Below the pieces are notes generated by a model. The model was not told the origin of the DNA, did not search any database, and worked only from the letters and a program-made list of their open reading frames with translations. From an uncultured Planctomycetota bacterium (GTDB lineage Bacteria > Planctomycetota > Phycisphaerae > Tepidisphaerales > Tepidisphaeraceae), in the NCBI GenBank assembly GCA_963841915.1, contig CAWJEN010000006.1:1344001-1408000 (forward strand): a DNA stretch of 64,000 bases, given 5' to 3'. Made by a program: the position numbers and the translations under genes. Positions 1 to 64,000 of this stretch are shown one piece after another. Within the stretch, counting starts at the first letter, position 1, and every line of letters starts with the position of its first letter.

Positions 1-388
1 CAAGGACGTGCCCCATCGCCACAACCGAACCGGCCGACGCTGTCGCGACGAGCAACGGTCGCTGCCACCCCTTGGCGTCGGCGAGTGCGCCAAGCACCGG
101 CGCGGTCAGTACGGTCAGCGTCGCCACGATGGATACCAGAATGGCAAAGACCGCGCTTCCCGGCACCTGCTGGCCCAGCAGATTCAGTCCTGTAACGACC
201 ATCTGTTCGCCGGCAACGTCACGCATCGGCCAATCGGGCTGCTTGGGCAGCATCGATCCGACGAAGACGGCCGAGAAAAGGACGCTCCAGACAAGCCCGT
301 AACCACTGTTGGCCCAGTCGTAAAGAATCCAGGCGACCTGCCGACGTCGGTCGTCTGCCTGAACCGGCGTCTCGTAGTCAAGGGTCAC
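1..388 (-). CDS. MFS transporter, UMF1/Atg22-like family (runs off the window edge; not in ORF track)
   Basis: Manual translation from GTG at 388, overlapping the upstream stop: MTLDYETPVQADDRRRQVAWILYDWANSGYGLVWSVLFSAVF...APVLGALADAKG. W-x-x-YDWANS and PxLGAxAD are typical UMF1-family motifs. Confidence 0.8.
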   Translation of the reverse strand, partial: MTLDYETPVQADDRRRQVAWILYDWANSGYGLVWSVLFSAVFVGSMLPKQPDWPMRDVAGEQMVVTGLNLLGQQVPGSAVFAILVSIVATLTVLTAPVLGALADAKGWQRPLLVATASAGSVVAMGHVL

Positions 389-1617
389 GCCGCCAATGGT
401 CGCGTTGTGGTGCCACCACGGCAAGCGGCTGTCGCGCCTTGCACACTGCCCAAGACCGCTTGGTCAATCGCCACAAGCGCTGCCGTCAGACGCAGCTGCG
501 TGAGGATGCACTGCTTCAACGCGACGTTTGCCGAGCCGTGCCACAGCTTGCGGCTTGATGAACCACCGGCGGTTAGGTCTTGCGCCGTTATTGCCGCGAG
601 CGGCAAGTCGCTCATGCCCAAGGTGTCCGGACCCAGATCGGCCAAACCCAGCACAAGTCGTGGCAAGGCCATCGCCCGCTTTTGACCGCTGGGCCGCCAG
701 CCGGCCTCGGTCGGGGTCTGCTCAATCGGAAGTGTCCACCCACCACTGGCGACCAGTGTCGACTCTCGGCAAGCGTTGGCCTGTCGGGCGTCCGTCGTGC
801 CCGGTGCCACTGGAACCACATTGAACATCAAGTGCGCCGCGTCGTGCCGGTACTCGGCCCTGGCCCCGGCGACGGCGACCGGTCTGCCGTCGATGCGAAC
901 CTGCACGTCGCTGCCGTGCACTTGCTCGGCCAACTCCCACGCGCCCGCCGACTCATGGTGCAGACTTGCCGTAAAGCCCGCAGCAACACCCGACCGCTTC
1001 GACACCAGCACCACCTGATCCATGCGCAACGACACCCTGATGTCTAGCGGTGCGAGCTGGGAGGCGAGCTCTTTGACAAAGGCATCATCGGCGACAGAGG
1101 CAGTGACGGGCACAAGCACCGCAGCCGCTTTGCGCCTCTCGAATTTCGCAGCAGGAATAGGGGCAACACGCAGCGCTTCGACGGCGTCACCGGCCGCAGG
1201 TGGGTGGTTCCGACGGAGCGAGACCGAGGCCGGCGTGGCCTCACCCGTCGCCCGCACGTGAAACATCCGCTCGCTCACACCAGGCGGGACGGCCATCGTC
1301 GCCACGTCGATGTGGCTCAGCAAACGCTCGTCGGCCTTAACGGTGATCTGGTACGACCCGTCGAGCCGGCTGGTGCCGTCAGGCTTCTTGCAGGCATCCA
1401 GCGCCTGACGCGCAGCCGTCGCATGCTCAATCACCACGTCCACCGTTTCAGCACTGTCAGCGTCGCCGAACCACGCGACGACCTTGCCCAGCGATCTGAC
1501 GGCCTGAGCAGCCTGCTTTTGAAGCTCGAGAAGCTCACAACGCGCAGCGCGAAGCTCGGCCAGTGGCTCTGCAGGTGGAGGCGTCGATAGCTCAGCTGCG
1601 TGGTGTTCCTGACTCAC
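385..1617 (-). CDS. Hypothetical protein, probably a highly diverged flagellin-like protein lacking the D0 termini
   Basis: 410-aa ORF. N-terminal helix ELLELQKQAAQA...DGTSRLDGSY resembles flagellin D1 and the G-x-x-LLDGS motif. Later segments GSDVQVRIDG and ASGGWTLPI plus a C-terminal helix follow the order I recall for planctomycete flagellins. A sigma28-like promoter lies upstream. Confidence 0.45.
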   Translation of the reverse strand: MSQEHHAAELSTPPPAEPLAELRAARCELLELQKQAAQAVRSLGKVVAWFGDADSAETVDVVIEHATAARQALDACKKPDGTSRLDGSYQITVKADERLLSHIDVATMAVPPGVSERMFHVRATGEATPASVSLRRNHPPAAGDAVEALRVAPIPAAKFERRKAAAVLVPVTASVADDAFVKELASQLAPLDIRVSLRMDQVVLVSKRSGVAAGFTASLHHESAGAWELAEQVHGSDVQVRIDGRPVAVAGARAEYRHDAAHLMFNVVPVAPGTTDARQANACRESTLVASGGWTLPIEQTPTEAGWRPSGQKRAMALPRLVLGLADLGPDTLGMSDLPLAAITAQDLTAGGSSSRKLWHGSANVALKQCILTQLRLTAALVAIDQAVLGSVQGATAACRGGTTTRPLAA

Positions 1618-1722
1618 TGCGACCCGTTCCCTCTGGTTCGACGCTCAAGCGAAGCCTCGCCACGAATCGACGAGAAGAAGGCCCCCGAGTTGCACGCGTT
1701 CCACACGGAATACGTAAGATCC

Positions 1723-1750
1723 ATATCGACCGGCCACCTGCACGGCTTGA
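1723..1750 (-). promoter_or_regulatory. Putative sigma28 (FliA) promoter for ORF 385-1617
   Basis: Minus strand reads TCAAG-N15-GTCGATAT, the same geometry as the site upstream of fliL. Confidence 0.55.
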
Positions 1751-1911
1751 CGACGAATTTGCGGGAGCGTCGACACACACCGGCTCCCCGGCCGACCGTC
1801 CGAGAATGTGCAGCCGTTCGGCATGAACAAGCGGTCGTGGGGTGGCGTCCGATCTAAAGACACGGGCGGTTGCATTAGACCGTCACTTGCCTCGACCTGA
1901 CTCGCCCCGCC

Positions 1912-3708
1912 ATGAGCCGACCGAACGACCCGCAGCCCGATCTGATTCCCGCCACCGGCACGATTGTCAAGCAGACAGCTCTTGCCCTGCTGATCCTGGG
2001 CGGCGCGGGGGTATGTCTCTTTGCCGCAGCCGACCGATTTGCGGCCTTTGAGCAAGTTCAGGACGCCAAGCGGGACAGCCGCCCGCGCGTCAACCGCACG
2101 CTCCCGATCGACGGTGACACCATTGCGGTCGACCAGGCGTCGTTCCGCGCCGAGCTGTTCCTGCCGGTTGTCGGTGCGGGCGTCGACGCCGCAACGCTCT
2201 TGCCCCAGGCCGTGCGGCTGGTCGACGACGCGACGGGCGCACAGCTGCCCGGCCGCCTCAGCGTCGCCGCCGACGGGGGCAGCGTTTCACTCACGCCCGA
2301 CGTCGCGCTTCAGCCCGGCACAACCTACCGCTTCGAGATCACCGGCGAGCTACTCGACACCGAGGGGAACGCATTTATCCCCTACGTCAGCGTCATCCGC
2401 ACGGGCAAGGGCTCGCCGCGAGCCCAGACCAACGCTTCCATCGCCTACGAACTCGAAGGCACGATCGGCCAGCTCGACCGTTCAATCTTTACCGCACTCG
2501 CATGGGGCCCGGGCACGACTGGCGGGCGCGATCTCTTCGCCGCCACTGCCGATGGTCGCATCTTTCGCTACGACATCGCCTCCGACGGCTTGCCCGTTGA
2601 GGTGGCCATGATCTCGACCATGCTTGCCAGCAACGGTGGGCCACGCCTCGTCACTGGCATGGCCTTCGACCCGAACGACCCGAGCACGCTCTGGGTCAGC
2701 CACATGACGATGGCCCTCACCGGGGCGGACGATTTTACCGGAAAACTCTCCACACTCAGCGGCCCGGCCTTCGACCTCTACGCCGACCGCGTCGTCGGCT
2801 TGCCCAGAGCCTTTAAAGATCACGGCAACTTCGGACTCGCCTTCGCACCCGATCGCCCTGATTCGCTGTACCTCAGCCAAGGCTCCAACACCGGTCACGG
2901 CGGACGCGACAGCAAGTGGAACTATCGCCCCGAACGCCCGCTGACCGCTGCGATGTTGCACGTCGATCTTGCCGCGCTGCCGACGGACGGCCCGCTCGAT
3001 GTCTCGACGCCGACCGACGCAGAGAGCCCATTTGCCGGTGGCTCCTACGACCCGACCGCTGACGGTGCGGCGGTGACGGTGCACGCGACCGGCATCCGCA
3101 GCGGGTACACGCCGATCTTCCATTCTTCAGGAAAACTACTCGTTGCCATCAACGGCGCCGGCGCAGGTGGGAACACGCCACCTGTGCGAGACGACAACAA
3201 CACCGTCGTTGAAGGCCCGCTTATGGCAATCGGCTCGACCACCCCCGACACGCTGGCCGACGTCACGAAGCCCGGCACCTACCACGGCCATCCCAATCCC
3301 TTCCGGGGCGAAGACGTGCTGATGGGCGGCAACCCGACCGACAGCGTCGACCCGTTCGAGATCAGCGCATACCCCGTCGGCATCGCCGCAGAGCCAAACT
3401 TCGCCAAGCCCGTCTTCGACTTCGGTCGCGGGTACAGCGTCAACGGCCTGGCCGAGTCGAAGGCGGATGTCTTCGACGGCACGATCAAGGGCGACCTCTT
3501 TGCCGCCCGCTACAGCAGCGGTGACGACGTCGTCCTGCTCGACCTCGACGAGGCGGGCAACGTGCTCAGCATGCACACCGGCATCAACGGCCTGACCAAC
3601 CTCGGCTCGCCGCTGAACATCCTCGAAGACCCAGATACCGGCCGACTGTTTATCACTGAGGCCGACACGAACTCGCTGCGCGTCTTCCGGCCTGTCAAAC
3701 CCGAGTGA
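1912..3708 (+). CDS. Secreted/membrane-anchored Ig-like (Big_5/SbsA-type) domain plus beta-propeller (sugar dehydrogenase-like) protein
   Basis: N-terminal hydrophobic segment, then Ig-like motif LTPDVALQPGTTYRFEITGELLDTEG, then propeller motifs (TALAWGP, DHGNFGLAF, LYLSQGSNT, HATGIRSGY, YHGHPNP). Confidence 0.7.
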   Translation: MSRPNDPQPDLIPATGTIVKQTALALLILGGAGVCLFAAADRFAAFEQVQDAKRDSRPRVNRTLPIDGDTIAVDQASFRAELFLPVVGAGVDAATLLPQAVRLVDDATGAQLPGRLSVAADGGSVSLTPDVALQPGTTYRFEITGELLDTEGNAFIPYVSVIRTGKGSPRAQTNASIAYELEGTIGQLDRSIFTALAWGPGTTGGRDLFAATADGRIFRYDIASDGLPVEVAMISTMLASNGGPRLVTGMAFDPNDPSTLWVSHMTMALTGADDFTGKLSTLSGPAFDLYADRVVGLPRAFKDHGNFGLAFAPDRPDSLYLSQGSNTGHGGRDSKWNYRPERPLTAAMLHVDLAALPTDGPLDVSTPTDAESPFAGGSYDPTADGAAVTVHATGIRSGYTPIFHSSGKLLVAINGAGAGGNTPPVRDDNNTVVEGPLMAIGSTTPDTLADVTKPGTYHGHPNPFRGEDVLMGGNPTDSVDPFEISAYPVGIAAEPNFAKPVFDFGRGYSVNGLAESKADVFDGTIKGDLFAARYSSGDDVVLLDLDEAGNVLSMHTGINGLTNLGSPLNILEDPDTGRLFITEADTNSLRVFRPVKPE

Positions 3709-3777
3709 AGCCGACCTGCGCTGCGCCGCGGCGGCCAAATCTGGGCGGCCGACGGCGGCCGTTGGGGTTGAGCCCGA

Positions 3778-3793
3778 TGTTCCACGTGGAACA
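3778..3793. promoter_or_regulatory. parS: parS site (ParB-binding centromere-like palindrome)
   Basis: Perfect palindrome TGTTCCACGTGGAACA fitting the TGTTNCACGTGAAACA-type consensus; extends to a 24-bp palindrome at 3774-3797. Confidence 0.9.
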
Positions 3794-3845
3794 TCGGCCG
3801 AGCCTCGATTGCCGTACGTGGCGAGGGTTTCTCACGCTCGCCGAA

Positions 3846-3861
3846 TGTTCCACGTGGAACA
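3846..3861. promoter_or_regulatory. parS: parS site, second copy
   Basis: Identical TGTTCCACGTGGAACA, 68 bp from the first copy (start to start), in the same intergenic gap. Confidence 0.9.
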
Positions 3862-4030
3862 ATTTGCTCCAAATCGTACTGAAAAGTGCGACACGTGTCG
3901 TCGGCGGCGCGGTTTGGGTGCGACAAGAATTCCGCTCCTCGTGCGCTGCGGGTCGTCGCCGACAACGCACATTGCGACTCATTGAGCAAACTCGGTCGTT
4001 CTGTCACGCCCGCTTACCGTAGGGTCGATT

Positions 4031-4690
4031 GTGACCACCGACGCCCGCTTCAGCGGCCAATCCGCCGCCGAGGAGAAGGCCAACGTGCTCACCCACGGCA
4101 TCGGTGCAGTCTTCGCCCTCGTCGGCATCATCGCCATGCAGGTCTTCGCCACGCCCGGCACGACGTTGCAACGCGCGACGCTGCTCGTCTTCGGGGTCAC
4201 GCTACTGCTGACCTACACCGCCTCGACCGGCTTCCACCTCGCCGCCCAATCCACGTCTCGTGGCAAATGGCGGCTGCTCGATCACGTCTCGATCTACACC
4301 CTCATCGCAGGCACCTACACGCCGCTCATGCTCGTGGGTTTGGGCGGCTTCTGGGGCAAACTCGTCTTTTTCGTCGTCTGGTCGCTGGCGCTCATCGGCA
4401 TCGTCGCCAAGACGCTGCTCGTGGGTCGCTTCGACGCCTTCGACAAGGTCGACACGCTGCTCTACGCAGTCATGGGCTGGCTCATCGTCATCGCCATCGT
4501 GCCAACCTTCCAGGCGCTCAGCGCGACGGGCCTGTGGCTGCTGCTCGCCGGTGGCATCAGCTACACGGGCGGGACGTACTTCTTCCTGAACAACCAGATC
4601 CGCTACAGCCACGCCATCTGGCACGGCTTCGTCCTCGGCGGCAGCGCGCTGCACTTTGCCGCCGTCTGGATCGAAGTGGTTCGGCGGTAG
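4031..4690 (+). CDS. Hemolysin III / PAQR family membrane protein (TrhA/YqfA-like)
   Basis: EEKANVLTHGIG, STGFH, LDHVSIYTLIAGTYTP and HAIWHGFVLGG motifs; about 7 TM segments. Confidence 0.92.
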   Translation: MTTDARFSGQSAAEEKANVLTHGIGAVFALVGIIAMQVFATPGTTLQRATLLVFGVTLLLTYTASTGFHLAAQSTSRGKWRLLDHVSIYTLIAGTYTPLMLVGLGGFWGKLVFFVVWSLALIGIVAKTLLVGRFDAFDKVDTLLYAVMGWLIVIAIVPTFQALSATGLWLLLAGGISYTGGTYFFLNNQIRYSHAIWHGFVLGGSALHFAAVWIEVVRR

Positions 4691-4703
4691 CCCTCAGGGT
4701 CAA

Positions 4704-4726
4704 CGCGGAGCAAGCTCCGCGGCTAC
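4704..4726 (-). repeat. GTAG-type REP element
   Basis: Minus strand GTAGCCGCGGAGCTTGCTCCGCG: GTAG head plus a palindrome, between convergent genes. Confidence 0.65.
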
Positions 4727-4776
4727 CCCAGACACTCCAGTACGCAGGCGCAGGCTACAGATGAAGTTGACTTGCT

Positions 4777-5445
4777 CTAGAGGCGAATCGCGAAATTGAT
4801 GCCGAGGTTGAGCGTCGTGATGTCTTCAGTACGGAGAAGCAGCGTCGGATTCGGCGATGCGAGGTCGTGAAACGCGACGTTGAGGCTCGCGTTGGCACCG
4901 AGGCTGAGGCGATCGGTCAGGTAGACGTCGAGCCCGCCGACGCCGCGGACCGCGAGCGCTCGGTCCGATGAGTCGCCGAAGCGGCCAGCATCGATGTCGG
5001 CGTTAGAGAAGCCGACCCCGCCGCCGAGGTACGGCCGCAGCCGGCTCTGCCCGAGGCCGACGACGCCGTTGACGGTGAAGGTGCTCACCGCAAGGTCGTA
5101 ATCGACTGTCTCGAAGAACGGCCCACCCGGGTCGGCGTTGGGCACGATGAAGGCGGCGTCGCCGGTGACGTGGCTGCCGGCGGCGAAGAGGCGGATCATG
5201 AGGGCATCGCGTTGTGCTTCGGCGCCGACGTTGAGGAAGCCGCCGATGTTGTTGTCCTCGAAGTCGCCGATGCCGCCGGCGTCGAACACGACGGGCACGA
5301 TCGGGCCGGCGGCGGCGTAGAAGTCGACGTTCCCGAAGCCGCCGCTGCCCGCGTCCGATGACACAGCCTGCCCCGCAGCCGGCGCGGCGGCAAGGGCGAG
5401 GACGCCACCCAACAACATCACCTTGTTCGCACGAAGCTTCGTCAT
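4777..5445 (-). CDS. Outer membrane beta-barrel protein (OmpA-TM/porin-like)
   Basis: Signal peptide, LRPYLGGGVGF motif, alternating beta strands and a C-terminal beta strand (LNLGINFAIRL). Confidence 0.8.
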   Translation of the reverse strand: MTKLRANKVMLLGGVLALAAAPAAGQAVSSDAGSGGFGNVDFYAAAGPIVPVVFDAGGIGDFEDNNIGGFLNVGAEAQRDALMIRLFAAGSHVTGDAAFIVPNADPGGPFFETVDYDLAVSTFTVNGVVGLGQSRLRPYLGGGVGFSNADIDAGRFGDSSDRALAVRGVGGLDVYLTDRLSLGANASLNVAFHDLASPNPTLLLRTEDITTLNLGINFAIRL

Positions 5446-5490
5446 GCAGCCGAACCTATCGGCAACGGGCCGGAATGCAACGATGCGCCG

Positions 5491-6774
5491 TCACGCCGCG
5501 ATCATGTGCACGTCCCGCTGCGGGAACGGGATCGAAATGCCGTCGCGGTCGAAGCGTTGCTTCACGAGCTTGTGCAGATCCCAGTAAACGGGCCAGTAGT
5601 CATCGGTCTTGACCCACGGGCGGCAGATGAGGTTGATGCTCGAGTCGCCGTGGGCGGTCACGCGAATGTTCGTCGCCGGCTCGTCGAGCACAAGCGGATG
5701 CTCGCGGCAGACGTCAGCCAGCGCGCTCATGACCGCGTCGAGGTCGTCGTCGTAGCCGACGCCGAACGTCATGTCGACGCGTCGCGTGGGCAGTGCCGTG
5801 AGATTGGTGATGGTTTCGCCCCAGATGTTGTTGTTCGGGACGATGATGCGGCGGTTGTCGAAGGTGAGGATCGTGGTCGAGACGAGGCTCATCGCGTCGA
5901 CCTTGCCGCTGACGCCTGCCGCGACATCGACGGTGTGGCCGACGTCGTAGGGGCGGTACATGAGAATGAGGATGCCGCTGGCAAAGTTGCTCAGCGTGCC
6001 TTGCAGCGCGAGGCCGACGACGAGCCCCGCCGCACCGATGGCAGCGACGAGCGGGCCGATGTTCACGCCCAGAAAACTGAGCGCGACCACGAATCCGACC
6101 ACCATGACGAGCTTGGCCACGAGTCCGCCGAGAAAGTTGACGAGCAGCTTGCTGGCCCCGCGGAAGTTGCCGAGCGTCTTACGCGTCAGCCGACCGAGGA
6201 TGCGCGACAGGATGAACGCCAGCACCAGAATGACGATGAAGTAGACGATCGCCAGCCCGACCGCGATGCCGCCCTCGGTGTCGACGAGCCACGCCCGCGT
6301 GGCGGGCCAGAGTGCTTCGACGTCGTACGCATCGAGGTCGGGCCGCGTGACGCTGGCGTAGTAGTCGCGCATGGCCTTGCTGTCGCCGCCTTTGTCGTCG
6401 AACGTCTGGAGTACGACTTCGGTGCGGTCGGCAATGCGGTCCTGACGAAGGACAAGCTCGGCGGCATCGGCAAGCAGCGCTCGCCGGGCGGCACCGTCGG
6501 CCTCGCGCGCGGCGAGGCGCGTCCGGCTGATCTCGCCGACGATGTCCCGCAGCCGGCCCACCCAAGCCGTCGCCACAGGCTCCAATTCCTCGGCATCGAG
6601 CGGCCGCAGCATGAGGTTGAGCTCGTCGACATCGACTCCGTCCCCCGCCGTCGCCGCATCGGGAAGCGCGGGCAAGGTCGTCGCCTCCGTCTCCTGCGCG
6701 GCGAGCGGCGCGGACACGTTGAGCAACACCAACCAAGCAACAACAGCAAGCCGCATGAACGGCTTATCGGACAT
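5491..6774 (-). CDS. mscS: Small-conductance mechanosensitive channel, MscS family, with N-terminal periplasmic extension
   Basis: GLALQGTLSNFASGILIL-x-x-RPYDVG, IIVPNN, RRVDMTFGVGYDDD and ISIPFPQRDVH motifs. Confidence 0.92.
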   Translation of the reverse strand: MSDKPFMRLAVVAWLVLLNVSAPLAAQETEATTLPALPDAATAGDGVDVDELNLMLRPLDAEELEPVATAWVGRLRDIVGEISRTRLAAREADGAARRALLADAAELVLRQDRIADRTEVVLQTFDDKGGDSKAMRDYYASVTRPDLDAYDVEALWPATRAWLVDTEGGIAVGLAIVYFIVILVLAFILSRILGRLTRKTLGNFRGASKLLVNFLGGLVAKLVMVVGFVVALSFLGVNIGPLVAAIGAAGLVVGLALQGTLSNFASGILILMYRPYDVGHTVDVAAGVSGKVDAMSLVSTTILTFDNRRIIVPNNNIWGETITNLTALPTRRVDMTFGVGYDDDLDAVMSALADVCREHPLVLDEPATNIRVTAHGDSSINLICRPWVKTDDYWPVYWDLHKLVKQRFDRDGISIPFPQRDVHMIAA

Positions 6775-6879
6775 TGCGGGCGACGGCGGTAATTTTTACG
6801 ACCGCCAACCTCGCCCGCGATGGCGTCCGCGAAGTCTGTCGTAGCAAGCGACGATGCAACGCGATGTTCGGAACGAACT

Positions 6880-6951
6880 GCGAGCCCCGACTGTGAGGGA
6901 GCGGGTTCTGGTACGACGACCACAACCCGCTCCCTCACGGTCGCGGCTCGC
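6880..6951. repeat. REP-like inverted repeat pair / long hairpin downstream of gyrB
   Basis: 28-bp arms GCGAGCCCCGACTGTGAGGGAGCGGGTT and AACCCGCTCCCTCACGGTCGCGGCTCGC, 2 mismatches, 16-nt spacer. Confidence 0.75.
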
Positions 6952-6968
6952 CAAGCTTGAGCACCGGC

Positions 6969-10572
<3,604 letters not shown>

Positions 10573-10617
10573 AAGCCGAATTGCATCCGCCGGCCGCGCG
10601 CGACAGCATGGGCAGGC

Positions 10618-11661
10618 ATGCCCGGGACCATGACGCCTGCCGACACGCTGCGCACCGGCAGCCTGCTGACCATTGCCGCCCTCCTGGCGCTGGCGGCGAT
10701 GCACTTGCTGGCCGACGTGCTCGTGCCGTTCGTTCTGGCGGCGTTCGGGGCGATGCTGCTCAACCCGCTCGTCGACGCGCTGATCCGCCGCTACCGCTGG
10801 CCGCGACCGGTGGCGGTCGGGGCGACGTTCCTCACCGGCACGCTGCTGCTGACGAGCATCATCTACGCAGTCGCCTCACCGGCGGCCGGCGCGGCAGAAA
10901 GCCTGTTCGAATACGGCAGAAGCCTTGAGAAAAGCGTGGCCAACGGCCTGGCCAACCTGCCCTTCGACCTGCCGCCCGCTTGGGAAGCCGAGGCGTACAC
11001 CTGGGCGAGCGATTTCGAGCGGTCTCAGCTGTTGCCCTACATCGGCGCGGCGGGTGGCGGCGTGCTCTCGATGCTTAGCGACGCCGGACTCATTCTCGTC
11101 TTTCTGCTGTTTCTTCTGCTGGGCCGCGGGGACCGGCCGGTACCGGCCGAGTCGACACGCGGCCGCATCGAGCGACGTGTGCAGGCTTATCTTGCCGTCA
11201 CGCTCGCCGTCAGCGCCGCCACGGGACTGCTCGTCGGTTTCTCGCTCTGGATCCTGGGCGTGCGACTGGCGTGGGTCTTCGGCGCCGCCGCCTTTGTGCT
11301 CAACTTCATTCCCGTCGTCGGCTCGGCGCTGGCGACGCTCCTGCCGATCCCGTTCATCCTCTTCGGCCAGGAGTTGTCGACGCCCGTCATCGTCGCCGCG
11401 ATCGGCGTACCGGCGGCGATTCAATTCGTGCTGGGCAACATCCTGGCGCCCAAGCTGCTCGGCGACGCGCTGCAGTTGTCACCGGTAGCTGTCATGCTCG
11501 GCCTCATCCTGCTCGGAGCGATCTGGGGGTTGCCGGGCATGGTCCTGTCGACGCCATTGCTGAGCGTGTTCGCCATTGCCGTCGATCGCTCTGCTGAGGG
11601 CGTGCCGATGCTCCGCCCGCTGGGCGACTGGCTCGCAGGCCGAACTGCAAGAGCGGCTTAG
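10618..11661 (+). CDS. AI-2E family transporter
   Basis: Multiple TM segments; LNFIPVVGS, GNILAPKLLG...LSPVAV and WGLPGMVLSTPL motifs. Confidence 0.9.
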   Translation: MPGTMTPADTLRTGSLLTIAALLALAAMHLLADVLVPFVLAAFGAMLLNPLVDALIRRYRWPRPVAVGATFLTGTLLLTSIIYAVASPAAGAAESLFEYGRSLEKSVANGLANLPFDLPPAWEAEAYTWASDFERSQLLPYIGAAGGGVLSMLSDAGLILVFLLFLLLGRGDRPVPAESTRGRIERRVQAYLAVTLAVSAATGLLVGFSLWILGVRLAWVFGAAAFVLNFIPVVGSALATLLPIPFILFGQELSTPVIVAAIGVPAAIQFVLGNILAPKLLGDALQLSPVAVMLGLILLGAIWGLPGMVLSTPLLSVFAIAVDRSAEGVPMLRPLGDWLAGRTARAA

Positions 11662-11838
11662 ACGATCCCGTTTAACGCTTGTTGAACAGAGCACGTCAGT
11701 CTGCCGCCCTAACAAAAGACGCGGCACGCCACGACGTCTTGTCGCGCCAGGGGCGACAGCGCGGGCCGGCACGGCGCGCGCGGCTACAAACGGTCGAGCA
11801 CTACAGGTTGTGGATCGCGTCAGCCGCCGAGGCGTTCG

Positions 11839-13002
11839 GTGGTGAACCGACCGCCCCGTGCCCGCACCGCTTCCATGCCACGTCGAGCCGCACCATCCGC
11901 CGCCTCCGCCGCAAAGGCCGCCCCTAACACAGGACGGCATCGGCACCACATCGACGTCGAAACCGATGAGCCCGAGGTCCACGTCTCGATCGGCCAACGC
12001 CCCGCCGCGGCCGTGCCGGGTGGGTTCGCCAAGTTCTTCAACCGCGTCATCGACAATGGCTTGTGGTCGCAAATGCCCGACGCGGCGCGAACCGTCTACC
12101 TGCCGCTCGTTCGCCTTGCCGACGGCAGCGGGCGCGGGCCGATGCGGGCGCGATGCGGCCTGGCCGGACTCATCAAGCACACCGGCCTCAGCCGCTCGAG
12201 CGTCAAGCGGGGGCTGCGCGCGCTGCAGGATCTGCGACTGATCGTCGTCGTCAGCCAGGGCGGCGTCGGGGCCGATGGCGTCAACCGGACCAACGTTTAC
12301 GAACTGCTGGTTCCCGAGCCGGCGGATGTCACATCTGTGACATCCGCACCCACAGGGTCGGTCCAGCAGCGGACCCCCTCCCGGTCCAAGGCTGAACCGG
12401 CAGCCGGTCCGACCGCGGCCACACCGCCGGGTCAGCGACAGGCCGGAACCGGGGCCACAGGCAGACCCCTTCTAAGAGGCTCTTCCCAAACTCATAACCC
12501 AGAGGCGAGCGGGGGCCAGGTGGCTGCGCCTGGAGAGAGCACGGAGGCCGACGCGTTGGCCGAGCGGTTCGCCGCCTTCGAGTCCGACGCCGGTGACAAC
12601 GGCCGACTGGTCGCGATGCTCGGCCGCTGGGGTATCGGCGAGTCCGACGCGTCCCGGCACCTTGCCACCTTCGGCCGCCCTGCCGTGATCAAGGCGCTCG
12701 ACGATGCCCGCGACCTGCACGCCAAGGGCAAGCTTCGCAGCCCGAGCGGCTTCATCGCGTGGCGGTTGAACGAACTGGCACCGGCCGAGAAGCCGGCACC
12801 CGAACCGGCCGCGCCCGTCGCCCCGCCGACGGCCGACGGCGATATCATCGACGAACTCGCCGACGACGTGCTCGATCGGTTGGCCGCCTCGGTCCGCGCG
12901 CGGTACGCGGCCGACGCGTCGATGATCCGTTTGCTCACGAAGAAGCCGCCACGTCAGTCGCCGCTGATGCGTGCGGAGGTTGAGGCGTTGTTAAAGGGGT
13001 GA
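11839..13002 (+). CDS. Winged-HTH protein with phage/plasmid replication-initiator-like architecture
   Basis: N-terminal AARTVYLPL...LIKHTGLSRSSVKRGLRALQDLRLI...RTNVYEL (HTH_36-like), a low-complexity linker, and a C-terminal helical domain with KLRSPSGFIAWRL. Confidence 0.65.
   Translation: MVNRPPRARTASMPRRAAPSAASAAKAAPNTGRHRHHIDVETDEPEVHVSIGQRPAAAVPGGFAKFFNRVIDNGLWSQMPDAARTVYLPLVRLADGSGRGPMRARCGLAGLIKHTGLSRSSVKRGLRALQDLRLIVVVSQGGVGADGVNRTNVYELLVPEPADVTSVTSAPTGSVQQRTPSRSKAEPAAGPTAATPPGQRQAGTGATGRPLLRGSSQTHNPEASGGQVAAPGESTEADALAERFAAFESDAGDNGRLVAMLGRWGIGESDASRHLATFGRPAVIKALDDARDLHAKGKLRSPSGFIAWRLNELAPAEKPAPEPAAPVAPPTADGDIIDELADDVLDRLAASVRARYAADASMIRLLTKKPPRQSPLMRAEVEALLKG
12322..12503. repeat. 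Intragenic iteron-like array: 12-bp inverted repeat, five 23-bp-period units and an AT-richer tract
   Basis: GCGGATGTCACA-tc-TGTGACATCCGC at 12322-12347. Units start at 12360, 12383, 12406, 12429 and 12452 with a GGTCC-N6-GGACC-like consensus. 12470-12503 has 19/34 A+T. Confidence 0.6.
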
Positions 13003-13070
13003 GCTCGAAGAAACGCGAAGGCGCTAAAGGGCGAGGTCGGAGTGAAGTTCAGATGGAGCGTGAAGATGGT

Positions 13071-13106
13071 CCAGAAGCCGCGTCACAACCGTGACGCGGC
13101 TTCTGG
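13071..13106. terminator. Perfect 16-bp hairpin between convergent genes (probable terminator), nested in a larger imperfect IR
   Basis: CCAGAAGCCGCGTCAC-aacc-GTGACGCGGCTTCTGG, with outer arms CGCGAAGGCGC and GCGCCTTCGCG. Confidence 0.6.
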
Positions 13107-13171
13107 GTCCTCTTCGATTTCTGACCTTCGCTCCGTCTTCGCGCCTTCGCGATTCTGGCGAAGACGCATAC

Positions 13172-14176
13172 TCAAGCCGCGGCAGCGGTGGCCATTTCGT
13201 CTTGCTTCTGGGCCATCTGATCCCGCAGGCGGGCGATGATCGACGAGTGCATCTGGCTGACGCGCGACTCGCTGAGGTCGAGCGTCGCACCGATTTCCTT
13301 CATCGTCATCTCTTCGAAGTAGTAGAGCGTGACGATGAGTCGTTCGGCCCGGCTCAGGCCCTTTTCCATGAGCTGCTTGAGGTCTTTCCTCTGCATCTCA
13401 CGGACGGGGTTGTCGGTGTTTCGGTCTTCGAGAACGTCGATCTCGCGGACGTCCTTGTTCGAGTCGGTCTCGTACCACTTGCGGTTGAGGCTGACAACGC
13501 CGGTGGCTTGGGCGTCCTTGGAGATCTTCTCGAACTCCTCCATGTCGACTTCCATCTTGTCGGCCAGCTCTTCGCGCGTGGGCTGGCGGCCGAGCGAGAC
13601 TTCGAGGGCCTTTGTGGCGGTGTCGAGCTTGTGCGCGCGGCTGCGGACGAGACGCGGCACCCAGTCCATGCTGCGAAGCTCGTCGAGCATCGCACCTTGC
13701 ACGCGGCGGGCGCAGAAGGTTTCGAACTTGACGTCGACGTCGAACTTGAACTGATCGATCGCGTCCATCAGGCCGAAGATGCCGGCGCTGATGAGGTCCT
13801 CGATGTCGACTTCATTGGGAAGTTTGGCATAGACCCGGTCGGCGTTGAAGCGGACCAGATGGAGGTAAGCCTCCATGAGGATGTTGCGACATTGCTCGTC
13901 GCCGCTGGCCTGGTAGTGAATCCAGACACCGGCAAGGTCCTGGCGGTCCGTGCGGACGCGGATGCCGGGCGGCAGGTCGTCGACGAGCGGGAGCAGCGAC
14001 GCGGCCAGGTCGCGCTGGGCGGTCGTCGGGATGGCGCGGAGCGAGCGAACGCGGCCGCGATCATCGCGGAACGGCTTTTCGTTCTTCTCGGCGGGCGTGT
14101 CGCGACGCACAGTGTTACCTGAGCCGGCTTGCGTCGGGCGGGTGCGTCGCGGCGTGGCGGTGGCAGTGGATGACAT
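13172..14176 (-). CDS. fliA: FliA/WhiG family sigma factor (sigma28)
   Basis: DLISAGIFGLMDAI, RVQGAMLDELRSMDWVPR and MTMKEIGATLDLSESRVSQMH motifs. Start placed at ATG 14176. Confidence 0.95.
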   Translation of the reverse strand: MSSTATATPRRTRPTQAGSGNTVRRDTPAEKNEKPFRDDRGRVRSLRAIPTTAQRDLAASLLPLVDDLPPGIRVRTDRQDLAGVWIHYQASGDEQCRNILMEAYLHLVRFNADRVYAKLPNEVDIEDLISAGIFGLMDAIDQFKFDVDVKFETFCARRVQGAMLDELRSMDWVPRLVRSRAHKLDTATKALEVSLGRQPTREELADKMEVDMEEFEKISKDAQATGVVSLNRKWYETDSNKDVREIDVLEDRNTDNPVREMQRKDLKQLMEKGLSRAERLIVTLYYFEEMTMKEIGATLDLSESRVSQMHSSIIARLRDQMAQKQDEMATAAAA

Positions 14177-14446
14177 GAAGTCTCCCGGTCCGTGGGAACC
14201 TCGTAACGAGGTCGAAGGCGCCGCTTGAGCGGCAAGAAGCAAAACCGGCGGATCCATCCGCAGCGGCCGTGTGCCAGTGTACCGAAGTCAACCGCAACGC
14301 CAAGTCCTACGCGGGGGAAAACTGCGGGTTCGATAACACCATGCCTCTCAAGGCTGGCAACGCCGCGGCTAACGGACGACTCGTGACAAGCTGTAAGATT
14401 CTGCTGTAGATGCCGTGGATCGTTTGCCGAATGGCGCGGAAAACGC

Positions 14447-14725
14447 TCAGCCCACCGTGGGAATTTCTTCCTGTTCCAGCGCTGCCCGCTTCTCGGCGAG
14501 CGTGCGACGGGCGTCGGCGAGCTTGGCGGCGTCGCGGTCCAGACTTTCGCGCACCATCCGCTCGGCCATTAGGCCGACGACAAAGCCGACGATGAACGTC
14601 ACGCCCAGGCCGACCAGCGCGCGAAGGACGGCCGTCTCCAGCGTGTTGTCACCCACCAACACGCCGGCCATCAGGCAGCAGGCAAAGGCGATGAGGGACA
14701 GCGTGCCGGCGATACGGGCGGCCAT
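14447..14725 (-). CDS. Small 2-TM hypothetical protein in the flagellar cluster
   Basis: 92-aa ORF directly after flhG; two hydrophobic helices and a charged tail. Confidence 0.7.
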   Translation of the reverse strand: MAARIAGTLSLIAFACCLMAGVLVGDNTLETAVLRALVGLGVTFIVGFVVGLMAERMVRESLDRDAAKLADARRTLAEKRAALEQEEIPTVG

Positions 14726-14737
14726 GGGTGCTTTGGA

Positions 14738-15706
14738 TCAGGAGCGGATGCGATGGGCCAGACGCCCGAAGAAACGACCCGCTTTGTGCGGCGCGACGAC
14801 GCCCTGCTCCAACCGCGCGGCCAACCGAAGGACGGCGGCGGCGGCGGGTGAAGTCGGCTCGGAAATCGCGAACGGCTTACGCGAGCGGACCGCGCGCGTC
14901 ACCGCTTTATCACTCGGGACGAAGCCGGCATCGTCGATGGCGACGCCCAGGAACTGAGCCGCCACCTTGGCGACGCGTTCAAAGACGCTGCGTGCCTCTG
15001 AAGCGCCTTTGGCCTGATTGACGAGTAGCGACACGCGTGGCCCGCCTTCGCGATCCTGCCTGCCGCGGAGCACGACCTTGATGGTCGCGTACGCGTCGGT
15101 GACGGCAGTCGGTTCAGGTGTGGTGACGACGAGCACGTCGTCGGCACTTCGCGTGAAACTCAGGACATTGGGACTGATGCCCGCGCCGGTGTCGACGAGA
15201 ATGATGTCGGCCGACCGCTCGAGCGAGTCGAGCGCAGCCAGCAGTCGGTCGTGTTCGGCGGCGGGAAGGTCGGCCATGCGGGCGAGCCCCGTCGCGCCGG
15301 CGGCAAGTCGAAATCCGCCCGGGCCGGTCGCCAGCACGTCGTCGAGCGAACGCCTACGCGCGACAACGTGGGCCAGGTTGTGCGTGAGATTCAGCCCGCA
15401 CAGCACGTCGGCATTGGCGAGGCCCATGTCGGCGTCGAGGAGCACGACCGACTTGCCCGCCTGGGCGAGCACACCTGCAAGGTTGACGGCAATGTTGGTC
15501 TTACCAACGCCACCCTTGCCACTGGTGACGGCGATGACGCGGGCGCGGCGGGTGACGGGCTCCGGCGTCGGTAGCTGTGCAGGTGGCGCTTCGACGGGTC
15601 GCGTCGCTCTTCGCTGCCCCATGAGCTGGCGCAGCCGGGTCGCCTGATCATCGACCGGTGCTGACCGGCCGAAGGTGTTGGCGATGTTGGCGTTCATTGC
15701 TGTCAT
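14738..15706 (-). CDS. flhG: MinD/ParA family ATPase FlhG/FleN
   Basis: VTSGKGGVGKT, LLDADMGLAN, DTGAGIS and TTPEPTAVTDAYA motifs; follows flhF. Confidence 0.93.
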   Translation of the reverse strand: MTAMNANIANTFGRSAPVDDQATRLRQLMGQRRATRPVEAPPAQLPTPEPVTRRARVIAVTSGKGGVGKTNIAVNLAGVLAQAGKSVVLLDADMGLANADVLCGLNLTHNLAHVVARRRSLDDVLATGPGGFRLAAGATGLARMADLPAAEHDRLLAALDSLERSADIILVDTGAGISPNVLSFTRSADDVLVVTTPEPTAVTDAYATIKVVLRGRQDREGGPRVSLLVNQAKGASEARSVFERVAKVAAQFLGVAIDDAGFVPSDKAVTRAVRSRKPFAISEPTSPAAAAVLRLAARLEQGVVAPHKAGRFFGRLAHRIRS

Positions 15707-15759
15707 ACGTGCCCCGGCAAAACCAAACGGCTAGATCAATTCAACGGTCCGGCCCACGC

Positions 15760-17220
15760 TTAGGCGGCGGCGCGGGCAGAGCTGTTGTCGCTCGACCCGT
15801 CGGTACGCCCCGTTGCCGCCTTCGGTTTCTCAGGGTCGCTCGGCGACAGGTCCGAGTCGCCGTCGGCGTCGTCGGTCAAAATCAGGTTCGCCAGCCGGCT
15901 CGAGTCGGCCGTCTCCATATCGGCTGACACGTCCTGGCCGGTCGTGACGTAGCTGATGGGCAGCTGGCGGTCACCGGCGGCGCCGACGATGACGCCGATG
16001 TCGGCCGCCTCGTCGAGCTTCGTAAAGATGAGGCGATCAGCACGCACGCCCGCAAAACGCTGCAGAGCAAGGCTCAGCGAACGCGGCCCACAGCAAGCAT
16101 TGAGCACCAGGTGCACCTCGGCCGGATCGGCAGCGTCGAGGAACGAGGCCAGCTCGCCGAGCTTGACGCTGTCACGCGGACTGCGACCGGCTGTGTCGAT
16201 CAGCACATAGTCGTAGTCGGCCACGCGGGCGATGGCGTCCTTGATCTCGCGCGGCTCGCTGACGACTGTCAAAGGCACGTTCAAGATCTGAGCGTACTTC
16301 TGCAGTTGGTCGATCGCAGCGATGCGGTAGGTGTCGATCGTGATGAGCGCGACGCGGGCGTTGTCCCGCATCATGAGGCTTGCGGCGAGCTTGGCGATTG
16401 TTGTCGTCTTACCGACACCGGTCGGGCCGACGAGTGCGACGACCTTCGGGCGGCCGGGTGTTCTGGCGGGCTTGGTTGCGCCGCTGGTGGCCAGACGCTG
16501 CGTCAGTCCGGCACGGACGAGGTCGATCAGCGGCGTTTCGCCGCGACGTTCTTTGAGCGCGGCCGTCGTCTCGTCGAGGGCGGCAGCAACGAGTTCGCCG
16601 GCAATCTTCGGGCACACCTGGGCATCAATGAGCTTGCGGTAGATCGCAGCCGCTTCGGGTGGCAGGTGCGGCGTGCGGCCGTCGCGAACCTGCTCGATGA
16701 GTGTGCCGACGACGGCGCTGAGCTGCGTGACCTGGCTGCTGACGTCGAACATGGCCGCAGCGGTGGCCGCGGGCGAGGTCATAAACGCGGTTTTGGCGTC
16801 CATCGTGGGCTGATTGCCACGCGGCAGGAGGGCCGCTCCACCGGCGACGGCCGAGGCTCGACTGGCGGCCTGGGCGTAGGCGGCTTGGGCGCCGGGCATC
16901 GGAGCCGTCTGCGCCGGCCGGTCGGCCACCGTGCGCGGCCGCGACATGCCGTTAATGCCGCGACCTGCGGTGATCTCGATGTGCTCCGAGCGGATCAGGC
17001 CGAGCAAGCGGCGGCTGCGGACGGTGCGGGTCGACAGCACGACAGCTTCTTTGCCCAGCTCGCTGCGGACACAGCTGAGGCATTGACTCAGGGTCGGGGC
17101 GATGAACTTGCGAAGCTCCATGCGGCCACCGGTAGAGGGTTCACCACCGCTTTGCCGCGGACGCCGCGCTGCGGCGAGTGCGGGAACAGTGGGGGCGGCG
17201 GTGGTGTGGGTCTGGTGCAT
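15760..17220 (-). CDS. flhF: Flagellar biosynthesis SRP-type GTPase FlhF
   Basis: ELGKEAVVLSTR, GPTGVGKTTTIAKLAA, DTYRIAA, DTAGRS and TKLDE motifs. Start is 17220 (GAGG RBS) or 17121. Confidence 0.93.
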   Translation of the reverse strand: MHQTHTTAAPTVPALAAARRPRQSGGEPSTGGRMELRKFIAPTLSQCLSCVRSELGKEAVVLSTRTVRSRRLLGLIRSEHIEITAGRGINGMSRPRTVADRPAQTAPMPGAQAAYAQAASRASAVAGGAALLPRGNQPTMDAKTAFMTSPAATAAAMFDVSSQVTQLSAVVGTLIEQVRDGRTPHLPPEAAAIYRKLIDAQVCPKIAGELVAAALDETTAALKERRGETPLIDLVRAGLTQRLATSGATKPARTPGRPKVVALVGPTGVGKTTTIAKLAASLMMRDNARVALITIDTYRIAAIDQLQKYAQILNVPLTVVSEPREIKDAIARVADYDYVLIDTAGRSPRDSVKLGELASFLDAADPAEVHLVLNACCGPRSLSLALQRFAGVRADRLIFTKLDEAADIGVIVGAAGDRQLPISYVTTGQDVSADMETADSSRLANLILTDDADGDSDLSPSDPEKPKAATGRTDGSSDNSSARAAA

Positions 17221-17320
17221 GGTGCCTCGCGTCCTGCAAGGGCTGAAAAGTGCGGGTGGGCTGTTGTGCCCGCCCGTGTCGCCGTCCGGCTCCGCCGGAT
17301 AGTTCAATCGACTGTAATGG

Positions 17321-17349
17321 TTATCGGTCGTTGATGTATTTGGTCATGA
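17321..17349 (-). promoter_or_regulatory. Putative sigma28-type promoter upstream of flhF
   Basis: Minus strand TCATG-N16-ACCGATAA. Confidence 0.45.
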
Positions 17350-17355
17350 GTGCAA

Positions 17356-19503
17356 TCAGTTCAGGCCCGCCATGGCCACGGCTTCGACGTGGACGTCGGG
17401 GACGATTTCGTTGTAGCCCACCACTGCGACCTGCGGCAGCGTGCCCTCGAGCAGCCTTCGAATCGGCAGCCGAACGTGCGGGCCGCAGACGACGACGCCC
17501 GGGCGACCCGTTGCCGTCAGCTCCGCCACCTTCTCGGCAATGACGCGAACCACAGCCTGCGCCGGGCCGGGTGGCATCGTGTTGGTCGCGGCGACCGACT
17601 TGTCGTCCTGCTGCAGGTGCTGTGCGACCGCGTCCTCGAGGGCCGGATCGAGCGTGATGCAGTGCAGGCGGTCCTCTTCGTCGACGTACTGCTTGCAAAT
17701 GGTGCGGGCCAGTGCGTTTCGGCAGTATTCGGCCAGAACGTCGGTGTCCTTGGTCCTGCCGCCGTAGTCGCCGAGCGTTTCGAGAATCGTTTCGAGGTCG
17801 CGAATCGGCACGCGTTCTTTGAGCAGGTTTTGCAGGACTTTCTGCACTTCACCGAACTTGACGACGGCCGGCACGACTTCTTCGACGAGCGCGGGCACGC
17901 GCTCCTTGAGGCCGTCGATGAGCTTGCGCACATCCTGCCGGCCCAGCAACTCGTGGGCGTGTCGGCGGATGACTTCGGTCAGGTGCGTCACGATGACAGC
18001 CGTCGTCTCGGCGACCGTGTAGTTCAGCAGCTCGGCCTCGGGCTTCTGCGGTGCGGTGATCCAGTAGGCGGGCAGTCCGAAGGCCGGCTCGGTCGTCTTG
18101 TACGCGTGCTGCAGCTCACCGGCGACAGTGCCGTTGTCCATGGCAAGGTACTGGTCGGGGTACGCCTCGCCGCGACTGACGGCCATGCCGCGGACCTTGA
18201 TCTGGTAGTCGTTGGGGCCGAGCTGCACGTTGTCGCGGATGCGAATGGCCGGCACGAGCAGGCCAAGTTCTGCGGCGACCTGCCGGCGGATGATGCCGAC
18301 GCGCGCCAGCAGGTCACCGTTCTGTTCTTCATCGACGAGCGAGAGCAGGCCGTAGCCGATCTCCAGTTCCATCGCGTCGACTTCGAGCAGTTCTTCGACG
18401 GGACGCGGCTTGTCTTGCTCGCGGGCGGCGTCGGACATTGCGCGGCGTTCGCCGACTTCGCTTTCGATCCGCTTGCCGCGGTAGAGCATGAACGCCAGCC
18501 CGCCACAGCAAAGCCCGACGACCAGCAACGGCATCGCCGGCAGGCCGGTGAAGGCCATCAGGCCCAGGAAGACGGCCGAGATGATCAGCGGCTTGGGATT
18601 GTCGGCGACCTGCTTGGCGACTTCTTCGCCGAGCTCGCTGCGGGTCGAGGAGCGTGTGACGATAAGGGCCGCACCGAGTGCGGTGACGAAGGCCGGCACC
18701 TGGCTGACCAGGCCGTCACCGATGGTCAGTCGCGTGAAAAGCTCAGCCGTTTCGGCCAATGCCCAGCCACGCTCGACGAGGCCGACGTACATGCCGCCGG
18801 CGACATTGACGAGTGTGATGATGATGCCCGCAATCGCATCGCCGCGCGTGAATTTGCTGGCACCGTCCATCGCTCCGTAGAAGTCGGCTTCCTGCGTGAC
18901 TTCTTCGCGACGCTTGCGGGCGGTCTGCTCGTCGAGCAGGCCGGCGTTGAGGTCGGCGTCGATGGCCATCTGCTTGCCCGGCATCGCGTCGAGCGTGAAC
19001 CGGGCGGCGACTTCACTGATTCGGGTCGCACCTTTGGTGATGACGACGAACTGGATGACGAAGATGATCGCGAAGATGATGAAACCGACGGCCATCGAGC
19101 CGCCGGTCACAAAGTCGCTGAAGGCGCGGACCACGTCGCCGGCGTCACCGGCGGCGGCCTCGGCAGACGCCCCGCCGCCACCGGCATTCAGAATCAACCG
19201 CGTCGTGGCGACGTTCAACACCAGCCGGAACATCGTCGTCGCCAAGAGCAGGCTCGGCAGGACGGCAAACTCCAGCGGCGACTTCACATAGATCGCCGTC
19301 ACCAGCAGCACGATGCTGAACGTGATGTTCAACACCAGCAGCAAATCGAGGATCGCCGACGGCAGCGGAACCAGCAGCACCAACAGCAACGCGATGCAGC
19401 CGACCGGAAAGATGAGCCCACGATGCTGGCCGAGCTTGTCGATCCACGCCAACGCACCGGGCGCGGCGACCTGCGCAGAAGATGGAGACGCGAGCTGGCT
19501 CAT
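17356..19503 (-). CDS. flhA: Flagellar export protein FlhA
   Basis: FRLVLNVATTRLIL, ITKGATRISEVAARFTLDAMPGKQMAIDADL and FYGAMDGASKF motifs. Confidence 0.98.
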   Translation of the reverse strand: MSQLASPSSAQVAAPGALAWIDKLGQHRGLIFPVGCIALLLVLLVPLPSAILDLLLVLNITFSIVLLVTAIYVKSPLEFAVLPSLLLATTMFRLVLNVATTRLILNAGGGGASAEAAAGDAGDVVRAFSDFVTGGSMAVGFIIFAIIFVIQFVVITKGATRISEVAARFTLDAMPGKQMAIDADLNAGLLDEQTARKRREEVTQEADFYGAMDGASKFTRGDAIAGIIITLVNVAGGMYVGLVERGWALAETAELFTRLTIGDGLVSQVPAFVTALGAALIVTRSSTRSELGEEVAKQVADNPKPLIISAVFLGLMAFTGLPAMPLLVVGLCCGGLAFMLYRGKRIESEVGERRAMSDAAREQDKPRPVEELLEVDAMELEIGYGLLSLVDEEQNGDLLARVGIIRRQVAAELGLLVPAIRIRDNVQLGPNDYQIKVRGMAVSRGEAYPDQYLAMDNGTVAGELQHAYKTTEPAFGLPAYWITAPQKPEAELLNYTVAETTAVIVTHLTEVIRRHAHELLGRQDVRKLIDGLKERVPALVEEVVPAVVKFGEVQKVLQNLLKERVPIRDLETILETLGDYGGRTKDTDVLAEYCRNALARTICKQYVDEEDRLHCITLDPALEDAVAQHLQQDDKSVAATNTMPPGPAQAVVRVIAEKVAELTATGRPGVVVCGPHVRLPIRRLLEGTLPQVAVVGYNEIVPDVHVEAVAMAGLN

Positions 19504-19562
19504 GCGGCAATCCGTTGCCTACCGACGGGTCACGCTGGCATCCTGCCGGCGCGGATCGGTCG

Positions 19563-20639
19563 TCAAGTCGCTGAGGCGAGCTGCCGGTCCAACCGGTAGA
19601 CGTACGCCAACAACTCGGCGACGGCCGAGTAGAAATCTTCGGGTATTTCCCCGCCAACATCAACGGCACCGAACAGCGCCCTTGCAAGCGGAGGCTTCTC
19701 CACAATCGGCACACCGTTGGCCGTGGCGATTTCGCGGATCCGCATCGCCATCAAATCGCCTCCCTTGGCGACCACACGCGGCGCGTGCATCGTCCCTTCG
19801 TCGTACTTGATCGCGACGGCAAAGTGCGTCGGGTTCGTCACGATGACGTCAGCCCCTGGCACATCGGTTCGGATGCTCTGCATCGACCGTTGCATCGCAA
19901 CCTGCCGACGACGTTGCTTGATCTGCGGGTCGCCCTCCATCTTCTTCATCTCGTCCTTCACCTGCTGGTGCGTCATCTTGAGGTCTTGCTCGTGCTTCCA
20001 CCGCTGGTAGGCAAAGTCGGCCATCGAGATGATGAGCAACGCGGCGGCGACCTTGAAGCCGACCTTGAGGATCGACGCTGCCGCCAGCGGTCCGACGGCG
20101 ACGGCATCGGCGCGTTGCAGCCCGACGACCACGCCCAGCTCGGCCCACACCGCCCAGGCGGCCACGGCGGCGACGGCAAACAGCTTGAGCAGATTCATAC
20201 CGAAGCCGACGTACGTGCGGCTGGTGAAGAACAGCTTTTTGAACCCCTTGATCGGGTCGAGCGTCTCGAGTTTGGGTTGCAGCTTCTTCGGCGCCAGCAA
20301 CAGGCCGACCTGGGCCACGTTGGCGACGATGGCAAAGAAGACCAAGGCAGCCATCATCGGGACCAGCGTCCAACCGACCTCGCTGAGCGTCGCCATCGAG
20401 AGCCTGCGGACGGCGTCGACGTCACCGACCCTCGCGATGTCGGTAAATGAGCGAATGGTCGTGTCGTAGACGGCCATCCAGACGCCGCCACCGAGCATCC
20501 AAAGCATCAGCAGCGACCCGAACAGCACCACGCCGGCGGCCAGGTCCTGGCTTTTGGCTACATTGCCCTCTTCCCGCGCTTCCTGCCGTTTGCGCGGGGT
20601 GGGCTCTTGACTCTTATCTTGATCGTCGTCGTCTGCCAC
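19563..20639 (-). CDS. flhB: Flagellar export protein FlhB
   Basis: EPTPRKRQEAREEGNV, EGDPQIK and the TNPTHFAVA autocleavage motif. Confidence 0.97.
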   Translation of the reverse strand: MADDDDQDKSQEPTPRKRQEAREEGNVAKSQDLAAGVVLFGSLLMLWMLGGGVWMAVYDTTIRSFTDIARVGDVDAVRRLSMATLSEVGWTLVPMMAALVFFAIVANVAQVGLLLAPKKLQPKLETLDPIKGFKKLFFTSRTYVGFGMNLLKLFAVAAVAAWAVWAELGVVVGLQRADAVAVGPLAAASILKVGFKVAAALLIISMADFAYQRWKHEQDLKMTHQQVKDEMKKMEGDPQIKQRRRQVAMQRSMQSIRTDVPGADVIVTNPTHFAVAIKYDEGTMHAPRVVAKGGDLMAMRIREIATANGVPIVEKPPLARALFGAVDVGGEIPEDFYSAVAELLAYVYRLDRQLASAT

Positions 20640-20651
20640 GGGAGCGCGGGG

Positions 20652-21440
20652 TTAGGTCTGAGTCCAGACCCGTTCGGCGAGGGTGAGGCCTTCGCCGATG
20701 GCGTCGGCGAGGAGGCCACCGGTGATGGCCAGACCGCTGATAACGACGAGCAGGCCGATCATCGCACGCAGACTCAGGCCGACGCTGAGCAGGTTGAGCG
20801 CGGGGATCGTCTTGCCGAGCATGCCCAGCGACAGGTCGACGACGAGCATCGACACGCAAACGGGCGCTGCGATGCGGAGCGCGAGTCCGCCGCTTGCGGC
20901 AAGGGAGTCGACGAGCAGGTCGAGCGAGTCCGTCGTCATGGCAAACGACATGGGCGGCACGTGGGCGAAGCTCTGGCGGATGCCGAGGATCATGTCGTGG
21001 TGGCCGTCGAGCGACAGGAAGATGAAGAGCGTAAGGACGAAGAGCGCGTCACCGAGTGGGTTGCCACCCATGTCGCTCTGCGGGTTGAACGCTCCGGCCA
21101 TATTGAAGCCCATCTGCTGCCCGGCGACGCCACCGGCCCAGCGTGCGCCGTAGAAGGCCAACGACATGAGCATGCCGGCGACAAGGCCGAAGCCGATCTC
21201 GCCGATGAGGCCCAGCGCCAGCAGCCAGGGTGAATCGGGCAGCGGGCCGGGCATCGGCAGATCACCTGCGACGGCCAGGCACAGCGTCATCGCGACCGCG
21301 AAGTACAGCTTCACCGGCATCGGAATTCGGCCCGAGCCCAGCAACGGCGCAACAGCCATCAGGCCCATCAGACGAAACGCCACCAGCGCAAACGCCTGCG
21401 GTATCCCGGCGACGTCGAGGATGGTGACGAGCTGATTCAC
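20652..21440 (-). CDS. fliR: Flagellar export protein FliR
   Basis: Hydrophobic; AGQQMGF, LDGHH and LGKTIPALN motifs; gene order. Confidence 0.95.
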   Translation of the reverse strand: MNQLVTILDVAGIPQAFALVAFRLMGLMAVAPLLGSGRIPMPVKLYFAVAMTLCLAVAGDLPMPGPLPDSPWLLALGLIGEIGFGLVAGMLMSLAFYGARWAGGVAGQQMGFNMAGAFNPQSDMGGNPLGDALFVLTLFIFLSLDGHHDMILGIRQSFAHVPPMSFAMTTDSLDLLVDSLAASGGLALRIAAPVCVSMLVVDLSLGMLGKTIPALNLLSVGLSLRAMIGLLVVISGLAITGGLLADAIGEGLTLAERVWTQT

Positions 21441-21706
21441 GGTGTGGCGCTGAGACTGAAGATCGTCTCGGCGAAGCGGATGATCTGTGCGCCTGCCCAG
21501 GGCAACGCGATGACCGCGGCGGCAAACATGGCGACGATTTTCGGAATGAACGCCAAACTCTGCTCCTGAACCTGCGTGACCGCCTGCAGAAGCGACACGG
21601 CCACACCCACGACGAGGCCGGCGGCGAGCACCGGGGCTGAGCAGATCAGGACGAGCAACAGGGCTTCGCGCAGCAAGGCCACACTGGTGTCCATGTCAAT
21701 GTTCAT
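21437..21706 (-). CDS. fliQ: Flagellar export protein FliQ
   Basis: LLQAVTQVQEQSLAFIPK motif. Confidence 0.97.
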   Translation of the reverse strand: MNIDMDTSVALLREALLLVLICSAPVLAAGLVVGVAVSLLQAVTQVQEQSLAFIPKIVAMFAAAVIALPWAGAQIIRFAETIFSLSATP

Positions 21707-21725
21707 GGTGTCTCCTTAGAAGTGG

Positions 21726-22604
21726 TCAACCGGACATGGCAAAGCTGCCCATGAGGCTGGCGACGATGAGGTGCCAGCCGTCGACGAGTACGAACAGCAG
21801 CAACTTGAACGGCAGCGAGATCAGCACCGGTGGCAGCATCATCATGCCCATGCTGATGAGCACGGCAGAGATGATCATGTCGATCACCAGGAACGGCAGA
21901 TAGACCTTGAAGCCCATCAAAAAGCCGACCTTGAGCTCGCTGAGTGCAAAGGCAGGCACGAGCGTGGCCGTCGGGACGTCGCCCCAGGTTCTGGGCGGTT
22001 CGTCACCGGCGAACTGCTGAAACGTCATGACCGTCGCGTCGTTGCCGGCGGCTTCGATCTGAGCGATCATGAACTCGCGAACAGGCGCCGTCCCGCGATC
22101 CCAGGCTTCGCTTTGCGTGAGCTGGCCGTCGAGGTACGGCTGCACGCTCTCGCCCTGCACGCGGGCGATCGTCGGTGACATCACGCACAGCGTCATAATG
22201 AGGGCCAGTCCCGTCATCACCTGGTTCGGCGGCAAGGTCGGTGTGCCCATGGCCTGGCGGAGCAGGCTGAGGACAATGATGATGCGTGTGAAGCTCGTGC
22301 ACAAAACGAGCAACGCCGGCGCGAGCGACAGCACTGTCAGCAGCACGACGATCTGAAGCGCGGGCGCGAGATTCTCGCGATCCGTCAGGTCCGGCAGCCG
22401 CAGCGTCGGGTCGGCCGACGACGTCGCACCGCCCAGCGGTTCACGCTGACCGGCGGCAAAGGCAGGGTCCGACGCAACCGCACTCGACCAGTCGTCGCTC
22501 GTCATCGGTGACGGCGGCGCAAGATCGTCCGTCGGTTCCTGCTGCGCATGGGCTGGCCATGCGAAGATGCAAAGCGTCAGCAGTGTCAGGAGACATAACT
22601 TCAC
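21726..22604 (-). CDS. fliP: Flagellar export protein FliP
   Basis: TSFTRIIIVLSLLRQAMG, PPNQV and MGMMMLPPVLISLPFKLLLFVLVDGW motifs. Confidence 0.97.
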   Translation of the reverse strand: MKLCLLTLLTLCIFAWPAHAQQEPTDDLAPPSPMTSDDWSSAVASDPAFAAGQREPLGGATSSADPTLRLPDLTDRENLAPALQIVVLLTVLSLAPALLVLCTSFTRIIIVLSLLRQAMGTPTLPPNQVMTGLALIMTLCVMSPTIARVQGESVQPYLDGQLTQSEAWDRGTAPVREFMIAQIEAAGNDATVMTFQQFAGDEPPRTWGDVPTATLVPAFALSELKVGFLMGFKVYLPFLVIDMIISAVLISMGMMMLPPVLISLPFKLLLFVLVDGWHLIVASLMGSFAMSG

Positions 22605-23260
22605 GCACGGCCCCCTTCCGGCTCGGCGGCGTGTTGGACGGTAAGGCCCTTGACCCGCGCGATGAGCGAACGGACGTCTTCGCCGACAAGTTGCTCGACG
22701 TTCGACTCCGACTCGATCGGATGTTCGTAGAGCGTGTCGTCAAGTGTCGCCTCGTCGAGCGTGGCAGCAAACGCGTCGGCCTTAATCGAATCGAACTCGG
22801 CAGAGGCTTTGCCGCAGGTGGCGAGCACGGAGGCGACTTCTTCGGGGTCGCTGATTTCGCAGAGCGGCTGCATGCCGTGGCCGGCATCGCCGACGACGAC
22901 GAGGCGGTGACCGACTTTTAGGACCATGACTTGGTGGCGTGGCGTGATGACGGTCCGGCCGATGAGTGAGACTGCCGCCGCCCCGGCGGCCTTTCCGGCG
23001 GTTTGGGAGACCTTCTTCCACGCGATGCCGAGGCCGACGATCAGCGCAGCGACGAGGGTCAGCGACGCCAGCACACGGGTGACGCTGGGCCCTGTGACTG
23101 GCGCGGCGTCGGTGGTGGCGGTCGCCTCTTGCGACGTGGTCGGATCGGGCAGGTTGATCGGCCGGTCATCGAACGCGTCACCCAGAGCGGGTGATACGAG
23201 CAGGAACAGTCCGATGAGCCAACATGCCGACGCCGCCAAGCGGGTTCGGCGGTGGCTCAC
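22601..23260 (-). CDS. fliO: Flagellar protein FliO/FliZ
   Basis: Signal peptide and TM segment, then IGRTVITPRHQVMVLKVGHRLVVVG; lies between fliN and fliP. Confidence 0.85.
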   Translation of the reverse strand: MSHRRTRLAASACWLIGLFLLVSPALGDAFDDRPINLPDPTTSQEATATTDAAPVTGPSVTRVLASLTLVAALIVGLGIAWKKVSQTAGKAAGAAAVSLIGRTVITPRHQVMVLKVGHRLVVVGDAGHGMQPLCEISDPEEVASVLATCGKASAEFDSIKADAFAATLDEATLDDTLYEHPIESESNVEQLVGEDVRSLIARVKGLTVQHAAEPEGGRA

Positions 23261-23772
23261 AGATCGTCCTCCCTGGCCGTTTCGATGATGTCATTAACGC
23301 GAACGCAGAAGTTGTCGTTGAGCACGAGCACTTCGCCGCGGGCGACAAGGCGTTCGTTCACGTAGACATCGACCGGGTCACCGGCGAGCTTGTCGAGCTC
23401 GACGACGCTGCCTTCGACGAGCTTGAGCACGTCTTCGACGAGCATGCGACAGCGGCCCAGCTCGATCTTGACGTCGAGGTTGACGTCGCGGAGCAGGTCG
23501 ATGCCGCTGACTTGCGCTTCCTGGAGCACCTTGTCGAACTGCGGCAGGTCGAATCCACCGCCCGCGGGGGGTGCGGGCGCGGCAGCTGGGGCGGCTGGTG
23601 CCGGCGCGACGGCGGTGGTCGCCGGTGCGGGTGCTTGGGAGGCGGCCACAGGGTCTTCGAAGCTCGCGCCACTCAAGAGCGCGTCGAGTTCGTCGATCGC
23701 CTGTTCCACATCGTCGGCGGCGTTGTCGCCTTCCGTATCGATTGCCGCTTCCTGGAGATCTTCGTCGGACAT
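23257..23772 (-). CDS. fliN: Flagellar motor switch protein FliN
   Basis: LLRDVNLDVKIELGR...LDKLAGDPVDVYVNERLVARGEV (SpoA domain). Start at ATG 23772 with AGGAAGG RBS. Confidence 0.95.
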   Translation of the reverse strand: MSDEDLQEAAIDTEGDNAADDVEQAIDELDALLSGASFEDPVAASQAPAPATTAVAPAPAAPAAAPAPPAGGGFDLPQFDKVLQEAQVSGIDLLRDVNLDVKIELGRCRMLVEDVLKLVEGSVVELDKLAGDPVDVYVNERLVARGEVLVLNDNFCVRVNDIIETAREDDL

Positions 23773-23877
23773 GTCGGCCTTCCTGGCCTGCGTGTGACTT
23801 GGCACGTGCGCTCTAAACGCACGTCACCCGCCGACATCCGTGCCGGCGGGCGACCTGAGTTCTGCATTGGCTTCGGG

Positions 23878-24501
23878 TCAGTAACTCGTGCGATACGGAA
23901 TGCACCGCGGCACGAGCACTTCCTCGATCAGGCCTTCGCCGACGATCAGGTCGAGCTGATAGCGTACCTGACGACGAAGCGTTTCCAAGCCCGGTTCGGT
24001 CGTGCCGTTCAATTTTTGTGGATCGATGCTCCGAATGATCCGCGTCATCCGGTCGCGAACGAGCCCCGTGCTGGCCTCCAGCTTGGCCTTGACCTCGTCG
24101 GCGTGCTTGCTCGGCACCTGCACCGAAATGTCGACGTCGTACAGATAAGTGCGACCGTCAAGCTGGTTCTGAGCCCGGAACGAGTCGACGGGCACCTCGA
24201 CGAGTGCCGGCCCATGCGACTTGATTTCGAGCGGAATCGGCTCGCCGTGGTCGTCGAGCACGGGCTCGCCGTGGTCGTCGAGTTGGTAGAGGATCTCGGC
24301 CTCGTCGCCGTGTGCGTCGGCTTCTGCCGGGCCACCGCTGAGTAGGTTGACGACGACGAGCAGCACGACGGCCTCGACCGTCATGACACCGCCGATGAGC
24401 ACCGGAAGCTTCGAGAGCATGCCCTTGATGCCGCCGCCCTTCTTGGCGTCCTTGCCTCCTGCGCTTGCGTCCGAGCTTTTGTCTGCCTTGTCTTCGGCCA
24501 T
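23878..24501 (-). CDS. fliL: Flagellar basal body-associated protein FliL
   Basis: Single TM segment, then VRDRM...EPGLETLRRQ...IEEVLVP; position before fliN. Confidence 0.8.
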   Translation of the reverse strand: MAEDKADKSSDASAGGKDAKKGGGIKGMLSKLPVLIGGVMTVEAVVLLVVVNLLSGGPAEADAHGDEAEILYQLDDHGEPVLDDHGEPIPLEIKSHGPALVEVPVDSFRAQNQLDGRTYLYDVDISVQVPSKHADEVKAKLEASTGLVRDRMTRIIRSIDPQKLNGTTEPGLETLRRQVRYQLDLIVGEGLIEEVLVPRCIPYRTSY

Positions 24502-24560
24502 GGCCTGTCCTTGGTACGTGTCCCCACTGCGACCCGCATCCGTTGCGGGTTACGCCCTGT

Positions 24561-24588
24561 GCATCGGCCCGTCTGGCCTGCCACTTAA
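24561..24588 (-). promoter_or_regulatory. Putative sigma28 promoter upstream of fliL
   Basis: Minus strand TTAAG-N15-GCCGATGC, overlapping the flbD stop codon. Confidence 0.55.
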
Positions 24589-24779
24589 TCTGTCAGCGGG
24601 CGACGGCATCGCCGGGCGTGGTCGATGCTTTGACGCACCACGTCGGCCACCGTCTCTTTGACGATCACCCGCTCGCCACCCTCGATGCCGACCATCGTGT
24701 CAGGCGTCTCTTCGATCGTGCGGATCTTGTCAGCGTTGAGGATAAATCGCTGGCCGTTGAGTCGTGTCAGTGCGATCAT
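24585..24779 (-). CDS. flbD: Flagellar FlbD family protein
   Basis: MIALTRLNGQRFILNADKIRTIEETPDT is the FlbD/SwrD signature. Start reassigned to 24779. Confidence 0.92.
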   Translation of the reverse strand: MIALTRLNGQRFILNADKIRTIEETPDTMVGIEGGERVIVKETVADVVRQSIDHARRCRRPLTD

Positions 24780-24794
24780 GAGGCAGGGAGAGAG

Positions 24795-24885
24795 GAGATG
24801 AGTAACGAGAGATGAGTAACGAGGGGCGGAGGGAACTACGAGACTCAGCCTCACCGGCCTCTCGTTACTCATCTCTCGTCTCTCG
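24795..24885. repeat. Heptamer-built inverted repeat element, copy 1
   Basis: (GAGATGAGTAACGA)x2 followed by inverted CTCTCGTTACTCATCTCTCGTCTCTCG. Confidence 0.8.
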
Positions 24886-24896
24886 TTCCTGCCGCG

Positions 24897-26615
24897 TTAG
24901 CGGCTTGTATTCAGCAATTCGGTCATGAGTTCATCGCTCGTCGAGATGACGCGGCTGGCGGCGCTGAAGCCGGTGGAGGCGATGATGAGGTTGATGAACT
25001 CGTTGCTGAGGTCGACGTTGCTCAGCTCCAGGGCACCGCTGCGGATGCCACCGGCAAGACCCTCCAGTGGCGAGCCGACGCGGGGTTCGCCCGAGTTGGA
25101 GCCGACGCCGTACAGGTTCGAGCCGTTATCCTGTAAGCCTTGTGGGTTGTCGAACGAAGCCATGGCAACTTGTCCGAGTCGACCGGTCAGGCCGTTGTCG
25201 AAGGTGCCGGTGATGGAGCCGTCCTGACCGATGCCGAAGCCGACGAGCGTGCCGATCTTCGTACCGTCCTGCTGGGCGAAGAACTCGCTGTCGGTGCTGG
25301 CAAGGCTGGTGACCTTCTCAAAGTCGAGGGCGATGTCGACGTTGGGCTCGGCACCGGTGCCGGTCCGGTTGACGGTGAGGGTCCCGTTGTTGGCGATGAT
25401 GAGGCGACCGTTCGTGTCAAATTCGACGGTACCGGTGCCGACGATTTGGCCCGCACTGCCGGGCGTGAATTGGGCGTAGTCGGTGTCGTCGGCGCTGGTG
25501 GCGATAAACCGCCAGTTCGTGCCGGCGTCGCTCTTGGACTCGAGATTCATCGTGACGTCGACCCGCATCGGGACGCCCAGCGAGTCGTAGGCGAGCATCG
25601 ACGTGTGGATCGTCTCACCGGTCGGATCATCCGCCACGCCACCAGCGGTCGTGCCGGCACTGAAGTTGAAGAGCGGCACGCCGTTGACGGTGAGGTCGCT
25701 GCCTTCGATGCTGACGGCGTTGCCTGCGCCGGTGTTGCCGACGACGACGAGTTGGCTGCCGGTGGTCGGGCCAGCCTTGAGCTGGCCGCCGCTGATGGCA
25801 CCGCTGGGCTGGGCAAGGCCACCGGCCACGCCAAGGCCCTGGGTCATGAAGTCGTTGAGGTCTGCGATGGTGGTCGCGGCGGTGACTTCGAGGGAGCTGG
25901 CCGTCTGCCGCCTGCCGCCGCGTGAACCTTCGAGCTCGATCACGTCACCGACGGCGAACATGGGCACAGCCGCGGCGTCGGTCACAGCCGTCAGCTGCGT
26001 CGCCGGTGTGACTGGGCCGCCACCGGAGAACAGCTCGGCAGAGGAGTTGATGACACTGGCCCCGCTGGCGATGTCACCGCCGGCGTTGAGGTTACCGCTC
26101 ATGAACGCGTTGCGGGTCGCCTCTGCCTTGGTGAGTCCGCCGATCGGGATGACGACGTCCTGAAGCTGTCCTGCGATGACGTTTTCTTCTTCGTCGACGC
26201 CGAAGCCCTGGACGTAGTTGCCGTCGCTGGTGACGAGCGCGTTTCGCGAGTCGAGGCTGAACGAGCCGTCGCGGGTGTACATCTGCTCCTGGCCGCGGAC
26301 GATGAAGAAGCCTTCACCGTCGACGGCAAGGTCGGTGGGTCGGCCGGTGGGCTCAATGGAGCCGGCGGACCAGTCTTTTTCGATGGATCCGACGGCAGCA
26401 CCGAGGCCGCGCTGGTCGGGGTTGCTGCCGCCCGCTTCGCCGCTCGGCGGACTGCCGCCGGAGTCGGTCACGTAAAACTGCGGCTTGAACAGCGCTCGGC
26501 TGCCCTTGAAGCCGACGGTGTTGACGTTGGCGATGTTGTTACCGACGACGTTGAGGCGCGTCTGGTTGACGTCGAGCCCGCTGAGGCCGGTGAAGAGCGT
26601 GGAGGTCAGTGCCAT
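24897..26615 (-). CDS. flgE: Flagellar hook protein FlgE
   Basis: LFTGLSGL...GNNIANVNTVGFKGSR, TDLAVDGEGFF, YTRDGSF and LELSNVDLSNEF motifs. Confidence 0.97.
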   Translation of the reverse strand: MALTSTLFTGLSGLDVNQTRLNVVGNNIANVNTVGFKGSRALFKPQFYVTDSGGSPPSGEAGGSNPDQRGLGAAVGSIEKDWSAGSIEPTGRPTDLAVDGEGFFIVRGQEQMYTRDGSFSLDSRNALVTSDGNYVQGFGVDEEENVIAGQLQDVVIPIGGLTKAEATRNAFMSGNLNAGGDIASGASVINSSAELFSGGGPVTPATQLTAVTDAAAVPMFAVGDVIELEGSRGGRRQTASSLEVTAATTIADLNDFMTQGLGVAGGLAQPSGAISGGQLKAGPTTGSQLVVVGNTGAGNAVSIEGSDLTVNGVPLFNFSAGTTAGGVADDPTGETIHTSMLAYDSLGVPMRVDVTMNLESKSDAGTNWRFIATSADDTDYAQFTPGSAGQIVGTGTVEFDTNGRLIIANNGTLTVNRTGTGAEPNVDIALDFEKVTSLASTDSEFFAQQDGTKIGTLVGFGIGQDGSITGTFDNGLTGRLGQVAMASFDNPQGLQDNGSNLYGVGSNSGEPRVGSPLEGLAGGIRSGALELSNVDLSNEFINLIIASTGFSAASRVISTSDELMTELLNTSR

Positions 26616-26669
26616 AAGATGCTGTTTCGGGAGGGTGCGCGATGCTTCAGAGGGACGACGAGTTGTCGC

Positions 26670-27092
26670 TCAGGCGGGGTCTTTGATCTGCGTGACATTG
26701 GTCAGATCGACGCGGTGACCGGTATCGAGCTCGAGCTTGACGTCGTCGCCCTCGACCTGGATGGAGGTGACGGTGCCGGTGAGGTCCGCCGTCTCGCCGC
26801 CGAAGGTGCCAAGGGCGGTCACCTCTTTACCGATGAGGTTGCCGGCCGCTCCGAGGTTGTTCTGCAGGACCATCGTCGTCAGCGACTTCTGGAGCTGCGT
26901 CGAGCTTTCGAGCTGACCGATCTGACTCATCTGGCTGAGCAGTTGCTCGTTCTTGGCCGGCTCCATCGGGTCCTGGTTCTGCAACTGCGTGACCATGAGG
27001 TTGATGAAGTCCCCGGTGTCGAGCTTGAAGTTCGATGTCGGGGCCGAGGCCGGCGTGGCGGCGGAACCTGCTGCGCTGGTGGGCGAGATCAT
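26670..27092 (-). CDS. flgD: Flagellar hook capping protein FlgD
   Basis: DFINLMVTQLQNQDPMEP motif. Confidence 0.95.
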   Translation of the reverse strand: MISPTSAAGSAATPASAPTSNFKLDTGDFINLMVTQLQNQDPMEPAKNEQLLSQMSQIGQLESSTQLQKSLTTMVLQNNLGAAGNLIGKEVTALGTFGGETADLTGTVTSIQVEGDDVKLELDTGHRVDLTNVTQIKDPA

Positions 27093-27187
27093 GTCCGTCT
27101 TATCGGTCGCGACTCGCCGAGTTGTCCAATAAAGCAGCGGTTTCTTCCTCGTTCCCGCACGAACGCGACCTCGGGCACGCGCGCACG

Positions 27188-27216
27188 AAAACGCTGTCGC
27201 ACGCCGTGCGACAGCG
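27188..27216 (-). terminator. Putative intrinsic terminator after fliK
   Basis: 11-bp stem CGCTGTCGCAC/GTGCGACAGCG followed by TTTT on the minus strand. Confidence 0.55.
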
Positions 27217-27240
27217 ACCTTTGTGGCTCGTGCTGAAGGC

Positions 27241-28524
27241 CTAGGCGGCTTGACGCCACTGCCTCAGAATCGCTTCTCGTCGGGCCTGGTCTCGTTGCTG
27301 CTGGTCGGCTTGTTCGCGTCCGCCTGAGCGTCCGTCGTTCTGGCCACCGGGCTGGTCGCCGCCGCGGGCGTCGGTAGGTGCTTCGGCAGCGCCGGCCGGT
27401 GCCATGCGCGTGACGTTGATGCGGTCGACGGTGATCCCGCTGCGTTCGAGACCGGCCTTGAGCTGATCGAGGCTGCCGCGGACGAGAGAGTGGGCGACGT
27501 CGCTGCTGGTGCCGATGGAGGCGTTCGTCTCGCCTCCGCTCATGCGCACCTGAATGCGGACGCTGCCCAGCGACGGCGGGTCCAGGCGGACGGTGACAGT
27601 CTGGCCGTTGGACGATTGGCTGGTCATGACGCCGCGCTTGACGCTGGCGGCATTGAGGTCGCCCATCGCCCCGCCGTCGTCGGAGGGCGGTGTGGGCATG
27701 GCAGAGGTGGCGAGTTTCGACACGACCGGGGCAGCCTGCGTTTCGCTCGACTGGACCGAGGCGACTGTGCTCAGCGTCGGTGCGTCGACATTGCCAGGGG
27801 CTTTGACCGGATCAAGCTTGACCGTTGCCGGCTGCATCGCAGCGACTTCAGTCGTCTGCTGCGGCGTGGTCGGCGTGGCGGCACGCGTCGTCGCCGGCTG
27901 GTTGGCGGTGAGCGTTGACGGACCTTGTGCAACGTTGTCGACGGTCGCAGCGGGAATAGCTTGGCCGGCCTCGACCGGTGCAGCGGTCGGTGCGGCGACG
28001 GACGTCGGCGTCATAGCGGCGGGAGCGTCGCCGGCTGGCGCGACGGGTGCCGCTGGCGCGGGATCGGCCGTCATCGGCTGCATGGCAGCGAGTGGACCGG
28101 CTGGCGTCTCGACCGGTGCAGCCGTCGGTGTGACCGGTAGAGGATGGTCGGCCGATAGGGCGACAGCGGACGGCAAAGCTTCGGGCGTGACAGGCGTCAG
28201 TGATTGCGGCACATTTGCCTGCGGATCGAGCGTCATCACCACCGGCTGCGGCGTGAGCCCTGTCGCGTCGACCGGCTTGACCGTCGCGGCAGTGTCTTTG
28301 CCAGCTTCGGCGTCGGCTTCGACGGCAGGCTTGGCATGCGGCGATCGTTCGTCACGAGCTTCGGCTGCCTGGTCCTCATGCTTCGGCGTCGACTGCTGAC
28401 GCAGCGTGTCGTTGAACTTCGGCCGATCGTCGGCCGTGTGCGATGGTTTGACGGCGGGCTTGGCCGTCGGTGTGGCGAGCGGCGTCGACGAGCTGCGGTG
28501 ATTCAGCAGGAACGAGGAATGCAT
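27241..28524 (-). CDS. fliK: Flagellar hook-length control protein FliK
   Basis: Long Pro/Ala/Thr-rich region, then the T3S4 domain VRLDPPSLGSVRI...LDQLKAGLERSGI. Confidence 0.9.
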   Translation of the reverse strand: MHSSFLLNHRSSSTPLATPTAKPAVKPSHTADDRPKFNDTLRQQSTPKHEDQAAEARDERSPHAKPAVEADAEAGKDTAATVKPVDATGLTPQPVVMTLDPQANVPQSLTPVTPEALPSAVALSADHPLPVTPTAAPVETPAGPLAAMQPMTADPAPAAPVAPAGDAPAAMTPTSVAAPTAAPVEAGQAIPAATVDNVAQGPSTLTANQPATTRAATPTTPQQTTEVAAMQPATVKLDPVKAPGNVDAPTLSTVASVQSSETQAAPVVSKLATSAMPTPPSDDGGAMGDLNAASVKRGVMTSQSSNGQTVTVRLDPPSLGSVRIQVRMSGGETNASIGTSSDVAHSLVRGSLDQLKAGLERSGITVDRINVTRMAPAGAAEAPTDARGGDQPGGQNDGRSGGREQADQQQRDQARREAILRQWRQAA

Positions 28525-28557
28525 GGTGTGGGTTTCGTAAAAGTTCCGCAGAATCGT

Positions 28558-29277
28558 CTAGTTCAGCTCGCCCGCGTCGCTGCTGGCCGGCTCGGCAAAG
28601 GGGTCGGCGGCGGCAAGATCGCCCGTCCGCATCATCTCCAACAGCCGCCGGACGCGTTCGGTCTCGGGACCGGCCTCAAACTCCTTGAGCACCTTGGATG
28701 CCTTACGCGGGTCCATGGCTCGCAGGAATTGCAAGGCAACTTCGTCATCAAGACCCTCAAACACGTCCTTGACCTGCCGGGCCGCCATTGCTTCGTAAAG
28801 CGTCAGGGTTTCAGCAAAACCGGCGTCTTCGGCACGATCGGCGGCGGCGGCAACGCGACGCTGCCAGTCGGCAACCGTCTCGGCGTGTGCCTTCCGCTCG
28901 GCGGCCAACGCGCCCGACGCCCGGGCCAGTTGAGCCAGTCGGTCTTCCAGCGTCCGCTTCTCACGCATCACCGACGCCAGCCGAGCATCCATCTCTCGCG
29001 AGACCGAGTCGACCCGCTCGTCGGCAGGTTTGCCCGACTGGGCGTCGAGCAACGCGTAGAGCGACTCCATGGCCGTCGGCTTGGGCGGTGTGTCGTCGAC
29101 GATCTCGAGCGGCTCTGGCTCGGCCGGCGGTGGAAACAGAACGTCCTTCACTTCTGTCAGCTTTTCACGGCTGAGATCAACTTTGGTCGCCAGCATTGCG
29201 GTTGCGACGACCAAGCCGACGAAGTTGATCGACGCGGTCACGACGAGCGCCAGGAGTAGCTTCTTGAGCAGGTTCAT
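28558..29277 (-). CDS. MotE/YlxF(FlbB)-like flagellar protein
   Basis: N-terminal TM, coiled coil and YEAMAARQVK...LRAMDPRKASKVL (MgtE-N-like repeats); lies between fliJ and fliK. Confidence 0.7.
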   Translation of the reverse strand: MNLLKKLLLALVVTASINFVGLVVATAMLATKVDLSREKLTEVKDVLFPPPAEPEPLEIVDDTPPKPTAMESLYALLDAQSGKPADERVDSVSREMDARLASVMREKRTLEDRLAQLARASGALAAERKAHAETVADWQRRVAAAADRAEDAGFAETLTLYEAMAARQVKDVFEGLDDEVALQFLRAMDPRKASKVLKEFEAGPETERVRRLLEMMRTGDLAAADPFAEPASSDAGELN

Positions 29278-29771
29278 GCGTCACCGCCTTCGGTCGAGGC
29301 GTAGGTCATGGCCTCGTCTTCGCTTGCGTGGATGCCGGCGAGCCAGCGGCTTGAAGCGTCGTCGGCTTCGGCGAGCTCCTTGCGTTCAACGCCTTCACGC
29401 CACTGCCGTTCTTGCGTCTCGCGAAGTCGCTCGATTGCGCGGCGGCGTTGGGTGCGGAGTGCCAGTCCGCGTCGCGCTTCTTCGACGGCGCGGTCGGCCA
29501 ATGTGATCTTGGCCAGCACGTCACGGCCGCGTCGGCTGACGTCGATCGTGAACCGCCGATGGGCCGACAGGTAGTTGGGGTCGAGCCTTCCCGTCAGGTG
29601 GCTGCTCCGCAGATCAAACTGCGACTTGACGAGGCTCTGGTTGAGATCGATGAGCTCCTGGCGGAGCTTGTTGCCGTCGCGTTGCTTCTCGGCCATAACG
29701 CGTCGTGCCGCCAGCTCTTCGCGCTCGCGCTGGGCGAGAACGCTTTGAAGTTTGAAGACGAAGCGGGCCAT
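29274..29771 (-). CDS. fliJ: Flagellar export protein FliJ
   Basis: MARFVFKLQSVL N-terminus, coiled coil, follows fliI. Confidence 0.9.
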   Translation of the reverse strand: MARFVFKLQSVLAQREREELAARRVMAEKQRDGNKLRQELIDLNQSLVKSQFDLRSSHLTGRLDPNYLSAHRRFTIDVSRRGRDVLAKITLADRAVEEARRGLALRTQRRRAIERLRETQERQWREGVERKELAEADDASSRWLAGIHASEDEAMTYASTEGGDA

Positions 29772-29787
29772 GACGAAGAAGCGAGAA

Positions 29788-31200
29788 TCAGGAGGCGTTT
29801 GTCTGTGCGGCGGCGATCAGGACGCGTTGCAGGTCGAAGAGTTGCTTGCGGGCAGAGGCGAGATTCGTCGGCGAATCAGGTGATTGTTTCAGGAATGACA
29901 AGACCTGGTGCCGCGTGTTGACAGCGACATCGGCCGCCCTGTTGGCGCCGGGGACGTACGCCCCGACGTTCACGAGGTCTTCGACCTCGCCGTAGTCGGC
30001 CACGACCTTTTGGATCAGGCGGGCAGCCTCTACCTGAGGTTTATCGGACACGTCGCCCCGCACGCGTGAGACGCTTCGCAGAACGTCGATCGCCGGGAAG
30101 TGACCCTTTTCGGCAAGGTGCCGGTCGAGCCAGATGTGGCCGTCGGTGATGCCTTTGACTGCGTCGGGGATGGGCTCGGAGAAGTCGTCGCCTTCGACAA
30201 GAACTGTGTAGAAACCGGTGATGGACCCGTCGCTCGTGCTGCCGGCGCGCTCGAGCAGGTCAGGCAACATGGCAAACACGCTCGGGGGAAAGCCCTTGGT
30301 CGCCGGTGGTTCGCGGGCGGCCAGGCCGATCTGACGTTGGGCCTGGCACAGGCGTGTCAGCGAGTCCATCAGAAGCAACACGTCTTGCCCTTTGTCGCGA
30401 AAGTGTTCGGCCACACAGCAGGCAGCCTTGGCGGCACGCACCTTCATCAGAGGCGGCTCATCGGCGGTGCAGACGACAACAACGCACCGTTCGAGCCCGC
30501 CTTCACCGAGGCCGACTTCAAGAAACTCACGAACCTCCCGGCCACGCTCGCCGATGAGGGCGATGACGCTGACGTCGGCGCTGGTGTGCCTGCTGACCCA
30601 GCTCATGAGGGTGCTCTTACCGACGCCTGGACCGGCAAACAGGCCCATGCGCTGGCCGTTGCCGCAGGTAAGCAACGCGTCGATCGCGCGGACGCCCGTG
30701 GTGATCGGCTCACGGACCAGCGACCGGCTCATGGGCGGAATGGGCGGTGCGTCGAGCGGGCGGATGTCGGCGACGCGTGTCGAGCCGAGCGGTCCTTTGC
30801 CGTCGATAGGCTGGCCGAAGCCGTTGATCACGCGCCCAAGCAGGCCGTCACCGCAGCGAACTCGCGGCGCGGCCGGGTCACCGACGACCGGGTCACCTAC
30901 GGAGACACCTTGAATGTCACCCAGCGGCATGAGGACGGTGCGGTTGACGCCCGATGGGTCGCGGCCGAAGCCGACCACTTGGGCGCGGCACGGTGCGTCA
31001 CCCGTGCCGGTATAGCCGTCGCTCATGCGTTCGATCCGGCAGGTCGTGCCGAGCGGAAGCGGCAGGTCAGTCGCCTCGAGCGTGAGTCCGCTGACGGCGG
31101 CGATCTGGCCGACGACACGCAACGGCATCGTGCTGGCGACGCTGCGCAAGTGCGACGGCAGCGACGAGCGGGCGGACGTGCGTTTGGCGACGGCGACCAT
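29788..31200 (-). CDS. fliI: Flagellar export ATPase FliI
   Basis: GQRMGLFAGPGVGKSTL, LIGERGREVREF, MDSLTR and DGHIWLDR motifs. Confidence 0.97.
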   Translation of the reverse strand: MVAVAKRTSARSSLPSHLRSVASTMPLRVVGQIAAVSGLTLEATDLPLPLGTTCRIERMSDGYTGTGDAPCRAQVVGFGRDPSGVNRTVLMPLGDIQGVSVGDPVVGDPAAPRVRCGDGLLGRVINGFGQPIDGKGPLGSTRVADIRPLDAPPIPPMSRSLVREPITTGVRAIDALLTCGNGQRMGLFAGPGVGKSTLMSWVSRHTSADVSVIALIGERGREVREFLEVGLGEGGLERCVVVVCTADEPPLMKVRAAKAACCVAEHFRDKGQDVLLLMDSLTRLCQAQRQIGLAAREPPATKGFPPSVFAMLPDLLERAGSTSDGSITGFYTVLVEGDDFSEPIPDAVKGITDGHIWLDRHLAEKGHFPAIDVLRSVSRVRGDVSDKPQVEAARLIQKVVADYGEVEDLVNVGAYVPGANRAADVAVNTRHQVLSFLKQSPDSPTNLASARKQLFDLQRVLIAAAQTNAS

Positions 31201-31201
31201 G

Positions 31202-31900
31202 TCAATCCTCCGGAATCAGGTCGGCGGCGATCCGGTCGAGCTGCGTCTGCAGGTCGGCATCAATGAGCCCGCCTTCGGTGTACACCCGGCAGCCGCCACG
31301 GGTGACATTCGAGTCTTCAACGAGCTCGATGTGCGTCAGGGCCGGCCACTTGTGGTTGAGTTGCGGGAGCAGTGACTTGACGAGATTGAAGTCGGCCGGG
31401 TTGACGTTGAGCTTCACGTCGTGCGCGCGCATGACAAGGCGAAGCGCAGCCGTCGCGTTGGCGACGCAGACGTTGGGGTCGAAGCTGCCGGCACGCTTGA
31501 CGATTCGCTCGGCAATGGCAACGGCCAAGTGTGGGACCTCACCACCGGCGCGAGCGGCAAGCGCTTCGCGATCAGCATTGAACGTGCGCAGCGTTGCGTC
31601 GAGCTGCGTCGCCAGATCCGTCACCTTCTCCTGTGATTCGGCGTAGGCCTTGTCGCGGCCCTCGATCATGCCGGCAGCGTGACCCTCGGCGTGACCGGCT
31701 TGCGTGCCCTCGGCATAGCCCAGCTCGTAACCCTCGCGACGTGTGTCGGCAGCTTCTGTTCGAGCACGCTCGACGATGGCCGTCGCCCGGGCCTTGGCAC
31801 CCTCCAGCAGCGAAGCCGCCTCCACCTCGATGTCGGTCATCGAAAACGACCGCAGCGGGCGAATCTCCTTGGCGGCGGCGGTGGACTTCAGGACGGGCAT
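31202..31900 (-). CDS. fliH: Flagellar assembly protein FliH
   Basis: GxxxG repeats (EGYELGYAEG...), NVNPAD and GGCRVYTEGGLIDA motifs. Confidence 0.93.
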   Translation of the reverse strand: MPVLKSTAAAKEIRPLRSFSMTDIEVEAASLLEGAKARATAIVERARTEAADTRREGYELGYAEGTQAGHAEGHAAGMIEGRDKAYAESQEKVTDLATQLDATLRTFNADREALAARAGGEVPHLAVAIAERIVKRAGSFDPNVCVANATAALRLVMRAHDVKLNVNPADFNLVKSLLPQLNHKWPALTHIELVEDSNVTRGGCRVYTEGGLIDADLQTQLDRIAADLIPED

Positions 31901-31910
31901 GGCGATCAAA

Positions 31911-31995
31911 GAGATGAGTGACGAGAGATGAGCAACGAGTAGCAGAAAGGTGAATAAGGCCGCTTTGCCTCTCGTTACTCATCTCTCGTCTCTCG
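31911..31995. repeat. Heptamer-built inverted repeat element, copy 2
   Basis: GAGATGAGTGACGAGAGATGAGCAACGA...; 31967-31995 is identical over 29 nt to 24857-24885. Confidence 0.8.
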
Positions 31996-31998
31996 CCA

Positions 31999-33048
31999 CT
32001 AAACGAGCAGCTCCTTGTCCCCGCCACGACCTTCGATGACGATGTCGCCGCTGTCCTCGAGTCGGCGGACGATGTCCACGACCTTTTGCTGGGCCTGCTC
32101 GACGTCGGTGACGCGGACCGGGCCCATGAACTGCATGTCTTCCTGGACGAGCTTGCTGGCCCGTTCGCTCATGTTGCGGAAGATCTTCTGCTTGAGGTCT
32201 TCGCTGGCCGTCTTGAGACTCAGCGACAGCGTGTCGTTGTCGACGTCCTTGAGCACCTGCTGAATGCCCTTGTCGTTGACGAGCAGAATGTCCTCGAAGA
32301 CGAACATGAGGCGGCGGATGCCCTCGACCAGATCCGGGTCGTCGGCCTCGAGGCCTTCCATGATGCTCTTCTCGGTCGCGCGGTCGGCGAGGTTGAGAAT
32401 CTCCGCCACGCTCTCGACGCCGCCGGTCTTTTCGAAGCTTTGGGAGACGATGTCGCTGAGGCGGTGCTCGAGGCCCTTTTCGACTTCTTTGATGACTTCC
32501 GGGTTCGTCGTCTCCATGTTGGCGACGCGTTTGACGACCTCCACCTGCTTTTGCGGCGGAAGACTGCCGAGAATCTCGCTCGACTTGCTGGCCGGCAGGT
32601 GGGCGACGATGAGGGCGATCGTCTGCGGGTGCTCGTCTTGGATGAAGGCCATCAAGTTCGCACTGTCAGCCTTTTGCAAGAAGCTGAACGGCGTCGTCTG
32701 GACCTGCTGCGTGACCTGCTTGATCACACGGTCGGCGTCTTCGCCGAGACTGGCGGTAAGCAGTCGCTTCGTGTACTCGAGCCCGCCTTCACTGATGTAG
32801 CTGTTGGCCAGCGCGAGGTTGTAGAACTCATTGAAGACGTCTCTGCGGTCGTTGGGCTGCACACCGCCGAGGGCGGCAATTTCACGGCCGACCTGTTCGA
32901 CGGCTTCGGGTGGCAGGCGACGCAGCACGTCAGCCGCCTCGCCCTCACTCAGGCCCAGCAGAAGCACTGCCGCTTTACGCAGGCCGCTCATCGGCGCACC
33001 CGGAAGTTCGGCGGGGGCGTCGGGGGGCAGTTCGGATACAACGGGCAT
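31999..33048 (-). CDS. fliG: Flagellar motor switch protein FliG
   Basis: KAAVLLLGL, EHPQTIALI, GGVESVAEILN, MFVFED and NMSERA motifs. Confidence 0.97.
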   Translation of the reverse strand: MPVVSELPPDAPAELPGAPMSGLRKAAVLLLGLSEGEAADVLRRLPPEAVEQVGREIAALGGVQPNDRRDVFNEFYNLALANSYISEGGLEYTKRLLTASLGEDADRVIKQVTQQVQTTPFSFLQKADSANLMAFIQDEHPQTIALIVAHLPASKSSEILGSLPPQKQVEVVKRVANMETTNPEVIKEVEKGLEHRLSDIVSQSFEKTGGVESVAEILNLADRATEKSIMEGLEADDPDLVEGIRRLMFVFEDILLVNDKGIQQVLKDVDNDTLSLSLKTASEDLKQKIFRNMSERASKLVQEDMQFMGPVRVTDVEQAQQKVVDIVRRLEDSGDIVIEGRGGDKELLV

Positions 33049-33071
33049 GACGGGCTATGGAGTGACTTCGA

Positions 33072-34778
33072 CTAGCTGTTGTTGATCCAACGCTTCACCA
33101 GCTGGGCGGCGGCGTCGGGGTTTTCTTTCACGAGCGACTGCACCTGCTCGACCATCTGGCCGGCCTCGAGCTGCTCTTCGGCAATCTCCTGACCCACCAG
33201 CAGCGGGTCGGCACCAAGGGCGTCGGCGATGTCGTCCTCGGCCGAGATGTTCAGACCGCGGCGGGATGTCAGTGCGGCGAGGCCTTCGGCGTCGACGGTG
33301 CCGAGCGACTCACTTCGCGGGGCCGGTGCTTTGCGGGCGATGCCGCTGACGAAGAACAAGGCCACTGCGGCCAGACCGACAACCGCCGCCGGGCGGCCGT
33401 ACTCACCGACCATTGCGGCGATATTCAATCCACCGGCTTCTGCCGTTGTGTTTCCATCGAGCAGGCCGGGAATCGGCTGCTCATTTGTCAAGGCTGCGTC
33501 GGCGTAGGTCACGACCATCACGCCCTGTTCACCAATGCCGGCCAGCAGCGTGCGCGCCTGGTCGGCGATCTGCTGGCGGACGACGGTCTCATACTCGCGG
33601 AGAATCTCCGGCGTCGGCTCGGCTGGCGTGCTGGCCTGGTCGGCGGCAGCTTGACGGCCCTGCCACTGCGTCCGCACCCAGCTCAGCGGGAGCGACACGG
33701 TGCAGCTCGACGGTGTCGGTAACCCGCCGCGGCTGAAGATCTCTGTCTGCGTCCGCGGGATCGCAACCTGGTTCCGCTCCTCGAGGGTCCGGCGGTCACG
33801 GCTTTCGCCACCACCACCGTCACCGCGAATGCTGAGCGCCGAGTTCGGGTTGAGCCCGGCTTCGCCCCAGCTGTCGCCGCTGGAAACGGACTCGACGGTC
33901 GATTCTTCGGTGGTCGACAGCGGTACAACCACCTTGCCGTCACTGTCGAACTCTTCGACGTACGTGCGTGTGGTGTCATTGGAAACGTCGACGCTCACGG
34001 CGACGCGTAGTCCCGGGATGTAGCCGAGCTGGTTGAGCAGCTTGTTTTCCCACTTCTTTTCTGCCCGAGCCTGCAGGTCGAGCAGGCGACTGCCACCACC
34101 GACGACGGAGTCTTCTTCGGTCGAATCGATGAGGCGGCCGTCGATGATCGTTTCGACGTTCGACGGGTCGAGCATCGGGAACGCACCGGCAACAAGGTGC
34201 GTGGCGGCTTCGGCAAGCTTGTCAGGGTTGGTGCTGCCACCGGTGGAGGTCAGCGTGATTCCGGCGGTCGGCATGATGTCGCCACCGACTTGCCGCTTGT
34301 ACTGCTCGTTGACGTGAACACGCGCGTCGCGAACGCCCGGCCACCTTTTGATGGCGTCGGCCAGAGCATCCTGACGAGCGCTGAGGATCGTCAACTCGAT
34401 CTTTTTATGCGGGTCGAAGCTACCAATTTGCCCCAGGGCCTTGTCGAAGTGACGGGTCAGGTCACCGGGCAAGGCACGCTCCAGGGCGAGCATCGAAACG
34501 ACTTCGTCGCGCTTGACGGCTGGCACGTAGATCGTGTCACCTTCAACGCGAAACTCGATGGAATTACGGCCGAGCAGGTTGCGGATATGGCCGACTTGCT
34601 CGGCGTCGAGCGGTTGCTCCAGGAGCCGGACCTGCTCACCGACGGCTGCGTAACGAGTCGACCAGACGACGGTGATCACCATGATCGCCAGCAGGCTGGC
34701 AGCGAGCATCTTCTGGCTCGGCGTGAGTCCGCCGAGTTGCCGTTGAATGTCGGCGAGTTGTTGCCTGATGCGGTCCAT
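33072..34778 (-). CDS. fliF: Flagellar MS-ring protein FliF
   Basis: Two TM segments flanking a large periplasmic region; C-terminal ENPDAAAQLVKRW; lies between fliE and fliG. Confidence 0.9.
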   Translation of the reverse strand: MDRIRQQLADIQRQLGGLTPSQKMLAASLLAIMVITVVWSTRYAAVGEQVRLLEQPLDAEQVGHIRNLLGRNSIEFRVEGDTIYVPAVKRDEVVSMLALERALPGDLTRHFDKALGQIGSFDPHKKIELTILSARQDALADAIKRWPGVRDARVHVNEQYKRQVGGDIMPTAGITLTSTGGSTNPDKLAEAATHLVAGAFPMLDPSNVETIIDGRLIDSTEEDSVVGGGSRLLDLQARAEKKWENKLLNQLGYIPGLRVAVSVDVSNDTTRTYVEEFDSDGKVVVPLSTTEESTVESVSSGDSWGEAGLNPNSALSIRGDGGGGESRDRRTLEERNQVAIPRTQTEIFSRGGLPTPSSCTVSLPLSWVRTQWQGRQAAADQASTPAEPTPEILREYETVVRQQIADQARTLLAGIGEQGVMVVTYADAALTNEQPIPGLLDGNTTAEAGGLNIAAMVGEYGRPAAVVGLAAVALFFVSGIARKAPAPRSESLGTVDAEGLAALTSRRGLNISAEDDIADALGADPLLVGQEIAEEQLEAGQMVEQVQSLVKENPDAAAQLVKRWINNS

Positions 34779-34862
34779 GGGGTTCGGGCCGTCCGTGGCC
34801 CTGGTGCGAAGGTGGTCGCCTTGGGTCGTCCTGACCCGTTACCGACAGAGTCCGTACGCCGG

Positions 34863-35165
34863 TCAGACCGGCATGTTCCGTAGCTCATCAAAAGCCGACA
34901 TCAGCTTCGATCGGACGGCCAGCAACGTCTTGAAGGCAAGATCGGCCTTCTCGACCGAAGCCAGCGTGCCGACGACGTCGTCGGTCTCGCCCAGCGCCAG
35001 CTTTTGCGACGCGTTTGCGGCCTCGTGCTGGAGATTGCTCACGCCCAAGAACCCCTGCTTGGCTGCGTCGAACAGTGCCGAGAATCCACTGGCGTTGGAG
35101 ACCTGAGCCGGTGACGCGGACGCGCCCAGAGGTGGCAGGGACGGAATGGCTTGGATCGTGGTCAT
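34863..35165 (-). CDS. fliE: Flagellar hook-basal body protein FliE
   Basis: EKADLAFKTLLAVRSKLMSAFDELRNMPV C-terminus. Confidence 0.95.
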   Translation of the reverse strand: MTTIQAIPSLPPLGASASPAQVSNASGFSALFDAAKQGFLGVSNLQHEAANASQKLALGETDDVVGTLASVEKADLAFKTLLAVRSKLMSAFDELRNMPV

Positions 35166-35349
35166 CGCGGTCTTCCTTGACTACGCGCTTCCCGAAGGAG
35201 CTTGACTTGTGCGGCCGTCGAAGGCGTCATCGTGACGCCCGATAACTCGCCGGCCGGGGTGACAGGCTACCAAGCCTTCGCGGTGGAACAAGTCAAATGC
35301 CCTTGAAAAGCGTTGTTTGGTAAGGGTTCGGTAGGTGGTCAACAAAGCT

Positions 35350-35757
35350 TCAAGCGATCATCCGCAGGGCGCTGTTGAACATCGCCTTGGTCGTCTGCAT
35401 GAGGCTGACGTTGGCTTCGTAAGCACGACTGGCCTCCATCATGTTGACGTATTCGGTACCGACGTCGACGTTGGGCGTCTTGACAAGCCCTGTGGCGGCG
35501 TCGGCGTCGGGGTGGCCCGGCTCGTACCGCTCGCCGAACGGGCGAGGGTCCTGCTTGATCTGGCTCACGTGGACACCCGGTGCATTGTTGCCGTTGGTGT
35601 CACCGGCCTCGAGCACCGCAAACCGGCGGCGGTAAGGGATCGACTCGCCGTCGGCGTTGCGGGTCGTGTTGGCGTTGAGCACGTTGCCGGCGATGGTGTC
35701 CATGCGGGTACGCTGTGCCCGCAGGCCTGCCGTCGTGATGTCGAGGGTGCTGAACAT
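35350..35757 (-). CDS. flgC: Flagellar basal-body rod protein FlgC
   Basis: GLRAQRTRMDTIAGNVLNANTTR, YEPGHPDA and ASRAYEAN motifs. Confidence 0.97.
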   Translation of the reverse strand: MFSTLDITTAGLRAQRTRMDTIAGNVLNANTTRNADGESIPYRRRFAVLEAGDTNGNNAPGVHVSQIKQDPRPFGERYEPGHPDADAATGLVKTPNVDVGTEYVNMMEASRAYEANVSLMQTTKAMFNSALRMIA

Positions 35758-35774
35758 GGTGTTTGGGTTCGAGC

Positions 35775-36176
35775 TCAGGCGACGCGTTCGCGGATCGCCA
35801 TCTGGAAGGTGCTGTATTGCTTGCGGAGCAGTTCGACACTGAGGTTGTGACGAAGGGCATTGGTCGCCTGGTCACCGAGCAGTTGTTCGGCCGAACGGTC
35901 GTTGCCGTCGTGGAAGACGACGCCGCCGAGGCGTGGATCGCGATCCATGGCCGGGGCGTCGAGCTGGCTGAAGTCGGCGGCACCGGTGCGATCCCGTTCG
36001 TCGATTCGCTTGCGAAGCGACTCGCGGAAGCCGTCGACATCGAGGTCCTTTTGCTTGAAGCCGGGCGTCGAGATGTTGACGATGTTGTCGGCCAACACGC
36101 TGTGCCGGGCGGCGTGGAAGCTGGCGGTCCGCTGAAGCGTTGCGGCGGCGGACTGGTTGAGCAGGTGGTCGATCAT
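35775..36176 (-). CDS. flgB: Flagellar basal-body rod protein FlgB
   Basis: RHSVLADNIVNISTPGFKQKDL and HDGNDRSAE motifs. Confidence 0.95.
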   Translation of the reverse strand: MIDHLLNQSAAATLQRTASFHAARHSVLADNIVNISTPGFKQKDLDVDGFRESLRKRIDERDRTGAADFSQLDAPAMDRDPRLGGVVFHDGNDRSAEQLLGDQATNALRHNLSVELLRKQYSTFQMAIRERVA

Positions 36177-36197
36177 CAAGGGTCTCCGTTACCTCGG

Positions 36198-36226
36198 TTA
36201 TCGGTCGTGCCCTCGTGAATGCTTTA
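36198..36226 (-). promoter_or_regulatory. Putative sigma28-type promoter upstream of flgB
   Basis: Minus strand TAAAG-N16-ACCGATAA. Confidence 0.55.
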
Positions 36227-36351
36227 TCGGACGCGTTGACTTTTTTATGTGGCGGCGTCATGCTGCCTGCCCATCGCCCGGCGTGGCGCGGCAGGATGCC
36301 GCCCTTCCACCCGCCGAGCTTCGCCTCACTTCGACCACCGGCAAGGACGCC

Positions 36352-38901
36352 ATGGCTAAGTCGAGCCCGTCGGACTTTGGCTCCGATTACGTTCACCAGC
36401 ACACCCGCAACCCGATCGCCGGTCTGTGGCAAATGCCGCTGCTGGTCGTGTCGCTGGGTCTGTTTTCCCTGGCTGCTTATTTGCTGCTGGACCCGACGCC
36501 CGCGCCGCGCGTGGCCGAGGAGCTTGCCAAGGCGCATCGAGAGGTGCGCCAGGAGCGGTACGACGCGGCTGTCGAGCGGCTCAACGAGCTGGCCGCCCTG
36601 CCGCTGCCACCGGAGCAGAATGTCGAGACGCACCTGCTGACAGCCAAAGCGCTGGACGAGTCGATGCGGCGCAGCCGTCGGGCTGAGACACCGGCCACGC
36701 ACCGCCGTGTGCTGCAGGAGATTCGCACTGCCTTCGAAGAAGGTGCAAAGGACACGCCCGACGTGGCCGACCGCGAGGCACGGTCCTGGGAGTACCTCGG
36801 TGGTGTCGACAAGGCCGCGTCGCGTTGGCGGACGGCGGCACGCATGGCGACAGAGCTGGGCGAGCCGGCGCTGGCGGTGCCTATGCGTCGCAGTGCTGCC
36901 GAGATGCTCATCCACCACGGCCGCCCCGCCGCCGCCGCACAAGAGCTACGCGACCTGCTTCTGACCGACGGCCTAGCCGACGACGAAAAGGCGTGGGCTC
37001 TTGGAGAACTGGCTCGCCTTCGTATCGACGCCGAGCGGCCGGACGAGGCCATGCCGTTGCTTGCAGAAGCCCTTGCGTTGTCGCCCGACGACCGCATCCG
37101 CGGCCAGGTGAACTTCCGCCTGGGTTACGCAGCCTTCAAGCTTGGTAACCGTGACGAAGCACAAAGCTACCTGCTCGAGGCGCGTCGCCAACTCGGCACG
37201 GGGCACAGCCTTGACGCTGAAGCCAGCTACCTGCTCGGCCAGATTGCTCAGGCTGGCTTGACTTCGCCCGACGCCGACGTCGCCCAGGCGGCGGCCCGTG
37301 AAGCGTCAGGCTACTACGAAGTGGTCCTTCGCGACCACCCCAGCAGCCGGACGGCACCGCGGGCGCGGATGGGTCGCGCCGTGTCGCGGCTCGTTTTGGG
37401 TGATGCCAACGGCGGTGCTGACGATCTTCGACGGGCGGCGACGAAGGTGGCTGATCGGCCGAATCTGGCACCGCTGCGGGACGACCTGATCGAATCCCTC
37501 CGTCGTGCCGGGTCGGTGCTCGTTGCCAACGGTGATCATGCCCGCGACGAGGAGCAGGCGACGACTGCTTACGAGCTGGCCATCGAGATGATGGCCCTTG
37601 AGCAGCAGGCAACCTCCGCTGCGGGTCGGTCGGTCGACGCCGAATTTTATGCCCGTCTGGCCAGAGGTTTTGAGCGTCGCGGCGACCTGATGTACCCGTC
37701 CGACCTCAATCGCCAAGCCATCGCCGAGAACAAGGAACTTCGCGAGCAGGTCGAGGCAGCGCGGTCGCTGTGGGTGCACGCCGGTGACGCCCACGTCGCT
37801 CGAAGCCGCGCGTTGACACTCGTCGACGACGCGGCGTACGGCGAGGCATTGTGGCAAGGCGTGCGGCTCTACGAGCGGGCCGCCGACATGTACGAGATCA
37901 TCGCGGCGTTGGACCTGTTCGTGCGAGAACGGCCTAACGACCCGATCGCCCCCGAAGCCCTGCTGCGACTAGGCCGAGCGTATCAAGCCGCCGGTCAGCA
38001 GTCGGAAGCGTCGGTGACGTTCGTCGAACTGCGTGACGATCACCCGCAAACGCTCGCCGCCGCAGAAGCCGCCGTGCCGCTGGCTCAGGTCTACGTCAGC
38101 CAAGGCCGCGATCGCTGGCATCTGGCCGAGAACACGCTGCGCAGCGTTCTCGAGGACAACCCGGTCCTGGGCCCGGAGTCGCGTGTCTTTCAGTCTGCCA
38201 CGTGGGAGCTAGGCAGCTTGTACTACCGCATGGGCCGTTGGGGCGAAGCACTGTCGCGATACGAGGAGTACGCCGAGCGGTATGGCGAGTCGACGCAAGT
38301 GCCGACCGCCCGGTTGCTTTTCCTGCGGGCCGACTGTTACCGCCGAGCGGCCGGTGATCTGGCCGAGACGGCGTCGGACGCGCGGGTTGAGGCGCAAGTT
38401 GCCGCCGCGTCATCGCCGGACGGTCGCCGCGCGGGCACTTCTGCGTCTGCCCGTCGTGAAGCGGCGGCGTCGGCGGATCGTCGGTTGCGTTACCTGCAGG
38501 AGGCCAAGCGGCTGTTCGAAGCCGCCGTCACCGCCTACGCCGCCACACCCACAGCCGACGATGCGGCCGATCGTGACTTGGCCACGACCTATGAGCGGTT
38601 GGCGTGGTTTTACCGTGCCGACTGTCTGTACGACCTCGGCGAGTACGCCGCCGCCGTCGAGCTGTACGAGCAGGCCGCCTTCCGCTACCAGGACGACCCG
38701 TCGTCGCTGAGCGCTTACGTGCAGATTGTCAACAGCTACGTCGCCCTTGGCCGTCCCGAAGACGCTCGCACCGCCAACGAGCGTGCGAAATGGCTGCTCC
38801 GTCGGATTCCGCCCGAGCAGTTCCGCGACGGCAGCGTCGCACTCAACCGTCAGCAGTGGCAGGATTGGCTCGACTGGAGCGGCGAAACCGGACTCTTCTG
38901 A
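36352..38901 (+). CDS. Membrane-anchored tetratricopeptide-repeat protein
   Basis: N-terminal TM (LWQMPLLVVSLGLF), many TPR-like helix pairs, divergent from flgB. Start at ATG 36352 with AAGGA RBS. Confidence 0.85.
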   Translation: MAKSSPSDFGSDYVHQHTRNPIAGLWQMPLLVVSLGLFSLAAYLLLDPTPAPRVAEELAKAHREVRQERYDAAVERLNELAALPLPPEQNVETHLLTAKALDESMRRSRRAETPATHRRVLQEIRTAFEEGAKDTPDVADREARSWEYLGGVDKAASRWRTAARMATELGEPALAVPMRRSAAEMLIHHGRPAAAAQELRDLLLTDGLADDEKAWALGELARLRIDAERPDEAMPLLAEALALSPDDRIRGQVNFRLGYAAFKLGNRDEAQSYLLEARRQLGTGHSLDAEASYLLGQIAQAGLTSPDADVAQAAAREASGYYEVVLRDHPSSRTAPRARMGRAVSRLVLGDANGGADDLRRAATKVADRPNLAPLRDDLIESLRRAGSVLVANGDHARDEEQATTAYELAIEMMALEQQATSAAGRSVDAEFYARLARGFERRGDLMYPSDLNRQAIAENKELREQVEAARSLWVHAGDAHVARSRALTLVDDAAYGEALWQGVRLYERAADMYEIIAALDLFVRERPNDPIAPEALLRLGRAYQAAGQQSEASVTFVELRDDHPQTLAAAEAAVPLAQVYVSQGRDRWHLAENTLRSVLEDNPVLGPESRVFQSATWELGSLYYRMGRWGEALSRYEEYAERYGESTQVPTARLLFLRADCYRRAAGDLAETASDARVEAQVAAASSPDGRRAGTSASARREAAASADRRLRYLQEAKRLFEAAVTAYAATPTADDAADRDLATTYERLAWFYRADCLYDLGEYAAAVELYEQAAFRYQDDPSSLSAYVQIVNSYVALGRPEDARTANERAKWLLRRIPPEQFRDGSVALNRQQWQDWLDWSGETGLF

Positions 38902-39341
38902 TGCTTTCAGCCCTACGCGACCAGCTCGATTGCTACCGCCGCATGGCCGCCATGGCGGGTGAGCAGTCACGCGCCATCTTCGGCGGCGAGACCGACAAGC
39001 TTTTGGCGATCCTCGAGAAGCGCGAGGCGCTGACGAACGAGGTCGCCGAGCTCGAAAAGTCGATCGCCCCGCTCAAGCGAGATTGGCCCGCCTCAGCCGA
39101 CATGTGGAGCGACGCCGACCGGGACGAAGCGACTCGACTGCTCGGCCAGATCAAGGCCACGCTCGAGACGCTGACCAAGCAGGACGACAAAGACGCCGCA
39201 ACGCTCCGTGCCCGCATGGCTATGACGGGCGGCGCGTTGCAGAAGATCCAGGCCGACGACCGCAATGTCCGCCAGATCAACAGGCGCTACGCCGCCGCCG
39301 CTTATGCAAGGAAGCCGGGCAAGTTGAACGTCTCGAGCTGA
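38901..39341 (+). CDS. FlgN/FliT-like flagellar export chaperone
   Basis: ATG overlaps the TPR stop; all-helical 146 aa (QSRAIFGGETDKLLAILEKREAL...AAAAY). Confidence 0.6.
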   Translation: MLSALRDQLDCYRRMAAMAGEQSRAIFGGETDKLLAILEKREALTNEVAELEKSIAPLKRDWPASADMWSDADRDEATRLLGQIKATLETLTKQDDKDAATLRARMAMTGGALQKIQADDRNVRQINRRYAAAAYARKPGKLNVSS

Positions 39342-39397
39342 GCAAGGGGCAACACCAACGCAACACGACAGCCATCGGCGTGTCTTAGAACTCGGTC

Positions 39398-40180
39398 ATG
39401 AACTACTTTGCCCTGCTCCTTGCGTCGCTCTGTCTCATCGCCCCGGCTGATGCGGGTGACGTCAACGTCGACGGACTGCTCGCGAAGATGCACGAGGCAG
39501 GTCGCGACGTGCAGACGATGTCGGCCAAGGTTCGGCTGACCGACTACGACTTCAACACCGGCGAAGAAGTCGTCCGCCCCGGTCGCTTGGCCCTCAGGCG
39601 GGGCGACGCGCCGGCCGAAGCAGCTGTCTACATCGTCTTCACCGGCCGCGAGAGCGATCGCGGCTTCGAGGTCGAGAAGATCGAGTACCTTTTCGCCGAC
39701 GGCCAGCTCATCGACCGAAACCACCGCGTCAAGTCGCAGGTCATCCGCAAGTTGCCGCCCGAACAGCTTGAGCGCGACCCCTTTGCCCTCGGCGACGGCC
39801 CGTTTCCGATCCTCATCGGCCAAGACCCCGCGCGGGTCCGCGCGCTGTTCGAGATCAAGCTGGTCAACCCTGCCGTTGCGGCCGAGAACGATCTCGAGGT
39901 CGACGCGGTCGCCGACACTGTCCGCCTGCGACTGACGCCGCTCCCCGAGACGCAGTTCGCCGACCAGTACGAGCGGATTGAAGTCGACGTCGATCCGGCC
40001 ACCGGATTGGCCCGCCAGGTCATCACCTTCGACAAGCCGGAGGTGAACCTCCGCATCGCCGAGCTGACCGAGATCGCCCGGGACACGGAGCTGAAGCAGG
40101 ACGCCTTCGAGCTGGAAGACGTCGACCTTGCCGACGGCTGGAACGTGTCGGTGGAAGATCTCAACAAGCCGAAGGAGTGA
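39398..40180 (+). CDS. LolA-like periplasmic lipoprotein carrier/sorting protein
   Basis: Signal peptide, beta-rich LolA-like pattern, DPFALGDGPFPILIGQ motif. Confidence 0.6.
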   Translation: MNYFALLLASLCLIAPADAGDVNVDGLLAKMHEAGRDVQTMSAKVRLTDYDFNTGEEVVRPGRLALRRGDAPAEAAVYIVFTGRESDRGFEVEKIEYLFADGQLIDRNHRVKSQVIRKLPPEQLERDPFALGDGPFPILIGQDPARVRALFEIKLVNPAVAAENDLEVDAVADTVRLRLTPLPETQFADQYERIEVDVDPATGLARQVITFDKPEVNLRIAELTEIARDTELKQDAFELEDVDLADGWNVSVEDLNKPKE

Positions 40181-40222
40181 CGAATCGGGTCGGTCGCCGG
40201 TTGCTTGCGCTAGCGTGGCCAC

Positions 40223-41038
40223 ATGCCAGAGGGCCACACGATTCACCGGGCGGCGAAGGATCAACGGCCGCTTATTGGGGGGAAAATGCTTCAAGTGACC
40301 GCGCCGGACGGGCGCTGCACCGAGATCGCCCAGCGGCTGGACGGGCGGACGCTCAAGCGCATCGAGCCGATTGGCAAGCATCTGTTCTACCACTTCGATG
40401 GGGCCGACCCGAAGACGGTGCACGTGCATTTGGCACTGCTCGGCAAGTTTCGCCTGCACAAGACGAAAGCGGCGGAGCCATATGGAGCGGTTCGCGTGCG
40501 ATTCGATGCGGGAGACACAGCCGTTGATATTGTCGCGGCCAGGGCGTGCGAGCTGTTCGACAGGAAAGCGACGCAGGCGATCAAGGCGCGGATCGGGCCG
40601 GACCCGTTGAATCCGAAGGCCGACGCGGAAAGAGCCTGGCGGCGCATCAGCAAGTCGGCCGCCCCCATTGGTGGACTGCTCATGGATCAGAAAGTGATCA
40701 GCGGCATCGGCAACATCTACCGGGCCGAGATTCTGTTCCGCCAGCAAGTGCCGCCACGGCTGCCGGGTAAGGAACTCTCGCGTGAGACGTTCGACGCCAT
40801 CTGGACCGACAGCGTCGAGCTGCTCAAGCTCGGCGTGAGGTACGACCGCATCATCACGGTCACCCGCGAGTTCGCCAAAGAGCGGTTCGGCAAGACCTAC
40901 GCAAAGCTCGCCAGGCGGGAGCGGTGGTACGTCTACAAGCATGACACCTGCCCGCATACGGGCGGCCCCGTCGAGACATTCGACATTGCCAACCGGACCG
41001 TCTACTGGTCGCCGCTTTGGCAGACGAGGACGGAGTGA
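40223..41038 (+). CDS. nei: Fpg/Nei family DNA glycosylase (Nei-like)
   Basis: MPEGHTIHR, GKHLF, VHLALLG and LLMDQKVISGIGNIYRAEILF (H2TH); degenerate C-terminal finger. Confidence 0.9.
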   Translation: MPEGHTIHRAAKDQRPLIGGKMLQVTAPDGRCTEIAQRLDGRTLKRIEPIGKHLFYHFDGADPKTVHVHLALLGKFRLHKTKAAEPYGAVRVRFDAGDTAVDIVAARACELFDRKATQAIKARIGPDPLNPKADAERAWRRISKSAAPIGGLLMDQKVISGIGNIYRAEILFRQQVPPRLPGKELSRETFDAIWTDSVELLKLGVRYDRIITVTREFAKERFGKTYAKLARRERWYVYKHDTCPHTGGPVETFDIANRTVYWSPLWQTRTE

Positions 41039-41117
41039 GAGATGAGTAACGAGAGACGAGGAACTAGGCCAGATTCCGGCTCTGCCTCTCGTTGCTCGTC
41101 TCTCGTTGCTCGTCTCT
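41037..41117. repeat. Heptamer-built inverted repeat element, copy 3
   Basis: GAGAGATGAGTAACGAGAGACGAG...GCCTCTCGTTGCTCGTCTCTCGTTGCTCGTCTC, between convergent genes. Confidence 0.75.
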
Positions 41118-41120
41118 TAT

Positions 41121-41498
41121 CTAGTTCATCGGTCCGCCGATGTGGTCGAGCAGGCTGTTGAGGTCGATGGGCTTCGGGAAGAAGTCCGTCGCCGCTGCGT
41201 GGCCGGTGAGTTCGGTGATGACGCTGCGGTCGTACTGTCCGCTGATGGCCACCACGCGGCGTGGCCTGTTGCGGAGCGGGAGTCGATGTGTGGCGTCGAT
41301 CAATTCAAAGCCGTCCATACCACCCGGCAGGTGCAGGTCTGTCAGCAGGACATCAAAGCAGCCTTGGAGCAGGCGTTGTAGCCCCTCGCTGCCGTCACCA
41401 GCGGTGATGACCTCTGCGCCGGCACGACGGAGCAGCTTGGCCATGGCGGCCCGGGCGACCGGCTCATCTTCAACGAGAAGGATCCTCACGATCTGCAA
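41121..41498 (-). CDS. Single-domain response regulator
   Basis: ILLVEDE, LLTDLHLPGGMDG, AISG and PKP motifs. Confidence 0.92.
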   Translation of the reverse strand: MQIVRILLVEDEPVARAAMAKLLRRAGAEVITAGDGSEGLQRLLQGCFDVLLTDLHLPGGMDGFELIDATHRLPLRNRPRRVVAISGQYDRSVITELTGHAAATDFFPKPIDLNSLLDHIGGPMN

Positions 41499-41534
41499 GC
41501 GTAGGTCAGCCGTTTCGGTTCCACCTGAACCTTG

Positions 41535-42356
41535 TCAAGTTGGTGACGTAGTCGCCGCCTGTCTCCAGACGCCATCGGTGCCGAGCAGCTCGTAGGGGCG
41601 GAAGTCGGTCTTGTACGCCATGGCATCGCAACCTTCGACGTGGAAGCCCAAGTAGTAGAAGGCCAGCGACGTCTGCCGGCAATAGTTGAGCTCGGCCAAC
41701 GCTCCATAGATACCGAGCGACCGCCTCGGCTGGTTCGGGCAGTAGTAGAAGTAGACGCTTGACAAGACGCGGGGCCCGGCGTCGCAGATGCCGACCGCCA
41801 TCAGTTCGCCGCCGCCGTTGCGGTAGCAGAACTCGAGCGTTTCGACGGGAGAATCGTATAAGAAGTCGACGAAGCTGGGCCAGTTCAGATGGTCGCGCTC
41901 GCCGTGTCTTTGGCTTTGGTAGTGGCGGTACAGGTCGAACTTCTCGGGTGTTGGCTCGAGCTTGCCGACAGTGACGGTCAGGTCGGCGTTGCGGTTGAGG
42001 CAACGTCTGAACCGCTTGCCTGCTGTGACGTCGAAGTCGGCGACGCGACAGCGAACAGGACGGCACTCCCGACAGCTGCGGCAGGTCGGCTGATATACAA
42101 CGTGCCCGCTTCGACGAAATCCGCAGTTCATCAGCTGTTCGTAAACCTGCGGCGACATTTCGTCGGCCAGAAACGCGCGGTCTCGGGCTACACGCCCTGG
42201 CAGATACGGGCACGCATGCGGCCCGAGCTCGACGAGCGTCGCGTTGAGGTTCGGGTCGATCGACGGCCACAAACTCATCGTCTGCCCGTGCGGCACCGTC
42301 GGGACCTCGTGCCGCACCTGGAGCGGAATCAAATTGGGCGGCGGTTGCGGGTTCAT
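41535..42356 (-). CDS. bpt: Arginyltransferase-family aminoacyl-tRNA-protein transferase (bacterial Bpt)
   Basis: CPYLPGR, GFRRSG, PTCRSCREC, SSVYFYY, SLGIY, YYLGF and MAYK motifs. Start is 42356 or later. Confidence 0.9.
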   Translation of the reverse strand: MNPQPPPNLIPLQVRHEVPTVPHGQTMSLWPSIDPNLNATLVELGPHACPYLPGRVARDRAFLADEMSPQVYEQLMNCGFRRSGHVVYQPTCRSCRECRPVRCRVADFDVTAGKRFRRCLNRNADLTVTVGKLEPTPEKFDLYRHYQSQRHGERDHLNWPSFVDFLYDSPVETLEFCYRNGGGELMAVGICDAGPRVLSSVYFYYCPNQPRRSLGIYGALAELNYCRQTSLAFYYLGFHVEGCDAMAYKTDFRPYELLGTDGVWRQAATTSPT

Positions 42357-42542
42357 CGGTGAAGCTGATAACAACCTACGAAATGGTTCGGCGGCGTGGA
42401 AGCATTTCCTGCCACTCGTGGCGGTTCGTTCATAAAAAGTGTCGTCTTGTACCCCGCGTGACCCGCCAAGCGCGCTCAGCGCGTACAGACGGACGAACCG
42501 GCTCCACCTGCACAGCACGTCGTCACTACTGTGCCGTCCCGG

Positions 42543-44018
42543 ATGGACCTTGCCTTACTATTTGCCGCTGTCACCATTGCGCTCTCGATCAGCGCGTTGT
42601 GCTCGCTACTGGAGGCGACGCTTCTCAGCCTGACACCGGGCGACGTGGCGAGCCTCAAGCGGCAGCACCCGACCGCCGGGGCGATCTGGTCCGGCTTCAA
42701 GAAGAACGTCGAGCAGCCGATCAGCGTCATTTTGATCTGCAACACAGCCGCCCACACCATCGGTGCGACGGTCGCCGGTGCCGAATTCGAGAAGGTGATC
42801 GAGCGGTACTACCCGGGTTCGGGTGGCTGGAGCGTGTTCGCATTTGGTGCCGTCTTTACGATCTTGATGCTGCAGTTTACGGAGATTCTGCCCAAGACGC
42901 TTGGCGTGCGGTACAACATCGCCGTTGCCAGCGTGACGGCACGGCCGATGCGGTGGCTGGTGAAGATCATGCAGCCGGTGTTGGCAGCGGTGAAGTTCAT
43001 CAACAAGCCCTTCGAGCCGGCCGGCCATGAGGGTGGGCACGGCAAGGCCGTCAGCGTGGACGAAATCGCCACGCTTGCCGCGATGGCGCGGACGACGCAG
43101 GTCATCGACGAGCACCAGGAACGTATGATCGCCGCCGCCGGCCGGCTCAGTGACATGCGCGCTCGGCAGGTCATGACGCCGCGCAAGGACATGCACGCGA
43201 TCAAGCTGTCCGACCCGTTCGGCAGCGTGCTCAAGACGCTCCGCAGCACGCCCTACACGCGACTGCCCGTCCTGGGGGATGGCATCGACGACGTGCGAGG
43301 CAGCGTCCACCTGCGTGACGTCTTCAACGCGCTGGCGCTCGTTCCCGGCCGACTGCACATCGCTGAGAATCCGGCCAATCCTGACGAGATCAAAGCCGTT
43401 CTGCCCGATCTGCCCGGTGGTGAGCTGCACGTCATCGGCTCGGGAGAGATCGACTTGGCGTCTCTGATCCGGCCGATCCCTTTCGTGCCGGAAACGCAGC
43501 CACTCGGTGAGTTGCTCAAGCAATTCCAAGGCAGCTTCTTCGGCCGTGATGGCACCGTAGCTGACACCAAGATCGACAGTCACATCGCCATCGTCGTCGA
43601 TGAGTACGGCTCGACGCAGGGCCTTGTCACCCTCGAGGACGTGCTCGAAGAACTGGTCGGAGACATTGAAGACGAGTTCGACGCGGGTGAACGTGTTTGG
43701 CGACTCGAAGCGGTTGAGAAGTCCGGCGATGGTGCTGAAGGCGAAGCGGCCGGCCCGATGGTCAGGCTCTGGCGTGCCGACGGTGAAGTGCCGCTTCGCG
43801 AGATCGGTAGTCAGCTCAAGCTTCAAGACGAAGCCATCGCCCAGGCGGAAAGCCGCGAAACCACCACACTCGGCGGCTACGTCACACGCGAACTCGGCCG
43901 CTGGCCCAATCCCGGCGACGAGGTGCAACTGGCCGACGTCATCATTCGCGTCGACGCCGTCGAGCGTGGACAGGTGAAAGAAGCCCGCCTCGAGCGGCGT
44001 GAGGTCGCACCGGAGTAG
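42543..44018 (+). CDS. CNNM/CBS/CorC (HlyC-type) membrane protein
   Basis: CSLLEATLLS, EILPKTLG, VMTPR, YTRLPV and VVDEYGSTQGLVTLEDVLEELVGDIEDEFD motifs. Confidence 0.92.
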   Translation: MDLALLFAAVTIALSISALCSLLEATLLSLTPGDVASLKRQHPTAGAIWSGFKKNVEQPISVILICNTAAHTIGATVAGAEFEKVIERYYPGSGGWSVFAFGAVFTILMLQFTEILPKTLGVRYNIAVASVTARPMRWLVKIMQPVLAAVKFINKPFEPAGHEGGHGKAVSVDEIATLAAMARTTQVIDEHQERMIAAAGRLSDMRARQVMTPRKDMHAIKLSDPFGSVLKTLRSTPYTRLPVLGDGIDDVRGSVHLRDVFNALALVPGRLHIAENPANPDEIKAVLPDLPGGELHVIGSGEIDLASLIRPIPFVPETQPLGELLKQFQGSFFGRDGTVADTKIDSHIAIVVDEYGSTQGLVTLEDVLEELVGDIEDEFDAGERVWRLEAVEKSGDGAEGEAAGPMVRLWRADGEVPLREIGSQLKLQDEAIAQAESRETTTLGGYVTRELGRWPNPGDEVQLADVIIRVDAVERGQVKEARLERREVAPE

Positions 44019-44031
44019 GCGGACTCGACTT

Positions 44032-45465
44032 CTAAACCTTGAGCTCGGCCGAGCCGCTCAATGCGGCGGCGTATCGACTGCGAATCGGTTCAACGATGTG
44101 CTCGACGAACCGTTTCGTTTGTACCGCAGCCCGGCCGGTGAAGCGGGTCGGATCAAGCGAGGCATCGAGATCCACATCGGCGAATTGTGGGTCTCCGCGA
44201 AGCCGCTCGATGAGGTCGTTGTCTCCGCCGAGCTGCTTGACGTTGGCGGCGGCGTCCATGCTGTGGCGGCGGACGGCTTCGTGCAGCTCTTGCCGATCAC
44301 CACCCGCTTTAACGCCTGCCATGAGAATCTCCTCCGTCGCCATGAACGGCAGCTCGCTGGCGACCGTCTTCTTGACGACCGCCGGATAAACGACGAGGCC
44401 GCGGGCGACGTTGACGACGATCGCCAACGCACCGTCCAGGGCCAGGAACATCTCCGGCAGCGCCAGCCGCTTATTGGAGGAATCGTCCAGCGTCCGCTCG
44501 AGCCACTGCTCGGCTGCCGTCATGACCGGCGAGTTCGCCAGCGAGATCACGAATCGTGCTAAACCCGTCGCCCGCTCGCAACGCATCGGGTTCCGCTTGT
44601 AGGCCATCGCTGACGAGCCGACTTGCTCCTTCTCGAACGGCTCCTCGAGCTGTTTGAGCCCGGCAAGGATGCGAATGTCGTTGGCGAACTTGTGCACACT
44701 CGCTGCCACGCCGGCTAGATCACCGGCAATCGTCGCGTCGAGCTTTCGCGGATACGTCTGGCCGGTGACTGCATAGCTTTGCCCGAATTCAAAGGCATTG
44801 CGGACTAAATCATCGAGTTGATCGACCTTGTCGCCGTCGTTATCGAAGAGCGTCAGGAACGAAGCCTGCGTGCCGGTTGTTCCCTTGACGCCGCGGAACT
44901 TGAGCACGCTTGCCCGCCGTTCGAGTTCTTCCAGGTCGGCCGCAAAGTCCTGGGCCCACAGCGTTGCCCGCTTACCGACAGTCGTGAGTTGGGCCGGCTG
45001 AAAGTGTGTGTAGCCGAGCGTCGGCAGATCCTTCCACTCGCTGGCGAACGTGCCGAGTGCATCGACGGCTTGGGCCAATTTCCCGCAGAGCACGCGGATC
45101 GCGTCACGCATCAGGATCAGCTCGGCGTTGTCGACGACGTACTGGCTGGTCGCCCCGAGATGGATGATGCCTTTGGCCGCCGGTGCGACGGTTTCAAAGG
45201 TGTGCACGTGAGCCATCACGTCGTGGCGAAGCCGCTTCTCCCAGTCGGCGGCAACAGAGTAGTCGATGTCGTCGAGGTGCTCACGCATCTGCTGGAGCGC
45301 TTCGTCACTGATGCGGCTGATACCCAGACGCTGTTCTCCCTCGGCGAGTGTGAGCCACAACCGCCGCCAGAGACCGAACTTGGCAGCCGGTGAGAAAAGC
45401 CGAAGCATCTCGGGCGTCGCGTTGCGGGCGGCGAGTGGTGATTCGTACGTGTTCGGATCCGTCAC
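44032..45465 (-). CDS. purB: Adenylosuccinate lyase
   Basis: RHDVMAH, IHLGATS, THFQPAQ and GSSAMAYKRNPM motifs. Confidence 0.97.
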   Translation of the reverse strand: MTDPNTYESPLAARNATPEMLRLFSPAAKFGLWRRLWLTLAEGEQRLGISRISDEALQQMREHLDDIDYSVAADWEKRLRHDVMAHVHTFETVAPAAKGIIHLGATSQYVVDNAELILMRDAIRVLCGKLAQAVDALGTFASEWKDLPTLGYTHFQPAQLTTVGKRATLWAQDFAADLEELERRASVLKFRGVKGTTGTQASFLTLFDNDGDKVDQLDDLVRNAFEFGQSYAVTGQTYPRKLDATIAGDLAGVAASVHKFANDIRILAGLKQLEEPFEKEQVGSSAMAYKRNPMRCERATGLARFVISLANSPVMTAAEQWLERTLDDSSNKRLALPEMFLALDGALAIVVNVARGLVVYPAVVKKTVASELPFMATEEILMAGVKAGGDRQELHEAVRRHSMDAAANVKQLGGDNDLIERLRGDPQFADVDLDASLDPTRFTGRAAVQTKRFVEHIVEPIRSRYAAALSGSAELKV

Positions 45466-45474
45466 GCCGGCAGG

Positions 45475-46329
45475 TTAGTCGTGCGTCATCCGCCGCGCGA
45501 TGTCGTCGAGAATGCGGTTGTCACCGAAGATGCCGGAATGACCGCTTTGCCAAAAGGGAACTGGCAGGCGAATTTCAACGGCACGTGGTGCCAGGTGGTC
45601 GGGAACCATGAGACCAGTCTCACCGATCGTGCGGTCTTGGTCGCGGCTGTAGGCGACGAGGTTGTACTGTCGGCAGGCCGGTGCGACGCGCTCGCGGCGG
45701 GTCAGTGTGCCCAGGAACGCACTGCCCGACCGCATCTGTCGGCCCGCGCCGAAGAAGTCAAAGAAGCCGAACCGGTCTGCCAGCGACGCCCCGCCGTGCG
45801 GCGTGCCGAGGGTGTACAGCGTGTGCACGTTGAGCCGTGACCCGTTTTTGAAGGTCGCCGCATGCCGTGCAACGAGGCCGCCCATGCTGACGGCGACGAC
45901 ATCGACTTCCGCATCTTTGCCAAATTGTTCTTCGACCGCTTCTATGACTTGCGTTGCCGCACGATCGAAGCTGCGGGCAAAGCCGGGACTAACCCCAAGG
46001 ATGGGCCGGTCATCTCCGAGCCGCTTGCGAAGTCCCTTGCTCGTGAACTTTGCCGCAAGCCCTGGATCAGCCCAGCCGCCGATGACCACGATGGGTCTCG
46101 CTTCTGCACTGCCTTCCTTATACGTCGAGCAGCCACCCAGCAGAAAACTGACGAGTATCAGGAGAACCCCCAGAGCCGCGGTCCCACGGACCGCCGGTCT
46201 GACGATGAACAAAGCACCGCCTTCGTGTGCTCCGGGCTGGGCACGCCTGCCTGGAGCACACGCCCCCAGTGCTTCCCACATCTCCAGGCCGGCGGTTCGT
46301 GGGACCGCGGCTGAGGGGTTCTCGCTCAT
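45475..46329 (-). CDS. Alpha/beta hydrolase (lipase/PGAP1-like), probable lipoprotein
   Basis: Lipobox-like LLGGC, VAVSMGGLVAR nucleophile elbow, LGTPHGG motif. Start uncertain. Confidence 0.8.
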   Translation of the reverse strand: MSENPSAAVPRTAGLEMWEALGACAPGRRAQPGAHEGGALFIVRPAVRGTAALGVLLILVSFLLGGCSTYKEGSAEARPIVVIGGWADPGLAAKFTSKGLRKRLGDDRPILGVSPGFARSFDRAATQVIEAVEEQFGKDAEVDVVAVSMGGLVARHAATFKNGSRLNVHTLYTLGTPHGGASLADRFGFFDFFGAGRQMRSGSAFLGTLTRRERVAPACRQYNLVAYSRDQDRTIGETGLMVPDHLAPRAVEIRLPVPFWQSGHSGIFGDNRILDDIARRMTHD

Positions 46330-46949
46330 GCCTTCACCGCCGAGGTGGCATTGAAGGTGCGGCCTTCGATGATGTACTTCCGCTCGAAGTTCGTTCCAAC
46401 GAATTCGCCGCCTTCGATGTCCGTCGGCGGCTCATAGGGCACGACCTGCATCGGCCCTTCCTTGAACACGCGGTCGATCTGCTCCCAATAATCGGCATGG
46501 TCCGTCACCGCGTTGACGCGGCCGCCAGGCACGAGGATTCGTTCGACCTCTTCCAGGAACGGCGGCTGGATCAGCCGCCTGCGGTTGTGCCTCGCCTTAG
46601 GCCACGGGTCGGGGAAGTAGATGTGCACCATGCTAATCGACGCGTCAGCGAGGTGGTCACGGACGAACACGCCCGCGTCGTAGCGGAGCATGCGGGCATT
46701 AGCCTCGCAGCCGTTGCGTCGCAACCGATCGCACGTGTACCGCCAGTAGAAGCGAGCCCACTCGACGCCAAGGAAGTTGACGTCAGGCCGCCGCATCGCT
46801 TCGCGGGTGATGAAGGTGCCCTTGCCGCAGCCGATTTCCAGCTCAACGGGTCGGTCGTTGCCGAAGGTCTTGGCCAGGTCCATCGGCTCGGGAATGCCTT
46901 CTTCGGGTAGCGCGATGGGCTCGACGACAAGGTCACGTTTTACCTGCAT
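46326..46949 (-). CDS. trmB: tRNA (guanine-N7)-methyltransferase
   Basis: LEIGCGKG, FPDPWPKARHNRRR, TDHADY and TNFERKY motifs. Start reassigned to 46949. Confidence 0.95.
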   Translation of the reverse strand: MQVKRDLVVEPIALPEEGIPEPMDLAKTFGNDRPVELEIGCGKGTFITREAMRRPDVNFLGVEWARFYWRYTCDRLRRNGCEANARMLRYDAGVFVRDHLADASISMVHIYFPDPWPKARHNRRRLIQPPFLEEVERILVPGGRVNAVTDHADYWEQIDRVFKEGPMQVVPYEPPTDIEGGEFVGTNFERKYIIEGRTFNATSAVKA

Positions 46950-47331
46950 GAGACGGCGACTGTAGAAGGCTCTTGGCCCGCCGCCGACGCTCCCGCCGAC
47001 GAGCAGCATTCGTCCGCCGCGTGTTCCGCAAGGTGGTTCGGACGGACCACGCGAGCACGCCCAAGCCGACCACCGCCAGGGCGAACAGGCCCGTCGTTGA
47101 AAGGCGTGAGCTGAACGCCTCCAGCAGGTACCCGAAGAACAAGACAACGATCCCGCCGACGCTCAGCGCCAGCGGGAGAAACGACAGATCAATAGGTTCA
47201 TCCGCGTGCTCTGCCACGCCGACGTCGAGCAGGTTGACGCCGCACTCTGGACAGGCCGACGACGCTGCCGCGCTGACGTCGTACTTGCACTTTGCGCAGC
47301 AGCCGATGAGCGGTCGGACATCGTGCGTCAC
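46933..47331 (-). CDS. Hypothetical membrane protein with an N-terminal Zn-ribbon
   Basis: CAKCKYDV...CPECG, two TM helices and a basic tail. Confidence 0.65.
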   Translation of the reverse strand: MTHDVRPLIGCCAKCKYDVSAAASSACPECGVNLLDVGVAEHADEPIDLSFLPLALSVGGIVVLFFGYLLEAFSSRLSTTGLFALAVVGLGVLAWSVRTTLRNTRRTNAARRRERRRRAKSLLQSPSHAGKT

Positions 47332-47338
47332 CGTGAGG

Positions 47339-47737
47339 TCAGTTGGCCTCGTTCAGGCCGCTACGGATGGCGTCGGAAATAGTTGCTTCAAGCGCTTCGT
47401 CTTCGGGGTCATCGACCGTCACGGCGACGTTCACCTCGCCGTTGACGCCCGCTTTGGTGATGGAAACCGCTACGTCTGAGCCATCTTCGGACTCGCCGCT
47501 GATCAACACGACACCTGCTGCACGAGCGCCGAATCCGCTCATCACCTTCTCAGCAGCCTCGTTGAGCCTGATGTTGTTGGCGGCCAAGGCAGAGCGAGCG
47601 GCGGCCTCGGCGGCTTCGAGCCCGCTTGTCGCCTCGATCATGGTCGCATTGGACGACTCGCTTGACGATGCGCAACCGCCAGCAACGAGGCTAAGGGCGA
47701 CGACGGCCGAGGCAGCGAGTTTGCTGAGTGTGGTCAT
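47339..47737 (-). CDS. Hypothetical lipoprotein
   Basis: MTTLSKLAASAVVALSLVAGGC lipobox. Start at 47737. Confidence 0.7.
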   Translation of the reverse strand: MTTLSKLAASAVVALSLVAGGCASSSESSNATMIEATSGLEAAEAAARSALAANNIRLNEAAEKVMSGFGARAAGVVLISGESEDGSDVAVSITKAGVNGEVNVAVTVDDPEDEALEATISDAIRSGLNEAN

Positions 47738-47808
47738 GCCGCCATGTCTACCAAAGACCGCCACCGGGGCCAAGGGGCAACATTTTGAGGAAATGGATCG
47801 ACCGATCG

Positions 47809-49377
47809 TCACGCTTCAGCCCGACTTGCGGCGGCTTTGTCGGCGGCGAGCACGCTGCCGTCCTTCTCGGCATGGATCTGCTCGACCGTCCGCGGCTCGC
47901 GACGCGTGCTGCCACGCCAGTCACGCAGCGGCACACGCGTTCCTGCCGCTTCGTGCTTCGACAGTCGATCCGCAGCGGCGTCGATTGACGTCGCTTCGTA
48001 GTTCGGCAGCCATTCGCGCCCCGCCACCAGCATCTCGTCGACCATCTGCCAGATCTCTTCCGGCTCACACACCGCCGCCGACAACGGATCGTGCAGCACC
48101 GCCTGCTTGAGCAGCGTGACATCACCCGATACGGCCGCATCTTTGGCCATCCGCTGCACGTTGACGCTTGCGATGCACGTTGCGGCACACGCCTGACTGA
48201 GCTTCAAGCCTGCCGCCATCTGGATGCCGGTCGCGTCGACGTAGCCGGGCGCTTCGATCACACAGTCACTCGGCAAGCTGGCGATCACGCCGTTGTTGCG
48301 GACGTTAAAGTGCCCGCGGTAAGGGCGGTTTGTCTCGCGGGATTCGATGATGTAGCTGCCGTGCTCGCTGGAGCGTTTCCACTCGCTCATTGGCTGGCCG
48401 GCTTCGCTGAGAAACTGCTCGTAGTCGGCTGCGAACAGCTGACGGCCCTCTGTGGTGACGCGCAGGTAGCCACCCGTCTCGCCGTTGATCCACGAGTCAG
48501 GGCCGACCCATCGTTCTGCTCGTTCGGGGCGGTCGGCAAAATGCTTTCGGTACCACGGCACGTACTCGCTCAGGTGGCCGTTGCTCTCGGTCGAGTAGAA
48601 GCCGAAGCGTCTGAGCACGTCGACGCGAACCGGCTCACGCCGGAGGATCTTTGCATGTTGCTCGAAGGCTTCGAGCAGCTCATCGCTGCCGACTTCGCGG
48701 CCTTTGTACAAGATTTTGGTGTACCACGTCTGGTGGTTGATGCCGGCACAGACGACCTGCGTGCGGTCGTGGTAGTTGCCACCCCACTCGACAAAGTCGT
48801 CGCCGTGCAGGTTGGCCAGGACCTGGTCGATTTGCCACCAGCCGCCTTCGACGCCGTGACACAGGCCAACCGTGTCAACGCCTTCACCACGGTCGTAGGC
48901 GTCGAGGGCCGCCCACGTGTTCATCACCATCGGGTTGGCGTAGTTGAGGAACAAGCAACCGTCGGCCGCGACGGCCTTGGCATCCCGCTGAAACGCCAGC
49001 ATCTGCGGCACGTTCCGCTGGCCGTACATGATCCCGCCCGCGCACAAGGTGTCACCAACGCACTGATCAATGCCATACTTCAGCGGAATGTCGATGTCCG
49101 TTGCAAAGGCTTCGAGACCGCCGATGCGGACGCAGCTGATGACATAGTTCGCACTATCGAGGGCCTCGCGACGGTCCAGGTGCTTCGACACCGTTGCAGG
49201 TAGGCCGTTGCCCTCGATTTCGCGTGTCAGGATGGCGTGCATGCGATTAAGCGCGACGGGATCGATGTCGTGCAACGCAAAGTCTGCCTCCCGCAGTTCC
49301 GGCACGAGCAACACATCGCGGACCAGCGTCCGCGTAAAGCCGAATGAGCCGGCACCGATAAATGCGATCTTCACCAC
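47809..49377 (-). CDS. Glycoside hydrolase family 4 (alpha-galactosidase/glucosidase)
   Basis: KIAFIGAGS, IPLKYGIDQCVGDT, LNYANPM, GLCHG, AGINH and TESNGHLSEY motifs. Confidence 0.95.
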   Translation of the reverse strand: MVKIAFIGAGSFGFTRTLVRDVLLVPELREADFALHDIDPVALNRMHAILTREIEGNGLPATVSKHLDRREALDSANYVISCVRIGGLEAFATDIDIPLKYGIDQCVGDTLCAGGIMYGQRNVPQMLAFQRDAKAVAADGCLFLNYANPMVMNTWAALDAYDRGEGVDTVGLCHGVEGGWWQIDQVLANLHGDDFVEWGGNYHDRTQVVCAGINHQTWYTKILYKGREVGSDELLEAFEQHAKILRREPVRVDVLRRFGFYSTESNGHLSEYVPWYRKHFADRPERAERWVGPDSWINGETGGYLRVTTEGRQLFAADYEQFLSEAGQPMSEWKRSSEHGSYIIESRETNRPYRGHFNVRNNGVIASLPSDCVIEAPGYVDATGIQMAAGLKLSQACAATCIASVNVQRMAKDAAVSGDVTLLKQAVLHDPLSAAVCEPEEIWQMVDEMLVAGREWLPNYEATSIDAAADRLSKHEAAGTRVPLRDWRGSTRREPRTVEQIHAEKDGSVLAADKAAASRAEA

Positions 49378-49410
49378 GCATTCATTGTTGGCTGTCGGCG
49401 GCTAGCGAAC

Positions 49411-51213
49411 TTATCGCCGACGCAGGGCCAGCAGGCCACCGACGCTGAGCATCAGCAGTGCGGTCGGCTCGGGAACGGTCGCGGCCCAGGCGTCGATGAG
49501 GTTGAACTGCTGCGTCGTGCCACCGAAATTGGCCCTAAGCACGGCAAAGTCGAGAATCGAGACGGTGCCGTCACGGTTGAAGTCACCGCCTTCGAAGCCG
49601 ACGTCGCCGGATCCAAAATTGCCGCGGAGCAGGGCAAAATCTAGGATGGAGACCGTTCCGTCACCGTTAGCGTCACCGGCGAGGCGGACCTCGCCGGTGA
49701 GGTTGAGCGTGAGCATCTCGCCGATTCCGCCGCCCAGCACGTTGTCGGCGTCGCTGGTTCCGATGCCGAAGATGGCCGAGAAGCTGCCGAACAGGTTGTC
49801 GGTCAGCGTCGCCAGGAAGCTGCCGGACATGCCGGCGGCGATGTCGTCGGCGTCGGCGGTTGCGGTGAAGACGCCGTTGTCGCCGGAGAGGAACGTGGCC
49901 CCATCAAGGTCGAGGCCGGCGACGAACGCGCTGCCGACGTTGAACGCATCAAGGTTGAAGACGTCACCAGTGAGCGACAGGTCGCCCAGACCGTTGCCGA
50001 TGATGCCGAAGTCGAGCGTGAGCGACTCGTCGTCCAGGTCGGCGGCGAAGGAGGCGTTGCTGCCGACGACGGTGGTAGCCGAGAGGTTGATGGTGTCGTT
50101 GCCGTCGTTGTCACCGCGGCCGACACCGCCCTGCGTGGTGACGTCGAGGTTGTCGATGGTGACAGTGCCGCTCGTCGTACCGAGCATGGCGGCGGCGTCG
50201 GCGGGCAGGCTGACGTCGATCTGTTGCGACCCGTTTCCGCCCATGACAAACGCGTTGTAGCGGCCGTTGACGCTGCTGATCGCGTCGCCGTCGGCCGTAA
50301 CGCTGTAGTACGTGCCGTCGAAGCCCGTCTTGTTGAGCGTGACCGTCTGCGTCGCGTCGAGCGTGCTGCCGAGGAGCACCTTACCGAAGTCGACGTCGAG
50401 TGACGACGAACCGTCTGCCGACGTGGTGCCACCGGCCAGACTCAGCGACGTGTCGTTCTCCTGGTCGACAAAGACGCTCCAGACGTACTCGGGCCGATCG
50501 ATGTAGGCATTGCGGTTGTTCGTGTAGAAGTCGTGGATGACGTCGTTGCGGCGGCGTTCGAAGGTGTCGGGGGCATCCTCATAATGCCAGCGCACGAGGG
50601 AAGAAAGATCACCCATCTCGCGATTACCGACATTGCCGGTGCCTTCGACGAGCTTCAGGCCGTCATCTTCCCAGCGAGTAGCGGCGTAGAAAGCGATGCG
50701 GGAGACGTCGCCCTTGTCTGCGTCGCCGGGGTAAAAGTACGCACCGACCTGACGCGCGCTTCCGCTGGTGGTATCCAATCCGAAGCTGAGATTGCTGCGT
50801 TCGGAGTTGATGGACTGCTCGGCCGGCTTAAGCATGTGGACGTCGCCGTAACGGCCGGCGGTGCCGTTGTTGCCGTTGATGCCCTGACGGCTGGCCGGCC
50901 AGACGTGCTCGCGGCTTTCGTAGTTACCGCTCTGCCACGTGTCGTCGTTGCTCTCGCGGGTGTAGACGAGCAGCATGCGACCGGCATCGTTCGGATCCTC
51001 ATCCGTCAGCGGCAGGATGTAGCGCACGGCTCCGTAGGTCGTCTGCTGGTGTCCAAGTTTCAGACGTGCCTCGAGCGAGTTCATGAGCGTCATGCCCGTG
51101 CCGCTGATGTTGTCGTAGTACGAGCCTGCGTCGTACGGATCGACCTGCGCCGAGGCCGGCGCGGCGAAGGAAGAGGCAACAAGAGCGACGGCGGTAAAAA
51201 GGCGGCGATTCAT
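49411..51213 (-). CDS. Secreted endonuclease I (EndA/Bsn-like) with dockerin-like repeats and a PEP-CTERM tail
   Basis: Signal peptide; REHVWP, DVHMLKP, NSERSN, KGDVSR and NRNAYIDRPE motifs; GDANGDGTVSILDF-type repeat twice; VPEP...LRRR tail. Confidence 0.9.
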   Translation of the reverse strand: MNRRLFTAVALVASSFAAPASAQVDPYDAGSYYDNISGTGMTLMNSLEARLKLGHQQTTYGAVRYILPLTDEDPNDAGRMLLVYTRESNDDTWQSGNYESREHVWPASRQGINGNNGTAGRYGDVHMLKPAEQSINSERSNLSFGLDTTSGSARQVGAYFYPGDADKGDVSRIAFYAATRWEDDGLKLVEGTGNVGNREMGDLSSLVRWHYEDAPDTFERRRNDVIHDFYTNNRNAYIDRPEYVWSVFVDQENDTSLSLAGGTTSADGSSSLDVDFGKVLLGSTLDATQTVTLNKTGFDGTYYSVTADGDAISSVNGRYNAFVMGGNGSQQIDVSLPADAAAMLGTTSGTVTIDNLDVTTQGGVGRGDNDGNDTINLSATTVVGSNASFAADLDDESLTLDFGIIGNGLGDLSLTGDVFNLDAFNVGSAFVAGLDLDGATFLSGDNGVFTATADADDIAAGMSGSFLATLTDNLFGSFSAIFGIGTSDADNVLGGGIGEMLTLNLTGEVRLAGDANGDGTVSILDFALLRGNFGSGDVGFEGGDFNRDGTVSILDFAVLRANFGGTTQQFNLIDAWAATVPEPTALLMLSVGGLLALRRR

Positions 51214-51333
51214 AACGTGGCAGCAGCAGCTTAAACGCCGCCGCGGGTGCGGGCGTTCGCTTCAACAGCTTCGAAAGATGCAGTCACCCGCAAACAGGTG
51301 AGACTTGGTTGGTCTGTCCAGCTTGAACCAGGC

Positions 51334-51963
51334 TCAAGCCGTCTCGCGGGTGACGATCGGGTAATCCTCGCGCTCACCGACGCCGCGCAGCGGGTAATCC
51401 TTACGGAGCGGGCGAGCGTTGTAACCGTTCCAGGTCAGCAGCCGGCGCAGATCGGGGTGGCCGCGAAAGACGATGCCGAACATGTCGTACGCCTCGCGCT
51501 CGGGCCACTCAGCACCGGGGTAAACGCCCGTTACGCTGTCGATCATCAGGCCCGGATCGCCCTGCTCGAAGGCGTCCTCGTCGTTGAACTCGCTCTCGCC
51601 GGGCGCTGTCGAACGCTCGGGGTCGAGGAAGACTTTCAGCCACAGGCGTGTGTTGCTCTCGAAGCTCGTCACGCCGTACGTGACGCCGAATCGCCCGGGC
51701 GAGCCGCCGGGGTACTTGAGATAGTCGATTGCGTTGAGCTCGTGGAGCAGGTCGTACCGCAGTGCCTCGTCATCCCGCAGGAATGTCAAAACATCAACGA
51801 TCTTGTCGCGCGGCACGCGGACGGTGACCATGTCGCGGAACTCACCGGCGGCCAAGCCTGCACCGGCAAACTCGGCCTTGAGCGGCTCCAGCGCCGGGTG
51901 GCTGTCCGCGCGGACGGGTCGGACGGCGGCGTTGGTGCCGCGATTGGTCGCCGGAATAGACAT
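51334..51963 (-). CDS. nuoC: NADH-quinone oxidoreductase subunit C (stand-alone)
   Basis: AEWPEREAYDMFGIVFRGHPDLRRLL...PLRKDYPL motif. Confidence 0.93.
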   Translation of the reverse strand: MSIPATNRGTNAAVRPVRADSHPALEPLKAEFAGAGLAAGEFRDMVTVRVPRDKIVDVLTFLRDDEALRYDLLHELNAIDYLKYPGGSPGRFGVTYGVTSFESNTRLWLKVFLDPERSTAPGESEFNDEDAFEQGDPGLMIDSVTGVYPGAEWPEREAYDMFGIVFRGHPDLRRLLTWNGYNARPLRKDYPLRGVGEREDYPIVTRETA

Positions 51964-52035
51964 GTGGCCAATCATTAAGGTCGCGACGGCCCAGAATCAA
52001 ACCCGTTTCGCGTGTCGAATGCGCTTCAGTGCCAA

Positions 52036-52989
52036 ATGAAACGAGTGTCCGTAGTGTCGCCCGTGCCCAGCGTCTGCACCATCTTCAATCCCGCCAGCGG
52101 ATCGGCCGACGACGCCGACGCCCTGACCGCACTCTGCGAACGCAACGGCGAGTTCTGCAAGACGGGCAAGATCACCGACGCCCACGACAAAGCCGCCGAC
52201 GCCGCACGCGATGGCGTCGATATCCTGGTCGTCGCAGGTGGAGACGGCACCGTCAGCGCTGCGGTCAGCGGCCTCATGCGCGCCCGCGACGCAGGCGTCG
52301 AAACGTCACCCGCCCTACTCGTCGTGCCGCTGGGGACGGGAAATGACCTGGCCCGCACGCTCGGCCTGCCGCTCGACCCGGTCGAAGCGCTGGACCTGCT
52401 CAACAAGCCGACGAAGCGAAGGCCACTCGACGTCATGCGGTGGCGGCTCGACAAGGGCAACGACACCGACGGCGGCTTTGCCGTCAACGTCCTGGCCGGT
52501 GGATTTTCGTCTAAGATCCAGTCCTCACTCACGCCGGAAATGAAGAGTCGGTGGGGCCCACTCGCGTACATGCGGGCCGCCTTGAGCGAGGCCAAACGGC
52601 TTCAACCGCACACGCTGCACCTCCGCATCGACGACGGCGAACCGATGGAACGCATCGCCTGGAATGTCGTCATCGCAAACGCCCGCTATGCAGGTGGCGG
52701 CATCAGCGTCGCCCGTGAGGCCGACCCGTCGGACGGACAGCTCGATCTGGTCCTGACGACGCCCGGCTCGCTGGTCGATATCGCCGCCCTTTCGGCACGG
52801 CTGATGGTCGGCGAAGTCGAGGAAAGCGAGCTGACCGAGCACCACGTCGGCCGCAAGTTTGAGCTGTGGGCCGAGCCGGACCTGCCGTTCAATGTCGATG
52901 GCGACATCGTCGGGCAGGGCCGCCTGTCCGTCGAAATCGTGTCGGCGGCTCTCACGGCCGTCGTGCCGGTTGAACCGATCGAGCACTGA
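52036..52989 (+). CDS. Diacylglycerol/lipid kinase family protein (YegS/DagK-like)
   Basis: FNPASG, AGGDGT, PLGTGNDLAR, NARYAGGG and NVDGD motifs. Start approximate. Confidence 0.92.
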   Translation: MKRVSVVSPVPSVCTIFNPASGSADDADALTALCERNGEFCKTGKITDAHDKAADAARDGVDILVVAGGDGTVSAAVSGLMRARDAGVETSPALLVVPLGTGNDLARTLGLPLDPVEALDLLNKPTKRRPLDVMRWRLDKGNDTDGGFAVNVLAGGFSSKIQSSLTPEMKSRWGPLAYMRAALSEAKRLQPHTLHLRIDDGEPMERIAWNVVIANARYAGGGISVAREADPSDGQLDLVLTTPGSLVDIAALSARLMVGEVEESELTEHHVGRKFELWAEPDLPFNVDGDIVGQGRLSVEIVSAALTAVVPVEPIEH

Positions 52990-53070
52990 GGCAGCACCAG
53001 AAGGTCGCAACTGTGGCGACTTCTCCTGCATTGACCTGGAAACAGAGCAAACAAACTCGCCTGGCGTCAA

Positions 53071-53144
53071 TACACCCGGGAGGGCTCGAACCTCCAACCT
53101 TCGGCTTCGGAAGCCGACGCTCTATCCAATTGAACTACGGGTGC
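53071..53144 (-). tRNA. tRNA-Arg(CCG)
   Basis: GCACCCGTAGTTCAATTGGATAGAGCGTCGGCTTCCGAAGCCGAAGGTTGGAGGTTCGAGCCCTCCCGGGTGTA; anticodon loop TTCCGAA; CCA not encoded. Confidence 0.95.
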
Positions 53145-53174
53145 GACAAGAGTCAGCCGACACGGGCTATCTGA

Positions 53175-53246
53175 AGCGGATGATGAGATTCGAACTCACG
53201 ACCCTCACGTTGGCAACGTGATGCTCTACCACTGAGCTACATCCGC
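53175..53246 (-). tRNA. tRNA-Gly(GCC)
   Basis: GCGGATGTAGCTCAGTGGTAGAGCATCACGTTGCCAACGTGAGGGTCGTGAGTTCGAATCTCATCATCCGCT; anticodon loop TTGCCAA. Confidence 0.95.
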
Positions 53247-53289
53247 GGCGGTCAGCACTTTAGCCTCGTCGGAGCACTGGTCAAGTGCT

Positions 53290-54078
53290 TCACAGCCCAA
53301 CGATATTGAAGCCGCTGTCGACGTACAGGTTTTGCCCTGTCGTGCCACTGGAAAGGTCGCTCAGCAGGTACATCGCTGCCTTGCCCACTTCGTCGGCCTC
53401 GATGTTGCGCTTCAGCGGCGCTTTCTTCGTCGTGTGGTCGAACATCTCGTCGATCCCGCCGACGGCCATCGCGCTGAGCGTCCGCACGGGTCCTGCCGAG
53501 ATCGTGTTGACGCGGATCTGCCGCTCGCCCAACTCGTAGGCGAGGTAACGGCTCGTGCTTTCAAGGGCCGCCTTGGCGACGCCCATGACGTTGTAACCCG
53601 GCACGGCCCGGTCGCTGCCGAGGTAGGTCATCGCCAGCATGCTGCCGCCGTCGTTCATATGCGGAGCGACCCGGCGGGCGATATCGATGAAGCTGTACGC
53701 GCTGATGTCCAGCGCCTGGCCGAACACGTCCCGCGGCGTCTCGAGAAATTTGCCGACCGCAAGGTAATCTTTGTTCGCAAAAGCCAGCGAGTGGACGACG
53801 AAATCGACCTTGCCGAGTTCGTTCTGCACGCGCTCGAAATAGGCGTCCATGCTCGCGTCGTCGCTGACGTCGAGCTCGCCCAGGAACGCGTCGTCATACC
53901 CGCCAGCCGCCATGGCCTTGCGGGAGCGGTTCTGGAACTTCTCGCCCGGCAGGTTGCTGACGCCAAGCTTGGCGCCGTGCTTCTTGGCTTGGGTGGCAAT
54001 GGCGTGGGCGATGGAGCGTTCGTTGGCGATGCCGAGAACGAGGCCGGTTTTTCCTTCGAGCAGTGACATGGTGGTCAA
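53290..54078 (-). CDS. fabI: Enoyl-ACP reductase
   Basis: GIANERSIA, VHSLAFA, YNVMGVAKAALE and ISAGPVRTLS motifs. Confidence 0.96.
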   Translation of the reverse strand: MTTMSLLEGKTGLVLGIANERSIAHAIATQAKKHGAKLGVSNLPGEKFQNRSRKAMAAGGYDDAFLGELDVSDDASMDAYFERVQNELGKVDFVVHSLAFANKDYLAVGKFLETPRDVFGQALDISAYSFIDIARRVAPHMNDGGSMLAMTYLGSDRAVPGYNVMGVAKAALESTSRYLAYELGERQIRVNTISAGPVRTLSAMAVGGIDEMFDHTTKKAPLKRNIEADEVGKAAMYLLSDLSSGTTGQNLYVDSGFNIVGL

Positions 54079-54397
54079 GGCTATGGGGTTTCGACCAGAG
54101 ATCGCAAAGACGCGGGAACGGAACGGGAGAGATGAGGAATGAGAGGCAGGGAGGCAGAGTGGCGAGCGACTGGAGGATGAGGCCGAGCCTCCGACGCCGC
54201 CCTCGTTCCTCGTTCGTCGCTTCCTGCGACTTTTCGCCGCAACCCTCGCCTTGTTCGGGGATGCTCTTCAACGGCGACCATCGTCGCTGCCGATCGCCCC
54301 GCCGCGACTTCTCGACTCCCTCCCCAGCGGCCCCCGCCTGGTGATCGGCGACATCCCGTTCGACCTCCCACCGCGGCCATGTCGCAGGAGCGTTGCC

Positions 54398-55582
54398 GTG
54401 ACCGATCAGATCGTTCAACCGTTCGTCGCCGCCCCCACCCCGGGCCAGCCCCGCCCACAGGCCAGGCCGTGGTACCACCTCATTGTCGAGTTCAACCCGT
54501 TCTACCTGCTGTCCGCCGTCGCGATGCTCTTCGGCGTCGGCACGCTGTCGAACCAGTCGACGTGGAACCCCGTCCCGCTCTCGCAGCTCATGCCGTTGCT
54601 CGGGGCGTTGCAGGTCTACGAGATCGCGATGCTCGCCGCCGGCGTCTGGCTGTACAAGCGGGTCGGGCCGCGGCGCGACGCCCTGCAGATCGTCGGCCTT
54701 GTCATGCTCTTCGCCGTCGACGTCTCGTTCCTGATGAGCGAGATCGCGACGAGCAACCTCGCCGTCGGGGCCGCGACCAGTGCCGGGCTGCTCGGCCTTG
54801 CCCTGCTCAAGGGCGGCGTCATTCTCGCGATCGTCCGCCCGATCCTGTCGGCCGCGACCGTCGCCACAGGCCTTGTCGGCCTCGTCGTCCTCCACGCGAC
54901 GCCCGTCCTGCTCACAGGGCTCGACGACGAGCACGGCGGCGTCACCCCGCTCACCTTCTACGCCCTCTGGTGGATCGTCGGCCTCAGCCCCCTCCTCCAC
55001 GACGCCTACGCCTGGTTCTGGCGTGACGCTAAGCCCCGCGGCGAACTGCACAGCAAGTGGTGGCCGCGCGTCATCGCCGGCCTGCCGTGGGTCAGCCTCG
55101 CGATCCACCTCGGCGTGCTGCACTACGTCTACGACCGCCCGTTCATGGCCCCGCACGCGACGCCGCTGCTCATCGGCCTCGCCCTCTTGCTCCGCCCGTA
55201 CGGCCCGGGCCTGATGCCCCTCCGCATCGCCCTGACGATCGTCGCCGCCCTGATCTCGCTGCCCGACCAGCCGCGGCTCGACGTGACGCTCGGCCCGATC
55301 GAGATCGGCCCCGACCTCCTCGGCCTCGCCGCCGCGTGGATGGCGCTCGCCTACGCCAACTTCCCGCGACTCGTCCCGATGTTCGCCGCGACGACGGTCG
55401 CCGCCGGCGGCTGGCGTCTCTTCGGCCCGACGTGGGACCAACTCGCCGCCGTCTTCCGCAGCCTGTGGAGTCTGGTCCCCCGCACCCGCCAATCCCTCGG
55501 CCTGACAGCGGTGATCGGCGCCTTCCTGCTCCTCCTCGCCGGCATCGCAACGAGCCTCCTGCACCGGCCGAAGGCGACGTGA
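54398..55582 (+). CDS. Polytopic hypothetical membrane protein
   Basis: GTG at 54398 with AGGAG RBS; about 11-12 TM segments; FNPFYLLSA motif. Confidence 0.75.
   Translation: MTDQIVQPFVAAPTPGQPRPQARPWYHLIVEFNPFYLLSAVAMLFGVGTLSNQSTWNPVPLSQLMPLLGALQVYEIAMLAAGVWLYKRVGPRRDALQIVGLVMLFAVDVSFLMSEIATSNLAVGAATSAGLLGLALLKGGVILAIVRPILSAATVATGLVGLVVLHATPVLLTGLDDEHGGVTPLTFYALWWIVGLSPLLHDAYAWFWRDAKPRGELHSKWWPRVIAGLPWVSLAIHLGVLHYVYDRPFMAPHATPLLIGLALLLRPYGPGLMPLRIALTIVAALISLPDQPRLDVTLGPIEIGPDLLGLAAAWMALAYANFPRLVPMFAATTVAAGGWRLFGPTWDQLAAVFRSLWSLVPRTRQSLGLTAVIGAFLLLLAGIATSLLHRPKAT
55405..55582 (+). repeat. Direct repeat copy A (3' end of the membrane protein gene)
   Basis: Closely similar to 57719-57905, including the stop codon. 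Confidence 0.9.
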
Positions 55583-55611
55583 CCGCTGGCGAACCGGAGG
55601 GCACCATCGAA

Positions 55612-55647
55612 TAGAAAATGTGCCGGCTCGCCTTCGCGAGCCGGCAC
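55612..55647 (-). terminator. Intrinsic terminator of the minus-strand cassette operon
   Basis: 12-bp stem GTGCCGGCTCGC/GCGAGCCGGCAC followed by ATTTTCTA on the minus strand. Confidence 0.65.
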
Positions 55648-55670
55648 GTCGTGTTGTCAACGGAAGTCGC

Positions 55671-56339
55671 TCAGGCCCTGCGACGCCGGAGCAGGACCAG
55701 CCCGCCCGTCGCGATCAAGGCCAGCGAGCTCGGCTCCGGCACAGCGGTGATGCGCAGTGACACCGGTGCGCTGCTGTCGAGTCGGCCGGCAACATCGTCG
55801 CGCAAATCGTGGGCGATCAACGTCAGGTCGTACGTGCCCGGAAGGAGGGAGAACAGCGTCTGGCCGTGCGGGTGGTAGCCGTTGTCGAAGTCGAGCAGCC
55901 GACCGGCGAGATCAGCGTCGGTGCGGGCGGTCTGCCCATCACCCATGTGCCCCGGAATGAGGAAGCCGATGACGTTGTCGGCCGAGCCATCCACCGCGGT
56001 CACGCCGGCAAGCTCGTAGCTGTAGTCGCCGCCTGCGAGTGGGTCGAAGGCGGCGCTGCTGTAGAAGTCGGTCGTCATCGTCCGTGCAGCGCCTCCGACG
56101 AAGCCGTCGAACGGGCCGCCGACCTGAGCGAACTCGAGCGGCGTGACCAGCGGCGAGCCGTCGAGGTTGACGAGCAGGTTGTTGTCACCCGTGAAGGTCG
56201 CGTCGGTGCCGTACGTGAGGATCTCGAGCGTGCCGTCGCCGTTCTCGTCAGCCAAGCTGATGTGCAGGTGAGCGGAGGCGACGCCGGCGAGACCGACAAG
56301 GGCGAGGGCAGAGGTGAAGAGGGAAATCTTGAAGTTCAT
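55671..56339 (-). CDS. PEP-CTERM surface protein with His motifs (putative metal-binding)
   Basis: Signal peptide ending ASA/HLH; GYHPHGQTLFSLLPGTYDLTL; VPEP-TM-RRRR tail. Confidence 0.85.
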   Translation of the reverse strand: MNFKISLFTSALALVGLAGVASAHLHISLADENGDGTLEILTYGTDATFTGDNNLLVNLDGSPLVTPLEFAQVGGPFDGFVGGAARTMTTDFYSSAAFDPLAGGDYSYELAGVTAVDGSADNVIGFLIPGHMGDGQTARTDADLAGRLLDFDNGYHPHGQTLFSLLPGTYDLTLIAHDLRDDVAGRLDSSAPVSLRITAVPEPSSLALIATGGLVLLRRRRA

Positions 56340-56363
56340 GAGTTTTGGGTAAGGCTTTGAGAT

Positions 56364-57044
56364 TTACTGCGAGTTGCGAGGGTCGAGCAGCGGGTGGTCC
56401 GCGCCGAAATCGGCTCGAAGGACTTTCCACGGCTCGGCCTCGACGTGGCCGTCGACAAAGAGGAAGTTGCTCCAGCCGGCGGGCTCGTTGCCGTGCCGTT
56501 CGACGGCGACGGACGAGCGAAGACCGGCGGCGGTTGTGACGCCGACCATGTGGACGTGATCACCAGGCAGATCACTTTCGACGACAAAGGCCGTCAGCGT
56601 CGGCTTGCGGATGTCCACGAGTTTGAGGAACGGACGGGTTCGCCCGCCCGGAAGTGTCGTGCCTGTGATCGGGTTGAAGTCGATCCAGGCGGTCAGAGGT
56701 TGCATGTAGTCGTTGGTCAGGTAGCTCGTCGTCGGCGACGGCGTGCGGTCGAGCCGCTTGTCGTCCGGGCAGAGCCGGACGTCGACGTCGATGCCGAACG
56801 GGACGAGCGTGTCGAGCCAACCGGTCGGACTCGCCGAGTGTGCGGCGAGCGGGAAGCGGCCGTCGTGGTCGCTCGCATACATCGCGACGCCCATGCCGAT
56901 CTGACGCAGATTGCTGAGGCAGACCGTGTTCTTACCCCGTTGCCGAGCGCTGTTGAGCGCTGGCAGGAGGATCGAAATGAGCAGCGCGATGATGCCGATG
57001 ACGACGAGCAGCTCCACAAGCGTGAAGGCGCTTCGCTGGTGCAT
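56364..57044 (-). CDS. Prepilin-type N-terminal cleavage/methylation plus H-X9-DG (DUF1559-like) protein
   Basis: AFTLVELLVVIGIIALLISILLPAL, CLSNLRQIG, LCPDD, DHVH and RH...SNFLFVDGHVE motifs. Start at 57044. Confidence 0.9.
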   Translation of the reverse strand: MHQRSAFTLVELLVVIGIIALLISILLPALNSARQRGKNTVCLSNLRQIGMGVAMYASDHDGRFPLAAHSASPTGWLDTLVPFGIDVDVRLCPDDKRLDRTPSPTTSYLTNDYMQPLTAWIDFNPITGTTLPGGRTRPFLKLVDIRKPTLTAFVVESDLPGDHVHMVGVTTAAGLRSSVAVERHGNEPAGWSNFLFVDGHVEAEPWKVLRADFGADHPLLDPRNSQ

Positions 57045-57109
57045 GGCAGGTTGTAAAAGGGCGTCGGAACACGACGCCGCAAAGGACCAAGGCCCTTGAG
57101 CAACGCCGC

Positions 57110-57532
57110 TTAGATCACGACAGGCAACGGCCCGATCGGGGGCCCACGCGCGTCGAGGACGCGTACGTCCTCGCACACATACGCGACAACGGGCGGCAAG
57201 GCCGGCACTTCCTCCACCACAACGGGCGGCGGCAGGACGAACACCAACGCCACCGCGACCGACATCCGTGCCGCGAAGTGGCAGACGGCGCAGTTGGCCT
57301 TGCGCTGCTCGCTCATCGGCTCCGGCTCGCCGTCGTTCGACGAGGTCGAGCTTGTAACGGAACAGCACCCGGCCAGGGCAGAGATGCCCGGCCGCCCATC
57401 ATCACGCGTTGCCGTGGGCGGGTCGTAGGTGCCGGGCAGAACGATCTGCCCGCGCGTGTGGCCGGGCACGATCATCAGCAGCCACACCGCCTGCCAGAGC
57501 AGGACGAGAATGTGCAGCGGACGTTTCCTCAT
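57110..57532 (-). CDS. DUF2946-like (CruR/CutF-type) leader protein with CxxC and RGPP motifs
   Basis: Signal/TM N-terminus, CC at 56-57, CAVCH at 81-85, Pro-rich segment, RGPP at 129-132. Confidence 0.7.
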   Translation of the reverse strand: MRKRPLHILVLLWQAVWLLMIVPGHTRGQIVLPGTYDPPTATRDDGRPGISALAGCCSVTSSTSSNDGEPEPMSEQRKANCAVCHFAARMSVAVALVFVLPPPVVVEEVPALPPVVAYVCEDVRVLDARGPPIGPLPVVI

Positions 57533-57580
57533 GCGGACCCGCTCATCGTACGAGATCCGCTTCGCTCTCGATCTTCACGG

Positions 57581-57667
57581 ATGTCGCAGCCACGCTTTGT
57601 CGCACCGACGACGGCCGGCACGCTCATGGCCTTGGCCGGCACCGCCCTGCTCCGCCGTCGGCGGTAG
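57581..57667 (+). pseudogene. Orphan PEP-CTERM tail remnant
   Basis: ...VAPTTAGTLMALAGTALLRRRR* with no upstream passenger domain. Confidence 0.5.
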
Positions 57668-57718
57668 CGGAAGCGACGTTCAAGCAGCCCTCGCCAGCCG
57701 CCGCCCGGCCTTCGCCGG

Positions 57719-57905
57719 CGGCGGCTGGCGTCTCTTCGGCCCGACGTGGGACCAGCTCGCCGCCGTCCTCCGCGGCCTGTGGAACCTGATCCCCCCACGC
57801 CCCCGTACCCGCCACGCCCTCGGCCTGACGGCGACCATCGGCGCCTTTCTACTCCTCCTCGCCGGCATCGCGACGAGCCTCCTGCACCGGCCGAAGGCGA
57901 CGTGA
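57719..57905 (+). pseudogene. Direct repeat copy B: duplicated 3' fragment of the membrane protein gene
   Basis: GGWRLFGPTWDQLAAV...LLHRPKAT*, with substitutions and a 9-nt insertion relative to copy A. Confidence 0.85.
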
Positions 57906-57950
57906 ACACGCTAGAATGGCTTCGGGGGATTCCGCTGAACGAGGCCGTTA

Positions 57951-58688
57951 ATGAACCACGTACTGAAGCATCACCTCACGATCATCGTAGTCGTGCTCGC
58001 GTCCGCTTGGCTGTCGGTGGGTTTTGCTGACGCTCAGGTGGCCGAGGACGGCGATCCTGGTGAGGCTCTAGCTGCAGAAGACACCGCATACCTCGCTTAC
58101 GCTGAGTGGGTGGAAAGCCTCGATGAGGGTTCGCCTCGCGACGCGGCCGGTGGGTTGCTCGTCTGCGGATTCGATGATGACTTCGCAGCCGTAATTCCCG
58201 ACAACGAGCAGGTGTCGACATCACGGAATATTGCCGAGGGCTACTGCCTCTTCTTCGCGGGCGTTCGGGCTTTCCAGCGAGAGGCCGACGGCCAAGTTGC
58301 AGTCGATCCGATGGCGATGCGTAACGAGCTGAAGCACGTCTCCGAAGTCGTCAGTCTGGACTCTGGCGATAGAGAGTTCGAGGCGACCGTGCACCACTTC
58401 ATCGCTCCCAACGGCTTCGTTGTCGCTGACATGACACAGGTGCAGGGCGATTGGAAACAGGTAGCTGCTTTGTCGGCGCTATATCAACAGCTCGGCCTCA
58501 CGCCGCAACAGGTCGATGTACGGGATCTCGGGCAGTTTTTGGCTCAACTCGGCATCTCGCTATCCGCGACAGCGGAGGGAATCGAGCAAGGCGATCTGAC
58601 GAAGGATGAGGGCCGTGCCAAGATGCAGTCGCTTCAATCGAGCTTGTTCCGCCGGTATTCTCGCAAAGCCGCTGACCGGCAAGAGTGA
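57951..58688 (+). CDS. Hypothetical secreted protein
   Basis: 245-aa ORF with a signal peptide (..GFADA/Q); visibly more A/T-rich than the flanks. Confidence 0.7.
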   Translation: MNHVLKHHLTIIVVVLASAWLSVGFADAQVAEDGDPGEALAAEDTAYLAYAEWVESLDEGSPRDAAGGLLVCGFDDDFAAVIPDNEQVSTSRNIAEGYCLFFAGVRAFQREADGQVAVDPMAMRNELKHVSEVVSLDSGDREFEATVHHFIAPNGFVVADMTQVQGDWKQVAALSALYQQLGLTPQQVDVRDLGQFLAQLGISLSATAEGIEQGDLTKDEGRAKMQSLQSSLFRRYSRKAADRQE

Positions 58689-58714
58689 TGAAGCAGGCTG
58701 TGCTGAAACACGGC

Positions 58715-58873
58715 CTACGAAGAAGCTCTCGGCCGGCGGAGGAGGTTGGGCGGGGTCGGCGGCGGGCGGACGACGCGGTCTCCGCAACGGCAGGATCAGT
58801 CGGCGTCGTAGACGCCCTCCCGCACGAGGCGGCCGAAGCTCGACCACGGCCACTTGTGCGGGCACGTCGCGAC
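58715..58873 (-). pseudogene. C-terminal remnant of a REP-associated tyrosine transposase (RAYT/TnpA-REP)
   Basis: VATCPHKWPWSSFGRLVREGVYDAD*SCRC matches the RAYT C-terminus (WPWSSF...GVY..DW), with W apparently mutated to TGA; abuts a REP doublet. Confidence 0.7.
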
Positions 58874-58882
58874 GCGGTTGCT

Positions 58883-58956
58883 CGGGTGCCACGACACGCA
58901 GTGTCGTGATGCGGCTGAGGACGCTTCAACCACGACACTGCGTGTCGTGGCACCCG
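58883..58956. repeat. REP doublet (REPIN-like)
   Basis: Perfect 26-bp inverted repeat CGGGTGCCACGACACGCAGTGTCGTG with a 22-nt spacer; each arm is internally palindromic (CACGACAC-gca-GTGTCGTG). Confidence 0.85.
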
Positions 58957-59122
58957 GCACCCGGCGTACGGATGTGCGGGGCTGGGGATTGGCGCATCGA
59001 CCGCCCGCGACACGCAGGCGCGGCGTCTTATCGCCGGGCATCGGCTCAACGGCCTGCCCGCCTCCAATGGCGTCGAGCCGCCGCCGCCCCGCCCCGAGTC
59101 CCGGCCGCCCGGAACCGTGCCA

Positions 59123-59164
59123 ACCTCATGTTGGCACGAGTCCACTTCATGTTGGCACGAGCCC
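59123..59164 (+). repeat. Tandem 21-bp repeat (2 copies)
   Basis: ACCTCATGTTGGCACGAGTCC / ACTTCATGTTGGCACGAGCCC. Confidence 0.7.
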
Positions 59165-59379
59165 ACCCGCCCGCGACACGAGCCCATGCCGGCCTGCCTC
59201 GATGCCCCGCGAGGGCGACACGAGGCCACCGCGGATGGACTCGAGCCCCTCCGACCGCGGCGGGATGACCAACGGTTTTACATCAACACATCACGACGGT
59301 TCCGCGATCCGCCAGCCTCTGTTGCATCCCATAACGCGCTGCGCCGCCAGCGTCTCCGCGGCGATCTCGCGCAGCAACG

Positions 59380-59626
59380 ACGCAAAGCCGCCGACCCGGC
59401 CGACTGGACGCTCGAGCGGCTGTCGGGCAAGACGACGATCAATCTGATCTACCCGAACCTCGCCGGCGAGACGACAGTGTGGGCCCGCTGCGCCTACCTC
59501 AACGGCCGCAACGAGACGGGCCCGGCGAGCCCGCCGGTCTGCGTCCGCCTCCCCGGCAACGGCCTCGTCGCCCCGGCGGGCCAACTCGGCGGCGACGCCG
59601 GGCAGCCGATGAAGATCGCGGCGTGA
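59380..59626 (+). pseudogene. Probable C-terminal fragment of a beta-sandwich (Fn3-like) hypothetical protein
   Basis: PADWTLERLSGKTT...VWARCAYLNGRNETGPASPP...MKIAA* has good coding pattern only in the 3' part; no credible N-terminus. Boundary approximate. Confidence 0.45.
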
Positions 59627-59746
59627 GGTTGGGGTGTCGGTGGAGATTCATGGCCAGCCGCGACCCGGAGGGTTGCGGCTGGCGTTCGTTTGGAGGGGTA
59701 GGTTCGTCTAATGCCGGTGGCTGACGCACACCCGGCTGCTGTTCGT

Positions 59747-60166
59747 TCATGTTCTTCGAATCACATATCGATTTCGTTGCTGCTTCATGTGGACCAGCAG
59801 TGCTTCGTAAGCCTCGTCACCAATCATGTAGGAGAACGTTCGTCGCATCTCGACGACGTCGCTGTAGGTGAACCAGCGTGGCATGTCTTCACGAGCGAGC
59901 TTAATCGTCGGGATCTTCTCATAGAAGCACGTCGCGACAGCGCTGAGCGGATCGTACGGAGGATTGTCGTTGCGACGGGCTCGTACACACCAGTCGGCGA
60001 AGGCATAGATGCGAGCGATGAGTGCTTCGTCACGCGGCTCCTTGCGATATGCGTCTTCAAAGGCAAATCCTATCTCGATCCAGAGCGACATCACCGAGTC
60101 CGCAGTATCGATCTCCTGCTTAAGCTCCGGCAGACGTTCATTCGCTTCCCTCCGCCAAAGAGCCAT
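59747..60166 (-). CDS. Hypothetical helical protein (possibly immunity-protein-like)
   Basis: 139 aa; WRREA...LWIE...RIYAFADWC...AVATCFYEKI; more A/T-rich than the flanks. Confidence 0.7.
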   Translation of the reverse strand: MALWRREANERLPELKQEIDTADSVMSLWIEIGFAFEDAYRKEPRDEALIARIYAFADWCVRARRNDNPPYDPLSAVATCFYEKIPTIKLAREDMPRWFTYSDVVEMRRTFSYMIGDEAYEALLVHMKQQRNRYVIRRT

Positions 60167-60256
60167 TGTGCCGATTATAGCTTTTCGCCATCGCTAATCG
60201 CGGCCGGCATTCGTTCCACGCCTAGGCCTTCCAAACGCCGACCGTACCCTCGCCCC

Positions 60257-60868
60257 ATGCTCATCGACCCGGCGGCGTTGGAACCGCGTGAGTTTTACCA
60301 GCACCTCACGCGCGTCGTCGTGCCCCGGCCGATCGGGTGGATCAGCACGACCAGTCCCGACGGCGTCGACAACGTCGCCCCCTACTCGTTCTTCAACGCC
60401 GTCTGCGCGAGGCCGCCGACCGTCTTCTTCAGCGGGAGCCGGGACCGCGACGGGAACCAGAAGCACAGCGCCCGTCATGCCTTGGCCCGCGGGGAGTTCG
60501 TCGTCAACATCGTCCAGGGCAAGCTCGGCGAGCGGATGAACGCGACCAGCGGGACGTTCGACGAGGACGTGAGCGAGTTCGACGCCGTCGGCCTGACGCG
60601 CGGGGCGTGCGAGGTCGTCGGCGTGCCGCGGGTGGCGGAGGCGGACGTGAGCCTGGAGTGCCGGGTCAGCAAGAGCTTCGACCTCGGCGACGGCGGGCCG
60701 ATGAGCGTGACGCTCGTCTTCGGCGAGATCGTGCGGATGCACGTCAGCGACGCCATCCTCGGCGACGACGGGCGGGCCGACCCGGACAAGCTCGACGCCC
60801 TGGGGCGGATGGGCGGGAGCGTCTACACGCGGACGCAAGACCGGCTGGACTACGAGCGGCCGGGGTGA
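60257..60868 (+). CDS. Flavin reductase-like (DIM6/NTAB family) protein
   Basis: VVPRPIGWIST, NVAPYSFFN, GEFVVNIV and LGRMGGSVY motifs. Start at 60257. Confidence 0.92.
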   Translation: MLIDPAALEPREFYQHLTRVVVPRPIGWISTTSPDGVDNVAPYSFFNAVCARPPTVFFSGSRDRDGNQKHSARHALARGEFVVNIVQGKLGERMNATSGTFDEDVSEFDAVGLTRGACEVVGVPRVAEADVSLECRVSKSFDLGDGGPMSVTLVFGEIVRMHVSDAILGDDGRADPDKLDALGRMGGSVYTRTQDRLDYERPG

Positions 60869-61000
60869 GCGGCGCGGCGTAAGGCCCGGTCGATGGCCGT
60901 GCATCTGACGGGTCCGGGGCCGTACACTCTCGACCGCTCGCCGTGCCGATTCGGCACGCGACGCGCGGACAAGGACGTCCACCCGACTCTCCCAACGCTT

Positions 61001-62204
61001 ATGCCTGTCACGACCGTCCACCACCAAACCGTCGAACGCCTTGAAATCCTGCACCAGGACGGCACGCTCGACGAATCGTTGGCCGCCGACGTGCGCGATG
61101 TGCTCGATGACAAGTCGCTCGTCGATCTGTACCACGAAATGCTCGTCAGCCGTGAGCTGGACGAAGCGGCCTATCGCCTGCAACGCAGCGGCAGAATGGG
61201 CACCTACCCGCAGAGCAAAGGCCAGGAGGCGGCCAGTCTTGGGGCGGCGTTGGCCCTGAAGCGGGGTCACGACCACATCGTTCCGGCCTATCGCGAGAAC
61301 TGCGGTCTGTTCCACCACGGCCTGCCGATGCACCAGGTGCTGCTTCACTGGATGGGCGACGAGCGGGGCAACCAGATCGACCCGAAACTGCGGATCAGCC
61401 CGATCTGCGTGGCGATCGGAGCCCAGATCTGCCACGGCGCAGGCCTCGGCTGGGCCGCCCGCATCGAGAACCAGAAGCACGGCGGCGTGGGGGGGGGGGG
61501 GTGTGGGGGGTGTGGGGGGCGACGCGGTCGTCATGACGTTCTTCGGCGACGGTGCGACGAGCGAAGGCGCGTTCCACGACGGCTTGAATTTCGCGGCAGT
61601 CACCGACGCGCCGGTCGTCTTCGTCTGCATGAACAACGGCTGGGCGATCAGCGTGCCGACGCGTCAGCAGACCCGCAGTGAGACATTTGCACAAAAAGCC
61701 CACGCGTACGGAATGCCGACGATTCAGGCCGACGGCAACGACCTGTTCGCCAGCTACAAGGCCTGTCGCGACATGGTCGCACACGCCCGGGCAGGCAACG
61801 GGCCCGCGTTCGTGGAGCTGACGACGTATCGCCTGGCCGACCACACGACGGTCGACGACGCCAGCCGGTACCGCACGAAAGAAGAGCACGAGGCCGGCGT
61901 GGCCAGCGATCCGCTGCTACGCATGCGTCGTTACCTCACGAAGGCCGGCCGGTGGGACGACGAGAAGGAAGCCGAAGCCCAGGCACGGGCCAAGCGGATC
62001 GGCAAGGAAGTTGTCAAAGTTGCGACCGAAATTGAGCCGCCCGATCCGAACGGCATGTTCGAGCACCAATACGAGACGCCGCCGAAAGAGCTGATCGTGC
62101 AGCGTGACACCCGGCACACCAACGGCATCGGTCAGTCGCCGCGCCAGGAGCGTTTGCGTCAACCGGACCTTGCAGAAGTCGCCCTTTCCGCCGTCGGGAT
62201 CTGA
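61001..62204 (+). CDS. pdhA: Pyruvate/2-oxoacid dehydrogenase E1 alpha subunit, frameshifted as assembled at the G13 run 61489-61501
   Basis: The 5' part (LQRSGRMGTY, GQEA, PAYRE) and the 3' part (FGDGATSEG, NNGWAIS, TYRLADHTT) are in different frames; removing one G restores a single ORF. Confidence 0.88.
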
Positions 62205-62207
62205 CGC

Positions 62208-63179
62208 ATGGCCCACCTGAACCTTGTCGAGTCGATCAACCGCACGCTGCGTCGCGAGATGGAGCTGGACGACCGTGTGATGCTCCTTGGCGAAGACATC
62301 GGCCCCAACGGCGGCGTCTTCCGTGCAACCGACGGCCTACACGCCACGTTCGGCGACGATCGCGTCCGGGACACGCCGCTGAGCGAAAGCGGCATCATGG
62401 GCACTGCCGTCGGGTTGGCCCACGCGGGCATGCGGCCTGTGCCGGAGATTCAGTTCGAGGGGTTTCTGGGGCCGGCATTCGACCAGCTCGTCAACCAGGC
62501 CGCCCGGTGCCGTGCCCGGAATCGAAGCGGCCTGACCTGTCCGCTGACCGTCCGCGTCCCCGTCGGTGGCGGCATCCACGCGCCCGAGCTGCACAGCGAC
62601 TCCCCCGAGAGCATTTACGTCCACACGCCTGGCCTGAAGGTGCTGATGCCCTCTCGCCCCCGCAGCGCCGCCGGCCTGCTGGCGGCCGCCATCCGCGACC
62701 CCGACCCGGTCGTTTTCTTCGAGCCCAAGCGGGTCTACCGCAGCTTCAAGGAAGACGTGCCCGATGACATCCTGCTCAACATCGGCGAGGCGGAGGTCCT
62801 CGAAGAAGGCGACGACGTCACGGTCATCAGTTGGGGCTCGAGCGTGTTCCAGTGCCTCGAGGCGATCGACGCCCTGCCGGACCACATGTCGGCCGAGCTG
62901 ATTGATTTGCAGAGTTTGTGGCCGATCGACGTCGACACGATCGTCAAAAGCGTCAACAAGACCGGCCGCTGCGTCGTCGTCCACGAAGCCCCTAAGACCT
63001 GCGGTCTCGGTGCTGAAATCGCGGCGATTCTCCAGGAGAAGTGCTTTCTGAACCTCGAAGCCCCGATCCAGCGCGTGGCGGGCTTTGACGTGACGATGCC
63101 GTACTACAAGCTGGAGCTGGACTACCTGCCGGACAAAACCCGCATCGGCAAGGCGGTTCGGGAGACGGTGAGCTACTAG
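62208..63179 (+). CDS. pdhB: Pyruvate/2-oxoacid dehydrogenase E1 beta subunit
   Basis: GEDIG..GGVFRATDGL, DTPLSESGI, EIQF, HSDSPE and FFEPKR motifs. Confidence 0.93.
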   Translation: MAHLNLVESINRTLRREMELDDRVMLLGEDIGPNGGVFRATDGLHATFGDDRVRDTPLSESGIMGTAVGLAHAGMRPVPEIQFEGFLGPAFDQLVNQAARCRARNRSGLTCPLTVRVPVGGGIHAPELHSDSPESIYVHTPGLKVLMPSRPRSAAGLLAAAIRDPDPVVFFEPKRVYRSFKEDVPDDILLNIGEAEVLEEGDDVTVISWGSSVFQCLEAIDALPDHMSAELIDLQSLWPIDVDTIVKSVNKTGRCVVVHEAPKTCGLGAEIAAILQEKCFLNLEAPIQRVAGFDVTMPYYKLELDYLPDKTRIGKAVRETVSY

Positions 63180-63202
63180 CGTTGGCTGCAGAGGAGTAAG
63201 TC

Positions 63203-63460
63203 GTGTCGCGCAAGCAAAAGCTCCTGGACCAGATACTGAGCGGGCGTCACGACCAGACGATTCGGTTCGACGCCTTGTGCGGCCTGCTGGCGACGCTCGG
63301 CTTCGCCGTACGGATCACCGGCAGCCATCGTATTTTCAACCGCGAGAACGTGGTAGAGTTGCTCAACCTGCAACCGCGACCGGACGGAACCGCCAAGCCC
63401 TATCAAGTGAAGCAGGTCCGCGACGTCCTTGTGACCAATCAGATCGGTTTCGACTCATGA
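63203..63460 (+). CDS. hicA: HicA family toxin
   Basis: GSHRIF...LNLQP..GTAKPYQVKQVR motif. Confidence 0.9.
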   Translation: MSRKQKLLDQILSGRHDQTIRFDALCGLLATLGFAVRITGSHRIFNRENVVELLNLQPRPDGTAKPYQVKQVRDVLVTNQIGFDS

Positions 63461-63663
63461 AGTATGAAGTGATCATTTATTGGAGCGAAGAGGATCAGGC
63501 ATTTATCGCCGAGGTGCCGGAGCTTCCCGGCTGCAAGGCCGATGGGGCGACGAAGGAAGCTGCGCTTGCGATGGCGGAGAAAATCGCCGAAGAGTGGATT
63601 GAAACCGCAAAGTCACTCGGTCGAAAAGTGCCTGAGGCAAGAGGTCGACTCGTGTTTGCGTGA
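63457..63663 (+). CDS. hicB: HicB family antitoxin (short form)
   Basis: MKYEVIIYWSEEDQAFIAEVPELPGCKADGAT; ATGA overlap with hicA. Confidence 0.92.
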   Translation: MKYEVIIYWSEEDQAFIAEVPELPGCKADGATKEAALAMAEKIAEEWIETAKSLGRKVPEARGRLVFA

Positions 63664-63686
63664 GCCCGTCGCGACGGTTAGCCTGC

Positions 63687-63796
63687 CCGGTGCCACGGTT
63701 TGAGCCGCGTTCTGATGCGGGCAAAACGTGTCGGTGATGTACCGAGCACCGACACGGCTTGCCCGCCGCGGACGGCGGCTCAAGCCGTGGCACCGG
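63687..63796. repeat. Long REPIN-like hairpin
   Basis: Outer arms CCGGTGCCACGGTTTGAGCCGC and GCGGCTCAAGCCGTGGCACCGG (1 mismatch), plus inner arms GCGGGCAA..CGTGTCGGTG and CACCGACACG..TTGCCCGC. Confidence 0.75.
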
Positions 63797-63814
63797 TCGG
63801 CATAATCTTCCTGC

Positions 63815-64000
63815 ATGCCCGCCACCGGTCTGCACCACGTCACGATCGTCTCCGGCGACGCACAGGTCAACGTTGACTTCTGGGGCGGTGTCCTCGGGCT
63901 GCCGATGGTCAAAAGGACCGTCAATTTCGACGACCCGCAGACCTACCACCTCTACTACGGCGACGACCCGGCGACGCCGGGGACATTGCTGACGTTCTTC
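63815..64000 (+). CDS. Ring-cleaving dioxygenase, glyoxalase/VOC family (partial; not in ORF track)
   Basis: MPATGLHHVTIVSGDAQVNVDFWGGVLGLPMVKRTVNFDDPQTYHLYYGDDPATPGTLLTFF. Confidence 0.9.
   Translation, partial: MPATGLHHVTIVSGDAQVNVDFWGGVLGLPMVKRTVNFDDPQTYHLYYGDDPATPGTLLTFF

Follow-up and report, generated by a model that had tools for sequence, protein, structure and literature searches.

A DUF2946/CruR-type leader ahead of a pilin-like and His-motif surface-protein module in an uncultured Planctomycetota bacterium: a candidate metal-starvation switch

In a 64,000-nucleotide stretch of DNA from an uncultured Planctomycetota bacterium (hereafter the window), we describe a three-gene operon in which a CruR/DUF2946-type leader would respond to metal starvation, with zinc the most probable metal, and so switch a scavenging module consisting of a DHxH pilin and a His-motif PEP-CTERM protein. 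We hold this reading with moderate confidence, and it is based on the motifs and their spacing, on the order of the genes, on family matches, and on the replacement of one regulatory element by another in relatives. As read from the sequences of related loci, the arrangement of leader, DHxH pilin, and surface protein is conserved.

The operon and its leader

Inspection of the ORFs in the window revealed the layout given in the preliminary description, namely three co-oriented minus-strand genes (leader, gene 2, and gene 3) followed by a closing terminator-like hairpin of 12 bp (55647-55620; Table 1). The cassette has the appearance of an insertion between duplicated gene ends. An Rfam search of positions 53000-60000 returned nothing within the operon, and two tRNAs and sub-threshold matches elsewhere.

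Table 1. Features of the operon and of the flanking DNA (positions are those of the window)
Feature	Coordinates	Strand	Remarks
Leader gene	57110..57532	-	140 aa; DUF2946/CruR-like; PF11162 match
Gene 2, prepilin-type/H-X9-DG, DHxH subfamily	56364..57044	-	226 aa counted from ATG
Gene 3, PEP-CTERM surface protein	55671..56339	-	222 aa
Intergenic gap, leader to gene 2	57045..57109	-	65 nt; hairpin and rival hairpin predicted
RGPP codons, predicted ribosome arrest site	57137..57148	-	from sequence, homologs, and RGPP arrest in other peptides (PMC12992588)
Operon-closing intrinsic terminator-like hairpin	55620..55647	-	12 bp, then T-run
Left direct-repeat copy, ~190 bp	55398..55582	+	3' end of the neighbouring membrane-protein gene; flanks cassette
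Right direct-repeat copy	57712..57905	+	91-92% identical, 9-nt insertion; directly 5' of leader promoter region

The motifs that had been claimed for the leader were all seen in its sequence: a signal/TM segment at the hydrophobic N terminus (residues 7-25, hydropathy 1.6, a reading from hydropathy only), the Cys pair C56-C57, CAVCH (C81-A-V-C84-H85), a second hydrophobic segment rich in Pro and Val, and R129-G-P-P132, which stands 44 intervening residues after CxxC and is followed by a tail of 8 residues. The assignment of the leader to the DUF2946/CruR-like type is supported by the HMM search, in which it matched PF11162 (DUF2946) over its full length (profile positions 5-117 of 117, E 5.5e-4), at 21.1 bits just below the cut-off of 23.7, and by the spacing of 44. 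The leader of a paralogous operon on contig C4 of the same genome cleared that cut-off at 33.4 bits. As an estimate of chance occurrence, we searched all stop-to-stop frames of at least 60 aa in the entire genome for the pattern CxxC-(43-48)-R[AGSP]PP-(0-8)-stop; only 2 of 33,719 frames carried it, and these were the leader locus and the C4 paralog. Among close homologs of the leader, CAVCHF was invariant (4/4), and RAPP replaced RGPP in two of three. One close homolog has RGVP at the site and RGPP farther on.

The neighbourhood check, which addressed the conservation of CxxC, RxPP, their spacing, and gene order, found the leader at 51 of 70 loci of the DHxH prepilin subfamily (47/66 without the four seed loci), with prepilin identities of 32-56% across loci. 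The CxxC-RxPP spacing was 43-48 residues in all 51 leaders (range accepted in the count, 40-50). Of the 40 prepilin genes in this genome, only its two DHxH-subfamily members are preceded by such a leader, and the paralogous operon contains two choice-of-anchor M genes over the cut-off. A search for related loci across metagenome and genome collections yielded no confirmed locus. The leader studied here belongs to a clade of 4 of the 51 that is His-poor and Cys-rich, the remaining 47 carrying 3-13 His residues before CxxC. A C>G bias, as in the rut bubble that serves Rho-dependent termination but inflated in C by Pro codons, occurs in 46 of 51 leaders and is absent from that of this locus (-0.07).

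We also analyzed the gap between the leader and gene 2. It contains the hairpin described previously (57078-57060; 7 bp, followed by C and four T), which the terminator scan does not call because the T-run is only four. A rival hairpin that shares its 5' arm is predicted in the first 39 nt past the leader stop, giving a predicted switch at this locus (-22.8 vs -12.5 kcal/mol), again with only four U. Among 46 homologous gaps, none had five or more T and four had at least four (2.65 expected), and a hairpin switch was found in 17 (22.7 expected) and hence without enrichment. Thus, hairpin and CTTTT are present as first noted, whereas an intrinsic terminator was rejected as a conserved feature and general mechanism. 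Unmasking of a Shine-Dalgarno (SD) sequence, as in CutF, also fails at this locus: no SD was seen in the gap or covered by the gap hairpin, this hairpin begins 58 nt past the arrest codons, and the computed cost of opening the gene 2 start region is 3.5 kcal/mol free and 4.1 kcal/mol stalled.

The pilin-like protein and its surface-protein partner

Family matches bore out the claimed nature of the targets, a pilin-like protein and surface-anchored His-motif proteins. In gene 2, the N-methylation motif scored above the cut-off (PF07963, 26.3 vs 21.2 bits; TIGR02532, 20.3 vs 16.3) and DHVH is present, whereas the H-X9-DG assignment held less well, the match to TIGR04294 being weak (15.7 bits vs a cut-off of 19) with a longer motif spacer; DUF1559 was matched at 22.5 against a cut-off of 23.3. 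The DHxH-subfamily residues are D162, H163, H165, R183, H184, D198, and H200, the first two of which are kept at 70/70 subfamily loci. An Atlas search with the gene 2 domain gave matches to unnamed clusters.

Gene 3 proved to be a PEP-CTERM protein, as proposed (PF07589, 24.5 vs 20.7; TIGR02595, 23.9 vs 16), with His-Leu-His near the N terminus (A-H24-L-H26) and an internal H156-P-H158..PGTY (HxH...HxHG); signal-peptide cleavage is predicted before His24, as read by eye. The four His residues are conserved at 90% or more in 64 sequences. Two of seven close homologs have an extra residue ahead of the first His, making a strict His1 brace less likely. Among 40 relatives, one alone had a full-length homolog, the other matches being to the PEP-CTERM tail. 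An AlphaFold model from 8 sequences was unusable (pLDDT 44.6), and one from 64 sequences was good (90.6) and predicted an all-beta mature domain. With this model, Foldseek found generic beta-sandwich matches only (query TM about 0.3-0.4), and the gene 3 profile found no match among PDB sequences. Against choice-of-anchor M (NF038134), gene 3 scores only 13.8 bits (cut-off 55) and has HxH..HxH instead of HxD..HxH; 9 of 64 family members match at E<=0.01, and hhalign gave 75% over 36 columns. These values weakly suggest that gene 3 is a distant relative of choice-of-anchor M. For ZepA/All3515 (NF040463), the mature domain had no match, the H-X2-9-H-F/Y-H motif was absent, and the value of 18% against the ZepA-like partner set was counted as not related.

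Which metal, and how the switch might work

The preliminary description had read the gene 3 N terminus as a Cu/Ni-binding His1/His3 site; comparative evidence from a box in relatives and from partner families favours zinc instead. A TGCAA-N5-TTGCA box was found in the promoter zone at 11 of 70 loci (14 matches vs 0.49 expected, allowing one mismatch, with the box first spotted in two of the counted loci and the related genomes not independent), among them 4 of the 19 leaderless loci. It matches the clostridial Zur-type site TGCAAATcATTTGCA, which DAP-seq placed ahead of a zinc ABC transporter for Fur_1691 of C. thermocellum (PMC8457756). In leaderless relatives it precedes the pilin motif by 58-157 nt, and at one leaderless locus (L089) the place of the leader is taken by a gene judged visually to be Fur-family. 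Neither this locus nor the ZnuA-family operon of the same genome showed such a box, and no zinc transporter was found among 65 further downstream ORFs scanned. All seven choice-of-anchor M-like partners tested pass NF038134, and 7 of 9 partners of a second type show weak matches to All3515/ZepA, a family repressed by Zur. Across the phylum, DUF2946 leaders stand first in operons for porin plus ABC-type metal uptake, with one binding protein confirmed as ZnuA family. Overall, these sequence comparisons suggest zinc rather than copper.

According to the model, the ribosome would stall at RGPP when metal is scarce and the downstream genes would stay on. Metal binding by the Cys residues, which would lie just beyond the exit tunnel, would release the chain by pulling, letting the ribosome continue to the stop codon and turning genes 2 and 3 off at the transcriptional or translational level. 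The general route of shut-off is probably Rho, which is present in the genome, and the predicted rival-hairpin switch may act at this locus. Processing would turn the gene 2 product into a pilin-like subunit with a DHxH/H-X9-DG metal site, and that of gene 3 would be exported, PEP-CTERM-anchored, and hold metal between its two HxH motifs. Weighing against the model are the lack of a box here, the leader score under the Pfam cut-off, the weak kinship of gene 3 with choice-of-anchor M, the Cys-rich, His-poor leader clade, the missing C>G bias, SCO1/SenC at locus L114, copper sensing by both characterised DUF2946 leaders, and a hairpin switch without enrichment. More tentatively, we propose that zinc-reading CruR-type leaders, interchangeable with Zur, could control a DHxH subunit together with exchangeable His-motif proteins anchored by PEP-CTERM or dockerin, making up a surface zinc-capture apparatus.

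Because CruR and CutF both sense copper, the same switch could instead respond to that metal, with a module that scavenges copper and is repressed by it. The leader clade (Cys-rich, His-poor), the SCO1/SenC gene of L114, from a family used in copper handling, and a His that may begin the mature gene 3 protein would fit, as would the best Atlas lead for gene 3, a 'metallo-mystery pair four-Cys' cluster that we take to be MbnP-like and that scored 0.84, below the reliable range. We nevertheless consider copper unlikely given the Zur-type box and Fur-like gene in relatives, the zinc-linked partner families, and the extra residue before the first His in some gene 3 homologs. Neither cluster A-I binding proteins nor Fur-family boxes are confined to zinc, which leaves room for a switch that responds to starvation for some other divalent metal (Mn, Co, Ni, or Fe) or for several, the surface proteins being broad metal sponges. 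That partner genes fall into at least three families, with 20/70 unclassified, and that some CutF-like leaders are suggested to sense Ni or Co (PMC9973294) is consistent with this reading; the match of the box to a site tied to zinc ABC transporters and the experimental zinc links of both identifiable partner families make it improbable.

With CutF-like polarity, metal excess would cause stalling and turn the genes on, and the surface proteins would sequester toxic metal. The short gap, the hairpin near the start codon, and a clade without C>G bias resemble cutF-cutO, and in Caulobacter the efflux operon czrCBA-zntA, which Zur activates, begins with a DUF2946 gene (PMC4176598). However, the gap hairpin covers no SD and starts too far from the arrest codons for direct melting, the position of the boxes in leaderless relatives suits a repressor site, and the partner families are those of zinc-repressed uptake proteins, so we regard this polarity as very unlikely. 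Least probable in our view is a leader that stalls but monitors export or membrane insertion (SecM/ApdP-like), or that is a vestige left after transfer, its cysteines not being sensory. Such a role would accommodate the signal-like N terminus and second hydrophobic segment, the seemingly inserted cassette, and the homolog with displaced RGPP, but not readily the fixed-spacing CxxC of 51 leaders, the CAVCHF of all four close homologs, or the metal-type partners seen throughout.

Relation to known systems

The characterised DUF2946 leaders, CruR and CutF, are copper sensors of opposite polarity (PMC9426467; PMC9973294). In CruR (Bp2923) of Bordetella pertussis, 45 intervening residues, conserved within 1-2, separate CxxC from RAPP, both of which are required (PMC9426467). 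The present leader is likewise the first gene of its operon, with an export-like N terminus, CxxC ~45 residues before a C-terminal RxPP, and a non-coding gap. It differs in having RGPP (an arrest motif demonstrated for other peptides in PMC12992588), a shorter gap (65 nt, against 162 nt in CruR), no C>G bias, a context that favours zinc, and pilin-like and PEP-CTERM targets in place of a TonB transporter and PepSY protein. With CutF of Rhodobacter capsulatus (PMC9973294; bioRxiv 10.1101/2025.02.05.636593) it shares a DUF2946-like leader with a Cys motif, a Pro-rich end, and a short-gap stem-loop; CutF, unlike it, has CxxxC and PPP, is Cu-induced, and has its SD unmasked, whereas CxxC/RGPP, a hairpin without SD, and uptake-type targets are found here.

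Among surface proteins, ZnuE/F/G and CmrA/CmrA2 of C. diphtheriae are zinc-regulated, zinc-binding HxD/HxH proteins that resemble gene 3 in being surface-anchored, with two His motifs that bracket 130-150 residues (PMC12445094). Partners in related loci pass NF038134 (choice-of-anchor M, also TIGR03769) and show HxD..HxH as these do, and we infer from the motif that the Corynebacterium proteins are of the NF038134 type. Gene 3 differs in its HxH..HxH, its score far below the NF038134 cut-off, PEP-CTERM instead of sortase anchoring, and a leader in place of Zur. ZepA (All3515) of Anabaena, a PEP-CTERM zinc-uptake exoprotein (NF040463), is similar in its signal peptide, His-bearing N terminus, PEP-CTERM, and beta-rich model (PMC10957091); the uptake role is ZepA's and is proposed for gene 3 by likeness. 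Gene 3 lacks H-X2-9-H-F/Y-H, NF040463 being weakly matched by partners at other loci only, and in the consulted parts of the ZepA report no pilin partner or leader is described.

The preliminary description knew of no characterised example. The module is not wholly unreported, since RAPP leaders upstream of DUF1559 genes are already an enriched class of uORFs in the source data of PMC12992588 (2025; 112 RAPP vs 68 AAPP, 6.5-fold), with CxxC in the example row. In the parts of that source consulted, this class is a table row only, with no subfamily, partner, or metal assigned, and its main-text passages do not contain 'pilin' or 'PEP-CTERM'. For the module itself, our literature search found no description of a DHxH pilin with a His surface protein, nor of a zinc link. 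As the metal-sensing arrest peptides characterised in the literature searched sense copper only (CruR, CutF), this leader, if the model is true, would be the first zinc-sensing one found described, and loci with the leader, a Zur-type box, or both on the same operon offer a natural test of zinc sensing by arrest peptides. The 40 prepilin-like genes of this genome are mostly without known function, and a link of the DHxH subfamily to metal starvation, and to recognised kinds of zinc-binding surface protein, provides one that can be tested. If it holds, a class of H-X9-DG prepilin-like proteins would have a function for the first time, and each of the other ~38 paralogs in a genome would by implication serve a scavenging pilus or pseudopilus as a subunit with its own ligand.

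Conservation of the operon and its leader

The three co-oriented genes and the terminator-like closing hairpin of the preliminary description were found where it had placed them, and every motif that it listed was present in the three ORFs. The GC3 of the leader, prepilin and PEP-CTERM genes is 0.83–0.86, similar to that of the fabI-like neighbour; in the genome of the window (G000), prepilin-like ORFs number 40 and PEP-CTERM-like ones about 107, numbers that suggest a planctomycete, probably of the Phycisphaerae.

Features of the operon and its surroundings (window positions)
Feature	Position	Strand	Remark
Leader, 140 aa	57110-57532	minus	DUF2946/CruR-like
Prepilin-type gene, 226 aa	56364-57044	minus	second gene
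PEP-CTERM gene, 222 aa	55671-56339	minus	third gene
Terminator-like hairpin, 12 bp	55647-55620	minus	closes operon
Left repeat copy, 3' end of neighbouring membrane-protein gene	55398-55582	plus	~190-bp duplication flanking cassette
Right repeat copy, 3' end of neighbouring membrane-protein gene	57712-57905	plus	~190-bp duplication flanking cassette
Signal-bearing ORF, 245 aa	57951-58688		no family match; GC3 0.67 (low)
Long imperfect inverted repeat, 47-nt arms	58862-58977		weak score against miRNA models
Endonuclease I with PEP-CTERM and dockerin domain	49411-51213		
Two tRNA genes	53071-53246	minus	

The leader matched DUF2946 (PF11162) over nearly the whole profile (E 5.5e-4), although its score of 21.1 bits was slightly below the cut-off of 23.7, and two of the 33,719 frames in G000 fit the pattern CxxC-(43–48)-R[AGSP]PP-(0–8)-stop. 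In the portion of PMC9426467 consulted, 45 residues separate CxxC from RAPP in CruR, and this spacing varies by no more than one or two residues; neither motif is dispensable, and copper both frees the arrested ribosome and triggers termination by Rho. That portion notes a few CruR homologs in Planctomycetes, and its main text does not contain the word "pilin". According to the part of PMC12992588 consulted, several contexts showed their strongest arrest with RGPP. CAVCHF and CC are retained in all three close leader homologs (50–53% identity), of which two have RAPP at the C terminus and one RGVP then RGPP. The longest contigs for two close homologs (576,695 and 10,847) are as for gene 3 homologs, which suggests linkage of the leader to gene 3.

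From five proteins we built a profile for the C-terminal domain of the prepilin. It matched in 179 of the 401 genomes searched within the class (E ≤ 1e-8), and in a phylum-wide sample of 201 genomes (E ≤ 1e-12) all 9 positives were of this class. Of the 76 best-scoring rows in the class search, we then studied 70 (five rows were skipped and the paralog on contig C4 of G000 was uncounted). A leader was located within 450 nt at 51 of these 70 DHxH prepilin loci, some of which are close kin, so that counts overstate independence; leaving out the four seed loci, of which two were picked for their position behind a DUF2946 match, gives 47/66. The 51 leaders carry RAPP (35), RGPP (13), RPPP (2) or RSPP (1), 43–48 residues from CxxC and followed by a tail of 1–8 residues. 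The proposed neighbourhood check of relatives bore out both gene order and motif spacing. The 70 prepilins share 32–56% identity with gene 2 and keep D162 and H163 (70/70), D198 (69/70), H165 (66/70) and H200 (64/70), residues that the profile partly imposes. As a control, a leader precedes 2 of the 40 prepilin-like genes of G000, both of the DHxH subfamily. The prepilin/PEP-CTERM pairing is not special to this operon because 13 of those 40 genes adjoin a PEP-CTERM gene.

The complete triplet is found in a same-family genome (L021). Further, the second DUF2946 gene of G000 (C4:84279-84653, PF11162 33.4 bits) also precedes a DHxH (DHTH) prepilin and two PEP-CTERM genes (L049, G000:C4:83898-87363); both match choice-of-anchor M above the cut-off and one has a dockerin-like repeat. 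Overall, the leader is a regulator of a known kind, and the module is real and conserved. The view that no example had been characterised stands in part: RAPP uORFs before DUF1559 genes are already in the source data of PMC12992588, where "DUF1559 domain-containing protein" is enriched after them (112 versus 68 among the matches listed, and its RGPP list or appendix may hold further entries), whereas the literature covered, mostly outside subscription journals, described no DHxH prepilin, leader-pilin-PEP-CTERM module or zinc-sensing DUF2946 leader.

Other arrangements were also seen. A DUF2946/RAPP leader precedes a Flp pilin and a Tad-like cluster at L056 (G370:C61:20000-30000); at L054 and L055 (G282, G240) DUF2946 leaders are followed by classic DUF1559 genes and then His-rich proteins, with a second leader 3.9 kb downstream at L055. 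At L081 another Cys-rich leader-like ORF (many CC/CxC, end PPPRRA) replaces the usual CxxC-RAPP leader upstream of the prepilin.

Origin of the cassette and the gene 3 family

The flanking repeat copies are 91–92% identical. In the same-genus genome G003, a flavin-reductase-like gene directly follows the membrane-protein gene and the cassette is absent from this site, so the cassette looks inserted here, apparently between duplicated gene ends, as judged from this one genome. The 245-aa ORF probably belongs to the inserted stretch, and the inverted repeat may be a small repeat element.

Among 50%-identity representatives, 64 proteins (E ≤ 1e-10) make up the unnamed family of gene 3; when 64 full-length members chosen from it are aligned, H24, H26, H156 and H158 are at least 90% conserved. 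Its AlphaFold model (pLDDT 90.6) has an all-beta mature domain, for which Foldseek returned no close fold among solved structures. Gene 3 scored 13.8 bits against choice-of-anchor M (NF038134; cut-off 55), which 9 of the 64 family members matched at E ≤ 0.01, and hhalign of the two families gave 75% over 36 columns around the second HxH; by these profile comparisons the relation is distant. The next gene at the 70 loci matched a choice-of-anchor M profile (24), a second His-motif profile (19) or the gene 3 profile (12), with five overlaps; the remaining 20 fitted none of these. Some of the counted loci had served to build the choice-of-anchor M and second His-motif profiles. By pattern, the partners bear PEP-CTERM (40), dockerin-like (15) or neither (15) anchors. 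All seven hand-picked choice-of-anchor M-type partners passed NF038134, and, of nine second-type partners compared with the PEP tail removed, seven gave weak matches to the All3515/ZepA model (E 2e-7 to 6e-3) that stayed well under its cut-off.

Zinc or copper as the possible signal

Several observations speak for zinc. In the portions of the sources consulted, HxD/HxH surface proteins are zinc-regulated and zinc-binding, with a motif that brackets about 150 residues and the same motif pattern as our alignment A6, although in vitro binding was not conclusively tied to the motif (PMC12445094), and zinc uptake is mediated by ZepA, a PEP-CTERM protein (PMC10957091). A palindrome, TGCAA-N5-TTGCA, was first noticed in leaderless loci, and 11 of the 70 loci carry it in their promoter zone (4 leaderless and 7 upstream of the leader); the 14 matches compare with 0.49 predicted from the remaining sequence of these loci. 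The palindrome agrees with the Fur_1691 site of C. thermocellum, which sits upstream of a zinc ABC transporter in a study that, in the part consulted, did not test the response to zinc (PMC8457756), and at L089 the gene directly before the prepilin reads by eye as Fur-family. PF11162 matched in 23 of 401 phylum genomes, and the genes after the 17 motif-passing leaders were His-motif porin-like (10), DHxH prepilin (3), DUF1559 (2), ZnuA-family (1; 211.7 bits) and Flp-type pilin (1). By eye, ABC-type binding proteins follow the porin-like gene at seven extended loci.

Against zinc, this Zur-type box is absent at the present operon and at the ZnuA-family operon of G000, no zinc transporter was found in 65 of 76 further downstream ORFs scanned, a SCO1/SenC gene occurs at L114, and this leader's clade is His-poor and Cys-rich. 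Opposite polarity occurs within the DUF2946 family (PMC9973294 and the CutF preprint, in part), and one DUF2946 gene heads a Zur-activated efflux operon (PMC4176598, in part).

The porin-like family (roughly 400–550 aa; L029, L031, L034-L036, L040, L041, L045-L047) lies between a DUF2946 leader and an ABC metal-binding protein. It carries HxH and C-terminal His motifs, and no Pfam/NCBIfam model matched among 8 members scanned. A "zinc-regulated TonB-dependent receptor" label occurs after RAPP leaders in the part of the PMC12992588 list consulted, a possible parallel to the porins.

Read-out of the predicted switch

The hairpin proposed before gene 2 is present, but its T-run has four T only, and in 46 gaps with an ATG a hairpin with at least 5 T occurs in none and with at least 4 T in 4 (2.65 expected); any hairpin occurs in 31 (18.5 expected), a modest enrichment. 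The bases right after the leader stop can pair with the 5' arm of this hairpin (-22.8 versus -12.5 kcal/mol), and in the predicted fold a ribosome at Pro131 yields the rival hairpin and one at the stop the original; as modelled, this is attenuator geometry with CruR polarity. The original hairpin persists when the gap is folded alone, and switch-like folding shows no enrichment in homolog gaps (17/46 versus 22.7 expected). A local RNA switch is possible at this locus on such modelling, and a Rho read-out is probable for the leader family. C exceeds G over the last 150 nt in 46 of 51 leaders (control 36/51), this leader being without such an excess, and Rho is encoded in G000.
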